Of a stretch of 64,000 nt of DNA, positions 1-64,000 are shown piece by piece. The first letter of the stretch is position 1. Each line of letters begins with the position of its first letter. Both the position numbers and the translations under genes were made by a program. Location: the NCBI RefSeq assembly GCF_011745625.1, contig NW_027191460.1, positions 248,001 to 312,000 on the forward strand. Reading direction: 5' to 3'. This DNA is from Cladosporium halotolerans. Its lineage: Eukaryota. The notes under the pieces were generated by a model. The model did not search any database. It saw only the letters and a list, made by a program, of their open reading frames with translations, and was not told the origin of the DNA.

Positions 1-3000
1 TCGTCGCCGCGCAGACCCTGGAGCAGACTTGCGGCGCGGTCGGCGATGTCCTCGCCTTCTGACGTCGGGCTGACGGGAGGCTGCTTCTGCTCGGCTTGGC
101 CCTCAGAGGCGCCGTCGCGGTCGGCCGAGGTTTCCGATTGGCCTCCCTCTGTGCTGGGAGAGAGGAGCCCTGTGTCTTGGACGTTCTCGCCAGTCTCCGG
201 GATCTCCTGGCCTGAGGCGACGCGCACTTGGTGGCGGTCCTTTAATCTGGCCCTACGGCGGCGGTCTCTTGTGTCCCTCGTCTGCGGCGCGGCAGCACGC
301 AGCTTCTCGAGCAGCGTGTCCATCGCACCTGTGCTAGGGCTGGGACTGAGCGGCTGATCGCCGGTGGTAGCGGCGTTGGCTGCGTGGGCATTGATTTGCT
401 TGCGGCGCATGTTGGCCTCGTTGCGACGCCAGGTCTCCTCGAGGATCATGTTCTTCTCGTGCGACTTCTTGTACTCGTTGACGAAGTTGGCCAGCTTGGT
501 GAAGAAGTCGCGGCGGGCGTTGTCGTCCCTGTTGTCGTCGCCGAAGAACGTGAGGATGTCGTCGAATACGCGGTTCATCTCTGTGAGGTAGAGCTGCATT
601 TGCTCGGCCTTGCGGCGAGCATCCTTCATGCTGCGCTGCACGACTTGGCTGACGCGATCCTCCGGGTGGAACTTCTTGGAGTCGCTGAGGTTTCCAGCGT
701 CGAGAGAAGACTGTACGTTGTTGATGTTGTCGATGTATTTCTTGGCATCGCTTTGAAGTTGCTCGATGTTCATCTTCTGCGTGGTTAGAACGCCAGCAAT
801 GTCGTCGGTGAAACCCTCGTATTGCGGGTATTGCTTGCGAACAACGCGCTCCACGTAGTCCGTGAGCGTGGACTCGTTGTTGGTGTCCTTGACCATACCC
901 AAGCGCGCAAGCGAAGACAGCTTGAAACCCACAGCCTGCTTGTTGGTGTCGTTCATGTAATTACCAATGTCCAGAATCAATCCAAACACAGGCATCAGCT
1001 TGACCGAGTCGCGGAGTGACTCAGATACGTTGACAACATGCTTCAGCTTGCCAGCGATCTCATCGTAGTCAGGTTCGAAAGTACGCGTCAGCGAAAGGGC
1101 ACGCATACGAGCCTTCCAGTAGTGGTGCAGCTCGTAGGCGGTGTACAGATAGATCTGATCTTCGCGCGTGAGCTCGTTGGGGTCAGCCTCGCGCTCTGTG
1201 CTCATGGCGTCGGGACCAGTCCAGTCCTTAGAATAAGGAGCCATCTGCTTGGCGACATTGTCTGGAATGGTGCACAGGTGCTCGAGCTGAAGGAAGTCCA
1301 TGACGTTGCCGTTGTCAAGAATCTCCTTGTCGCAGTGGATGATCTGGCGAACAATCTCATCGGCCTCCAGATGCGAGAACTTGGCGAGAGAGATCTGCAT
1401 GGTGTGCATGAGGTCGCGGCTGATTATTTGCTTCTTGTCGCTCTTGGCCTTTCCACTGGCCTTACCGATCTGCTTGATTTCTTTCGCCATGAAAAGCTTT
1501 TCGATCTCGTCAAGAATACCCTTCTTCGAAAGCTCTTGGTACTTCTCTTCTTTCATCTCAGAGGTGGGTGTGTGCGTAGCCCAGAGCGTGATCTCGGGCG
1601 AATCAATCTTCTCCCAATGCAGAGCCTTAAGCTTCTTCTTAGGTCGCGGCGCGCCTAGGCCAACAGTAGTAGTGGGATTGTAGATGGGCGATGGAAGCCA
1701 GCCACCCTTCTTGGCACCAGGGAGAGGTGGTGCTCCAGGAGGAGGCGGTGGAGGTCCACCAGCGAAGCCACCAGGGCCCGGAGGTGGAGGAGGTGGGGGA
1801 GGAGGACCGCCAAACCCAGGCATGGGAGGAGGAGGGGGTGCACCGCCACCGAAACCAGGCATAGGTGGAGGAGGTGGAGGCGGAGGCGCTCCCCCGTCGA
1901 ATCCGGGCATGGGTGGGGGAGGCGGAGGTGGGCCGCCATCGAACCCAGGCATTGGTGGTGGCGGTGGAGGTGGTGCGCCATCGAACTTGTCTTTGGGATG
2001 TTCTGGGTCTTCCGGCGTCTTTGGGCTCTGGCTCTCGAGGCTTGGATGACTGGGTCCAGTAGTGATACCGTCGCCTTCGTCATCTGAACCATCGATGCGC
2101 TGCGTCTTACTCGTGAGCTCCGAAAGCACGCCGTTGGCCATCGCAGAGGGAACCTTGGGCTTCTTGAACTCGACGATCCTCGGCTTCTCAATGACAGTGC
2201 CTTCGTCGTCGAGCTCGAAGTCTTCCTCTTCTTTGCTCGATCGCTGCCCGCCGACTGGCTTCCTGTGAATTCCGCTCTTGGAACGAGGCGCAGTACCGAG
2301 ATACTGCATGTGCTCCGGCAAGGCGTCCGGTGCAATGGCACCATTCTCGCCTTCCATCTTCTCACGCAATTCGCGGAGTTTGTCAGACGGGTTGACCTGT
2401 TGCCAGACCTTGCCCTCAAGTTTGGCTTGAGTCTTCGCTCTCTCGAGCTGCATCTCAAGGCGATCCATGAGGCGCTCCCTGTCCATGATACCAGCCAAAC
2501 GAGCAGGGTCAGTCTCTCCGCCCTTGCCGTTCTTTGCGTTGGAGGCTGCAATGTCTTGTGCATCACGTAGCATGAGGTACAATTCTCTTGTCTCAAGCTC
2601 GTTCCGCTGCAGTTCCATGGCACGCACACGTTGAAGCTCCGCAAGCTCTGCCTTGAAAGCCTCCGTTTGTCGCTGTTGAAGATCGATGATTGCGGCCTGC
2701 TCTTCCAGCTGCTTCTGCAACTTCGCGACGAGTCCGTCGGCTCCGAGTTCGACCTGGGCCTTCATCTCATCTCTCTCAGCAACTGCAGCATCAGCTACGA
2801 GGCGGGCCTCGTGCGCTTCCTCTCGAGCCTGCCGAGCCTCGCCGTCTGTGTAAAGCTTGTCCATCAAGCTCTGCACAGTGAAATTGAGAGATTGCTTGAG
2901 ATCCATGTCTGGAAGCCTTCGATCCATGGCCACGTACGACAGCATGCTGTCAACCAGCTGGAACATGCGCAGTCGATCGTCGCCGGCATTGTCGCGAATG

Positions 3001-4943
3001 AGAAGCAAATGTTGCAGAGCCGACAAGAAGTAATCACCAGCTCTTGTGCCGCCGACCTTCTGCTGAATTACTTCCACGATCTGGGCCGGATCGTTAAGAT
3101 CCTTACCCTCGCCCTCGACCGAGTCGACCATGGAGCTGCCTTCGTGCTCGAGCATATCTTCATAGTCGATCGCCTCGTTCGCCCGGTACCGCTCAATCTG
3201 CTTGTCGATGACCTCGTACTGAAAGTCCTCCATCTTGTGCAAGATGCGTTTGAGGCCACAGCCGACGAATTGCGCGCGGATATGACATCTCAGCTGTAGG
3301 TCTCTCTCAGGTGCATCGACGACCATGTTGATCAGGAAGAGCGAAGCGACGGCGTATTCCATGAGGAGGTTCTCCATGCCAATACCGCCTGAGCGAACCT
3401 CATCCGACGCACCAACCAAGGAGCCCATCTTGCCACGGCCGTCGACCGTGACTTCAACGATTCGCATCCATGCATCGAAGCGGCCGTTCTCGCCCTGCTG
3501 AGCTTTCAGATAATCCAAAGCTTGCAAGACTTTGAGGTGGCCTTGTCCGTCAGCCCAGTGACACAAGAAAGTCAGCACTTCCGAGACCAGCTTCCTTGTG
3601 TTCAACCTGGGAGAGATCAAAGAGGCTGCCAGGGCCATGATGATCTTATCATGCTGCAGCGCGTTGTCGGCGCCATACTTGTTGTTCATGAGCGACTTCA
3701 AGCATTTGACGATGTCGTATTCGCGGTCCAGATCGCGCTCGTGGTTCGCATTGCTTCCTAAGGGTGCCGGACCTGACTGCTGACGTTTGTTGATCTTCCC
3801 TAGCAGGTTGGCCAGAGCGACTTGACCTTGTGCTTCCACGAACTGCTTCACCCAAGCGATGGGCTGTGTTCGTAATGAGACGGACAAGCTTTGTAGCTGC
3901 TTGGGCGAAATGCTGTTGTCCAGGAGTCTTCTGACGAACCATTCCGGGCTGCCCTCCTCGTCGGCACGTCCAAGTATGCCCAGGTTTTCATTTCCGTTGA
4001 TCGTCGTCCTCGCGGTCATTCGCCTCTTCTGCTCCGCCTGCCATTCTGCCAACCGATCCTGGTGTACCAGGGTCCATTTCTTGCTTATCGGATATGCTTC
4101 CATTTGCCTTTTTGCTTGTTCCGGTAGTGATTTCCAGCCACGCTTAAGCATCAAATCCAAGAACTCTTTCTCAATGACGCGATCATCTGTTGGTCTATGC
4201 AAGACGAACCCGTCAGGAGTGAATGATGTTTGACTCGAGAAGGCAGAGGGGTTGGTCGTGTTCAGATAATCGCCGTGTCGCTGCCTCTCCTTCGTAGGTG
4301 CAGGTGCCAGTTGCGGGAGAAGAGAGTTGCTATCCAAGTTGACCGGCGGGAAAGAAGCCTGACTGGCGTTTGATAGCGTGTGGAATCTCCTGTCGTTGGA
4401 CGAACTCGATCGTATGCTCCCGTGGTCGCTTGAGCCTCGCGAATCTCCGTACGGCCCACCGTTCAGAGTGATGATGTCTGAATCTAGACTCCTCCCCGCG
4501 GATGATTTTCCATGTGTTGGTGGCCTTGGAACACCAGGAAGAGGTTTTGAAGGTTCGAATGTGGGATATTGGTGAAAGTCAGCGCCTGGTTTGGCAGAAT
4601 GATCGCGTGATCTCGGTTTTTCGGACGGGTCCAGATGGACAGGCTGTCTAGTGTTGCTGGATGCGGCTTCGTACGGTACGCTCGCTATCACACCCGCCGA
4701 ATGGCCATATGCGCCCTCCGCGGCGTCATATCGTCTTTGATGGTAGTGGTCCGGGTCGACCGTCGATATCGAGCTCCGGTGCGAGTGCCTCGATGCCACG
4801 CTCGGGGCATAGCTCGCGGGCAGACTGGGCGTGTCCGGGACAGGCATGGGTTCATTGCTCGCTTTGTCCTTCTTTGAGCGCGAGAAGAAAGACTTGCCTC
4901 CGCTGGTCTGCCGCGCATTCTTGTCGGCGGACGACGAGAACAT
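1..4943 (-). CDS. sepA: Formin (SepA/Bni1 family), 3' end beyond window start
   Basis: Minus-strand frame from ATG at 4943 (MFSSADKNARQTSGGKSFFSRSKK) runs off position 1, so it is absent from the ORF track. It has a GBD/FH3 region (EKEFLDLMLKRGWKSLPEQAKRQMEAYPISKKWTLVHQD), FH1 polyproline repeats at ~1690-2000, FH2 (RPKKKLKALHWEKID; LILDIGNYMND; GFKLSSLARL) and a DAD-like MDTLLEKLR at ~297-323. Confidence 0.95.
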   Translation of the reverse strand, partial: MFSSSADKNARQTSGGKSFFSRSKKDKASNEPMPVPDTPSLPASYAPSVASRHSHRSSISTVDPDHYHQRRYDAAEGAYGHSAGVIASVPYEAASSNTRQPVHLDPSEKPRSRDHSAKPGADFHQYPTFEPSKPLPGVPRPPTHGKSSAGRSLDSDIITLNGGPYGDSRGSSDHGSIRSSSSNDRRFHTLSNASQASFPPVNLDSNSLLPQLAPAPTKERQRHGDYLNTTNPSAFSSQTSFTPDGFVLHRPTDDRVIEKEFLDLMLKRGWKSLPEQAKRQMEAYPISKKWTLVHQDRLAEWQAEQKRRMTARTTINGNENLGILGRADEEGSPEWFVRRLLDNSISPKQLQSLSVSLRTQPIAWVKQFVEAQGQVALANLLGKINKRQQSGPAPLGSNANHERDLDREYDIVKCLKSLMNNKYGADNALQHDKIIMALAASLISPRLNTRKLVSEVLTFLCHWADGQGHLKVLQALDYLKAQQGENGRFDAWMRIVEVTVDGRGKMGSLVGASDEVRSGGIGMENLLMEYAVASLFLINMVVDAPERDLQLRCHIRAQFVGCGLKRILHKMEDFQYEVIDKQIERYRANEAIDYEDMLEHEGSSMVDSVEGEGKDLNDPAQIVEVIQQKVGGTRAGDYFLSALQHLLLIRDNAGDDRLRMFQLVDSMLSYVAMDRRLPDMDLKQSLNFTVQSLMDKLYTDGEARQAREEAHEARLVADAAVAERDEMKAQVELGADGLVAKLQKQLEEQAAIIDLQQRQTEAFKAELAELQRVRAMELQRNELETRELYLMLRDAQDIAASNAKNGKGGETDPARLAGIMDRERLMDRLEMQLERAKTQAKLEGKVWQQVNPSDKLRELREKMEGENGAIAPDALPEHMQYLGTAPRSKSGIHRKPVGGQRSSKEEEDFELDDEGTVIEKPRIVEFKKPKVPSAMANGVLSELTSKTQRIDGSDDEGDGITTGPSHPSLESQSPKTPEDPEHPKDKFDGAPPPPPPPMPGFDGGPPPPPPPMPGFDGGAPPPPPPPPMPGFGGGAPPPPPMPGFGGPPPPPPPPPGPGGFAGGPPPPPPGAPPLPGAKKGGWLPSPIYNPTTTVGLGAPRPKKKLKALHWEKIDSPEITLWATHTPTSEMKEEKYQELSKKGILDEIEKLFMAKEIKQIGKASGKAKSDKKQIISRDLMHTMQISLAKFSHLEADEIVRQIIHCDKEILDNGNVMDFLQLEHLCTIPDNVAKQMAPYSKDWTGPDAMSTEREADPNELTREDQIYLYTAYELHHYWKARMRALSLTRTFEPDYDEIAGKLKHVVNVSESLRDSVKLMPVFGLILDIGNYMNDTNKQAVGFKLSSLARLGMVKDTNNESTLTDYVERVVRKQYPQYEGFTDDIAGVLTTQKMNIEQLQSDAKKYIDNINNVQSSLDAGNLSDSKKFHPEDRVSQVVQRSMKDARRKAEQMQLYLTEMNRVFDDILTFFGDDNRDDNARRDFFTKLANFVNEYKKSHEKNMILEETWRRNEANMRRKQINAHAANAATTGDQPLSPSPSTGAMDTLLEKLRAAAPQTRDTRDRRRRARLKDRHQVRVASGQEIPETGENVQDTGLLSPSTEGGQSETSADRDGASEGQAEQKQPPVSPTSEGEDIADRAASLLQGLRGD

Positions 4944-5850
4944 GGCGGCGGCTGGGATGTCTCAGCGCTGGTGCGCGGCGCGGTACTGCGCTCCCTATCG
5001 TGGTCCTCGGCCGGCCGATCGCGCCGTTTGCTCCTCCCTAGATCCCTCGCTCTTGTGACGTGTGCCTCTTTGCCCGCAGCATTCAGCGAGCTTGCAGCCA
5101 AACTCTCCCTGTGAACAAAGCCCAACGCCCGGAAGCGGTGCAGCAGAGCCGCCGGGTGAGACACGACTGCAGTCGAGCCCCTGGGCTAGAAGGCGCCTAA
5201 GGCCAACGCGCAAGGCTGTGTGGTATTATAGGTATCCAAGGGCTTGGGGGCGAGTCCCCGCTCGGTGTTGCCGTGTATTCGCGGTCCAGAAAGCCGCGGT
5301 GCAGGTGTGCAGCGGCGACAGCGGCGGCAGGTGCAGCGTCGGCTCGTCCCACGCTCGGTATGTGTCTCTGCGTCGCGGTCGCAGAAAAGCAGCCCAGACC
5401 AGGAGGCGGCGGTAGGGTCGGCGGCAGGATGGAGAAGTGAGACCTACCGTGCCAGCCAGCGAGCCAGACACCTCAGCCCGCAACACGCGCGCTCTGCCCC
5501 GGACTAGTGAGCTAGCGACAGCCCCTGCGCTTGGCGGCCAGGGCCAGCGGGCGCTTGAAGGGCCTCGGAGCCGGTCGTGCGCGGGCAGCGCGCTGCCTTC
5601 CCCTGACTAGCGGTGCGACGGTTGGATGGCTGAAGACTGTCATTTGCGCGATCGAGCAAGCGTTGCGGCGCACGGAAACAGCAGGAGAGTTTGTCACGGA
5701 ACGATCGCCGAGGTGTGAAGAAGGCTACAGAACACCATCCACCGAAACGCCTACGCTAAAGCAAATCACCCCTCGTCCTTGCGCCAGTTAACGCCACGAC
5801 CTGTTTAGACTTCGTCCTCGAGTCAGCCTTGCGCGCTCCTCTCATCAGCC

Positions 5851-6968
5851 TTACTGGCTATACGAGGAGATGTAGTACTGCAGACTCGTCAGCGTGTGTC
5901 TTCTCGCCGCTACCACCCGCTCGGATTACTTACCGTCAGCACAGACTCGCCGACTCCAGGCTCGTCGCCGTTCAAGTACACATACAAGATCATCGCGTGC
6001 TCATGGCACAGGCACGCAATCACCCGTCCCCCTAGTCTGCCCACACTCAGCACCCTCACCCAGTCCTTTCCATCCAGCCTCACTGTCGCCCATCCTTCCT
6101 CGCTCTGCCCTTGAGAATCTCCCAAAGCCTTCATCCGTGTGCTCGGATGGTTCTCAATGCCGCCCAGGCCATCAACGTTCTGATCTGGATCAAGCTCTGG
6201 ATTGTTGAGCCCGGTCCACAAGCTGTTGATGCGCATGGCGTCGGTGTTCAGCGCCAAGCGCAAGCAGCCGTGCATGTTCGCACTGAGCTCCAGCCGCGGG
6301 CCGCTGGCGCTGCTGAAGCCTCCACGTGTGCCCGCCTTCGTAGACATGGCTAGCTTTGTGAAACGGTCGCTGATGCTCTTCAGCTGGAGTAGATTAGGTA
6401 GCGTAATATGCACGTCCGGCTCTCTGCAGCGTGGCTCGTGCAACCCTTCGACGGACGCCGCGGCGAGCACACGGATGGGAACATCCTGGCTGATGATCGT
6501 CTCGCGATCCTGGCGACCAAAGAAGTCGACGCTCCCTTCTCTGTCCGTGCCGCCAAAATCGTCGCCAGTGCTTTCAATGTTGCCATCCCGATCTGCGAAG
6601 GCTGAAGGAGCACTGCTGTTGATCGTCGTCGTTTTGATCGTCAGACTGAGTAGGGGGATATTGTCTTTCTTCGTCAGGCGAATATGGGCTGCAATCGCAT
6701 TCTGAGCGCTTTTAAGCGCACGTTGTAGTGGGACGAGAGGGACTTCGAGGTTGATCGTGTTGTTTGCTGCGGCCGATTGAATCGTGTACGTCTCGAATAT
6801 GGTGTCTGTCGATAGCACTGCCCAAACCTGTGTGCCTTTCTCGGGCACGACGGTGAATCGAACATCTTGGTCATCCAGGCGCAGCCAGGCGACATGGCCG
6901 AGAGTGGCAAGCGAGGCGGTGAACTTGGTGAAGGTGTGGATGTTCTGAATGTCTGCTCGGAAACGCAT
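5851..6968 (-). CDS. hus1: Checkpoint clamp (9-1-1) subunit Hus1/Mec3 family
   Basis: MRFRADIQNIHTFTKFTASLATLGHVAWLRL...QVWAVL...NNTINLEV...IRLTKK...QDVPIRVL...EPRCREPDVHITLPNL, typical of Hus1. One intron 5878-5933 (GTAAGT...GCTGAC...CAG) gives C-terminus VLTYYISSYSQ*; 353 aa. Confidence 0.9.
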
Positions 6969-7467
6969 GATTCCTACCAAGCTTCAAGTTCGCTGAGAGG
7001 AATAAGCAGATTGCCCCGGCTCATCAATACTCGTCAAAGTGTGACGCGAGTATGGATTCCCGGGTGATGGCCGTGTGGCATATGCTCACACCATGACGGA
7101 ATTGAGCGGGGATAAGAACTTTTAGCAAGATTCAAGCCAGCACTGACAGCTCACCTCCGCTGATCGTCTAATCGTAACGCCAGGTTGCTGGTAAATCCAC
7201 GTGCTGTCGTCTGGAGAGAGTTGCCGACGCACGTGCATTGCAAGCGATGACAGGCAGCCGTCTGTCGTGAACAAGGGTGGGTCCGAGCCGCGGTCCGCAG
7301 CGGGAGCGCCCGGCCCTGCCAGTCATTCCTGACCCTGCATACGGCAGCCTGGCGGGCGTAAGGCTGGAGTCCCTTCCGCATTTGGTTTGCGACAATCAAC
7401 AGCCAAATCGTCGCCAACCTTCCCTCCTGCACACCACTTCACCATCTCCACCTCAGTTTTCGCCAAC

Positions 7468-9531
7468 ATGGCGCCAGGCGCGACCAAGCGCCGCTCAAAC
7501 CGTCAGGCGGCCACGCGCAAACGGTCGAAGTACGTCGACCCAGACACCGACGATGACTTCGAGACTAGCGACGCAGAAGCCGACCACTCCCCCGACCAGC
7601 TCCACCACGCTCAAGCCGAAGCCCAAGCGCCCGTCCCGAAGAGGCGCAAGGTTACACGCAAGACCCATCGCCCACAGACACGCAGTAAAGCCGCCAAAGC
7701 CAAACCCAAAACTCAAACGAGGATAATCGGTCAGACGCGCAAACCGCGCTCGACAGCCGCCGAAAAGGCAGATGCGGCGAAGTTTAAAGGACCCAGCGAT
7801 GGCAAGATTCCGGAATGGACATCGCTACCATCAGCGATACTGCGCGACATCTTCGTCTTCGCATCGCAGCCTCTCGACAGCGACAGCGTGTCATGGTTGC
7901 ACAACGCCGCACATATATGCCGCGCCTTCGCTGAGCCTGCCCTGGAAGCATATTATTACTCGCCAGCCTTCCTGAATACGCTGCACCCACACCGCCTGCT
8001 TGAGCTCCTACGCATTCGGGACGGTCGCTACATACATTACAACACCAAAGTAAAGAGCCTGGAAATTGATATGAGGAAGTTGAGCTATACTGCACATGGG
8101 AGACCGTTGTTTGACTTGAGCGAGCTTGTCGCAGAGTTGCCGCAGCTGCGTCACTTGCAGGTGACAAACCCTATCGATGAGCCACCATACAGACGTATGA
8201 AGACTCAACAATGGTGGTACCCTGAAAATCTGTTCACCACCTTAGCACAGCATGGGCAGCGTCTAAAGACATGGCGCTGGAGTCGCGACATGGTGGCTGA
8301 TCCATCTCAACTCTATCCTGCCATGGCATCTGTACACGAGGGCCAGGCATTTCAAGATCTTGAGACATTGGTGGTTTGCGGATATGACGCTGAAGATAGC
8401 CCTGCGTCCACCATCCTGAGCGAGAATGGCGAGGAGACCGTGCTCGACATGCCTTGGGCCATAGCCAAACTGCCAAACCTTAAGGATCTGACATTTGTAT
8501 CCTGCAATATCGTGCGCGATGACTTTCTGACGAAACTGCCTGCAAATCTGGAAAGACTGGAGCTCGTGAACTGCTGGAAGGTTGACAGCGACATGCTTAC
8601 CGACTACCTATTACAAAACGGGGCTCAACTCAGAGAACTCATCCTGAGCCACAACGTTACGCTCAACTTGGCTTTTTTGACTTCTCTGGCGACGTCTTGT
8701 CCCCGACTAGAGACGCTTGTCGTGGATGGCCATTATTACAGTGAGCGAGTATCCATCAACGATGCCGAGCCAGAATACAACGAACTCCTCACTGCATCAG
8801 ATGTACCGACGTGGCCAACAACTCTGCGTCACGTCTCTCTTCTGCAGCTGCAGAAGTGGTCTCAAGAGGCAGGTACCAACTTCTTCCGCTCGCTGGTTGA
8901 AGGCGCGCAGTCTTTGCCTGATCTACGGCACCTGGCGATCCAAGCACACATCGACATTCCCTGGCGCGACAGGGCTGGCTTCCGCGACACGTGGACTGCT
9001 CGGCTACAACAAGTCTTCCTCCGACGTGGCAAGCCTCCACATCCATATCACGGCTCCAAGCGGCAATTTGAGCTCTACAAGCAAGTCAAGGAAAAGAACG
9101 GCGGGAAAGATGTAGACGATGTTGTCTTCGACGCCGCTCTCAATCCGAACCGCGTGAGCCATGTCCAGGTCACACCTCACAAAGCGACTGGGGATACCGA
9201 CACTTATGACTCCGACGACGCTTCCTCGCCTACTGAGAAGCCCCTTCCGACGCGCCGCAGCACGCGCGTCAAGCACAGCCAGCCATCTACTGAGCCGGAA
9301 AATGCGTCAGATGACGACTCAGACACAGCGCCCGCTGGTGCAGGCGAGCAGAATGGGACATCGTTGTTCGTGCAGGGATTATGTAACGTTGTTGACGTCC
9401 GCATTGACAACCAGCGGCCGCGCGAAAACATGTTCACTGAACAAGATTTCCTCGACAGCGAGAGGAGCGGTGATGAAGATTGGAACGAGGGAGCGGATAT
9501 GGAATTTGAGGATGACCGCTATGCGTGGTGA
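7468..9531 (+). CDS. F-box-like / leucine-rich-repeat (RNI-like) fungal protein
   Basis: Long single-exon ORF from ATG 7468. Basic N-terminus, F-box-like WTSLPSAILRDIF, repeated LxxLxxLxL motifs (LPQLRHLQV, LPNLKDLTF, CPRLETLVV, LPDLRHLAI) and an acidic C-terminus. Confidence 0.75.
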   Translation: MAPGATKRRSNRQAATRKRSKYVDPDTDDDFETSDAEADHSPDQLHHAQAEAQAPVPKRRKVTRKTHRPQTRSKAAKAKPKTQTRIIGQTRKPRSTAAEKADAAKFKGPSDGKIPEWTSLPSAILRDIFVFASQPLDSDSVSWLHNAAHICRAFAEPALEAYYYSPAFLNTLHPHRLLELLRIRDGRYIHYNTKVKSLEIDMRKLSYTAHGRPLFDLSELVAELPQLRHLQVTNPIDEPPYRRMKTQQWWYPENLFTTLAQHGQRLKTWRWSRDMVADPSQLYPAMASVHEGQAFQDLETLVVCGYDAEDSPASTILSENGEETVLDMPWAIAKLPNLKDLTFVSCNIVRDDFLTKLPANLERLELVNCWKVDSDMLTDYLLQNGAQLRELILSHNVTLNLAFLTSLATSCPRLETLVVDGHYYSERVSINDAEPEYNELLTASDVPTWPTTLRHVSLLQLQKWSQEAGTNFFRSLVEGAQSLPDLRHLAIQAHIDIPWRDRAGFRDTWTARLQQVFLRRGKPPHPYHGSKRQFELYKQVKEKNGGKDVDDVVFDAALNPNRVSHVQVTPHKATGDTDTYDSDDASSPTEKPLPTRRSTRVKHSQPSTEPENASDDDSDTAPAGAGEQNGTSLFVQGLCNVVDVRIDNQRPRENMFTEQDFLDSERSGDEDWNEGADMEFEDDRYAW

Positions 9532-10226
9532 TCGGTGATGCTAATGACTTTCCTTTTCGTATGATTGCGGGAAACCTCAGATCGACCTGATCGACGGACG
9601 TCGCTGTTGTCTTTGCGGGTGTGTATGATTGCTGGCGTCACGATCGGTGAAGCGCCCTGTATGATAGCAAATGAGAATGCGAGGACACAATCGAGCTGTA
9701 TAATACAATCATGAAGTCTCTTTCAGAGCTGCCCATATAAGTGTTACGATCAATTCCGTTCCAAGCTTCCAAATTTAGTTTAGTGAAATACCGTGCTGCT
9801 TCTTCCTTTTGAGGTTTCGGTTGGGCAGTCAAGACACACTACGAGACAACTCGCAGGCGGCTCGAAAAAATTGAGGTGGCTTCATGTTTGACTCAAGTGG
9901 CTGTCCTCGTTGTTGTTCGCGGATGCCACTGTTTTCGATCTGTCAAGTGCGTATAAGAGCAACCGAACTAGTCCTTCTATTTACATCGGTTGCTGCCGGG
10001 ACCCGAAAATAAGGTTTGGCTTACCCCAAGATCCAAACTCTAAATTTGATAAAGCGACGTCACTGCCCGAACTCACACACAAGCCACACGCGGTGACACC
10101 TGCCTGTCATCACTCACCTCTACTATCATGTGAACGCAGATGCTACGATCAGCTTGCCTCAAAAGTAGCCATCATTCTGTCAATCGAGACTCCTAAGTAC
10201 TCAACCCTCAACAACATCGACCCACG

Positions 10227-11267
10227 ATGGAGCCGCCTGAGCCCAGGTGTCGATTCCTGGAACTACCCGCAGAGCTTCGCCTTCAAATATACTCAGAAAC
10301 GTTGCTCACGAGTTCCATCATCACAATATCCAGCGCCAAACTCACAGGCGAATGTTCAGACGTAGTACATCGCCTGTGGGGCAACGACCGCTCACCCTTC
10401 CCCGGCATACCACTCAACCACGAGCCAGTAATCGAAGAAAGCTACGACCCAAGCCTCCTCTCCGTGACCAGTCCCGCCACCATCCCCCTCATACCAGGCT
10501 TCGCAGATGCTCCCGGCCGCGACAGACCCCGCCACGCCTGCCCGTCGCTGTTACTAGTCAACAAGCAAATCCACCACGAACTCAAATCCCACTTCAACCT
10601 CAAACACGCCCGCACCGCCAGCCTCTTCCTCTCCTACCCCTCCGGCCTGCACGTCTTCCGCACCCTCGCGCCCTCCCTCGTCTCCCAAGCCCGCAGCGTC
10701 CACCTCGCAGGTATCTACACGCCCACGACCTTCTCGCCCACGCACCGCGCCTACCTCCCCCCTTCCTGCTCGCAGCCCAATCCCTCCCTCCCCTCCGCCG
10801 CAGCGTACAACGCCAAAACCATCCCGGACTCCCCCAGCCAGCTCGCGGACCTGATCAAATCCCTCTTCGGCCCGGCCCCGCGGCACGCGATCGCCAAGCT
10901 CGAGCTGCGCATCTACTACCCCGGCGACGACAGCTACAGCACGGTGTGGGGCGACGACTGCTCGCCGGTCGTCGTGGCGCTGCGCAACATCTTCACGGGC
11001 GACATCGGTATCACGGTCTACCGTGGGCGGCACGGCACGGGCGTGCAGCTCGGGGCGAGGGCGAACCGCGAGCGCAGGAGGGTTGTGTCGACTGTTTGGA
11101 GGAGGCTGGAGGAGGGCAGGCGCGGCGAGCCGAGGTGTGGGAGTTGGGTTGTTGATGAGTTGTGGCCGGATTGGAAGGTGGTGGAGGAGGGGGAGGAGGT
11201 GAGGGGGGAGATTGTTGTTACGAGTGATGTTAGGAGGGAGGGCGGGGAGGGGGGAGGGGAGGCGTAG
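10227..11267 (+). CDS. Hypothetical protein with N-terminal F-box-like motif
   Basis: 346-aa ORF starting CRFLELPAELRLQIY with a later LLLVNKQIHHE motif, both typical of fungal F-box-like/2EXR-type proteins. Strong codon bias. Confidence 0.75.
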   Translation: MEPPEPRCRFLELPAELRLQIYSETLLTSSIITISSAKLTGECSDVVHRLWGNDRSPFPGIPLNHEPVIEESYDPSLLSVTSPATIPLIPGFADAPGRDRPRHACPSLLLVNKQIHHELKSHFNLKHARTASLFLSYPSGLHVFRTLAPSLVSQARSVHLAGIYTPTTFSPTHRAYLPPSCSQPNPSLPSAAAYNAKTIPDSPSQLADLIKSLFGPAPRHAIAKLELRIYYPGDDSYSTVWGDDCSPVVVALRNIFTGDIGITVYRGRHGTGVQLGARANRERRRVVSTVWRRLEEGRRGEPRCGSWVVDELWPDWKVVEEGEEVRGEIVVTSDVRREGGEGGGEA

Positions 11268-12294
11268 AACGATGGGTGGGTTTGGGAGTGCGTGGGGCCT
11301 TGGGTTGGTTGGCGAGGGTGAGTCGGGGTTGCTTTGGTTGCTTATGGGGTTGGGGGCATGTTGATATGACTGGATTTGGCTGCAAGCGGTCTTAGGACAG
11401 GCGGTGGATTTGCGTTCATGATGATATCTTATACCCTAAGCTCTGCTTTTCTCATGTTTCGGTCATGGGAAGTTTGGTTGGGATTGACTGCAGCGTTCTA
11501 GCCTGGGAATGTACGACTGGTAATTTGCTTAGTGTCCTGCCAAAAGCAATGTGCCAATGTACGATGGAAATATGAAATTATCAAAGTCCGTTACACAGCG
11601 TGGCTGAACACCCAAGAAACGATGTTCTCGCTGATATCAAGTCCATTTGTTCCCAGAACAGTTGCACAGCCACCAATTCCGGCTCGTCATTGGAGGCGAT
11701 CACGGTACAAAGTTGTTCATGAACAGAACAAGGAACTACTGCAAGGTAACTCCGGAAAAGCACAGCGAATTGTGATGCTTAGCATTGACAGCCTGAACAT
11801 AATAATTCACTGGCCTCCTCTCGAAACGCACGGCCAACCATCCAAGGAAACCGCCAAATCGATCAAGTATCCTTTCGCGCGAACCACAACGCTTTCACAA
11901 ACCACAAAACCAGAATGCTTTCGATCAACCCTGATCACCAAACAAGCCAAGCACCTCTGCACACAAGATACCTATATGTACCTACCTACACTGCACCTCC
12001 ACCCCACAAACCCGACCACCAGCCCGCCAACGATCTCCCACACACCAGATCCTGGCTTGCCGTCCCACCAACAATGGCCCCAACCAACCCACCACAGAAA
12101 ACTTGTCGCATGCACACTACAAGCAGGCCGCAGCACAGGTACACAATACCCGCACACCCAGCGACAAGCACTCAAAATCCCGAAAAAGCAAGCCAAACCC
12201 CCGAATCCAGCCCCGCGCCACACTGCAGCAGGAGACTTTTCCTTCGCTGTTAGAGTTCCCCATCCCTCCCCATCTCCTCATATCGAGGTTCTGC

Positions 12295-12376
12295 GGCTGG
12301 CTGGCTGGCTGGCTGGCTGGCCGGCCGGAGAAATCTGGGATCTGGGATCTGGATCTGGATCTGGATCTGGATCTGG
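12295..12376. repeat. Adjacent microsatellites (GGCT)n and (GGATCT)n
   Basis: Tandem arrays read directly at ~12295-12320 and ~12337-12376. Confidence 0.9.
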
Positions 12377-15300
12377 GGCGCTGAAGTGCGGGCGTTACGA
12401 GGCGGGCGTGCGGCCTCCCGCGACTACGTACTGTACTTGAGATGAAAGAGGTGGCTGGCCTGGCAACCTGGCGGACGGGGCTTGGAGGAGATGATCCTTG
12501 GATATGGCGCGCATTGTCTCGCACGGCAAAAGGAGTGCTTTGCTCGGCAACAATGCGATGCCGCGTTGCCATGCATTCGTCCATTCACGGTATGGGCCTC
12601 TCTGCGGAGAAACCGCAGTCAGGCATACCACCACCACAACCTGCGTGCTCGAATGATGTATGGCCGGTAGACCCAGAGCCAGCCAGCACCGCGAGATCGC
12701 ACCTGCGTCCGCGTCTGCGCTTGCGCCTGCGGCTCTCGGCTAAAGTAGCTCGTCCACTATGGGTATGCACGCGCGGTGGTCTCCGCTCGTCTAAGTACAT
12801 CGAAGCATCGGCAGAAAAGAGCAGGATGGAAGCGCGCGGAACAGCGGGTCGACGCACGTGTTTTCGTGGGTGTCCGCATTGGGCTTGCCGGACCTTATCA
12901 TCGACTGATTGATTGATCCGGGTGTGGGATTATTTGGGAGGGAAGGCGGAGGACAACAACAACAACAACGACGACAACAGTGGGCGCAGGACGATAATCT
13001 CCACACACGCACATGCAGCAGCTCAACGGTGCTGTCGACAACGGCGCTGTACCGTATGTTCGAAGCCCTGCTGGACGGTGGAATGGACGTTGCGGCACAG
13101 TCATGTTTACGGTCATCCCGGGCCCGCACGTTCCTGAGGAATTGCTGGAGCAGGCGAGTAGCCGAAGCTGGATCGTGTACAGTGTACGCAGAGAAGAGGA
13201 CACGCAACGCATGCATGCATGCATACAGATGTGCATGTGCATGTGCGTGTGCGCACGCATTCGGCGCGCGGTGATCTCCGCAGACGGACGGGGTCAGAGT
13301 TCGGCGCCGGTGATGGAGAGCGTAACGGGTCGGGGATGGGGGCGGACAGCCCGGCCGCGGCCAGGTACGGTGGACGGAGTACTGTAAGCAGGGCATTGGG
13401 ATGGAGCGGGGAATGGTGGGCATGTGATGGAGGAGCAGATGAGACGGGGCGATGGAGGAAGTGAGGTGGATATATCGAACAATATGCAGTTGCGCAGCCG
13501 ATTTTCGCGTACATTAGTAGGCATACAAACCTCGCAGCGCCTAGCCGCCAGCCCTGACTCGCTTCGCAAGCGCGGCGTGGGGTGGACGACGGGAGATCTC
13601 TACAGACGACAGCACAGCACAGTGCAGTGCAGTTGCCCTACCCACCGCGCGGATTCCGCAAAAGCGTCGCACCGTCGCTCTCCCAGGGTCCCTGGCCTTC
13701 CCTCCACCTTCTCAGTCCCCGGTAGCTCGATCTGACCCCAAGCCACGCCCGCGGGCTGGGCCCGGTGGGACACAGGCAAGGATCTCGTCGAGTGGAAGTT
13801 TTTTGGGCGCGAAGGTTTGGCCTGCGCAACGCGACTTCCTTGTTGCGGATCCTATCCCCGTTTGGCGGATGAGTGGGTGGCGCTTCGCCGGGGCAGGACG
13901 CGGCGATGGGACGCAAGCTGCAAGCCACTCCCGGCGCGGGCTGGATGGGATGGGGATGGGATGGGGTGGATGGCGCGGGATACGTAATCGCGAGAGACGG
14001 AGCGGCGTGCGCGTGCAGGTTGCAGCCGATGCAGTCAGTGCCAATGGCGACAAACAGTTTCTACGCGCGAGAGCGACGGGCGAGAGTACGGTTGTCACCT
14101 CAGAGTTTGGAAGACGTCAGACACCACACGACACAAGAGGCTAGCGAAAACCCCAGGCGTCCCGATGGAGAAGAAAACAAGGGACGGGCGGAGGGGGAGC
14201 CAGAGACTCAAATCATGAAACTCGGCCTGCCGATCTCTCGCCCCCGATGTCTCACGCTCTCTTCAGCTTATGCCGCTTCGGGCCTGGCGGGGGTGAGGCC
14301 GTGAGACTGAACGCGCAATACGTGGGGTAGACTGGCTTTTGGTGAACAAGGGAAGTCGGCGAGAGGCGCGATCGCAGGGGTTTGGTGGCCGTGGGATCCG
14401 CAAGCGCGCGCGCAGCAAGCGAGACGAAGCGTGACGACGGGCGGCGGAGTGTGGTGGCATGTAGCATCTGGTAGCGATGGACGCGTTTTCTCGGCGAGGA
14501 GGCTGTCTGGTGAGGTGATTGGCGTGCGCGTTGTGGGGAGAGGGCGTCGGTGGGCGCGTGCGGGTTGAGAGACACGCGCCGCGACGGGCGGTGAGGGAGG
14601 TGTTTGAGGGTGGGCAGATGGCTTGGAGATTGAGGTGATGTAGAAATTGATTGCAACGCGGGCATGGAGATAAAGCAGGGTGCAAGGGCTGCGAGTGCCC
14701 TTTCGGGCGCAGAGGAGGATCTGCAGTCGTCGATCGTCCGTGGAACGATGAGTGAAGCAACTAGCGGCTTGACGACATTTGCAAGTGCTCGCCCTAGTGC
14801 TACTCGGCCGGGGCGGAGAATTGTGCAGAGGCGCGGCAAGCGCATGGTGGCAGAAGGTTTGCACAAAAGGCGTTGGGCGGTACGTTTATGTGGAGACGGA
14901 GGTTGAGGTGGTGAGGTGTGCCCATGGGCCGCGACGATGGGGCAGGCTCACCGCGCTCGAGCCTCGAGGCCATGATGCAACGGGTGAAGAAACAAATGCT
15001 AAGGTATTGAACGGCGGAAGTGAGTGCGAGTGGGGACGGGCGATCTGACGATACGATTTGATGATACGACGACGCCCTCCGGCAAAGCTGTTCTTGAGGC
15101 GTGCGCAACGCGGTTACAGTACATACTGCGGTGGCCCGCGGGAGGTGAGGCGAGGCACTGTGGGCAGTCGAGCGTGATATGCACAGTGGTATGCGGATAT
15201 AGCAGTTGTAGCAGAGCGTGGACGCGCTCCCGGCGCAGCGGCAAGGAGCCACAAAAGGCAAAAGTGTAAAGCGGCACGCAGGGGAGGAGGCAAAAAAAGT

Positions 15301-17028
15301 TGGCGGTTCGCTTACTTCTCCACGTGCCATTGCGGTCCGACTGTGGATGTGGGCTGGAGACTAAGGTCGCGACTGACGGCATGAGGCCTCCAGCAACACG
15401 GCCGTAGAGAGCGCTCAGTCGACACGGCGATGCAGGGTGGAGCACGAGAGCGGAGGAGGTTTGCAGATAACACGAAGGCGAGCGGACGGGGGCCTCGTAT
15501 CGCGGCGTGATTGGCGCGGCGGGCACGAGGGCGACGACAAGGTGCTCGCGCTGCTGCTGCTGATGCCTGCCGCCGGCGAGGGCACGGCGAGCTACGGGCC
15601 AGCAGCTTGCAGAGCGAGCCAGCCTAAGGTACCTTACTGTACACGCGCGTGCCGCTGCAGGTGGAGGCAGGCCAGCAGGCCAGCAGGCCAGCACCGGCGT
15701 GCCCTGCTGGAGTGCTGGATTGTGCGAGGGCGGGCGGGAAGTCTAAGATGCACAGAATGGCAGGCCGCATGCGGGCGGCGGACAGGGCATCGCGGGCATG
15801 TGAAGGGCGGTGCGAGTGCGTGAGGAGTGCGAGAGGAGGGCGAGAGGAGGAGTGCGAGGGAGCGTCGGCGCGCGTGCTCTATGTGAAGACGCTTGCGCAG
15901 ATGAAGGCCGCGGGCAGGAGGCAGGGCGGGCGATAGCGAGTCGACGGCGATTCATCAAGAATAGAATAGTCCCTTAGGCAGCGCGCAGTGATTAGCAGGC
16001 GGGCTAGGGGCGACTAGCAGGGCGGCATCGCGCAACGGCGACGGCGACGGCGAGCCAGGCGCAGGTGCAGGCCACGAGCCAGTCCATGCTCGGCCTGCCT
16101 GCACCCTGCAGCCTGAGCCCTCCCGCCGCCAGGGCAGCAGCAGCAGCAGCAGCACCAGCAGCAGCAAGCCGCACCACGCACGCACGCACGCACGCAGCCC
16201 TCGCTCGCTGCTCTTCGCCGAGCAACGACGGCTGCCACCACCACCTCCGCCTCTACCACCACCCACCACTCCTCCTCTCCGCTCCACCGCGCCCCGTTTG
16301 CTTTCCTCTGCATATTCATCCCCCCCAGCACCGCCCGACGCCCACTCAGCACCCGTCTGCTGTCTCGCCACCGCCGCGCCGCCGTTGTTGTCGCCCGCGT
16401 CGCCCTGGGCCTTGCCGAGAGCACGGCCAGCATTCCTAAACACCAGGAGAGCGTCAGGAGCACTGCTCAACTGCCACCTGCCCACCGCCCACCTGCACAC
16501 CCACACCCGCCGACTGCACCGTCTGCACACTCCGCCGCACTCGTCGCCGCCAACGCTCGCTGCCTCGCCCTCTCCATGTCGTTCTGAGGCCCGACGCCTG
16601 TCTGCTTCGGCAGAATCCCTCCTGCTGCCTCTCTTCACCCTCGACGGGTTGAAGCGTCCGCCGATCAGGTATGCTGCCACCCTCTCTCCAATGCCTCCAC
16701 CGCCCTCTGCCACACCTGCAAACAAGACCCCAACACCTCCTCTTCCACCCCTGCACCGCGTCCCGACCAACCGAGCAGAGCCGCCTTCTCGCCTGCCGAC
16801 AGGGGCCCGCCTGACCATGTGCCGCCTCTCACTTCACCCTATCGGCCATTGAACCTCCTTCACTCCTTGCACGGTTCCACCGCATTCTGCCTTTCAACAT
16901 CGACCATTCGAGACCATCATCACTGACCACCCGCAGGCTCAGATAATATCCGTACTTCCCTTGACCACCCCCACACCGATATCCATTTCGACCACCACTC
17001 GCTCCGATCCGCACACTCCACAGACTCC

Positions 17029-19259
17029 ATGGCTGAGGTACTCACCCTGCCCATGACATCCTCCAGCACGGTAACGATGCTGCAATCTCGACCTTCCTCC
17101 TCCGAAGCCTTCCAGGGCCCTCCACAACAGTCGCCTCGCCTCGGCCAGGCGCCCAGGAGCATGTACAACGGCACAAACAATGCGGCATACAGGAACACAG
17201 CATCGCCCGTGCAACCTTATGCCTTCCAGTCTACGCCTCACCTGCGACAAGAGTCGCGGACGATTTCTGCACCTAGTGGTGGACAAAATTTGCTCAGTGT
17301 CCAGAGGCCAACCCACTCGCAGTCGGCTTCGACCTCGACTGCATCATCATCCGATGCGTCGTCATCGAAGGATGACTCTGTCATCGGCACACAGGCGGAG
17401 TCGCTGATCACATTGTCGAGCGTTCCGGATCTCTCATTGAACACATTTGAGCAGCCCGCAAAGCCATCACCTGATCGCTACAAGCGGGTCGCCCGCCGCA
17501 CCAACTCGAGCACCTCAGTCCCGAAGGCAGCAGCGCCTAACGGTGCCGTGTCTCCAGTCACCCCTGGCGCGGCTGCCGCAGACTTGCTCTCGCAGCCAAC
17601 ACCCGCGATAGAACGCCAGGTCAGCGCTGACGACGCTGCTGTGCCGAGGTCAGGAAACACGGAATTGGCCAAACGCTATCGTAGGCGTAGCCTGAACACC
17701 ATCGACACACACGTTGCAATGACCAATGGCGACGCTCAGACAGCTGCTGGTGCGCAGAGACCTACGTCAAGCCGCAGTGCTAGCACTGTCTCCACGCCGA
17801 CCACAATTCGCCCTGTCGGCTCTCATCAGCGCATCGGCAGCCGAGACGGCGCTGAGGCTGCTCAGCGAAATAACTCAATCTCAGAGGCTACCAGCGTCAA
17901 GGCCAGTGATGCTCCCACCAGCCAGAAGACCGTCAATGTTCCTCCTAGGGGTGCCTCCGACCCGAACAAGCGAATGGCCGCTCCATCGCCACTTTCTCGA
18001 CAAACCAGCGACACTCAACCTGCCGCCGCGCCTACCCCCTCTGGCCCCTCCAAGCACAGATCGTATGCCTCGGTAACCCGAGCACCCGCGCCTCCGAGTG
18101 CAGCCGCTCAACATTTGGCCGCAGTGTCGGACAGAGATCTGAACAAGGGCATGAAGTCGCGTTTACGCCGCGCTTTCTCCTTTGGAACTGCGCAGGAGCT
18201 CAGGAGAGCAGAGGGCAATGCTTCTACAGCACCGCAAACTGGAGAGGCCCAGCCTCCGCGCCCAGAGGACGAACTGGACCCGGAGCAGCTGGAGATTGCC
18301 AGGAGGCAGGAGGCCGCTGGTATCGGTGCTAACATCTACTCCGGCCAAGGCGGTTTCACTGGATCCACTGACAACATTTCCATTTCCTCCACAGCCTCCT
18401 CGGCTTCGATGATGTTGAGAAAGATGGGCAAGGGTGCCAAGAAGAGTGCTAGGAGCATCAAAGGCTTGTTCAGACCCAAGTCCGTCATTGGAGTGCCTGC
18501 CGCAGACGGACCGGTCCAGATGCAGAACAGCGCTCCTCTTCAGCCGACCATGGCTCAAGTCTCGATGGTAACAGTCGAGGCTGAAAGGCAGAAGGTGAAC
18601 GTCAATGCCGAGTTGGATGACAAGAGCGGTGGCGCTACTGGCTTCCCCAAGCTGGAGCGCAACTCGATTGATGCTGTGAATGCTTCCGCAAGGCCTTCTG
18701 CCGAAGGCTCTAATTCGGACACCAGGCGCAGTATTGTTGGAAGCGACAAGGACCGCGCTGAAGTCCTTGCTGCTGTCAAGAAGGGTATCCTCAAGCGCTC
18801 CGGCACCTCTTCGCCTACCGCTTCTCCAGACATTCGCCCTACCGAGGTCCCTCACGTGCTCGACAGCCCAGCATCTTCCATGCCTAGCACACCCAAGGAC
18901 GGCTCCACTCGCAGTGCTTCTTTCCGCGACGGAGCTACCAACGACTACTTCAGTCAACCTCGCATCGCTTCCATGACCAACAACAGGAGCATGCCTGCCA
19001 CTCCCACCGGAAAGGGCATCACCTTCTCTCCCCGCATTCAATTCCACGATGCTTGGAGCGCTTCGGACTACGACCGCAGAGGTGACATTGCGACTTGCAA
19101 CCGTCTGACTCCAATTCTGGCTCAGCAGATCAAGGAGGAGCTCAACACATTCAAAATGGTACGTTACTTGATGTTTGATTTGAGACTTGGACAATGCTGA
19201 CCCCCTCATAGGAGATGGAGGTTCACGAGTCTAGCAAGCCTCACACACACTTCTTCTAA
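17029..19259 (+). CDS. bni4: Bni4-like septation scaffold / PP1 (Glc7)-targeting protein
   Basis: S/T/P-rich 725-aa protein with SILK-like KGILK and RVxF-like KGITF, followed by the Bni4-type C-terminus YDRRGDIATCNRLTPILAQQIKEELNTFKM|EMEVHESSKPHTHFF. Intron 19159-19211. Confidence 0.85.
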
Positions 19260-19858
19260 TGACACCACACCCACAATCGACACGCAGACCCCAGACTCAC
19301 CCGAACGAGGACACGAACGACGCGCGAGCATACCTTCCACTTTTCACTCGACAAAGGGATTCGATACCCACACACAACCACCTCTTCGCTCTCCACCACA
19401 AAAAGCGACCAGAGGTGTTAGCGGAGCAGCAATACAGGTCACAATCATTTTCCTTCTCCACGGAAACGGGCTTTCGGCAAAGCAAAGCGACAAAGGAGCG
19501 GGCACCTTATTTCTGTTGTTTCCTCCAGCCCTGTTTTTTCTTGGCCGACTCTTTGGTTGTCGCTGTTGCTTACGCAAGAGAAAAAGACCACCTTTCTTGA
19601 ATACTTTACACTTCGTCTACGCTCGCTACCGCGGCGGCGAGAGAGAAACCACCCACCCGACTGGACTACTAAGCGCTTGCATCTTGGGCACAACCTTGCT
19701 CTTTTTTCCTCTCTTAAAATCAACCGGCGTTCACATTCGAATTTGGGGGGGCAAACCGGCGGGAGTAAATTCGGAGCGGAGTTTTTTCTGTGCACTTGCT
19801 TTCTGTTGCTTTCCTCTCTATTTTGGCATATCTGAACTTTTGTGTTTCTTTCCTGATT

Positions 19859-20111
19859 GAGAGAGGGAGAGAGAGAGAGAGGGAAAGGGGGGAAAGCTCA
19901 CTGCTCTTTTCTTTTTTTCCTTGATTCTTTCCTCTTCCTCCTCTTCTCGAGAAAGCTCGTCCTCTTCGTGTACTCTTCCGCAGAACCGCCTTCCGTTTCC
20001 CTTTGACGAAACAGCTGGGTGCGCTCGATCAATGGGAATGGCTCTGTTCTGCTTTCGATTCTTTTTCTTCTCGTTCGCTTGCTTCACTGCGTCTGTTCTG
20101 CACGGCGGGCG

Positions 20112-20153
<42 letters not shown>

Positions 20154-20311
20154 GATTAGACTATGCGTGGGGTTGGCTAATGCTACGGCTTCCTTCTTTT
20201 TCTGCTACTTCCTCTTCTACGCCCCAAGCCGATTTCACCTCATCGTGCAATTGCTCCCTCTGCTCTGCTGAATCTCACGGCCCAGCTCAAGCTCAAGCTC
20301 AAGCTCAAGCT
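19859..20311. repeat. Microsatellite cluster (GA)n, (GACA)~10, (AGCTCA)n
   Basis: Arrays at ~19859-19880, ~20112-20153 and ~20284-20311, downstream of the bni4-like stop. Confidence 0.9.
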
Positions 20312-21692
20312 CCATCCATCACTTCAGCTCCCTCGCTCGCCCATCCGTGCCGCCGCATCACACAACGGCCGAAGCTCTCACCGGCGCCGTACGTAGTGCC
20401 ACATGCACTGCCGGTAAGGGCAAGTCCTCTAGCGAGGCAAGCTCCCTCGACCTCTATACGTACTCGTCTTCACATGTCATATTCCAGTCCCCTTCTCCCC
20501 GCCTGCCAAACCAGCAAGGGCGCATCACCATCGTCATCGTCATCCTCCTCGGATATCAGCCCACCGGCTCCAGATACGCTTCCACCGCTGGAACTGCTGT
20601 TTCAGTAGCTTAAGCTAAGGTGGTGCTCTCAGGCACCGAACCGAACCGAGCCGCAAGGCACAGACAGGCACAGGCACAGACACTGGAGCTCGACGCGTAC
20701 GTACCGGTACCGGTACCGGTACCGGCCGGAGCGAGGCACTGTAGGCACGCCGAGTCGAGCGGCGTAGAGGGGCAGAGGGAGTTTCAGTACAGGATGCAAA
20801 TGCACGTAAGCCGCGCGCGCGCGCGCGGCAGAGGGAGGGGTGGATTGGATGGATGGAGGGGCCGAGGGCCGTGGCTAGACGAGGCTTTTTGTTTGTCTCG
20901 GGCGCGCGGGTGAGACGGGTGGTTTTTGGTTAGGGAGCGGAGCTTTGGGTTTCTGCGGGATTCGTGTTTGGGGGAGGATGGGATTGTTTCGTGTGAGTGG
21001 GGATGGAGAGGATGCTGACTTGGATGTGCTGTGCTGTATGTTGCATGTGAAGGTGTGCCTTGCGTGGTGGGGTGGGGATGTGTGGGATGGGGGAGGGGAG
21101 GGGATGGAATGGGATGGGTCGGTTGTGCTTGCCTGGTTTATTACCTTTTGGTGGTGGTGATGAAGGTTAGGGGACGGTGATGGGGATGTGATGTGATGAG
21201 ATGGGAGGTGGTGTGACTTTTCGCTTTGAGAGGTTGACGCGCTTTTAGGATCTGAAAACGGCTCTCGGGATGGTTGATAGATTTGGCTATGATCTCTGAA
21301 GTACGATATGAAAAGACTTTCTCTCTCCGGTCTAGACCTTTTCTACAATGCAAGCACATCCGACCATACGGAAGCGAACGATCCGTTGCCGGCAGCCGAG
21401 TCGTCGGTTGCTGAAAGTGGCGTTGATCGAGTTCCGCGGGGTGGCTCTTGGAAGCTGGTCTTGGATGGCGTCAGAGATCTGATTAATCCTAGGCGCATGG
21501 CAGACATCACTGTATGTCTATACAAACAGATCTGTAGGCTTTCCCATTCTCCTCTCAATATTATTCAAGCACCAAGCGCTGCATCACTACACACTCTCAA
21601 GCCATAAGCCATCTCATCGAAGTCGCCACCCCAAGTCGAAGCCTGGCCCCGCGCACACCCACCTTCGCCACAGCGAGCACTTAGGCACCAAC

Positions 21693-21989
21693 ATGGCCTC
21701 CCTCCTCATTTTCGCCGGCGTTATGATCCACGACCGTATCGTCCACAGGAGAGACACAAAACACAAAAAGGCTTTGGAAAACGAGAGGAAACAAAAGCGG
21801 CTACAGGCAGAGGCGGGTCGGAGCCGCAAGAGAGCCGCTGTTGTGCAGAATTATGAGAGTGAGGATGAGAAAGAGAGCGACGAGCCTTTACCTCGGTATG
21901 AGGATGTAATCGCAGAGAAGGGTGATGGCACACCAGGTGGGCGAGGTGATGGTGCAGGGCCTTCACGGCAATCGGGCGCGACGAGATGA
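21693..21989 (+). CDS. Small hypothetical protein (98 aa)
   Basis: Good start context (CCAACATGG), short hydrophobic N-terminus, basic helical segment, acidic patch and an LPRY (PY-like) motif. This pattern is common in small fungal proteins. Confidence 0.6.
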   Translation: MASLLIFAGVMIHDRIVHRRDTKHKKALENERKQKRLQAEAGRSRKRAAVVQNYESEDEKESDEPLPRYEDVIAEKGDGTPGGRGDGAGPSRQSGATR

Positions 21990-22507
21990 TGTTCCGACAT
22001 GGACAGTTCGCTCACGGGTTGATGAGGTACGATTTGCCTGAAAAACGTGTACATCTTACTTCTTTTCTTGTACGATATAATGACCGAAAAAACATGTTTA
22101 TCCTGCTTATCCAATTTAATGTACGAAAATAGCGAAATTCTGCTTCAAACGTGCCTTCTTGTATATAGACAGTGTCATTGTGGCCTGGGTTTCCAGATGG
22201 TCGGCGGAACCTATTATGACAAGCGACTGAGTCCCATTAGCTTATACAAGAAGCAGTCTGCTTTGCGAAAGAACAACTCCCTTGGAACAACTCCCTTGTG
22301 TGTTGGAGACGCCGACGTGATGATGTTATGTTCCTGCGCCGGCGTTTGGACCCTCAGTTGCATGCCCCACCGCGGGGTCGATGTCGTTTGGAGGCTCTCC
22401 AAAGCCTGCCCGCCTCCAGCAAAACTTTTGAGTGACGCCAACCCCTCTTCTCAACCATCTGGCATCCATTGAACACCTTCAAACCCGAAACACACATATC
22501 CCACACC

Positions 22508-23876
22508 ATGGCTTCCGACGGCTACGAGCTCCTCTGCTTGGAGAACCCTCTCCTGGATATCCTTGGTAAGGACACCTCGCTCGTAGCAATCAGAGTGACC
22601 GACTAACGTACCGTGTTAAACAGGCTGGGGGTTCGCCTCGTCTTCATTATGCACCCGAACATGATCACATCTGACAATCCGACAGCGATGAAGCTATGCT
22701 GAAGCAGTATGGCCTCAATGCCAACGACGCCATCCTGGCCGAGGAGAAGCACATGGGCATCTTCGAGGACCGTACGTGCACATGGATTGGCTACCATCAG
22801 GGTCACAATTGACAACCTCGGACAGTCCTCCAGAACCGCAAGGCTATCCTCACCGCTGGCGGTGCCGCTCAGAACACTGCCAGAGGCGCCCAGGTACGCC
22901 CAGCTGTCTCAAAAGCCACCCGCGGCGCCTACTGACCAAATGGCAGTACATCCTCCCTCCCAAGTCCGTCATCTACTTTGGCTGCGTCGGCAAGGACAAG
23001 TACGCCGACATCCTCGCCGACTCCGCCAAGGAGGCTGGTCTTGAGGTCCGCTACCGCGTCGATGAGGAGCAGCCCACCGGCCGCTGTGGCGTTGTTGTGA
23101 CTGGCCACAACCGCAGCCTGTGCACCGACCTTGCCGCCGCCAACTGCTACAAGCTCGACCACCTGAAGGAGCACTGGGACATCGTCCAGAAGAGCAAGGC
23201 ATACTTCGTTGGTGGCTACCACCTGACTGTCTGCGTGCCGGCCATCATGGCTCTGGCTGAGGAGGCTGCCAAGGAGAACAAGGTATGCTCTGCGTGGCAG
23301 CAAGGAAACAGGAAAAACACTGACCCCCAGCACAGCCCTTCGCCCTCTCCCTGAACGCTCCCTTCATCCCCCAGTTCTTCAAGGACCCGCTCGACCAGAC
23401 CGCCCCGTACTGGGACTACATCGTCGGCAACGAGACCGAGGCCGCCGCCTACGCCGAGTCGCACGACCTCAAGACCACCGACATCCCGACCATCGCCAAG
23501 CACCTGGCCAACCTGCCCAAGAAGAACACCCAGCGCAAGCGCGTCGCCATCATCACCCAGGGCACCGAGCCGACCATCGTCGCCGTCCAGGGCGAGGACG
23601 ACGTCAAGTCCTTCCCCGTCCACGAGATCAACAAGGCCGAGATCGCCGACACCACCGGTGCCGGTGACGCCTTCGCCGCCGGTTTCTTCGCCGGCGTCGC
23701 CAAGGGCGAGGCCATCGAGCGCTCCGTCGACATGGGCCAGTGGCTCGCCGCTCTCTCCATTCGCGAGGAGGGTCCTAGGTGAGTTTCGACCGACTGATGC
23801 CGTCTCGTCGAGCATACTCTGACAATGCCGCTCCAGGTACCCTTTCCCCAAGAAGACCTACTCCCCCAGCTCTTAG
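22508..23876 (+). CDS. ADO1: Adenosine kinase (PfkB family), 7 exons
   Basis: Exons 22508-22565, 22624-22630, 22686-22771, 22826-22893, 22947-23282, 23336-23778 and 23837-23876 sum to 1038 nt (345 aa). Motifs: LLCLENPLLDI, AGGAAQNTARGAQ, GCVGKDKY, GNETEA, ITQG, DTTGAGDAFAAGF. Confidence 0.96.
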
Positions 23877-25593
23877 ACAGCTCCCGTTCCCTATAACCGC
23901 ATAATGCTGCGCGACTTCGGATGAAGCAAATATCTTCGTCCGACCGTTTCAACAACTCCCTCCCTCCCAACCCCCAAAACGACCTCAGGAATCTCACGAC
24001 GAAGCGAGAAAGAAGAAAGGAAGAAAGATACCCGAAAAGCGCATCCTCCACGATGTCACGAGAGCAGATCTTCACATGAAAGAAAAAAGTTTCAAATCTA
24101 GAGTAAAGTCGTAGATTAAAGAGAAAAAATGTCCAAACGACACGGCGATCTCGATCGCCCATCTCTGTAAAAAGCCCCGTTTCCCACCTGTCCCATCCAT
24201 TCCACCCCAGCAAGTGCTCCCTCTACTCTACCAAAGTCGCACGTTGTCGCACAGCATCCCGCCCCGCCGGCGAACGCCTCCGTCGTGCCGTGTCTCCGCC
24301 GCCTCGCGTCGCGTTGCACGAAATGCCCCCTGCCTTCAACTGCACGCACAGTGCGTGCCACCGCAGCCCGACGCCCGAGATAGCTAACGCGGGTCGCCGG
24401 GCGGGCGACGTCGCGGAGAGCTTTCTTTGTCTGCCGTGTTTTCGGGCGCGAGGGGATGACGGTGTGAGGAATGAATGGGAGGGAGGGAGGGAGGCTGAAA
24501 CGAGTGTTTCGTCGTGGGTGCGCGGGGGTTGTTGCCTGAGGGCTTGGTGCGGAGGGAGGGCTTTTCTTTGATGGCCTGGGTTGAGGAAGGATATAGTTTG
24601 AGACGGGAAATGAGACGAGGCGGAACGCAATGCGTGGCAGACTTGTGGTGTCGAAGGGGTGGATTGAGAAGTGCTCGGAGCGGCTCGAGCCTGCAAGAAT
24701 AAGAGGTAGTGGTGGGACCAGAGGTGAAAGTGAAAGCGAGCAATGTCAGTACAGCACAAGACGCGGATAAATCTATGAGTGTATGGATGAATGAGCCAGC
24801 CAGCAAACAGACAAACGTACAAAGTGTCCAGTAACAATGCTTCATCAGCCAACCGCCGCGCCCGAACCGACCTCATTGCTTCGTATTCATCCTCGTCGTT
24901 GCCTGTCGTCGAGTAGCCCCAATACAAGCCCCCTTGCATTAACCTCATTCGACATGCGAGACAAAGAAATACATGAGTGGGTACCGATACAATTCCAGAT
25001 ACAAATACAGAGACATAGAGAGAGAGACATAGGGAGAGAGGAAAGAGCAAGACATTATCATCAGCGGTATTTGGAGTATTAAGAAATAGTGGAGAGAAGA
25101 ATGAAAGGGAAAAAAAAGGACGAGAACGACCAACACGGCGAGATCGAAGGGATGCGTAGACCATGCAAGCAATGGAGGTATATCCAGCAACCCGATCCAA
25201 GCTAATCCGGAAAACCGAAAAGAAAACAAAACAAGAACAGTCCAATTGACGAGGGTTATACCGGAGCGCCGCGCTCAAGATCCAATTCCCTGTTCCAGCC
25301 CGGAGGGTCCGCCGCCTTTGGATGCTCGTATGCGTTACACCGTGTTCCTTGTGCGTGAGAGATATGATGCTTTGACAAAGAAATGGAGAGATGAGAGGGA
25401 AAAGACGCGAGCCGAAGGTGCGCACCTGTGACGCCCGGCTGGATCCAAGGGCGACTTGGCGCTTCCCCCTGCCGTTGTCGTACGGATACCGAATGCTGGG
25501 GTTGGTGCGTGCGAAACCGAGACCTGTAAAGATCGCCGTGCTACCGATCGGTCCACATCTCGGCCTCGCCTGTGGGTGAAGCGATCATGTGCT

Positions 25594-26909
25594 TCATCGT
25601 TGTCGAGCCGTGCCCGCGGAAGAGCCTTCAGGTCGAACGGCGGAACCTGCCTTGGGATCGGCTGGCGCTTCGAGAAGAGAGAGGCAGCGGAGGATGACTG
25701 GGAAGATGGTGTTAGCTCGTTTGCAACCTGCAGGGTTTGGTCGATACTCACGGTCCATGATCTCCTCTTCCGCAACGCCCATCTGATAGTCGACGAGTCC
25801 GTGCTTCTCGATATGGTCGCATAACCGCACAAGCTCTCTGCCAAGCTCCTTCAAGGAGTCGGTGTTGATAAGCGACTGTGACTCGTGCAGTCCTTGGCCG
25901 GTCTGGATCATGTCCTGCGTGATATCGCACTGGCGTTGCAGCGTTGTGAGCCAGGCGCGATTGAACTCGTCCCAAAGTCGGATGCGATCATCATGCAAGG
26001 CCTCGTCGTCCCGGGTGAGTCCTAGACATGCTGATTAGCGACGATCGAAAAAATTGAATCTTGCAGCTGTGTTGACTCACCAAGTCCCTCAGCGCTACCG
26101 AGAAGATACTGCGAGATCTGCAGTAGCTGTTCGGCCGTGCTTCGCAGGTCTCCCTCTCGAGCTCGCGTGAAAATTGTCCGAATCGAACTCTGGTAGCGAC
26201 TGAAGGCCTGATCGATCGAATCCGACGGCTGTTGAGGCTGCGTCGGGGTGTATTGTGACTGCTGGCTGTATGCTGAATACACAGCCGACTGCGACGAGTC
26301 GAGCATGGTCGTGTAGTTTGCCTGTGCTGAAGGACCAGGCTGCGCGTATGCGGTTTGCGAATACTGAGAAGGCATTTGAGCTCCCGCGAGCTCGGAAGAA
26401 GGAGCGCTAGTCGGTACGCTTTGTCCTGGCATGTAGTATTGTGCTTGTTGTGGCTGTTCGAACTGGGAGTGCAATGTCTCAGGCGCGGCGCCGGCGCGGG
26501 ATTGTCTGAATGCTGGTACTTGCTCGTAGGCCGTCGCAGACGCCTGTTGCCCTTGATGCATGTTATACATGACATTGGCTCCATACTGCTGGTACTGCTG
26601 CGTCTGTTGCCGTGGCTCTTGCGGTTGGTATTCCTGCCCATACTGCAATTGGGTCGCCGGCATCGATGTACCTGTCGCGTACTGCACACCTTGCGAAAAA
26701 TTGTACAGCTGCTGCGCGTCATGGCTGGCACGACTGGCTGCTTGTGCCGCCGTTGGCGACTGCTGCTGCATGTAGTTGGACTGTCTAAAGCGCTCGACAG
26801 ATCCTGGTGTCGCATACGGCCCAGCGGTCTGAGAAGAAGCCTGCTGTGGCTGCTGCGTTGGGTATGAAGTAGGCGCATACTGTCGTCGTGTCGGGTCATA
26901 ATGTTCCAT
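25594..26909 (-). CDS. Conserved Pezizomycotina Q/Y-rich protein, probably RfeF-like putative transcription regulator
   Basis: Exons 26909-26081, 26021-25752 and 25697-25594 (400 aa). Prion-like Q/Y/S N-terminus and a helical C-domain GLTRDDEALHDDRIRLWDEFNRAWL...ELVRLCDHIEKHGLVDYQMGVAEEEI. The RfeF name is from recollection and is unverified. Confidence 0.8.
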
Positions 26910-29900
26910 CACAGGGTGAAGGGTCCTCCAGCGGTCTGGCCGATCGGTGTCGTTACTCTTCAGCTGCGATGCTGGTGAAACGGGCGGGGTGTCATAGAAG
27001 ACAGCCACGATTGCAGTTGTGCTTGGGGGTGTCGTTAGGTGGGAGGGTTCGTTGCGCAACGAGGGTGAGGTTGCTGAATGACGTTGATCGTAATGGACGT
27101 TACACTATCGAAAGGCCGAATGCTTGCAGAGTCGATCGACCAGGAAGGGGCGCCAGCGGCTTTGAAGTGAAGTTGCTTTTTGATTACGCAGATTGCGGTC
27201 CCGCACAGACGAGCTGGTCAAATGACTTCACAAGGCTGAATCCCCAGGTGAGATCGTTCCGGCGAGCTGTGTCTTGTGCCGCCAAAAAAGTTGGTAGGAG
27301 CTCTGCCGCCAGAAGAAATGAAGCAAGGTTCCCGCCCAATGACAAAAGACTGATGACGCGCGCGACGGACAAAAGAACGACTCGAGGTCAGCCTGGAACG
27401 AGCGGCGGGCGGAGGGAGTGAGGGCGTGCGTGGATGAAGCGAGATTGGTTTCGACCAGCGCTGGCAAGAGATGAGGCGGGCAATGTCTGTCGCGACAAAG
27501 CTCGCGGAGGAGAGACGGCGGCGTCACAGCGCGTCTGTGGGCAGCAGGTACGGCAACGGCAGGAGCGCGGGGCACGACGTGTGTTGCGCCGGCGAGGGGG
27601 ACTGTGCCTGCGATCGCTCAAACTCTGAGCAGGGAAGGGGCGCCGAGAGATGGGCGCGTGGACGGCCACGCGAGCGGGCGGGCTGGGTCGAGCAGTCGGA
27701 GGTGGTGACGGCGGAGGGGGGGTCGGGGCAGTCGGTGACACGCCTGGGCCGCGCCGGCTGCAGGGGAGGAGGTGTCGCAAGAAGGCCGTTAGCGGTCGTA
27801 GGGCTAGGCGGGCGTTTGAGGACGAGGCGTCGCCGGCTACCCGGTACTGAGCGAGGTGCGTCGGGGATTTGAGGTGGGCGAGGTGGTGAAGAAAAAGGGC
27901 CGTGGCGTGCGAGCGGCGAGGCGAGGCTTGGGCGAGAGGGCCGGGATGGGCGGCGAGGCAGGCATGATCGCCGCCTGGCTCGTTGGTGAGGTTGTCGGCG
28001 CCCAAGGCTGGCGTTGACCGCGCGCAGAGGAGCGGCAAGGCGGTTCGCGGGCGTGATTGGCCGGCGGGCGGTGGACTTGAAGAGGAGCCAAAGGTGTAGT
28101 TTGCGGGCGCCGGCTAGTGTACCAGGTTGAGCTCCGGCGGGCGTGAAGAGCAGCTGGCAACGGCGGCGCGTCAGCTTGGGCATTGGGCAGAGGGCAGAGG
28201 GCAGAGGGCAGCGGGCACTGCGCGGCGGCCTGCGCCCTGCGTCCATCGTGCTGCTGGGCAGCGCGCGGGAGCATCTGAGGCCCGGCGGCGGCGTTCTCTG
28301 CTGCACGCCCTCTGCCGTGCTACGCCGCGGTCGAGGGCGCGTTACAGCTCGCACACGACCAGGCCCGCGCCTCACGCCGGTGGATGCGGCGCCAGGTGCG
28401 CGCTGGGCCCCACGCGGGAAGGCAAAACTAACGCCTTAGCCCACACCCTCCGAGCCTGTTTTGCGCGTGCGGCGGCGAGGGTGCGTCTGGCTGCGGGCAC
28501 CATGGTTTTACACTGCGCGCGATCCGCTGGGCAGGCGAAACGAGACGAGACGAGGCGCCACCGCGGCACACGCCCTCTCGTCCGGACTCGCGCGGACTCG
28601 AGCGTCAATGGCCGCGGCGGGCAGAGCGGCGAGCGCTGCGGTGCGGTGCGGTGCAGTGCAGTGCGGGACAGTACAGTACAGCAGTATAGCACACGACGAC
28701 ACGGCGCTGCACTGGCAGGCCAGCTAACGGCAGCAGGGGTCGCGGCGTGCAGCCAGCTGCATCTGCGGCGGCGGGTGGTGTGCAGCAGGCGGCCTGGTGT
28801 CGTCTATTCGTGGCAGGGGAGCGCGGTACCTGCAGTAAGTCGAAGCCAACGCCCCAGACTGCGCGCCCATGCTTGTTAGTGCGTGTGGTTCGCGGTGGAG
28901 CGCCACACGTGCCGGGCGTGCGCGATGCGGCGGCCAACGGTCATGCGATCGGCGAGTGCGTCCTGCGCTGCAGCGCTGGTGCAAGGCATGTAGGCTAGGT
29001 ACTCAGTACTGCTGTGTGGATGGACTGGCCGCCGTACCTGCGCATGAGTCGCGGGGCGCAAGCTTTGGGCGTGGCGGCGGTGGCGGCGATGCGCCTGTAT
29101 CTGGGCAATGCCGGTGCATGCCCGGCCGTCTCATCTTGTACCTACGCCCTCGGTGCGCTGTCAACGATCGTACCGCCTGCTATACCATACCACGCCATAC
29201 CATGCCGTCGCTGCACTCGCAACTCGATGTGCCGAGACAGCGAGAGGCGTCTGCCGGCGAGGGTGGCCGCGAGAGATGACGTGCCGGGCGTGCGGCCCCG
29301 TGCGTTTCTTCCAGAAAAACTCGAAACACCTCTCATTTCCGATTTCCCGGAGCGCAACGGCGCAACGGCCGTCGGTGACACGCACTTGTCAAGCCAAAAC
29401 CGCTGTGCCCTCCGCCGAGCTAGGGCATTGCATGGAGCATACCGAGGCTGCATTGTCAACGCTCAACGGCGATATCGACCAAGACTTGCTGTTCAGGTCA
29501 GGAGGTCGCGCCCAAGCGCTACTGTAAGGCACGCCCGTCGGCGGTCCCCCGAGGCTGCCCAGGCTGAGACGACGTTGCCAGATGCCGCCAGATCGCCCTC
29601 AAGCGAGCGCCGATCCGAAAATCGCGGGCAGTGCACAGCACTAAGGCATCTCCGCCTAACCACGACCACGGCCACACGTGCCCAATGGCTGCCCGAAAAG
29701 AAGCAAGCAGGAGGCAGAGCTGCCCTGCATCGAGGCCATGCGCGCGCGGAAGGGAGTATCCCGGCGATAGCAATCTAAACCATCGGCGCAAGTTCCATCC
29801 CTCGTCTCGCGCGCCAAACGCGCCTGCGCCCATCGATCGACCCTCCTACTACTCTCGCCAACAATCCTCCAATCTCCCTGCGGTCTAACCGTGCGCTGAC

Positions 29901-30783
29901 GTCTGTCCGCCTGATTTTCACGAATCGCGACATCAGCCGGGCCTCCCGTACCCCGTAAGGCTGAACGAACGGCGCGCACGCCGACTCGAGAGTCGAGGTC
30001 ATTCCCGATTCGTCGAATCAAGAAAGCAATCTTGTCGCTTTTGTACAGTAGCAGCTACACTAACGCAACGTCCAAGCCGGCCTTTGCGGCGCAAGCCGCC
30101 AGCCACCGATCCCCAATGCGCGCGCGTCGACAAGACGCGACCGCTGTCGCAGGATATGCCCCGCGCGCACAAGGGCCCCGAACTCTGCAGCAAATAACGA
30201 GTCGCAAAGCCGTCTACGTACGCCGCGTCGTCGTCGGCCGCCATCTCCACCGCCCTTTTCTGGATTCTTCCGTGGGTTTCAAGATACGAGCTTCGTCCAC
30301 TGCCGCGATCACATGCGGTGGCTGGGGACGAAGGCTCCGTCGGACTTTGATGACAAGGATTGGACATGTGATCCCCTACCGATACCGCATCTCCAACAAA
30401 AACAAGATCTCCGCGCTCCAGCCTCGCGCCTCAGTCTCGCAACCCGACGCTCAACCGCAGATCTTGAGCCCATTCGGCAACTGTTTAGGCTTCAATATTG
30501 CTGCAATACCTGCTTTTAATTCGACTTTGCTTCCGCGCCTTGCCTTTGCCCTAACTGCTGACCGTTGACTCAGCAAGCCTACTTTTGCTAGGCTCGTGCC
30601 CAGCGCTTGCAACATATTTTACATGCAGCAACCCAGGACTTCGTCCGGATAGTCGGGCGGACAACCGCTCCCATCCTTGCCAGCATTGCCTCGCAGGTGT
30701 ATACGAGCGGACAGACCAGGGAATCACATCGGTATCAAAGCACAAACGAGCCTCTGCGCAGTCATTCCCGCGCAAATATTTCC

Positions 30784-32631
30784 CTAGCCCGTCGTCCCAA
30801 GCCCTAGCCCAGTCACAACAACAGGCGCGCCGGCATTCTTCTCCCTCCTCACCTCTCGCGGCGCGTGCGCTTTCTGCCTGACCGTCCCGTACCTCTCGAC
30901 AGCCACCACCTCCCCCTCGCCCCCTTCCACCTCTCCTCCCCTCTCCACACCCTTATCCTTCCGCGCCGCCGGCCACGGCTTGCACAGATCGATCTTGTGC
31001 CGCGGGTACGCGAGCTCCAGAAAGCAGTAGATCAAATAATCGATCACCACAACAATGACAAACAACTTCCCCGCCCACACACCGCACCCGAAATACCGCT
31101 TCAGCCGGTCGATCAGCGCGAACGACTGCGTCGTCCCGGGCTGCCCGTAGTTCTCCCACTCGCTGTTGTAATACTCCGAGTTGTCCTCCGCGCTCGCCGA
31201 CCCCGTGATCAGGTCGTAGACGCGCTCCGTGCGCCGCGCGATGTCCGCCCACGAGTACATCATGCGCACCTGGTCGTGGAAGCGGTCGCGCCGCACCGCC
31301 CTCGCCGTCAGCAGGCCCACCGCCTCCGTCACCCCGCGCACCACGTCCGCCACCTCCGGCAGCACGAACACCGTCATGTTGCCCGGCAGCACCTCCGGCA
31401 CGCCGCCCACGCGCGTCGCGACGACCATCAGCCCGCAGCTCGCGGCCTCCACCAGCACGGTGCCGAACGCCTCCGTCAGGCTCGTCGACAGCAGCAGGTG
31501 CCCGCGCACCATGACGTCGCGCACCTCCTCGTGCCGGATGCTGCCCATGAGGACCACGCGCGACTGCCCGCTGGGCAGGTAGACGAGCTGCTGCGGCAGG
31601 GAGTCGAGGGTCTGCTCGAGGTCGATGGCCTTGGGCCCGCTGCCGGCGATGATGAAGCGGAGGTTGGGGTGCATGCGGAGGAGGAGGGGGAGCGCGCTGA
31701 TGAGGAGGTCGGTGCCTTTGTTGTAGAAGAGGCGCGAGATGACGATGATCGTGATCGGGTCGCCGGGGCCGAGCGGCTGGCTGGGGTCCGGGGGCGAGGG
31801 GAGGAGGAGGCCCTTGTCGCCGTAGAGCTGGGGAGTTTTCACTTCGTGCGGTTGGAGCGGGCGGAAGTTGCTCGCGACGACGGCGTTGGGGATCACGGAG
31901 ACGCTGAGGGGGTTGAGGCTTGCGCGGAGGGTGGTGTTTTCTTTGCTTGAAGATGTTAGCTGTGCTGCGCGTAGGAGATCTGTGGGGATAAGATGGGCGT
32001 ACCAGGTGTGCGAGACGCAGACGACGTGGTCGACGTCGCTGAGGGAGAACTTGAGCAGTTTGTTCGCCATGATGCTGGCTGCGTCGCTGAAGCCGAAAAG
32101 CGAGTGGTCGGTGAAGACGGTGCGCAGGCCCATCGTGCGCGCGTGCAAGATGCCCTCGTGGCACAGGTTGCTGAGAGACGCATGTCCGTGGACGATTTGG
32201 ATCTGCTCGCGAATGAAGATCTGCCTGAGGAGTGGGAAGGAGCTGAATACTGTTGGAAATGTTGTACTCCGGTAGACGACCCAGTGAGGTAGGTGGTAGA
32301 CTTTGACGCGGTTTGTCAGGTACCGAACGCCCGCTCGCGAGGGAGAATCATAGGCGTGGGTTATGATGATCACTCGATGGCCGCGATCGATCAGTTTCTA
32401 GTGTTTGGTCAGTATCTTGAATTTACTGGACGTTCGACAATAATGCATCGACGGATGAAGTCGATGAATGTCAATGGGGAATGCGCCTACCGACGACAAT
32501 TGATAAATGTGACTCTCTACACCGCCTGGCTGCGGGTAGAAGAAATCAGAGATCATCCTAGACAGTAATCAGCTTATATTCTCTTGGATGTTGTCTTCTT
32601 GAGACCAGACATACGCGATGTTATACGGCAT
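30784..32631 (-). CDS. SPT14: PI N-acetylglucosaminyltransferase catalytic subunit (PIG-A/Gpi3/Spt14)
   Basis: Exons 32631-32615, 32557-32491, 32397-32003 and 31945-30784 (546 aa). MPYNIAMISDFFYPQPGGVESHIY, VFTDHSLFGF, CVSHTCKEN, TSLTEAFGTVLVEAASCGL, VGGVPEVLP and a C-terminal TM helix. Confidence 0.96.
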
Positions 32632-32985
32632 GTTGACGGTTGTCGTGGCGCCTCGCAGGCGCTCATCCAGTCAAAGTCCAACGCATTATCGACCCGTCAC
32701 GAATGACCAGTTGTCAAGACGCGCTCCCAAAGAGACCTCCGCCAAAGCAATGCCTCCTGAGCAAAAGTGGTACAATTATGTTGCTTGATACCCGCACCAC
32801 GCCAACGCCCCCTCGAACAGCTGTCGCCGCAGCCGCGTTCGTTGACCTCCTCTTGGCACTGGCTTCCCCGAGCTTCCGAACTTTCACATGCAGCGGCACG
32901 AGCGGGGACTGCGCGAAGCGAGGTCAAATGTTTGAGCGAACAATTCCATCCCAACTTTTTGCGACCGACCAACAACCCCCCGGCC

Positions 32986-35841
32986 ATGGCGCCGCTCTAC
33001 AACCGCTACGTGCCACCCAAAGCCACGGCACCCGTCGCCGCGGCTCCGGCTCCGAGTGCACCAGCGCCTGCATCGCCGGACGCCGACAAAAAGCGCAAGC
33101 GCGAGCGCAGCGAGGAGCAGAAGGCTGAGCGGAAAGCGAAGAAGCTGCGCAACAAGGATGTCGAGGAGGAGGAGGATGCTGCTGCTGCGCCGGCGATTGT
33201 CGCGGTGACCGAGGCACCTGTAGTGGAGCCTGTTGTCCCGAATGAAATCAAGCCGAATCCGAAGAGCGAGTTTGCGCATGTCACGAATATCAAGAAAAGG
33301 CACAAACTGGAGAAGGAGGCCAGGAAAGCTCGAAAGGAGGCAGAGAAGACGGGCGTGAACGTTGGTGAGGCGCAGGCTGTGAGTGCTGAGGCAGATGCTG
33401 TTGCGCCTTCGGCGTCTTCTGCAAAACACAATGCGACTGCGCCAGGCAGTGAAGGAGAAGTTGACGGGGAGGGATTACAAGATGCCACAGCTGGAGAGAC
33501 AACAAGGCGGAAGAAGCGACGAAAGGATACGGAAGCAGAGCAAACCGCTGGTGCGATCGAGGAGGTGAACGGCAGCGAAAGCATTTTGCCCGATCAGGAC
33601 GGGATGGTCCTCGATGTTACAAATGGGAACGTGGCGACCACAGAACCCGCAAAACGTCGGCATAAGCTGGAAGATGTACTACAACAGGCAAAGAAGCCAA
33701 GCCGCAAGGCCAAAGGCGAGAGCGAAGATGATCATCTCAAGAACTACACCGGCGTGATGGACAAATTTCAGAAGGCGAGGCAATTGGCTGAGCTTAAAGA
33801 AGCTGAGAAGCCACAAGAAGAGAAGGCTGGGCCGGAACCAGAAGTGCAAAAACGAGACCTCGCGCCTTTTCCACAACCAGTGAACGAGCCCAAGGAGTTC
33901 AAGCCGACCTTCTCTGCCCTGCCGTCATGGCTGACGAAGCCTACCACCATTTCGAGCGAGGCCAGAGTCTCGTTTGCTGAGATGGAACTCTCGGAGTCTA
34001 CTGTCAAGCACCTCGCCGACCTATCTTTCCGCGAAGCTCTGCCGGTCCAGCAAGCACTCATTCCATTGCTCCTTCAGCCTGGTACTAAAGGCTCCAAATT
34101 CTTGCCTGGAACGGACAATGTTCTCCCGGACGTTGCAGTAAGTGCTGCGACGGGAAGCGGCAAGACTATCGCATATCTCTTGCCGATGATCGAAGCTCTC
34201 AAAAGTACCACATCGCAAGAAAGGCTGCGCGGACTTGTCGTGGTGCCGACAAGGGAACTTGTGATGCAAGTTGCTGCTGTGGCCGAAAGCCTTGCGAAAG
34301 GCAGCAGTTTGAAAGTGGGCATCTCGAGTGGTGTAGGAAGGTTCAAAGATGAACAGCAACGACTCATTAACACCGGCCGCAAATACGACCCTGCCGCATA
34401 CGCAGAGCTGATGCAGAAAGCTCACCGAAGAGACAACCCGCCACCCATAGACAGCGAAGACTTCGAGGCTTATGCGGATGAACTGGAGCAGTGGACCGAC
34501 CGCCAGGAACAGGAACTTCAGGATGCACTGCACAGACTGGAGGACCACGTTCCTGAATATACGTCTGCTGTGGATTTACTTGTGTGTACTCCTGGACGAC
34601 TTCTAGAGCATTTGGGATCGACTCTTGGCTTCAGCATTGCATCTGTCGCGTGGCTTGTTCTGGACGAAGCCGACAAGCTGTTAGATCAGCAGTACGACGG
34701 GTTTCTGCAGCGTGTGGACGAAGAGCTGTCGAGACCTCGCACCGAAGTTGAGCAGGACGCGAGGGAAAAGTATCTGCGGGCAAAGGGCTTGTGGGATGAT
34801 CGGTTTGAGAGGCGTGTCAGGAAGGTCGTGCTGAGTGCTACCATGACTAGAGACATCTCTAAACTCACAGCATTGAAGCTGAGGAGACCTCACCTGGTGG
34901 TTGTACAAGGCGCAGAGCAGAAGCATGCTCGGAGTGTTGATGCAACCAACGACACAGAAATGCTTGACTCGGAGACGGGCGCTTTCGAGATTCCACCCAC
35001 ATTGAAGGAATACTGCGTTCCTGTTGGCGACGGTAGCGAGAAGCCTTTACAGCTCCTTGACTTATTGCAGTCAAGGGTGCTGGCAAGCCAGGCTCCGAAG
35101 AGCATCAAGGAGTCTCAGGCAGAGCGGGCGTCTGACTCCGATTCAGATTCGAGCTCGAGCGACAGCGATTCCTCCGACGAATCAGACAGCGATGATTCCG
35201 ATTCCTCATCTTCGTCTTCGGAAGACGTTAGTGAAGACGATTCAGATGACAGCGAGGCTTCCTCCAGCAGTGACGAGTCGGAAGTCTCTAAGACCGAGAA
35301 GGCTCCTACTGCCAGCCACGGCCAGGAATCTGGTAGCGCAGCACCTGCCCCCACGGTTCTGATCTTCACTGCCAGCACCGAATCTGCCTCACGTCTGTCT
35401 CATCTGCTGCGGGGTCTGCGCCCCGACTGGTCGGCATTCATCACCACACTGACGAAGACAACTCACAACGCCAACCACCGCGCAACGAAATCCACCGACC
35501 CGGTCATCACCATCGCAACCGACCGAGCCGGTCGTGGTCTCGACACTCTCTCCGGCCGCCGCATCACTCACGTACTCCAGTACGACGTGCCCCGCGCTCT
35601 GACCGCATACGTTCACCGCGTGGGCCGTACTGCGCGTGCTGGAGCTAGCGGAGAGGCTTGGACGTTCTACTCTGATCGTGAAGCGAGATGGTTCGTTAAC
35701 GAGATCATGAGAGCGGTTAACGTGAGAAGGTCCGAGCCGGTGGAGAGGGTCAGGTTACAGGCTGGCGGAGAGGAGCTCAAGGACAAATTTGCTGAGGTGC
35801 TTGCTGGTATGAGAGAGGCGGTGTTTGGAGGTGGAAAGTAA
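32986..35841 (+). CDS. DBP6: DEAD-box RNA helicase Dbp6 (60S biogenesis)
   Basis: MAPLYNRYVPPK N-terminus, ATGSGKT, VVVPTREL, VCTPGRL, LDEADKLL, LSATMT, HRVGRTARAG, plus Dbp6-type LPSWL and IPPTLKEY motifs. 951 aa, no intron, divergent from SPT14. Confidence 0.9.
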   Translation: MAPLYNRYVPPKATAPVAAAPAPSAPAPASPDADKKRKRERSEEQKAERKAKKLRNKDVEEEEDAAAAPAIVAVTEAPVVEPVVPNEIKPNPKSEFAHVTNIKKRHKLEKEARKARKEAEKTGVNVGEAQAVSAEADAVAPSASSAKHNATAPGSEGEVDGEGLQDATAGETTRRKKRRKDTEAEQTAGAIEEVNGSESILPDQDGMVLDVTNGNVATTEPAKRRHKLEDVLQQAKKPSRKAKGESEDDHLKNYTGVMDKFQKARQLAELKEAEKPQEEKAGPEPEVQKRDLAPFPQPVNEPKEFKPTFSALPSWLTKPTTISSEARVSFAEMELSESTVKHLADLSFREALPVQQALIPLLLQPGTKGSKFLPGTDNVLPDVAVSAATGSGKTIAYLLPMIEALKSTTSQERLRGLVVVPTRELVMQVAAVAESLAKGSSLKVGISSGVGRFKDEQQRLINTGRKYDPAAYAELMQKAHRRDNPPPIDSEDFEAYADELEQWTDRQEQELQDALHRLEDHVPEYTSAVDLLVCTPGRLLEHLGSTLGFSIASVAWLVLDEADKLLDQQYDGFLQRVDEELSRPRTEVEQDAREKYLRAKGLWDDRFERRVRKVVLSATMTRDISKLTALKLRRPHLVVVQGAEQKHARSVDATNDTEMLDSETGAFEIPPTLKEYCVPVGDGSEKPLQLLDLLQSRVLASQAPKSIKESQAERASDSDSDSSSSDSDSSDESDSDDSDSSSSSSEDVSEDDSDDSEASSSSDESEVSKTEKAPTASHGQESGSAAPAPTVLIFTASTESASRLSHLLRGLRPDWSAFITTLTKTTHNANHRATKSTDPVITIATDRAGRGLDTLSGRRITHVLQYDVPRALTAYVHRVGRTARAGASGEAWTFYSDREARWFVNEIMRAVNVRRSEPVERVRLQAGGEELKDKFAEVLAGMREAVFGGGK

Positions 35842-36205
35842 ATATTACTTTGTAGAAATATCGAAGATATGAGATCATAGCTCCATGCGTAGCGTGGTGC
35901 AACATTTATTTATTACTTAGTGTGCTCACTCAGCAAACGTATAGTGATGTAGATGCGAGCTGATTAGCCTCATAGCAATAACTAGGAATATGAACAATTT
36001 AACGTAGTGATCGAGCCCACATTAGTCCTGTAGACAAGCCTAGTATCGAATCTGGGAACTAATGTTAACGCAGTGGACTTGATCATTCCAGTTAAAGCGT
36101 AGCAGCGGTCGACGACCAAGCGTTGCGAGCAAAATCCGCATGCCGAAAACTGCACCTCGACTTTCTTCTCGGCTTCGACCCATCACATCCGCCGCGCGAC
36201 CCACA

Positions 36206-37967
36206 ATGGCCCTCTACCATGAGGCTGCCAGCATTTTGGAGACGGTGAATAACGGTAAAACTTCATTGAAAGCTGAAGTGTTCGGCAAGAAGGGGTGGAA
36301 GAGCGACGGCAAGACTCTGTTCGCCTTGACGAGCGAGGCGGCAAAATGGAGCAGCATTCTGGCTGAAATGGTGGAGAAGAGTGGTATTCTGAAGCTTGAG
36401 AAGCAGGTATGGGCCTTTTTTCTTACAGACTAATGTTCTGGGCAACGGCTGCGAAATTCATTGGCAGACCCTGTTTCATTGCTGACAACAAATACAGTTA
36501 TCGCCGACACTAGCCCTGGTCCTGACCCACGACCTCTTACTCTCAAAGAAGGGAATTGCTCTCCCTCAGAAGCACGGCTTGAGCGCCACTGTCACTAGAC
36601 ACAAGGCGAGACTTTCCGCAGAACTGACCAAGACGAGATTGCGCAAAGGCTTCGCCACAGTGGACGCGCTACGCGCGCATGTAAATGAAGCTGCCACCAA
36701 GGAAGAAGACGGATCCGAAAGCTACGCGCATCCCCGATGGATTCGCATCAACACACTCCGGACGACTCTGGAAGAGCAGCTGTCGACTACTTTCGCGGAG
36801 CTCGACAGAGTCTCTTCTGTCAAAGGCGTTTCGAACCGATCTTCAAAAGCTCTCTACATTGACGAGCACATCCCAAATCTCATCGCCGTTTCGCCTTCGG
36901 TCAACTTCAACTCTAGTAAACCCTACAAGGAAGGCAAGCTCATCTTCCAAGACAAGGCTTCGTGCTTTCCGGCTTATCTACTGGACCCCGGCAAAGAGGA
37001 TGGCGATATCATCGATGCATGCGCGGCGCCTGGAAACAAGACAACGCATCTCGCTGCCATCTTACGATCACAGAAGGGCGAGGAAGCGCGGGTCATTGCA
37101 TGCGAAAAGGATTCATTTCGTTCGAAGACTTTGCAGAAGATGACCAAGCTTGCCGATCTTGAGGGTGTCATTGAAGTCAAGACCGAGCAGAATTTCCTCA
37201 AGCTTGGTCCCACCTCGAAGGAATTCTCAAATGTCACCGGACTGGTCCTTGACCCCAGCTGTTCTGGTAGTGGTATCGTAGGGCGTGATGAGGGTGGCAT
37301 CGTTGTACACTTACCAAGCACAAACGCCGCGGCCTCTGAGCCAACCAGCAAGAACAGCCGAAAGCGAAAGCGCAACGAGAAGCCCAGCAAAGAAAAGCCT
37401 GTACCTGAAAGCGATGGCACCGAAGACGTCCGGGAAGAGGAGCCTGAAGAAGCACCGAAGGACAGTCTGGAGCTGGCAAAGCGTCTCATAGCTTTGTCCG
37501 ACTTCCAGCTCCGGCTGCTACAGCACGCAATGTCTTTCAGCTCCGCCAGACGCATCACTTATTCGACGTGTTCAATCCACGGCGAGGAGAACGAGGGCGT
37601 CGTTGTCCGCGCTTTGCTTTCCGACGTCGCTCGAGAAGCGGGCTGGCGTGTGATGAAGCGTAGCGAACAGGTAGATGGCATGAAGAGATGGCACCGCCGT
37701 GGTGATCTGAGTGCTGTTGAAGCCGCTCTGCAGCCGCTGACTCAGACTTCGGTCGTTTTGAACAACCAAGAGGTGGCAGACGCTGTCATTAGGTGTGACA
37801 AGAGCACTGAAGACGGGACAATGGGTTTTTTCGTCGCCGGCTTTGTCCGCGATGGCACTACTAAGGGCGATGAGAACCTTCAACATGCAGATGCGATGCA
37901 CGAAGTTGAAAACGGCGGGGAAAATGACGAGGACGAAGATGAATGGGGTGGCTTCAGCGACGAGTAG
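36206..37967 (+). CDS. RCM1: 25S rRNA cytosine-C5 methyltransferase Rcm1/NSUN5
   Basis: MALYHEAA start, intron 36407-36497. Motifs PRWIRINTL, QDKASCFPA, DACAAPGNKTTHLA, LDPSCSGSG, YSTCSIH, GFFVAGF; 556 aa. Confidence 0.92.
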
Positions 37968-38144
37968 AAAATGAGGCTCAGTTTGTGGGTCAAGAAAAAG
38001 CTCCCTTACGGGCTTATTGATCTGAATATACTACTTCGAATGGTAAGATCCCATACTCCAACCCAATGCGTAGCAGACCTGAAGTGTCTGCATATGGCGT
38101 AACTCGTGACGGTCCAACAATCAACTTTTTACATCCCAGATATT

Positions 38145-38776
38145 CTAGTTCCTGGGAAGCTTGTTTTCCTGAGCGACAGTGCTGGCGGGCTCAGGGACTC
38201 TCTCCTCGGCGGAAGGACCGCCGACGTTGCCACGACCGATGGTAGCCTCGTCCTTGTCAAGGGCGCGCTGGCCAGCCATGTTGGGGGCGTGGGGGTCAAT
38301 GGTGCTCTGGCTAGCGGATCCGCCGACACCCTCAGCACCACCCATACCAGGGTTCTTGCGGCCAGCTTGGCCGTCGTGGTGGAGCTCCTTGCTGGTCTGG
38401 CCCTGGGCGGGCTGACCAAGTCCGGTGTTCACATCGGCGGAGGTGGAGCCACCGAGGGAGGCGGAGGCAGAGGTCTCGTTGTAAGAAGACTGGGCGGGGG
38501 TCTCCTGGACGTTGCTGGTGAAGGTCTTGTCTGCGGGTGCGCTGCCAGGGGGCATAGTCTTCGCGGTGAACTCGGGGACGGCATCGTTGCCAGTCAGGAC
38601 ACCAGGCTTGTGCTGAAGAAGAGTCAGTGGGATATTGATGTTGAGGGAATGCAATGTCGACTTACACCATCGTGGTTCTCACGGCCAACGCCAGCAGGCT
38701 TAGGGTTGAACTCGCCAGAGCCACCAGTGGGCATCTGGTTGGCAACAGCCTCAATGTTGTTGTTGGTGGAAGACAT
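38145..38776 (-). CDS. Hydrophilic fungal hypothetical protein
   Basis: Exons 38776-38666 and 38612-38145 (192 aa), intron GTAAGT...CAG. G/S/T-rich with HKPGVLTGNDAVPEF and LGGSTSADVNTGLGQPAQGQTSKELHHDG; strong codon bias. Confidence 0.8.
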
Positions 38777-39197
38777 GTTGTTTGGTGTTCGGGAGATTTT
38801 TGAGTTTTTGTATATGCTCGTAGAACAATTTCAGATATGAATCGTAGAGATTGCTAATATCAATGAGAAGATTTGTGTGCAAGTATGAGGGGAAGTGGGA
38901 TGTCGCGTGTTCCTTATGAATTTCTCAGAGCTCAACTTCATCCGTTCGTCACAATGGCGTCAACGACGACAGGAACGATCGATCACGTTCACTTGGCTTC
39001 AACAACCCCACTTCATAACACCATCACCGGGCATACCCATTCAAATTTTGAGTCACGGAGCATCTGACGTATGAGTTTCAAATTGAAACCGCAGTTGGGT
39101 CAAAAAATACGCGTTTCTGCGCGCTGAAGGCTCTCTATGCACGTCATGTCATGGAGGAGGGGCAGGCGTCGCGGTACTTGAGTGCCTTATCAGCGAG

Positions 39198-40169
39198 CTA
39201 TTTACGCGACGAACGAGGGCCCACAGGCAATTTGGAGGGCCTCTCCTCTTCCGCTGGCTTCTTGTATCTTGTCGAGGACGGTGCCGGAAGCCGGCTCTGC
39301 CTAGGTACTGCTTCTGGACCCGTCTTTGGAACTGGCAACTTCAATCGGGCCGTCTTTGGCTCTGGTAAAGACGACAGATTCGTTGAAGACTTCTCTAGTG
39401 ACGGTGTCACCGAAGCTGCTGCCTCTTTCGGTCTCCAAACCTCCTCGGTCGGTTCCGTGCATATGGCTTCACATCGCCTTCCAAGCTTCGACAGGGCATT
39501 GTGCTCCTCAAGAGCATCGTTTTTCCAAATACGCTCCATGCGCGCAAGACGTTCTTCTCTCCAGCTCGGATCGAAGCCTCCTAGGCCTCCCTCCAGCTTG
39601 TTCATAACGGGCGTGAAGAGTGCCTTCTTGGAGTAATAGTGCTCCTGCACGAAGCTTGAGATGCACACAGGGCAAGCGAATTTGCCGCCTTTCGCGTTTG
39701 TAAGAAGCGAACCACTGTCTTTGCAATTTTCACCACAGAGTTGCGGCTCAGGTGTCATCACTCTGTGGCCGCAAGGCTCGAGGACGTGGAATAATGCGCC
39801 ATGGACACAAGGTTCGGCGACATGTGGCCCGCTGTACATGGATGATTTCTCATTTGTGTCGAACGAAGTTACTCTCTTCCTTGCAGTCGGGAGTGATGCG
39901 TGTTCAGAAAAACTTTCTGAACTCGCGTCTCCACTGGTCAATGGTTTGGCTGTCTTGTTCTCATTTTCCGGAGGGAATATCGCTGTCGGAATGATCGGGA
40001 GGAAACGGCGCAGCCGCACCTTTGGCGTGCCTGGTGAAGACAACTTCGTTTTCGAGAGATTCAGTTGTCGCAGGCCTCTATTAACGTTCGATGTTACTTC
40101 CATGCTACGCGGCATCGGATCAACAGAGCCCTCATGGTAACCGGAAGTAGCCATTGAACGGGAAAACAT
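39198..40169 (-). CDS. Orphan hypothetical protein with Cys/His cluster (5' end unresolved)
   Basis: Open frame of >320 codons containing PCVH...PCGH...LCGENC...FACPVC followed by a helical segment. First ATG is at 40169; upstream donors (e.g. GTAAGT at 40500) suggest more 5' exons. Confidence 0.55.
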   Translation of the reverse strand: MFSRSMATSGYHEGSVDPMPRSMEVTSNVNRGLRQLNLSKTKLSSPGTPKVRLRRFLPIIPTAIFPPENENKTAKPLTSGDASSESFSEHASLPTARKRVTSFDTNEKSSMYSGPHVAEPCVHGALFHVLEPCGHRVMTPEPQLCGENCKDSGSLLTNAKGGKFACPVCISSFVQEHYYSKKALFTPVMNKLEGGLGGFDPSWREERLARMERIWKNDALEEHNALSKLGRRCEAICTEPTEEVWRPKEAAASVTPSLEKSSTNLSSLPEPKTARLKLPVPKTGPEAVPRQSRLPAPSSTRYKKPAEEERPSKLPVGPRSSRK

Positions 40170-41085
40170 CGCCCTGTGAGCACAGCAAAGGTAGGGTCGA
40201 TACGGTCTTGCGATCGATGTCACGATCCGGCTTCTTAAAGATCAATTTACTGGACCCAGCATCAAGAGTCGCGTATTGCAGATTCTTTGTCTTTGTCAGA
40301 ATCTTGTCTCAGTTGCCGCGGATTGTTTCTGTCCTTTGAAGCAAATCGATTCATTGTCTTACACGCTGGCTGCTTCGTGGACAATGCAGCATTTGCAGCC
40401 GTCTCTCGATCTCGTCTCCTGGTCGCACTCGGAAAATAGGCATCTTTGAAATAGGTCATACTCGGCCACTGATCGGCTTCACGCGATCGAATCGACTTAC
40501 CGGGACGCCATTACGTGTACGCCATTGAACCTGTCGGCCGGCGGCATTCAACAGCTCATCTGAAGAGCGAAGGCAATCTAGGCTGCGGAGAGGACGTTGA
40601 ATGTGATACAAATCTAGAGAGGGGTAGCAAAATTCGCTTCTCTCTTATTCTCGGGGAAGATTTCAAGAGCCCTTCCGCCTTTTCACGAATGAGCCTCTCA
40701 CGAACTGGAATGCCATCTGCGCTAAAATAGCTGCGCCCAATACGGAATAGCAGACAATGGGTGAGTAATAGCATTGTTGCTAAGATATGCAAATTGTTAG
40801 CAAGTCCGATCTTTCTCACTTAGGCATTGAAAGATGTGATCAATCAATTCACTTTAAGAATTTGGAAGGGCAGGGCCTAAACAGGGTAAAATCTCGCTTC
40901 ACCTCACCATGATGAATGCGAAAGTGAATATTCAGGGTGAAAGGTGTCAGGCAGCCCATATAAACCCTCTTCTTACAGCCTCTGATGTCTTACTTCTGCG
41001 GATTAACAACAGCCGGATCACATGCTGCAAACCCGCACAGAAAGCATTGCGATTCTACACTGGGCCCGCACACGCACATCCAACT

Positions 41086-41721
41086 ATGACCCCCTCAGAA
41101 TTGGCCGCTTCGTTCGAGGAGTGTATGAGACTCTCTCCAAGCGGTCCAGTCACTTCCCAGAAGCCACAGCAGAGGGAGTCGATGACCCTCCCCATCAGAG
41201 GCCTTTCTGGTCGCGTTGAGAAACAATTGAACCCGCTCGAATCTAGCGGCCAAGGCACCTTGACTGTCAAGTCAGACGCACACGCGCAAGTCCATGATGC
41301 TGACCACATCGAAAAGTTTTCTCCATTATGGGCTGTCTTCAAACACGTCGAAGTCTGGAAAGACTGGTTTCGTGGCCGTGAAGTCCGTCCCGGCGAAGAG
41401 GTAGCCAAGCAAACTGTCCGCGTCTTGGATCTCTTTGCCGAAGAGAGAATCCTTGAACAGGAAGTTAAGGAGCAACAGCGCAAAGAGACGCTCTTCAGGT
41501 TGTTTGAGACCATCGACTTCAGCGTCCAGCCTATGCACGAATGTGAAGGCTGCCACCATGTGATCCTATTCCACCGTTATCTCTGCTCCGAATGCGGTCG
41601 ATACAATCTCTGCCGCTCGTGCTTCGGCGATCTGGTGCTTACGTTCAAGCATCCATGTGGTCACGAAGAAGATCTGAAGGCAAGTGAAGATGTAACAAAG
41701 AAACAGCAAAGTGTAGCGTGA
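41086..41721 (+). CDS. Orphan protein with ZZ-type zinc finger (3' end may be spliced further)
   Basis: TATAAA at ~40959 and ATG at 41086. ZZ pattern HECEGC...HRYLCSECGRYNLCRSCF...HPCGH. Confidence 0.65.
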   Translation: MTPSELAASFEECMRLSPSGPVTSQKPQQRESMTLPIRGLSGRVEKQLNPLESSGQGTLTVKSDAHAQVHDADHIEKFSPLWAVFKHVEVWKDWFRGREVRPGEEVAKQTVRVLDLFAEERILEQEVKEQQRKETLFRLFETIDFSVQPMHECEGCHHVILFHRYLCSECGRYNLCRSCFGDLVLTFKHPCGHEEDLKASEDVTKKQQSVA

Positions 41722-42506
41722 GATGGATTGAGGCGTTGCTGGGTCGTTGTGGAGCAGTAATTTCCTACTCCAGTTCGACGAGTGCATCGATACCGATGTC
41801 TGCACAGCCTTGCGGATTCTCTTCGAGAAGGTAGCATCATTATTAGACATTGAATATGTTCTTCCCAAATACTTACGTCACTGTTTGTGTTGCAGTTGCA
41901 TTAATCGTAGCCTTCTCCCCATTCGGGTAAGAAGGGCTTGTTCTAAGAAGATAGCTACTGAAGCGGAGGCATTCAGCGAGGGTACGTAACGCGAAACTCA
42001 CCTCGCTACACAAAGGATCAAGAACATGATGTTGCGATTGTCTGCCCAGAAGGACTATGTTCTTTTACCGTGTAGATACCTGTTGCGCCAGCATTTATAT
42101 GCTCATCACCCTGGATACGAAAAAGCGTCAACAAACAAAGCGTTGCCAATCTACGATTTCGGCCAGATGATGATAGAAACTACATCGCAAGAATATGAAA
42201 TCAAGAAATTGTTGTTGCCTGATTCTAAGTCCGAATTAATCGTTGCTGCCATGTTATTCACTGCTGGCTCAAGAAAGGCGGAAGTGAATTACCTCACTTC
42301 ACTGTAACCTATTCAACCACTACGCACCGCACACCCTTCACAAACTCGTTGTGATCTGACCTGCTGCACGGCAGCGGGATCTTACCAATAAATAGCACAC
42401 TCTCTCCTACGACATTCTCAGCCTCCACAATTCCATCGAAGACCCCCATCAATCCTTTTCATCGAACCTGAAATACAACCAACATCACACCAAAGAAACC
42501 ATCAGC

Positions 42507-43661
42507 ATGAGCCCCAAGAAGACCCCAACAGCCCCAGGCAGCATCACTTCTAGGGGCACTGACAATCCGACCTTCTCTGCCAGCCTACCCTTCCGTCCCC
42601 CGCAAGGGGCTAAGCGTAAGAGGAACGAAGAGCAGTCAGAGGCAACCGACACAACCAAGTCGACTGCAGCGCCAACGACCTTGCCGTCTCACGAGCCGCT
42701 GGCTTACCACCCCATGCCAAAGGGCGACGATGGGGGCAATTCCAAGAGGCAGAAAGGCACTGCCTCTGAGAACGAGTCAGCTGTCGCCCAGAACGATGAT
42801 CCGAATCTCGCTTTGCTTCGTAAGGAGAACAACATAATGGCTCCACCTCCCTCGCGCGGCACTGAAATCACCCCCAGCACTTCGGATGGCACTATTGCTC
42901 AGCGTGTTGCTCGTCGCAGGAGAGAGCCAGTTGATCCTTTCATCCCGCGTCGTCCCTCACGTCTACAGATGATCAGAGATTTGCAACGTAATCTCCGGAG
43001 GCGTCCACTTCCAGTCTTCGGTAAACCTAGCTTGGCAGTCATGGATCCTGCTGAGGCCAGATTGGTTGCCGCTCTAAAAAAGCCGCAGGCCACGATCGTC
43101 ACTGACATGTATGACCTGGACAACGTGCCAGAGAATGGGGAATCCACGAAGCATGCTCGTCGTCCTGAGCGTCCGAAGCGCGGCAATTACTGTGTTTGCA
43201 AAGTTGAAGCCGACACCAATATGGTGCCTTGTGTGGATTGCTCCAAAGTCTTCCACCCAAACTGCCTTGGCAAAGGCCTCCAGCACCGCCACGAATACCG
43301 CGGACACGACATTCTCATCAACATCGCCAGGAAGTGCGACGCTGACCACTATGGCGCCTCGAAAGATTTCACCTGCCGTGCCTGCGACTTTAGCCGTATG
43401 CACTCCCCGGCGAACAAGGGTGCCTTCTTGGTACCGTTGTATGAAGAGTCGCAGCGTCGCCCCTCTGTCTTCCAAACGAAGGTGGAAACTCACTCTGGCA
43501 AGCGCCCTCTCCACATCTGCGACAGCTGCGATAGGCGCATCACGACCACTCGCTATGAGTGTAAATACTGCGACGATCTCGACCTGTGTCGCGATTGTTA
43601 CTCGGATCCAGCGGTCTCTTCCAAGCACCAGCACGCGAAAAGCGACAAAATCTTGAGGTAA
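42507..43661 (+). CDS. PHD-finger plus ZZ zinc-finger protein
   Basis: YCVC...MVPCVDCSKVFHPNCL...FTCRAC (C4HC3 with an insert), then HICDSC...RYECKYCDDLDLCRDCY...HQH (ZZ). Disordered basic N-terminus with KRKR. Confidence 0.75.
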   Translation: MSPKKTPTAPGSITSRGTDNPTFSASLPFRPPQGAKRKRNEEQSEATDTTKSTAAPTTLPSHEPLAYHPMPKGDDGGNSKRQKGTASENESAVAQNDDPNLALLRKENNIMAPPPSRGTEITPSTSDGTIAQRVARRRREPVDPFIPRRPSRLQMIRDLQRNLRRRPLPVFGKPSLAVMDPAEARLVAALKKPQATIVTDMYDLDNVPENGESTKHARRPERPKRGNYCVCKVEADTNMVPCVDCSKVFHPNCLGKGLQHRHEYRGHDILINIARKCDADHYGASKDFTCRACDFSRMHSPANKGAFLVPLYEESQRRPSVFQTKVETHSGKRPLHICDSCDRRITTTRYECKYCDDLDLCRDCYSDPAVSSKHQHAKSDKILR

Positions 43662-43908
43662 GAACCCGCGATGGACCGACAGGGACGAGAGCGAGCGTAT
43701 GTGAATGTGACAGGGGGCAGCAAGGCAATTGTATGAGTACCGGATTGGGAAATGATTGCTTGTTTGTGATATTCAAGTCATCGAGAAGTGGTGAAAGCAA
43801 GCCCGGGGCCACGAACCTTGCTTGCTGTGAGAAACTGTTTTCCTTACATTCTTCTCTTGCAAATGAGTAGCGCTATGAAATCAGTGTCGTCATCTTCCTG
43901 TGTCATTC

Positions 43909-45120
43909 TCATTGCGGGGGGTCCAGGTCGAGTCCATCGACTTCCAAGTGGAAAGCATCGTTCCTAGAGTAGCTCCCAGCCACGTCGAGATCCAGACGTC
44001 CACGTTCGCAGTCTTCGAAGTCAGCGTCGATGATGTGCAAGCCGCCTTCCTCGACTTCCCACAACGGCTCCTTGAGGACTTGGCCATAGGGTCCAACTAC
44101 ACAAGAGCCTCCACGACAAACGTATTCCTCGTCGGCGGAGGAGCGCGAGCCGTCGTCGATGGCAATCTGAGACAAGGACTTTGTCAGAGCATTGTCTCCG
44201 TTGACGGCCTGCTCCTCAGCCGTGGGCAGCACTAGTTCGTGGCGTTCCTCGGTAATGGTGAGCGTGCTCCTTCTCCGGGTACGCGATCTCGGAGCCGTGG
44301 GGCTGACAGCCGGCGAAGCGTCACTGACGGTGCTCGAGCTTTTCTTGCCCGTGATCCAATCCGGCAGGTGTTTCCTCTTTGTGCACATGTTGGCACTCAG
44401 TACGAAGGTCCTGCCCTCGGCACCGATGGTCTGCATGAGGGGCAACCAAGTTTCTCTAGCATCCGCCGTAGGAGCCAGGTACAAGTTCACATTCTGACTG
44501 TAAAGAGAGTAGCGCAGCAATGGCATGTAGTTCTCCCAGCAGATGGCCGCGGCCATGGTCAGCTTCACGCCCTTGATCGTAGTGGTGACCGCACGGAGCG
44601 TCGAAGGTGAGCCTTGTGCCCAGACCAGTCGTTCCGAGCCCGTCGGCATGACCTTCCTGCGCTTGCCGATACATCCCTGGCGGGGGCACACATAGACAAC
44701 GGAGCAGTAAAGGCTGCCGCCGCTCTTTTCGACCACACCGGTAACGAGGAAGACGCCAGTGTCTCTAGCAACGCGCTCGAGGTACTCCCTAGTGCCGTCA
44801 CCCCGGTACTCCTGGCCTTTCTTGACTTCCAGGTCCCGGTCGACCCATTCATCTCCGGCACCGCGGGGCGTATCACCGAGGTCCACAGCGGAGCGGAAGT
44901 AATGAAGGAATTGCTCCCTGCCTTCATCTGAACGGGCACCGACTGCTGCTCCGAAGCTACAGGTCCGAGGATAGCCACCTAGGTAGGCTTCGGGGAAGAG
45001 CACAAGATCGACGCCTTCGCTAGCTGCATGTTGGGTGGTAGCTTTGAGTGCTTCGAGAGTAGCGGCTAGAGTCGACAGGGTACGAGATTGAGAGACGGCA
45101 AGCTTGAGCTTTTGCGGCAT
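43909..45120 (-). CDS. Nitrilase (carbon-nitrogen hydrolase family)
   Basis: Catalytic triad motifs [26 protein letters not shown] and [12 protein letters not shown]; also GGSCVVGP and [10 protein letters not shown]. 403 aa with an S/R-rich insert. Confidence 0.93.
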
Positions 45121-46176
45121 GATTGGGGGCGAATTAGAGCACACGAGGATCAGTTCGCAGTGCCTCAATACGTATCACGAAGCAGGATGGAAGGCGAAGT
45201 CGCAGCGAGATGGGCTCTAAATGGCGGGCCCCACTCTGCGGCAGCTGTCAGCTGTCGAGTCCCTCGGCTGGCCGAAAGAGTCCGCTTTACCCGACTTGTC
45301 CGTCTTCACTTCCACCCTCGTGGATGAAGCTTACCAATGGTACAAGCCTTCAGTCTAGGGCCCGCTGCGAGTTCGATTTCGTCGTCAGAGCTATCAGAAC
45401 AAGCTCTTTGCAATGGCAAAATGCCATAAAGCTTGACACTCTTTAGCCGCACCGGATCCTCCGCAGAACGGCAGATTAGCGACAGGGGCTAGTCGACATC
45501 AGCGGCTCATGGTGAAACGCTCGTTGCCGTACTCCAGGAAGGACGCCTCGCACACATCGGGCCCGGCTCGCTTGCTTCCAGCATTTGTGCCACCGCGCTA
45601 TGGCCATTCGAGAAGCGTGTGGCGACCTAACCGCGCCCTTCAATCTCCACTTGCGGACCACATGAGCCGTGAGCCGATGCCTTTTGGCACGACGATTTGG
45701 AGCTATGTTTCAACTCATGAAGCAGATGCAGCTTTACGAGGAACTAGAGTTCTATCAGCGACGATACAGTGTAAAAGAAACCAAGCAATCGCCACTTACC
45801 ACAAAGCTTGGCGTCTTCACTGCCTGGAGTTCCTTAGACTACAGAGCAAATCTACATCCACATGGCGGACGTAGCTCTAATGAGGCTCTCGGATGAGACC
45901 AGTCCGCAACCTATTTAAGCTCAGTCCGGGCGTTACCAAGTCTTCAATCTCAAACCTCGCTTGGAAGCTTAGCCACTAGGACAAGGCTACGGATCTACGC
46001 AATATGATGGAACAATTGCTTGAGGGACCGGGGAGTTCTAGGCTTGACAGTCTGTAGTTATATAGACCGCTTCTTCTCACGCTCAATCAACGGGTCTCCA
46101 GGCTCAGTCACTCACACACTCTTTACATTCCCTTACACGCCCGGCCCGATTCACTTCAACTCAATTCTCTTCCGAC

Positions 46177-47545
46177 ATGAAGTCGACTTTCTTCGCTTTG
46201 GCGGCTGCGGCTGCAGCTGGCTCTGCGTCCGCACAGAGCCCGGCGTACGGACAGTGTGGTGGCAGCGGCTGGTCCGGTGCGACGACATGCGTTTCTGGCT
46301 ACACCTGCCAGAAGTCGAACGACTATTACGCGCAGTGCGTCCCCGGCACCGCATCCACTGCCAAGGTGACCACTATCGACAAGGCTTCCACGACAACTAC
46401 TCGTAGCGGTAGCAGCCCTAGCCCAAGCTCGGGTAGTGGATCTGGCTCTGGCTCTGGCTCTGGCAAGGTTCAGTATGCTGGTGTCAATGTAAGAATTCTC
46501 AGATGATTTGGCTTCCCTTCTGAGCTAACAATAATGTCCTCAGATCGCTGGCCTCGACTTTGGCTGCGGCACCGATGGCACCTGTAAGACGACGGGCGTG
46601 GTCGACCCCGGCCAGACTGGCCTCGACCAAATGAAGCATTTCGTCAAGGACGACGGCTTGAACGCGTTCCGTGTCCCTGTCGGCTGGCAATTCCTTCTCA
46701 ACAACAACCTCGGTGGCACCCTCGACTCCACCAACTGGGCAACCTACGATAAGCAGGTCCAGGGTTGCTTGGATGCAGGCGCCGCCCTCTGCATCGTCGA
46801 CGTCCACAACTACGCACGTTGGAACGGCCAGATCGTCGGCCAGGGCGGACCCACCGACGCCCAGTTCGCCAGCCTTTGGTCGCAGATTGCCACCAAGTAC
46901 AAGGGCAACAACAAAATTGCGTTCGGCGTGATGAACGAGCCTGTGAGTGTTCCACGGGAGTCCAGCCATATCATTCAATCATACTGACAAGCCGTCCAGC
47001 ACGATGTCAACATCAACACTTGGGCCACCACCGTTCAAGCCGCCGTGACCGCGATCCGCAAGGCCGGCGCGACAGGCAACAAGATTCTCCTGCCCGGCAA
47101 CGACTACACGTCCGCCGGCGCCTTCATCTCCAACGGCTCCGGCGCGGCCCTCATGAAAGTGACCAACCTCGACGGCAGCACGACGAACCTGATCTTCGAC
47201 GTGCACCGCTACCTCGACTCCGACAACTCCGGCACACACACGACCTGCACGACGAACAACGTCGGCGACTTCACCAACCTCGGCAAGTGGCTGCGCACCA
47301 ACAAGCGCCAGGCCATCCTGACCGAGACCGGCGGCGGACCCAGCGACTCCAGCTGCCTGAAGGCCGTCTGCGAGCAGCTCGACGTACTCAACCAGTACTC
47401 CGACGCCTACCTGGGCTGGACCGGCTGGGCCGCGGGCATGTTCGCCTCCAGCTACGAGCTGAGCGAGGTGCCGACGAAGAACGGCAACAGCTGGACTGAT
47501 GTGCCGCTCGTCACCCAGTGCATTGCTGGCAAATTCAAGAAATGA
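46177..47545 (+). CDS. Secreted endo-1,4-beta-glucanase, CBM1 + GH5 (Cel5A/EGII type)
   Basis: Signal peptide, CBM1 [34 protein letters not shown] linker, [18 protein letters not shown], catalytic MNEP and [14 protein letters not shown]. Introns 46489-46543 and 46943-46999; 418 aa. Confidence 0.95.
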
Positions 47546-48060
47546 ACGAGTTCGCCGCGGGATTAGGGGTTTACATTCGTAGCATGCAACATATCCGGGA
47601 CAGCGTTTTCGTAGTCTTCTATTCAACCGAACACTACCGATTCTAGTGAGATACATGTCGACCTGTTTTTGAGTCGGTGAGTGACACTTTGAGCTTTTAA
47701 CCTCGCAAGTCATGGGACCCGTGTGAACGGAGCGCAATGAAGGACAGCAGTATCGAGTTTTCAGTGACATTCGAATTTCCTATGGAGCTAGTAGACTGTG
47801 AAAGGCAAAAACGCCATTTTCACGGATCAAAGAGCAAGACTTGTTTTGAACGCTTGAGAGCAAGAAAGCACGCAAAAGCCAAACGATCTCTGTGGTATCG
47901 GCCCAGCACCTGAAAATTGTGATCTAACGCCGTGATTCCGCGGAATGGGTTATGGAACGCGGCAAAGGAACAGAACACATCGCAGAAATCCTCGCGCCCG
48001 ACCGTTGCCTGAGCCTCTGAACCATTGCATTCAACCGAAGAAAACGCACCTACACGTACC

Positions 48061-49916
48061 TCAGACATTTGCCGCCTGTGGGAAGTTCATGTTGTAAACC
48101 GCCTCCACGACGAACTGAGCGGTGATGCGCTGGCCGCCGAAGAAACGGCCGTTCAAGCCTTTGATGGCGTTCTCGCCACTCTTGAGCTGGTCAAATTTGA
48201 CATAGACCTCTCCGTCGGTGGAGCCAGGAGCGATGGCAATGTGAACAACCTTGCCGTACTTGTCGTTGCATTCATAGGCAACGTCTTCTTCGAGCTCTTT
48301 ATCCCAGCCGGCTGCTTGAGTACTGAAAAAGGGTCAGCGTAGACAAATGAGGGTGATACAGGACCAAACTTACTCTTGCTCGGTGTAAAGATGTTTAAGC
48401 AGCACACAGCGGCTGGGCTGAGTCTGGTCAACCGGCGCTCTCTGCTGTACGGCCTTAGGTGCCACTTTCGGCTCGGGCTCTTCTGTTCTGGCAAGCTTGC
48501 GCATAAGCGCATCGCGTGAGTAGTTGGAGAAGTTGACACCCGCAACGTCGTTATCGTCGAGGGCACTAGCTCCGCCAGTCTTCTCAGCATCCTTACCGCC
48601 AGCGCGATCGAAGTTCGCGGTACCGCCCGCATGAGCGCCACGGCCGCCCATCCCAGAGAAAGATGAGCCCTGATGCTGCTGCTGCTGTGCCTGAGCTTGT
48701 CCCTGAGGACCGAATTTCTGCAACAAGGATTGAGTAGTCTCAGGCGTGAACTTATCATTGCCGAGTCCGACACGGATCGGGCGTCCGGCAAGCTCGAAAC
48801 CGTTCATCTTCTCAAGTGCTTCTTTAGCTTCATCCGGTTGGTTAAACCTATGTCGGGTTAGCGCGCATCTCTGAAACGGAAGACAAAATCAACGTACTGG
48901 ACAAAGCCGTAGCCTTTGCTGCGCCCCTGCTCTTCCTTCTGCAGCTGGCAAAATTCAAGTGCACCAAATGGCTCGAAGACGGTACGAAGATCGTCCTCGG
49001 TGATTGAGAAGTGGATGTTGCCTACGTAGAGGCGATGGAATGGAATGCCGTTCGAGAGGGTAGCGACGCCCTCGGTGTTACGGGCCTGGCGGTTCTTTTC
49101 TGCTTCGGTGAGCTGGGCAATGATTGGGATGCCAAGAAGTTTCTGTCCCGTAAGCTGCAGTGCCTTTTCGACGGATTCTTCGTTCTTGAACTCAACGTAG
49201 CCAACGCCCTTGGAACGGTTGCTGACACGGTCCTTGACAATCTGAGCCTCTTTGACGGGTCCGACCTGCGCGAAGAATTCCTCAAGCTGGTACGTACGCA
49301 GGCGGGCGGCGAGCTGCTGCACGAACACTGTACGCCTGTCGCGCTCATCGTCGGTTGGCTCTGGAGGAGTACGACGACGCTCGCGGGGTTCACGACGCCG
49401 GTCGTCGCGACGGTCGGAGCGGTCGTCGCGTCTGTCGCGCCTATCACGTCTGTCATCACGCCTGTCGCTCATGCGATCACGGTTGCCTGGACGATAGTAG
49501 CGGTCTTCGTCGTCATTTCCACGGCGGTAATAGTCACCACCGTCACGGGAGCGCTCGTCGCGAGAGCGGTAGGGCCTATCGCGGCGATCGCGAGGGCTGC
49601 GGCTCCTGCGTCTGCTCCGGACACTTCCATTAGCACTGCCTCGGTCACTCTTGTGGTCGTCTTCGCTCAAGCCGTGAGATCCGCCCACGCGGGACTCCTC
49701 ACGCTTGCTTTCGCCCGGTGAGTACCTATCTGCCCCACGCTTTCCGCCGCGCGCGCCACGGTCGCCCGCATCTTTGGAATCGCTGAGGGACACGAAGTCC
49801 GCTTTGTGATCGAGTTTGGTGACTTCGGCCTGTTCGAGGGTTTTCTGCTGGTTCTCGCTCTTTTGCTTCCTCTCCGCGGAGTCGAGGAGCTCTTCGATGC
49901 TCTGGAGGTCCGCCAT
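48061..49916 (-). CDS. Splicing factor RBM39/Rsd1/PAD-1 (RS-like N-terminus, two RRMs, UHM)
   Basis: Exons 49916-48898, 48847-48374 and 48322-48061 (584 aa). [76 protein letters not shown]. Confidence 0.95.
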
Positions 49917-50704
49917 GGTGTTGGTGAGAGTGGTTCAAAGTAGTGTGTGTGAGGGCTCACTTGAGCGTGTCCACGGGGAGTGGAGCGTGTACAGGAGGGC
50001 TAGTCGCGTTCGATTCAAGGTAACGGTCGCAGTCGGGGATGAAATGAGCTGGGAGATCGTGAGATCGCTGCCAGCCGCGCAGATGAACAGGGTGATGTCG
50101 AACGTTAATGTCGCCTGGTGTTAAGCGCAAAGCCTCTGTCTGATGCTTCGTGCCGAGTTGCTGTGCGCGAGCCGCGGTGCAGAGTAGCGATGGGTTAGAA
50201 GTGAAGATGCGCTCGGTCTGGCCGTCAGTCGCGAGCGAACGTCAGTTTTCGCGCTAGCGGGGCGACCGGCGCACGTGCCACTCTTGGCAGAAACGCCTGT
50301 CACTTACAGGCATCCGCGGGAACACTTCCCGAGGCCGCATAGATACGCAAGTCACCTCTATCATCAGATCCCTGGGCTACATGACTCCGGCTGGGGTATG
50401 AATGTTGGCTATGATCCAAGCTGGCAATTGCACGAATACTCGTGTTTAATGGAAGGCCATCGAGCTTTCACATATACAATATACTCAAATTGACCTCCCT
50501 CAAGAAACAACGCTCGACCAAACCAATGCAATCATCGTAAGTTGTACAAAATTCGACCAACTTTCCGTCCATATTGGTTGAGGAATGCCGACACAGTCAT
50601 AGCGTGGTCCACATCAAATCGTTATTGCATCCTAGCAAACAAAACGAGCTCAGCCGTAAAGGTATATCCGGAAGTTTCGCAAGTGCACATTCGGCAATGC
50701 CACC

Positions 50705-52469
50705 TCACCTAGCGGTCTTGAAGATTGGTCTTCTGTCTTCGACCCACTTTTCGTCTTCATGAGCTTCTCGAAGCTTTAAGTCCCGCGCACACTCAGCCTC
50801 GAGCCATCGCTGAAGGTTTGCTAGGATCTTGCGAGCCCTGGCTTCGGGATATCCCAACAAAATGCGACGCTCAGCCTCTCGCCAGTGGAAGTGCTTGTTG
50901 CGTTTGTTCGGCCTGGCCAAGCCAAGATGTGTGCGATAGTGGTCGCACGCGTTGTCGGAGCGACCTATATCCTTTTTGCAGTCTGGCAGCACGCATGGAT
51001 ATAAGCGGACGTCACTGTGTTTGCTCAAATGACGCTTCAGGTGCTCGCTGCGTGCGAATGCACTTGTGCAGCGGACACCCTTCTTCATGTCGATGTGGTC
51101 GCATACGTAGGCCTTCCTCTTCACCGTATGATCGGTGCGGTAGAACTGGCCGTTTTCATCGAACCCGACTGCATCTCCAGCTAGCTGCAAGTCGATCCCG
51201 GTGTTGTTGTGATTCTTCCGTTGTTGAATGCACTGGGTCTTCCGCTGGCGCTTCGACATCTTCCGATTGCCTGATCTGCCTCTGGCCCTAAGGCTTGGTT
51301 TCAATGTTGGACTCATCTCAACCTTTGGTTCGACCAGGACAAACCCGTCGAGGTCAGTGCGGTAATCAAGTTCCGGGCTTGGGGTTCGGATCTCTTCGAA
51401 GGAATGCAGACTGGACGCGAGACTCGTGGACATCTCTTGCGGGCTTGAGCTTGGGCTCTGCAGCATTGTATAGCTTGAGTCCGGATACCCATCATGAGGA
51501 TTCACCAAAGATGGCTCAACAATGCCAGAACACTGGTTGTACGCCGTCGGCAAAGCGTCATGTTGGTAGGCCGAAAGACTTGCCACGCTCTCGGTCATGG
51601 AACATGGCTTGCTGTCATATGTGTGCGGGATCACGCTTTGACACGAAACCATTCCATGACTGATGGGAAACAAGGTAGTCTGGAGACCAGTCGACTGCGG
51701 CATGAAGTCTGCGTTAGACGTTTGGTGATCATGCCATATTCCTTCCTGTTGCTCCATGCCAACATGGTTGCTATAGTCAGGCAGGCCGTTGGGAAGCGTT
51801 GCCTGATCAGGCCATGTGGCATCTTGAATGAGATCACATCCGTTGTGGTTCTCGAGGCTCAGATGTACCATGTCTTGTGAAAGGTTGTGATTGCCCAACG
51901 TCACCGGAAAATCAAGGCTAAGCTGATCCTCCGGAAAATGCTGTATAGCATGCTGTCCGTGGCTTGGGGTGCTACGGACAGGTGTCGTTGGTAATGAGAA
52001 AGCCGTTGACGTGGAAGCAGCGGAATAGGGCATGTCGGGGTAGGACGAGTACGCTAGGGAAGGGCGACGACTTTCGTGAGCAGATTGTGGCGGCGTAAGC
52101 CACCCAGCACATTGCACTGCGCTCGTACTTTTGGCCACGGGTGCTCTTGTATCAATTAATGGCACTGCGACGCCACGAGATTGCCGATTAGGTGTTGATA
52201 CTGCCAACATATCGGAATAAGAAACTGCAAGAATGTAAGCTTTTGGCGAGGTTTATGGAATTATGACATCCAGACGCACAAGACAAAGGGCCTCCTAATG
52301 ATATAAGTCAGAAGCAGGTTATGCTGATAAAGGGTGCAGGTTTCGCAAAAGGTTCAGCACTTCATAATCCGAGGATCGGGAAACCGTGTGGCTTTTCAAC
52401 CTGAGGCTATGATGGGCTGCAAAGCATTCAAAGACCAAGGGGAAGTTGCCACTAACCGTTGGTATACAT
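50705..52469 (-). CDS. Two-finger C2H2 transcription factor with BrlA/Msn2-like recognition helices
   Basis: Main exon 52224-50705 carries CTSAFARSEHLKRHLSKH and CVLPDCKKDIGRSDNACDHYRTH. Two micro-exons (52469-52457, 52294-52280) splice in frame and add MYTNGGPLSFSYSD; total 515 aa. Confidence 0.85.
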
Positions 52470-52474
52470 CTTGA

Positions 52475-52510
52475 CTATCGACGGATCTGATACCGCGATA
52501 TAAAATGCAT
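52475..52510 (-). promoter_or_regulatory. Upstream ORF (MHFISRYQIRR*) ending 5 nt before the predicted C2H2 start
   Basis: ATG 52510 to TAG 52475 lies in the predicted leader exon 52556-52457. Confidence 0.55.
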
Positions 52511-53046
52511 AGACCCCAGGTCAGGGCCAGGGTAGAGGGTGAAGCGCTTCAGACGACTATTGGTATTGGCAATTCAGTCGAGGCCCACATCAGTATGCCA
52601 GGAACGACACGTACCCAAGTTTTACAACACCAAAAACCAGTCAAGACACAAAGCCCAGGAAGTGGCGATCGATTAATCTCCTAACGGCTGTCTGGATTGT
52701 TCTGGCCAGCAAGGGAGCAACAGAGGGGTAGTGTAGGCAGCTACAGCGAACTGCAAAGTGAACAAGATGGTGGTGTGCGATGCAAAGGGACCTTGCAGCG
52801 AAATAAGTATTTGTGCAGCCGCAGCAGGTCAGGCACTCACCTTGCTGTTCGCTGAGTCTGGCGCCAGCGTCCCGCTGTTCTGGATCAAGAAAAGATGGAG
52901 GACTGCCTAATGGGTATCTGCCCTCATAGCGATGTCAGCCCCGAGGAACGCCTCCCATAAGGAATGCAACCATCACTCACCCGCGCCGAACAGCACGCGA
53001 CAACACCCTCACCACCTGAACCAGAACAAAGAGGCAAAACTCTCCG

Positions 53047-53056
53047 ATTTATAAAT
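53047..53056. promoter_or_regulatory. Palindromic TATA box ATTTATAAAT, candidate distal promoter of the C2H2 gene
   Basis: About 70 nt upstream of the first predicted leader donor (52980). Confidence 0.45.
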
Positions 53057-56000
53057 ACGATGAGCCGCGGCACACATTATGGACGTTCTCAGAGACGGGC
53101 ACACCAGGATGCAATTGTTTTGATCTGCTCTTTGAAGCGGTATAGGAATGCTACCTCACCCATACTACGCACCTGCCTGTGCGCGCGCACAGACTGCTGT
53201 GTATCATTGGGGGACTGGGTCACGAATTCATTGGACGTTGCCTGTGAAGACCGCATCTCTGCCAGTCACCAGTCGCTAGATCCTTCCGCAAGCTCCGACG
53301 GCAGATACCAGTGGCTAAAAGGTGCATTTGAGAACTCAACAGTGGTAGAATCACACAAGGTGACCCTGGGAAGATGTTCACTGCTCCATGCCAGACACAC
53401 CAGCTCGATCTGGTCCTCGCTCTGGACATCGCTGGCCTCTTGGCTATAGAGAGACTCTCAAGCGCGTCAAAGCTGCAGAATTCCGCCGATTCCGACGCCG
53501 CCACCCGTCCATCTGCTGCATGTCACACTCTTGCACGCTTCGGTTGCGTGCATACGCGATACCGTCCTGGTCAACTCTCTTGACCTCCATTTTACACGCG
53601 ACATTTTTGACAAGCCAAAATCTACCACGACCAAATACCGACGGAAATGGATTATGGTCGATCGAGACCTCGCTCGTTTGTCTAGACCAGGTATTTGGGG
53701 TGGTCTATGCTGCACCTGCGACGGTGACACAACAGCTTAGCAGACGGCAGGGAACACCGCGGTTCTTCGCGAATTCCTTGCAAACCTCACAAGTCGACCC
53801 GACCCTCTGCGCGCTTTGACGGTATGATCGACAGGTCGCACTGGTGGTGCCTCATGTTGATTACAGCGGGTATCAAAGTCTCTCTCAACATTGCCGGCAT
53901 TTTTGCCTCCGACATTTCCCACCAGCCGGCGCTGGTAGCACTGACGTCCACACCCTCAAGGACGAGGCCGGCGCAGCAGCTGACTCGGTGCCACCTAGCC
54001 ACCGTGAACTGCCCCGATCAGCCTCTGGCCGCAAACTGGCACAACGACTACACCATAACGATTACGAAACGCTGGGTCTCGACCAGCACAGCATCTGCGC
54101 GTTCCTGATCTCCATGCCGTGCCGGACCCAGCGTGCGTCGCCACCCACGCCACCGCGCCGCTGTCCAGACGTTTCATCAAGCCCACATCCTTGTCTCCAA
54201 CACCATCCTCATGCCAGTCGCCAGCCGCTGCCGCGTCGGACTCAGCGGATATGCAGGGACACACCCGCACACGTATACCCGCTTCGCAGGGCTTCGTGCC
54301 GCGTCCTCAACTTGTCCGCTGTCTGGATGCAGTTACGAGCTCAGCCTGTCTTGCAGAAGACCAATGCCGTGTCTCTCTTGTTTTCACGGAAGATCCCAGA
54401 CAGCTTGTCACCAAGCTGGGGTTGACCATCTAGAGTCTTGCAGCCTCGCCGCGCCACCAATCGCCCTTGCACATGCGGCTGTCATTGGTCACGCGAGTCT
54501 ACAATGCGATCCATGCGCTAGACGTCTCTTTGCAACAAGTGTTGCACAAACGAGTCCGGCCTCTTCATCCGTGCCCCTGCGCGAGAGCCCGCGCAAGACG
54601 CACTCCATCGCGGCCCGTTCAGGAACATAGCCAATTCTCCTGCTGCCCGCATTTCGATGCTGCATGCTTGGATCCAGATTGCGGCCTTAGGAAGGTCTAC
54701 GAGGGCTTTTGTGGCACATCCCATCCAGTGGATGCCCATGTTTCCGCCAGGGCGAAGCCTACGTGATGTCAGTCGACCATGAGCTTAGTCCTGAGATCCG
54801 GGTTCTTGTCTTTCTGGTGGCTTTTGAATTGATTCTGCGCTGCCCGTAATTGGCATTCCGGTCCCCACCTTGCTCTGGGTGCGATTTCGATGAACCTGTC
54901 ATTCCGCTCGATCGCTCTGCTCAGACACTTCTCTTCTCGCATCGGAGAGTTATGGAGTCTTAGCCACTCTGTGGATCTGACACATCTTGCACCACAATCG
55001 GTCACCCTGGCGACCTTTTCGTCACTGATACAGCAGCAGCGCCCTCTTTGAGGCTTGCATCTCCGACGGTCATGATATTGCTCAAGCTTACGCTCAAAGA
55101 GTGTATCATCTGCAAGAGCGTTCTAGACACAACACCACAGGAGCTACTACCGCTGCCGTGCAGCTACATGGAGCTGTCGCTGAATCTTGTGGTGCTTGGA
55201 TCGACCAAGCAAAATGTCGTGTTGTTAAGGTCGCAGGAAGCACAGTCCCATGTGTCACACTCGCGGTCGCTGCTAATCTTTCAGTCCAGTCATTGTCAAC
55301 ATCGCGCTCCTCCCAACTCCGACGGGACTCTGTCGACCAATTTCCCACTGACATGTGAACAGCTCCCTCGGATTTTGCATGTGTGGTCCGGTCCACAAGA
55401 TGATACGGTTGTGGAATCTCGTGAGATGGCAGGGAGCGTTGTCCAGCTAGATCACAACGTATACTGCAGCTTGTTTGAGTGGTTGGTCTACGTGGTGAAT
55501 GTTTCACTTCTGCAGGACAGGACGTGAGCGCCCGCGTAGTTAGATGGTTTCCTTCGCCCGTAAACAAGACTCAGTTGGATTCTAGAATTTTCGCTTTCCG
55601 ACGACATCGCTGAAAACGGCCGGAATTGCGGCTTCACAGACCAATGGCGCAAGCGTACCTGCAGGCTACTGCAAGTAATCTCAGCGATTTGCACCCTGCT
55701 GTCAGGTACAATGTACCTCCGCCACCAAGGCATGGACTATATGCCCTATAGGACAGACTGTATAGCGACGGTGGGTCAAAAGGCATGGCAAAGGTACGCA
55801 TTCGACCCGTCGAGCACCAAACCGGCGAAAATCAAAGCATAAGGCGGCCAACGGCACAATAGTCTTTTCTCCGCGCGCCCCAAGGTCTTCTTTTCTGGGG
55901 AAAGTTGGAGATTCTGCTGGGCCGTCCAATGCACGCCACGCCGTTGGAGTCTGTCCGAGAGTATGCCCGCCCCACATGCCGGCTTGTCACGTTTTGGTCT

Positions 56001-56421
56001 CGCCCTTGGCCGCGATCTTCCGCCACGAGCGAGGCCCTTCCGTCATTTTCTCGCGCGTGGCTGCACGACCGCTACATAATAGAGCCTTGCCATCTTCTTC
56101 ACCACTTGCAGCCTAAATACAGTCGTCGTCCACCACCCCGTGCCGGCGTAGCCCAGCCCTCACACCCCGCGTTCCGCCCAATTTCTCGGCACCAAGCGCC
56201 AGACAGGCATCCTCGGCAGCCCCATTCCGTCATCCGTGATCCTGCGAGAGGGGACCCCGGTGCGCTGTACCGCGATCTTCCGCGGTCTTGTGTCTACGCG
56301 CTCAGCATCTGGACTGGCCTCACCTCGTCTGATTCCTCGCTCCGACCAGCATCTGTACATACCTGGACCGGATCCGCACGAATTTCATAGCCTCAATTCT
56401 CCACTCCACATCCACACCGCA

Positions 56422-57223
56422 ATGCCTTTCCGACAACGAGCCAAGGCCTTCTTCCGCCGCCGACGGTCGGGCGACGGCCTCTCCAAAACCGACTCTTCAG
56501 ACTCGCACGAGCGCTGGCCCAGCAATGTCTACAAGCCCGGCGAGCCCATGCCGCGGCCTAAATACCGCCAGCCGCCCAAGAAGGAACACAAGGAGCACTT
56601 GGAGTCCTTCAGCTTCGCCGACGCCTGGCGCCGCAAGAGCTTCCAGAGCCAGTACTCTCCCATGGGCACCCGAGCACCGAGCAGACTGCCCAGCGCGGCG
56701 CCTAGCAGGCGCAGCAGCTGGTACAGCCGCAAGAAGAGCTTTACCTACTCGCGTAGCGGAAGCGTGACGAGCCTTGATACACACAACAGCTCGGCTGAAC
56801 CGAAGCGGATGGCTTCGCAGAAGAGCGCCAAGGTGCTGAGCAGAGGACCATCACAAAAGGACACAAGACGAGAGTACGCTGCACGAGCGACGCGGCTGAG
56901 CACAGAGGTTGAGCAGGAAGGCGACGACGACGTCTTTAATGGTAAGCAGCCACCGACACGCATTTGTAATCAGCATAGAGCAACCACTGACGAAGCATAT
57001 AGTCGGCATGTCCCGCGTACAATCGCACGAACGCAATCCCCTCTCCCGCCAGCGATCGCTGAACCAGAATCCGCACGCAGCAACTCATCTGGGCGTGCCG
57101 CCCAACCAGCGGCTCAGCGGCCAGGCGGATTCCGTCCAGGCGCACGACCACCACCCGTTCACCGAGCAGGAGCTGGCGCTCGCGCTCAAGAAGTCTCACC
57201 TGACTGTTCCGGCGCAAGCATGA
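56422..57223 (+). CDS. Fungal hypothetical basic/S-rich protein
   Basis: Exons 56422-56941 and 57003-57223 (246 aa). Motif VYKPGEPMPRPKYR...EHKEHLESFSF...SQYSPMGTR, which I recognise from Pezizomycotina hypotheticals. Intron GTAAGC...ACTGAC...TAG. Confidence 0.8.
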
Positions 57224-58580
57224 GAGACTGCTCAGAGAGGGCAACATTGTTTATATTCGCACACATGACAGCACATATGGGGAGCGGCGTTATCGGATTC
57301 GTTCGGATATTCACGGGATGCATTTGGGATTGGAAATCTGTTTTATTGACTGTTTGGCGTTCGATGTCACGCCGATATGGATGAAGGCATTCTGGTCATG
57401 CATCCGGGATTTGGGATTTGGTCTGGTTTGAGCGGTCTTTCTGACGGCAACGAAAGGCGTTTTGGCTGTGCATACGGGAATCTGGAGCAACAAGGCTGTG
57501 GATATTGCGGCTGTCCGGATAACAATTCTTTGCACATTATCATGATCAAAATATGAACATACGTCACACACACACACTTTTTTACCCCATGGGTCCGTAC
57601 AGATCTTGATTAATTAACGTGTCTGTCAGTCAACGTGGCTGTGGAGAGGTCCGCTCGGTGTCATGCCGGACGGTCGGGATGCCACTGCCAGTGCCGTGAA
57701 GAGCGCCACACCTAGCACAACCTTGTGAGATTGGTGTATAGTATGAATCTCTTATATGGAATCCACGCTGATTGTCCACATTTCACACCGCCACCGCGCA
57801 ACCACCACACGTAGAACGCCATCACCACCGCCCAGGTATCGCAGACAACCCCGTGCCAGGTTCGCAATCAGCGACCCGCCCATGGCCGGCGATCTCCACG
57901 CAGATCACTGTACGCTGACGGCATTGGCACGTCGCGCACCCTCGTCCAAACATCAACTGCCAGATCACACGGGCGGCGGCCTGAAGCGAGCGCATTGCTT
58001 GATCCAGAAGACCCATGCAGCGCCGCGAGCCTGATCGCCGCTGACACCGTCGATCAATCCACCTCTATTTGAGTATCAGCAGCATCGCACCTACATATCG
58101 CCTCGCGCAGGGAGCATCTGCCTCTCAAAGGCCCCAATCCAGGCCGCCCGCGAGTGGAGCCCGCCGCCGCACCGCGAAGCCGCCGCTGCGCAACGCAACG
58201 CGTCTGGATCAGGCCGTCCGTCTGCCCTCCCCCAGCGGGCGGCGCTAGCAGGCAGGTTTCTGGCGCGCACCGAGCAGCTGCGTCTTGCCATCCCGTGTGT
58301 CGCTGGGGATCTTCTGCAATCTAGCCCCTCACGGCGGCCGCGATGGCGCCACGGGCTGCTGATGCTTGCGTTTGCGTGGGCGGCGCGACGTCATTGATTG
58401 CCCCGCCTCGTTGCTTGCTTTGTGCGGGCTGCGAGAGAGGTCATGGTTGCAAGAGGTATATATGGTGGGGTGCCACCGAGGAATTGTAAGGGTTGAAGCA
58501 TTTTGTTCGATTTGTTATACACGAGACGAGACGAGTTGTACGAGAGACTGAGAAGATACCCTAATACACGATTTTCCAAG

Positions 58581-61500
58581 ATGCAGAAGCTGAAGAAGGT
58601 GTTGTGAGTGTTCGCTTGCGGGATTCACGCAGGCATTGTGTCGGGGCTAATATATCTTTTGCTCTAGTTCGCCGGGTAATGACAAGGATGATGAGCAGAG
58701 TAAGCCTCAGCCCTGTCAAACAAATCAAGCGAGGTCCAGTCTGACGGATTTCCATAGTGTATGGCACTCCGGCGGCTCGCAAAGAGGCCAGCCAAAACGG
58801 CCCAGGCGCTGGATCCGCTGCAAGCCCGACTACCAGCCAAGGCTCACATCCGACCTCTGAGGGAAAGGAGCACGGTATCACTCGGCAGATCCTGAACCCT
58901 GATGGTGCCAAGTATGAAGAGCAGCGCTATGGAACATCCACCACCGCGGGCAGCCAACCGCCCGTGACTAGGCAGGAAGAGGCTGCTTTGGCGGCTCGCA
59001 TGGGAGAGCCGAAGGACGACAATGGCGTCAAGCGACAAGTCTTGTAAGTTACTGCCTCCACCACCAGGCTCTCACGGCCGGGGCTAACACTCCTCGTAAA
59101 GGCACCCCGAGAGCAATAAGCCCGACGAGACTGGCTATGGCGCAACAGGATTCACTGGCAGCGAACACAAGCCCCACGGCACCGATTACGCCACAGGAAC
59201 CTCATCAAAACCAAACGAGCTTGGATATGTGCCGCCATCGAACGAGAAATATGACACAACTGGAGTTGCCCCTGGCACAGCTCTTTCTACCAACGAACGG
59301 ACTGTGGCGCCAGACACCGCTAGCCGCATGAGCGTGAAGTCAGGCGTGCTTGGCTCTTCGGACCAGCGTACGACTGACCGGGCTTTGGGATCTGACGGCA
59401 TCACTGGTCAAGCTGCACCCACTCAGACCGAGTCATCACACTCCGGTCGTAACATGGCTCTCGCTGGCGCAACAGCAGCAGCCGGAGCAGGTGGCGCATA
59501 CGCAGCCACCAGGCCGCACGACCAGGGCGGCACATCTGGTGACCGAGATGTTGAGAATGCAACCTACACTGACCGTTCTTTCCCGCTGGCCGGTGGGACG
59601 ACTACGCATGAGGACGCCGCTCGCCCGCCCTCTTCTACTTACAGCACGCAGGCTGCGGGCCCGTCCTCGACTTCTGCGTACATCGACCCGGCAACTTCTT
59701 CAAGCACCAACACGAAGGACGCTGAAGGCCTCGGCCACGGCTCAGGTACGGCAGCTATCGCCGGCGCAGGAGCGGGAGCTGGAGCAGGCGTGACCAGCGC
59801 AGACGTGGGCGAGCAGCTCTACGCCGACCACTCGAAGCACAGCCACAAGTTCGTTGGCGACCCTTGCGAAGCGGCTCCTCAGGATCCCACGTTTGTTCCC
59901 GGCCCTCACCACACTGTCGCCGCAAACATGCTGGACCCGCACATTCCTGGCGAGTTCCCGAGAGAAGACGGCACTGACCCCCACGGACAAAACCCCCTCC
60001 TCGGCGCTGGACTTCCTCCTCAGCAATCAGAGTCATCCACGACACAAGAGCCCTTCACTGGGAACACATCTGGGACGGCAGCAGAGAGACCTTCGCAAGA
60101 GCACCATTATGCTCGTGACGCCGCTCTGGCAGGAGGTGCGGGAGCTGCTGGCCTGGGTGCATACGCCGCCACTCGCGATCATGGTGATTCGGCTAGGCAG
60201 ACGCAGCCCCAGGACTACTCCAGCACATCGGCTTCTACGCAGCATCCTCAGACTGGCCTCACTCAGCAGACGTCTACGCAGCAGTCTGTAGCCGGCGAAC
60301 CCCTCACCGGGTCTCGCGAACCGGAGAAGGAGCACCATTATGGCCGTGATGCCGCTCTCGCGGGCGGCGCAGGAGCTGCTGGATACGGCGCATACAAGCT
60401 GGCGGATGACCGTGACAGCTCCAGCGCTGCTCCTCAAACCACCGCCCCGCGCGAGAGCACTACCGGCGTCCTGAACGAACCTGTCCGCCGAGACGTCTCC
60501 GACCCCGCCCTCTCCAACGACAAAGACCACCACTACGGCCGCGACGCCGCTCTCACCGGCGGCGCTGGAACCGCTGGATACGGCGCCTACAAGCTCGCCG
60601 ACGACCGCAACGAACCAGCCACCGCCCCTCGCCACACGACCGCCAACACGCTCAACGAGCCCACGCAAAGCACCCTCCCCGACCGCACCGGGTCCCAGCA
60701 GCAGCAAGAGCCCGAAGGCCACCACTACGGCCGCAACGCCGCTCTCGCCGGCGGCGCCGGAGCCGCCGGCTACGGCGCCTACGAGCTCTCCAAAGACCGC
60801 GAGCAGCCATCTACCTCCTCGCCCTCTAATAACGCCATGAGCCCCACCCAGAGCAGCACCACGACCACAACAACCACAACCACAACCTCCTCCTCATCGC
60901 CCCGCCACAAATCCGCCCTGCTCAACAAACTCGACCCCCGCGTCGACTCCTCCGCTCTCAAGCAAGAGCAAGAGCAACAGCAACCCTCCGAGCGCGAAAG
61001 CCACACCGGCCGCAACGCCGCCCTCGGCGCCGGCGCCGCAGGCGCCGCAGGCGCAGGCTACGCCGCCTACTCCTCCAACGACGACCCGACCGGTCCCGCC
61101 TCGAAGACCATCGGCCCGCACAGCAGCAACGCGGCCAACATCGTCGACCCCCGCGTCCAGCCCGAGCCCGAGAAGATGAAAGAGCACTCGACGGCCGGGC
61201 CGTGGCAGAGCGATTCGCTGAACAAGCTCGACCCCAAGGTGCAGTCTGACCCGGCGAAGGCGGACGTCAAGCAGCACGGGTACGCGAGCGGGGTGCCGGC
61301 GCAGCAGACGAGGTCCCGCGAGGATGAGGAGAAAGAGCACCACTATGGCCGCGACGCGGCGGCGGTTGGTGGAGCGGGGGCCGCGGCGTATGGCGGGAAG
61401 CAGGTTTATGACCAGCACGAGGAGGAGAAGTTGGCGAGGGAGCAGGCGAAGGAGCAGGAGAGGTTGGCTAAGGAGCAGGAGAAGCAGGCGAAGCACGACG

Positions 61501-62372
61501 CCAAAGAGCAGGAGAAGCAGGCTAAAGAGACGGAGAAGCAGGCAAAGCACGATGCTGACGAGGCCGCTAAGGCGAAGAAGAAGGAGGCCGAGAAGGCCGA
61601 GAAAGAGAGGCAGAAGGAGCACGAGAAGATGGAGAAGGAGAGGCAGAAGGAGCACGAGAAGATGGAGAAGGAGAGGCAGAAGGAGGCCGAGAAGCAGGCT
61701 AAGCACGATGCCAAGGAGCAGGAGAAGTTGGAGAAGGAGAGGTCGAAGGAGGCGGAGAAGCAGGCTAAGCACGATGCCAAGGAGCAGGAGAAGTTGGAGA
61801 AGGAGAGGTCGAGGGAAGAGGAGAAGGCGGAGAAAGAGCGCGCGAAGCTGGCGGAGAAGCAGGAGAAGGAGAAGGAGAAGGAGGACGAGAGGCTCGCTGC
61901 CGCCCGCGAGGAGGAGGCGGCCAAGAAGCACCACGAGCACAACAAGCTGCACAAGGACCCGCCGGAGGAGCGCGAGAAGAAGGGCGGGTTTATCCACCGC
62001 ATCTTCCACCACAAGGCGTATGACCGGGAGGGTTCGGAGGGTGCGAGGGGCAGTGGCAGCTTTGAGGAGGGCGAGCGGCCTAGGAGTCTGGAGACGCAGA
62101 ATGTCGATGATGCGAACCATGCTAGGACTGCGCAGGCGCTGGAGGGTGAGCGCTCCGACGGGGCTGGTGTTGGGCAAGGGGCCTATGGTCAGCAGGCCTA
62201 CGGCCAGCAGGGCTACGGTCAGACCGCTGATGGCCAGGGGCTTGCTGGCGGGCGCGATGATGGCATCGTCACCGAGAAGACGACTGGCTTGCCAATGAAC
62301 GTTGGACAGTATGGCAGTGGTGCTGGAGGTACTGATGGTGGACAGCACATTCACGGCTACGAGACGAAGTGA
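58581..62372 (+). CDS. Large hydrophilin with DPR dehydrin-like motifs, HHYGRDAALAGG repeats and an E/K coiled coil
   Basis: Exons 58581-58603, 58668-58699, 58758-59043 and 59102-62372 sum to 3612 nt (1203 aa). Motifs LNKLDPRVDS, GPHSSNAANIVDPRV and LNKLDPKVQSD. Confidence 0.85.
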
Positions 62373-62810
62373 AGCCTGGGTTGAGAATGGCTGATTGGTT
62401 TGTTTGGATTGGCGGGTTTTCTGGGTTTGGCGTTTCTCCTTAGCTGTTACGAGTCAATATTGTAGTCACGAATGTCATGATCAGTTGAATTCATCAAGTG
62501 GCTTCTTTGCTTCGAACATTTCGTGTCATTTTTGGGATATGTGAGGATCTGGCAACGTCTGGCTTTGCTGATAGTATCAGCAATTCTCAAGTCGCCAGAC
62601 ATCGTGATTAGAGGGTGCCGTGGATTGCACGAGAGTTCCCTCTACACGCTGCCAACCACTGTTGCGATTGCAGCAAATTGCGGCGGGGTGGCCTTTTCAT
62701 CTGAGATGACCAGTCCCTCGCGGCGTGCGATTTCTCGAAGCAACTCCGGCATTTTTGAGCGCCATTTAGAGTCATTTCAAAGAGTCATGATCGTGGGAAC
62801 TGCATCCAAA

Positions 62811-63329
62811 TTACTCTTCGTCCTCTGCTTGCACGAAAGGGTTCTCGATCTCTTCGCTGCCGTCGACAGGAGAGATGAGGACGAGCAGGGTGCCGCGGGC
62901 GACGAGCAGGCCGAGGGAGCGGGTGGAGGTGTTTCCGTCTTCATCTGGGAGGGTTGTTAGCTACGAGTATTTACTGGCGTGGGAATGCTTCCGAACATAC
63001 CACGGGTGACCTCGTTGACGTTGTCGAGAACCAGGTTCATAAGCTGATCGTAGCCTTTGAGCGTGCCGGTGACTGTTTGATTCGTGGGTTAGCTTACTTC
63101 GTCCATGATCCTGAAGACATCACAAAAACGCACCTTCTCTGCCACCGTTGAACTTCACCGTCACGGCCTTGTCCATGTACTTGTTCAGATCAAGGATGTT
63201 CTCCTTCTTGCGCTCGCCACCAGCATTGCCAGCAGCGCCGCCGCCTCGCCCGCCCCGGTCGCCTCCACCACCTCCACGACCACGGCCTCCGCCACGTCCA
63301 CCGCCCCGGAAGTTGCCTCGCTCTGACAT
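62811..63329 (-). CDS. LSM7: U6 snRNA-associated Sm-like protein Lsm7
   Basis: Exons 63329-63134, 63072-63001 and 62944-62811 (133 aa). RGG N-terminus, KKENILDLNKYMDK, KFNGGREVTGTLKGYDQLMNLVLD, RSLGLLVARGT, SPVDGSEEIENPF. Confidence 0.96.
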
Positions 63330-64000
63330 TGGCGTAGTGATTTGAAGGTTGTTGCTTGGCGGTGTGCCGGGATGTAGGCTACCTATCTACTGCGTTGCTT
63401 GATTGAATTTGAGAAGCACGTGACGTGATACAGGCCTGAGGTGGCTCGTGGCCTGAGGTGGCCGGCGGACGGAGGTGTGTCAGCCTGAGGCGGCTCGCGC
63501 GCACAGACCAGCGCGCCCAAAGACAGCCACCTCACCTTTCGTCCAAAAGTTTGCAGGCTTTGGTAGACCACGACGTGTCCGAGTATAGTCAATATCTTAG
63601 ACACTCCGGGTGAAAATTCGGCATTAATAGTCTAGATGAGCAGGTAGTACGTCTTACGTCCTTATTTAAACGGAGAAAGGATACATTCAGAGATATCACC
63701 ACTATCACAGGACCTCTCAGACCTCAAACTTTCGGATGAACGATGGAGGGCGGCGCTCCGCCAACGCACGACACGCCTCCACCCGCCAGTGCCGCCAACC
63801 CTCTCGCCGCCCTCCCTCGCACCTCCGAACCCGAAGCCGGCTGCCCGATTCGAGCACACCTCAGCGCCGCCGCCCAAGTGCCCCGCCCACGCCGCGCCGC
63901 TACGAAGCCGGGGCCGGTGGGCGAGCGAGTCTGCGACCTGGAAGCCTGAGGAGAGTGCGCGGCCGCGTCTTTGGCTGACTTGAGGCATGTCACCGGCTGC

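Follow-up and report, generated by a model that had tools for sequence, protein, structure and literature searches.

A conserved, predicted multi-intron leader and a hidden coding start at an unnamed C2H2 gene of the Dothideomycetes

In a stretch of 64,000 nucleotides from a 27.9 Mb fungal genome (the window), a minus-strand open reading frame (ORF) from 52210 to 50705 encodes a 501-aa protein with two C2H2 fingers close to its C-terminus. The main coding exon occupies 50705..52224 (minus), with its second Met at 52210 and the fingers at ~51103-50927. Downstream on the minus strand lies an RS-rich RRM gene with two introns (48054-49916), which we take to resemble the splicing factor RBM39/Rsd1/PAD-1 and which is a syntenic neighbour among orthologues. 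Upstream, the intergenic region extends ~4.2 kb to a divergent ORF at 56422. The fingers of the window protein score under the Pfam cut-off, which the relative P0035 exceeds, and the full protein matched no Pfam family at E<=0.01.

A single-sequence search with the window protein found 46 relatives, the best named being those of Cladosporium fusiforme (48%) and Zasmidium cellare (32-33%). Profile searches add Hortaea, Saxophila, Teratosphaeriaceae, Zopfia and other Pleosporales, as well as Cenococcum, Mytilinidion, Botryosphaeria, Tothia and Bogoriella; all named relatives belong to the Dothideomycetes. All relatives are annotated as hypothetical or carry automatic labels. The automatic name brlA is attached to one UniRef entry and two Atlas clusters among them, these clusters ranking third with the window protein and first of the named clusters with P0255. 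No verified BrlA sequence was among the matches of the sequence and profile searches. The family has a signature of its own, with LTPPxS..RRxS in its N-terminal part and RN following finger 2. Msn2/SteA-type factors, which have similar finger helices, are the best other matches in the same genome; L002 and L004, which we name Ste12-like and Msn2-like from their translations, are loci separate from the C2H2 gene. In a finger tree, 24 family rows stand apart from the Msn2/SteA-type genes (support 94/87, not starred), and the family appears, with moderate confidence, to be distinct from the Ste12-like and Msn2-like genes. The protein at L038:1303-1518, whose two fingers are followed by a basic tail, may be a remoter member. 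A literature search, which most subscription papers lay outside, found nothing on the gene or its leader; the gene is a class-wide Dothideomycete C2H2 factor without a name or prior study.

A DNA search gave 80 loci, among which L005-L029 are family members, and conservation was assessed in these. Twenty-one orthologue loci with upstream sequence were scored and 18 were aligned to the window; L009, L022, L025 and L026 have no usable leader and were left out, and L005 and L018 are incomplete. Ten loci are termed close (L006-L008 and L010-L016, protein identity about 50%), and the distant loci have protein identities of 28-38%. Since several loci are near-duplicates (L008/L016, L021/L023, L014/L015, L020/L024, and L012/L013), locus counts overstate independence. 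An RNA run from a near-identical strain, X2, was also compared.

The first-pass annotation had described a hidden leader on the minus strand, with a TATA-like stretch followed by five GT..AG units, and all of these elements are present at the ends given. Introns 1 (52907..52980; minus), 2 (52751..52840; minus), and 3 (52557..52614; minus) are predicted to lie in the 5′ UTR, where they enclose the non-coding leader exon 2 (52841..52906; minus) and leader exon 3 (52615..52750; minus), which carries a BRE-consensus site. Intron 2 had been left with three possible acceptors (52751, 52741, and 52681), each of which exists in the window. Orthologues settle the choice, as 52751 is kept in the close loci and 52741 is lost in L007; 52681, which is not conserved among orthologues, was dropped. 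The 846-nt leader holds five non-overlapping donor/branch/acceptor units, against at most three in 1000 dinucleotide shuffles and at most three in 150 window tiles, as counted with a motif list chosen post hoc, once the signals were known. The counting script took nearer acceptors for introns 1 (52918) and 4 (52324). Two public Hortaea models (P0239 and P0250) read through the leader as coding sequence, which is probably an artefact since the leader is conserved.

Among orthologues, the donors of introns 1-3 take the forms GTGAGT, GTAAGT, and GTAGGT, with GT changed to GC in separate lineages, and the branch sites read CTGAC, CTAAT, or CTGAT. The window's weak intron-3 branch site is CTGAC in X2. 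Individual lineages have lost signals: L008 lacks the intron-1 acceptor, L021 the intron-2 donor, and L017 the signals of intron 3. Such losses would fit an arrangement in which all sequence upstream of ~52560 is conserved promoter, splicing never occurs at introns 1-3, and introns 4 and 5 alone are real. The sequence upstream of intron 1 is likewise conserved (0.68 identical), with blocks out to ~55980, and no sense junction of the C2H2 gene was found in the four RNA runs examined, out of 24 listed. However, donors that vary solely among splice-compatible forms, with the change to GC in more than one lineage, branch sites that vary within the consensus, and five units against at most three in controls make the promoter-only arrangement improbable. 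The runs were examined as contigs, their library type is not on record, and contigs show presence only, giving no strand, level, condition or start sites and dropping rare forms; thus, absent sense junctions do not refute splicing. Since no sense junction occurs in the four runs, splicing of the five introns is something that we infer, and that of introns 1-3 is likely from the pattern of variation in their signals. The multi-intron leader proposed at first pass is supported, its splice signals varying among orthologues within the consensus alone. A stwintron at intron 5 was also considered and rejected upon inspection of the flanks, as removal of an inner intron builds no new GT or AG.

The spliced leader holds exactly two ATGs, as first described: one at 52510, out of frame, and one at 52469, in frame. 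The latter, with its 13 coding nucleotides (52457..52469; minus), is conserved: 15 of the 16 orthologue loci tested have an ATG followed, 13 nt on, by a GT donor, the exception being L029. It is followed by intron 4 (52295..52456; minus), a phase-1 intron of the coding region, a 15-nt coding micro-exon (52280..52294; minus), and intron 5 (52225..52279; minus). The proposed N-terminal extension is borne out by the frame, translation from 52469 adding 14 residues to give 515 aa instead of 501 aa. Joining donor 4 directly to acceptor 5 also keeps the frame in the window and in 17/17 loci scored. Models with the spliced extension exist at NCBI for Saxophila (P0104), Hortaea (P0130 and its cluster members), and a Teratosphaeriaceae isolate (P0134), and M-x-H starts occur in models of Mytilinidion (P0255) and Botryosphaeria (P0275), though NCBI models may be ab initio predictions. 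Among the changes listed for X2, two fall in the 13-nt piece, and both are synonymous. Translation from 52469 with introns 4 and 5 as coding-region introns is strongly supported by this comparative evidence. As had been suggested, this spliced start is hidden from ORF callers in the close clade, and the comparison corrects the start codon. In several distant relatives (L020, L021, L024, L027, P0130, and P0134), a further in-frame ATG lies ~11 codons upstream, which makes their extension longer.

The micro-exon is frame-neutral, the reading frame being kept whether it is in or out, and its conservation is confined to part of the family. All 10 of 10 close loci have an AG at precisely 15 nt ahead of donor 5, with a CTGAC branch site preceding this acceptor; no distant locus has an AG there. 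Nine distant loci have donor 5, and their nearest AG lies 11, 12, 22, 28 or 31 nt before it, or there is none within 45 nt. The donor, branch site, and acceptor of intron 5 are conserved around a neutral interior (32%). Comparison strongly supports the micro-exon as a clade-specific cassette, its acceptor being confined to the close clade. No protein with a micro-exon-included start was found among the proteins fetched from databases. Because donor 5 is kept in loci without the micro-exon acceptor, a transcript starting inside intron 4 would account for it most simply, and a proximal promoter within that intron is given just short of an even chance.

The out-of-frame ATG opens an 11-codon upstream ORF (uORF; 52475..52510, minus), which stops 5 nt before the 52469 start. 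The first-pass annotation took it for part of a conserved or convergent switch, as a translational brake of the brlA type, and the comparison speaks against this. No close locus has an exon-4 ATG (10/10 without). Seven distant loci were scored: five have an exon-4 ATG that is in frame, 33 nt upstream, in L028 the ATG is out of frame at 20 nt upstream, and the only ATG of L019 falls within intron 3. The uORF does exist and adjoins the start codon, and none of the changes listed for X2 falls at its ATG. However, it sits in exon 4, unlike the brlA uORF, which adjoins the distal start (10.1101/627414), and a brake of this kind is very improbable. The uORF appears from these alignments as a lineage-specific feature that is recent and local. 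The TATA-like stretch (53047..53056; minus) is 0.58 identical in close loci and carries a substitution at 53052 in X2; it was dropped as a conserved feature, being absent in orthologues and changed in X2. Since the uORF is absent in close loci and the TATA stretch is not conserved, the uORF switch is unsupported. The leader is richer than first described, yet its conserved switch is not the 11-codon uORF. A CCCTGAC in exon 4 (52520-52526; minus), found in 12/16 sequences, could be an alternative branch site, the use of which would remove the uORF ATG by splicing, or, read on the plus strand, a CAGGG site, which we take to resemble the site predicted for the protein's fingers by the recognition code.

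The strongest constraint in the leader lies within its introns. When the window is compared with L007, L008, L010, and L013, the interiors of introns 1, 2, and 3 are identical at 0.78, 0.85, and 0.72, against 0.32 for intron 5, 0.35 and 0.39 for the two RRM-gene introns, 0.49-0.55 for fourfold sites, and 0.50-0.71 for the flanking non-coding exons. Purifying selection on the leader introns, stronger than that on synonymous sites, is strongly supported by these identities. Short blocks of the leader remain even in distant loci. Intron 1 carries a block TGCATTCC..GAGGCGTT (52949..52967; minus) with a CATTCY at 52966, which is invariant in 10/10 rows; the block is absent in L017. The intron-3 block CCTGGCAT occurs in 16/16 sequences, and the intron-4 block TGAAAAGCCACA (52387..52398; minus), as a loose pattern, in 17/18. 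A BRE consensus in exon 3, on the plus strand at 52722-52728, is present in 15 of the 16 sequences long enough, the window included. A further CATTCY, the AbaA response element consensus, lies in an upstream block (53145..53150; minus) and is aligned in close orthologues, not in L020/L021. CCAAT (53234, minus) and AACAAT (53119, minus) motifs are conserved upstream of the leader and presumably represent sites of the Hap-complex and HMG-box types. More non-coding blocks are conserved upstream (53679-54267, 54595-54653, 55644-55716, and 55926-55981), and an unstructured 3′ UTR block (50653..50680, minus; ACGAC..TTTCGGATATACC..ACGGC), which follows the stop codon, is conserved even in distant orthologues. 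The ARE (CATTCY) and BRE consensus sequences were taken from PMC3741515. The genome holds one TEA-domain match. From these 6-7-nt consensus matches, AbaA and C2H2 inputs on the leader can be proposed tentatively. Across the genome, three of the blocks occur 5, 10, and 6 times, against 3, 3, and 3 for reversed-pattern controls; no regulon was called since these are too few.

The blocks show little sign of acting as folded RNA. Rfam gave no match at E<=5 over 52100-53700, local folds of introns 1, 3, and 4 had mean z-scores of +0.6, +0.4, and +0.5, with no structure signal, and no covariation was found in the leader introns. An intron-1 consensus hairpin had 0/10 compensatory pairs, a long-range pairing between donor 2 and exon 3 was no better in cognate than in swapped combinations (p=0.38, 10 sequences), and the 3′ UTR block had no consensus structure. 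A known structured RNA, such as a riboswitch or snoRNA, was rejected, as there was neither an Rfam match nor a conserved covarying fold. A peptide encoded by the intron-1 and intron-2 blocks was likewise rejected because frames and lengths vary. The sole candidate structure in the leader introns is a small inverted repeat in intron 2 (52781..52797; minus), between the putative branch site and the acceptor, which folds to a 7-bp hairpin in the window and 6/7 close loci; a BRE consensus lies within it on the plus strand at 52784.

These introns could nevertheless act at the RNA level. Regulated intron retention would make RNA-binding proteins the readers of the intron blocks, with the splicing state gating translation: if intron 1 is kept, an ATG in its gap between branch site and acceptor (52925..52927; minus) would be exposed at 52927, and if intron 4 is kept, 52469 would open a five-codon uORF. 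The most constrained sequence lies inside introns and adjoins branch sites, and the intron-2 hairpin lies over an AAG near the putative branch site. Translation into the GTTAGT donor would meet a stop at once in the window and 7/8 close loci, although not in L006 and the distant loci. Because the intron-1 ATG is kept in 9/10 orthologue loci (GTG in L029) despite variable peptides, its ORF having 5-94 codons, a uORF dependent on retention stays a live rival. Yet this ATG may merely belong to a longer motif, some blocks survive the loss of a neighbouring splice site (L021), and retention as the switch is considered unlikely.

The RNA runs do contain spliced transcripts on the opposite strand. 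Joints with GT..AG on the plus strand occur in three of the four runs, from two studies; X1 has no intron-like joints, and X16 and X18 come from one study, which may be the window's own source. The antisense introns are 50537..50602 (plus; X16 and X18, with acceptor 50596 in X2), 50662..50824 (plus; X16, X18, and X2), which lies over the C2H2 stop codon, and 52235..52339 (plus; X18), which lies over the micro-exon and whose donor is the complement of the branch site of sense intron 5. The donors are canonical on the plus strand, and at 50799 in X18 the joined form has a depth of 42 and the unspliced form 0. Since such joints are found in three runs, a spliced antisense RNA crosses the gene. 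It begins close to the RRM gene promoter, and its spliced model has five ATGs ahead of a 178-codon ORF. Unspliced contigs cover 52499-54459 in X16 and 52347-53285 in X2; 52499-54501 is covered unspliced in X16, X18, and X2 at depth 12-15, which could be antisense RNA or DNA. The sense gene appears to be low or off in the sampled conditions.

An antisense RNA that diverges from the RRM promoter could serve as an off-switch, repressing the sense promoter until development. The joints from two studies, the depths in X18, and the synteny of the RRM gene are consistent with this. However, the antisense splice sites are mostly unconserved (acceptor 2 and donor 1 are each found in 0/9 loci), and donor 2, found in 9/9, lies at 50662 within the 3′ UTR block that is conserved anyway. 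Antisense RNA over silent genes is common, and the evidence comes from contigs without strand, level or condition, two of the runs sharing a study. The RNA may be regulatory or incidental, and an off-switch is judged to have a low probability.

The reading preferred here, at slightly better than an even chance, is that this leader is the actual 5′ end of a C2H2 gene under tight regulation, with distal and proximal transcripts and intron-borne DNA sites. The distal transcript would shed three 5′ UTR introns, begin translation at 52469, and join the main exon with or without the five-codon cassette to yield an N-terminally extended protein. The proximal transcript would probably begin inside intron 4 and use donor 5, giving the short protein from 52210. 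The conserved blocks of introns 1-4 and exon 3 would act as protein-binding motifs and not as folded RNA, most likely as DNA sites for developmental factors of the AbaA and C2H2 (BRE/STRE) types. The conservation of the leader introns points to tight control of the gene, and a role in sporulation is suggested tentatively. The long conserved upstream region, with leader introns more constrained than synonymous sites, makes the gene a concrete candidate for a Dothideomycete regulator where brlA is reported absent, and as the conserved blocks are mapped, the regulatory question is directly testable. At a minimum, the comparison puts right a start codon overlooked by ORF callers in the close clade.

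Several known systems share features with this locus. In fungal TPP-riboswitch introns of the NMT1 type, retention of a leader intron exposes uORF ATGs, as retention of intron 1 would here; unlike those introns, the window leader has no Rfam match at the threshold used and no folding signal. Yeast IME4/RME2 and Neurospora frq/qrf are antisense-gated regulators, and here too a putative regulator gene is traversed by spliced antisense RNA, but the splice sites of that RNA are unconserved and repression is hypothetical. In Zymoseptoria, two C2H2 genes, ZtBrlA1 and ZtBrlA2, were picked as brlA look-alikes (PMC6102487). ZtBrlA2 is Ste12, unlike the window gene, and ZtBrlA1 is probably another gene because its linker, translated by hand from a primer, is unlike that of the C2H2 family.

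The closest parallel is brlA, whose product is necessary and sufficient for conidiophore development. BrlA is reported in Eurotiomycetes only (10.1101/627414; PMC6231087), one survey of its range having been cut at e-100, so that distant orthologues would be missed; the named relatives of the window gene, in contrast, are all Dothideomycetes. brlA is reported as absent from C. fulvum and D. septosporum, and Dothideomycetes such as C. fulvum are said probably to use another regulator (PMC3510045); BrlA-like regulatory complexity outside Eurotiales is posed as an open question in 10.1101/627414. BrlA, SteA, and MsnA have been proposed to share ancestry (10.1101/2021.03.09.434684). There is a small probability that Dothideomycetes have in this family their missing equivalent of brlA, an antisense-held master sporulation switch with alpha/beta logic; it would be fast-evolving, deeply orthologous or convergent, and, with equally little probability, would receive AbaA feedback and autoregulation through the leader-intron motifs.

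The two genes differ in that the window gene has five predicted introns (brlA has one) and a coding micro-exon, and its spliced leader has no conserved uORF, the ATG at 52510 lying in exon 4, far from the start. The proposed brlA-beta-like logic therefore loses its uORF, which is not conserved, and keeps its spliced N-terminal extension on comparison. As in A. nidulans BrlA, described with two C2H2 fingers close to the C-terminus (PMC3741515), the window protein has its two fingers near the C-terminus. The distal spliced transcript of brlA provides a 23-aa N-terminal extension, and brlA-alpha starts inside the brlA-beta intron (10.1101/627414); the predicted extension is 14 aa here, and a proximal transcript from within an intron is proposed for the window gene, for which the orphan donor 5 lends the alpha/beta analogy indirect support. 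Conserved matches to the ARE and BRE consensus lie in the putative 5′ region of the window gene, as in that of brlA. The window gene thus appears to work partly like brlA, to which it is likened by its features and not by BrlA sequence.
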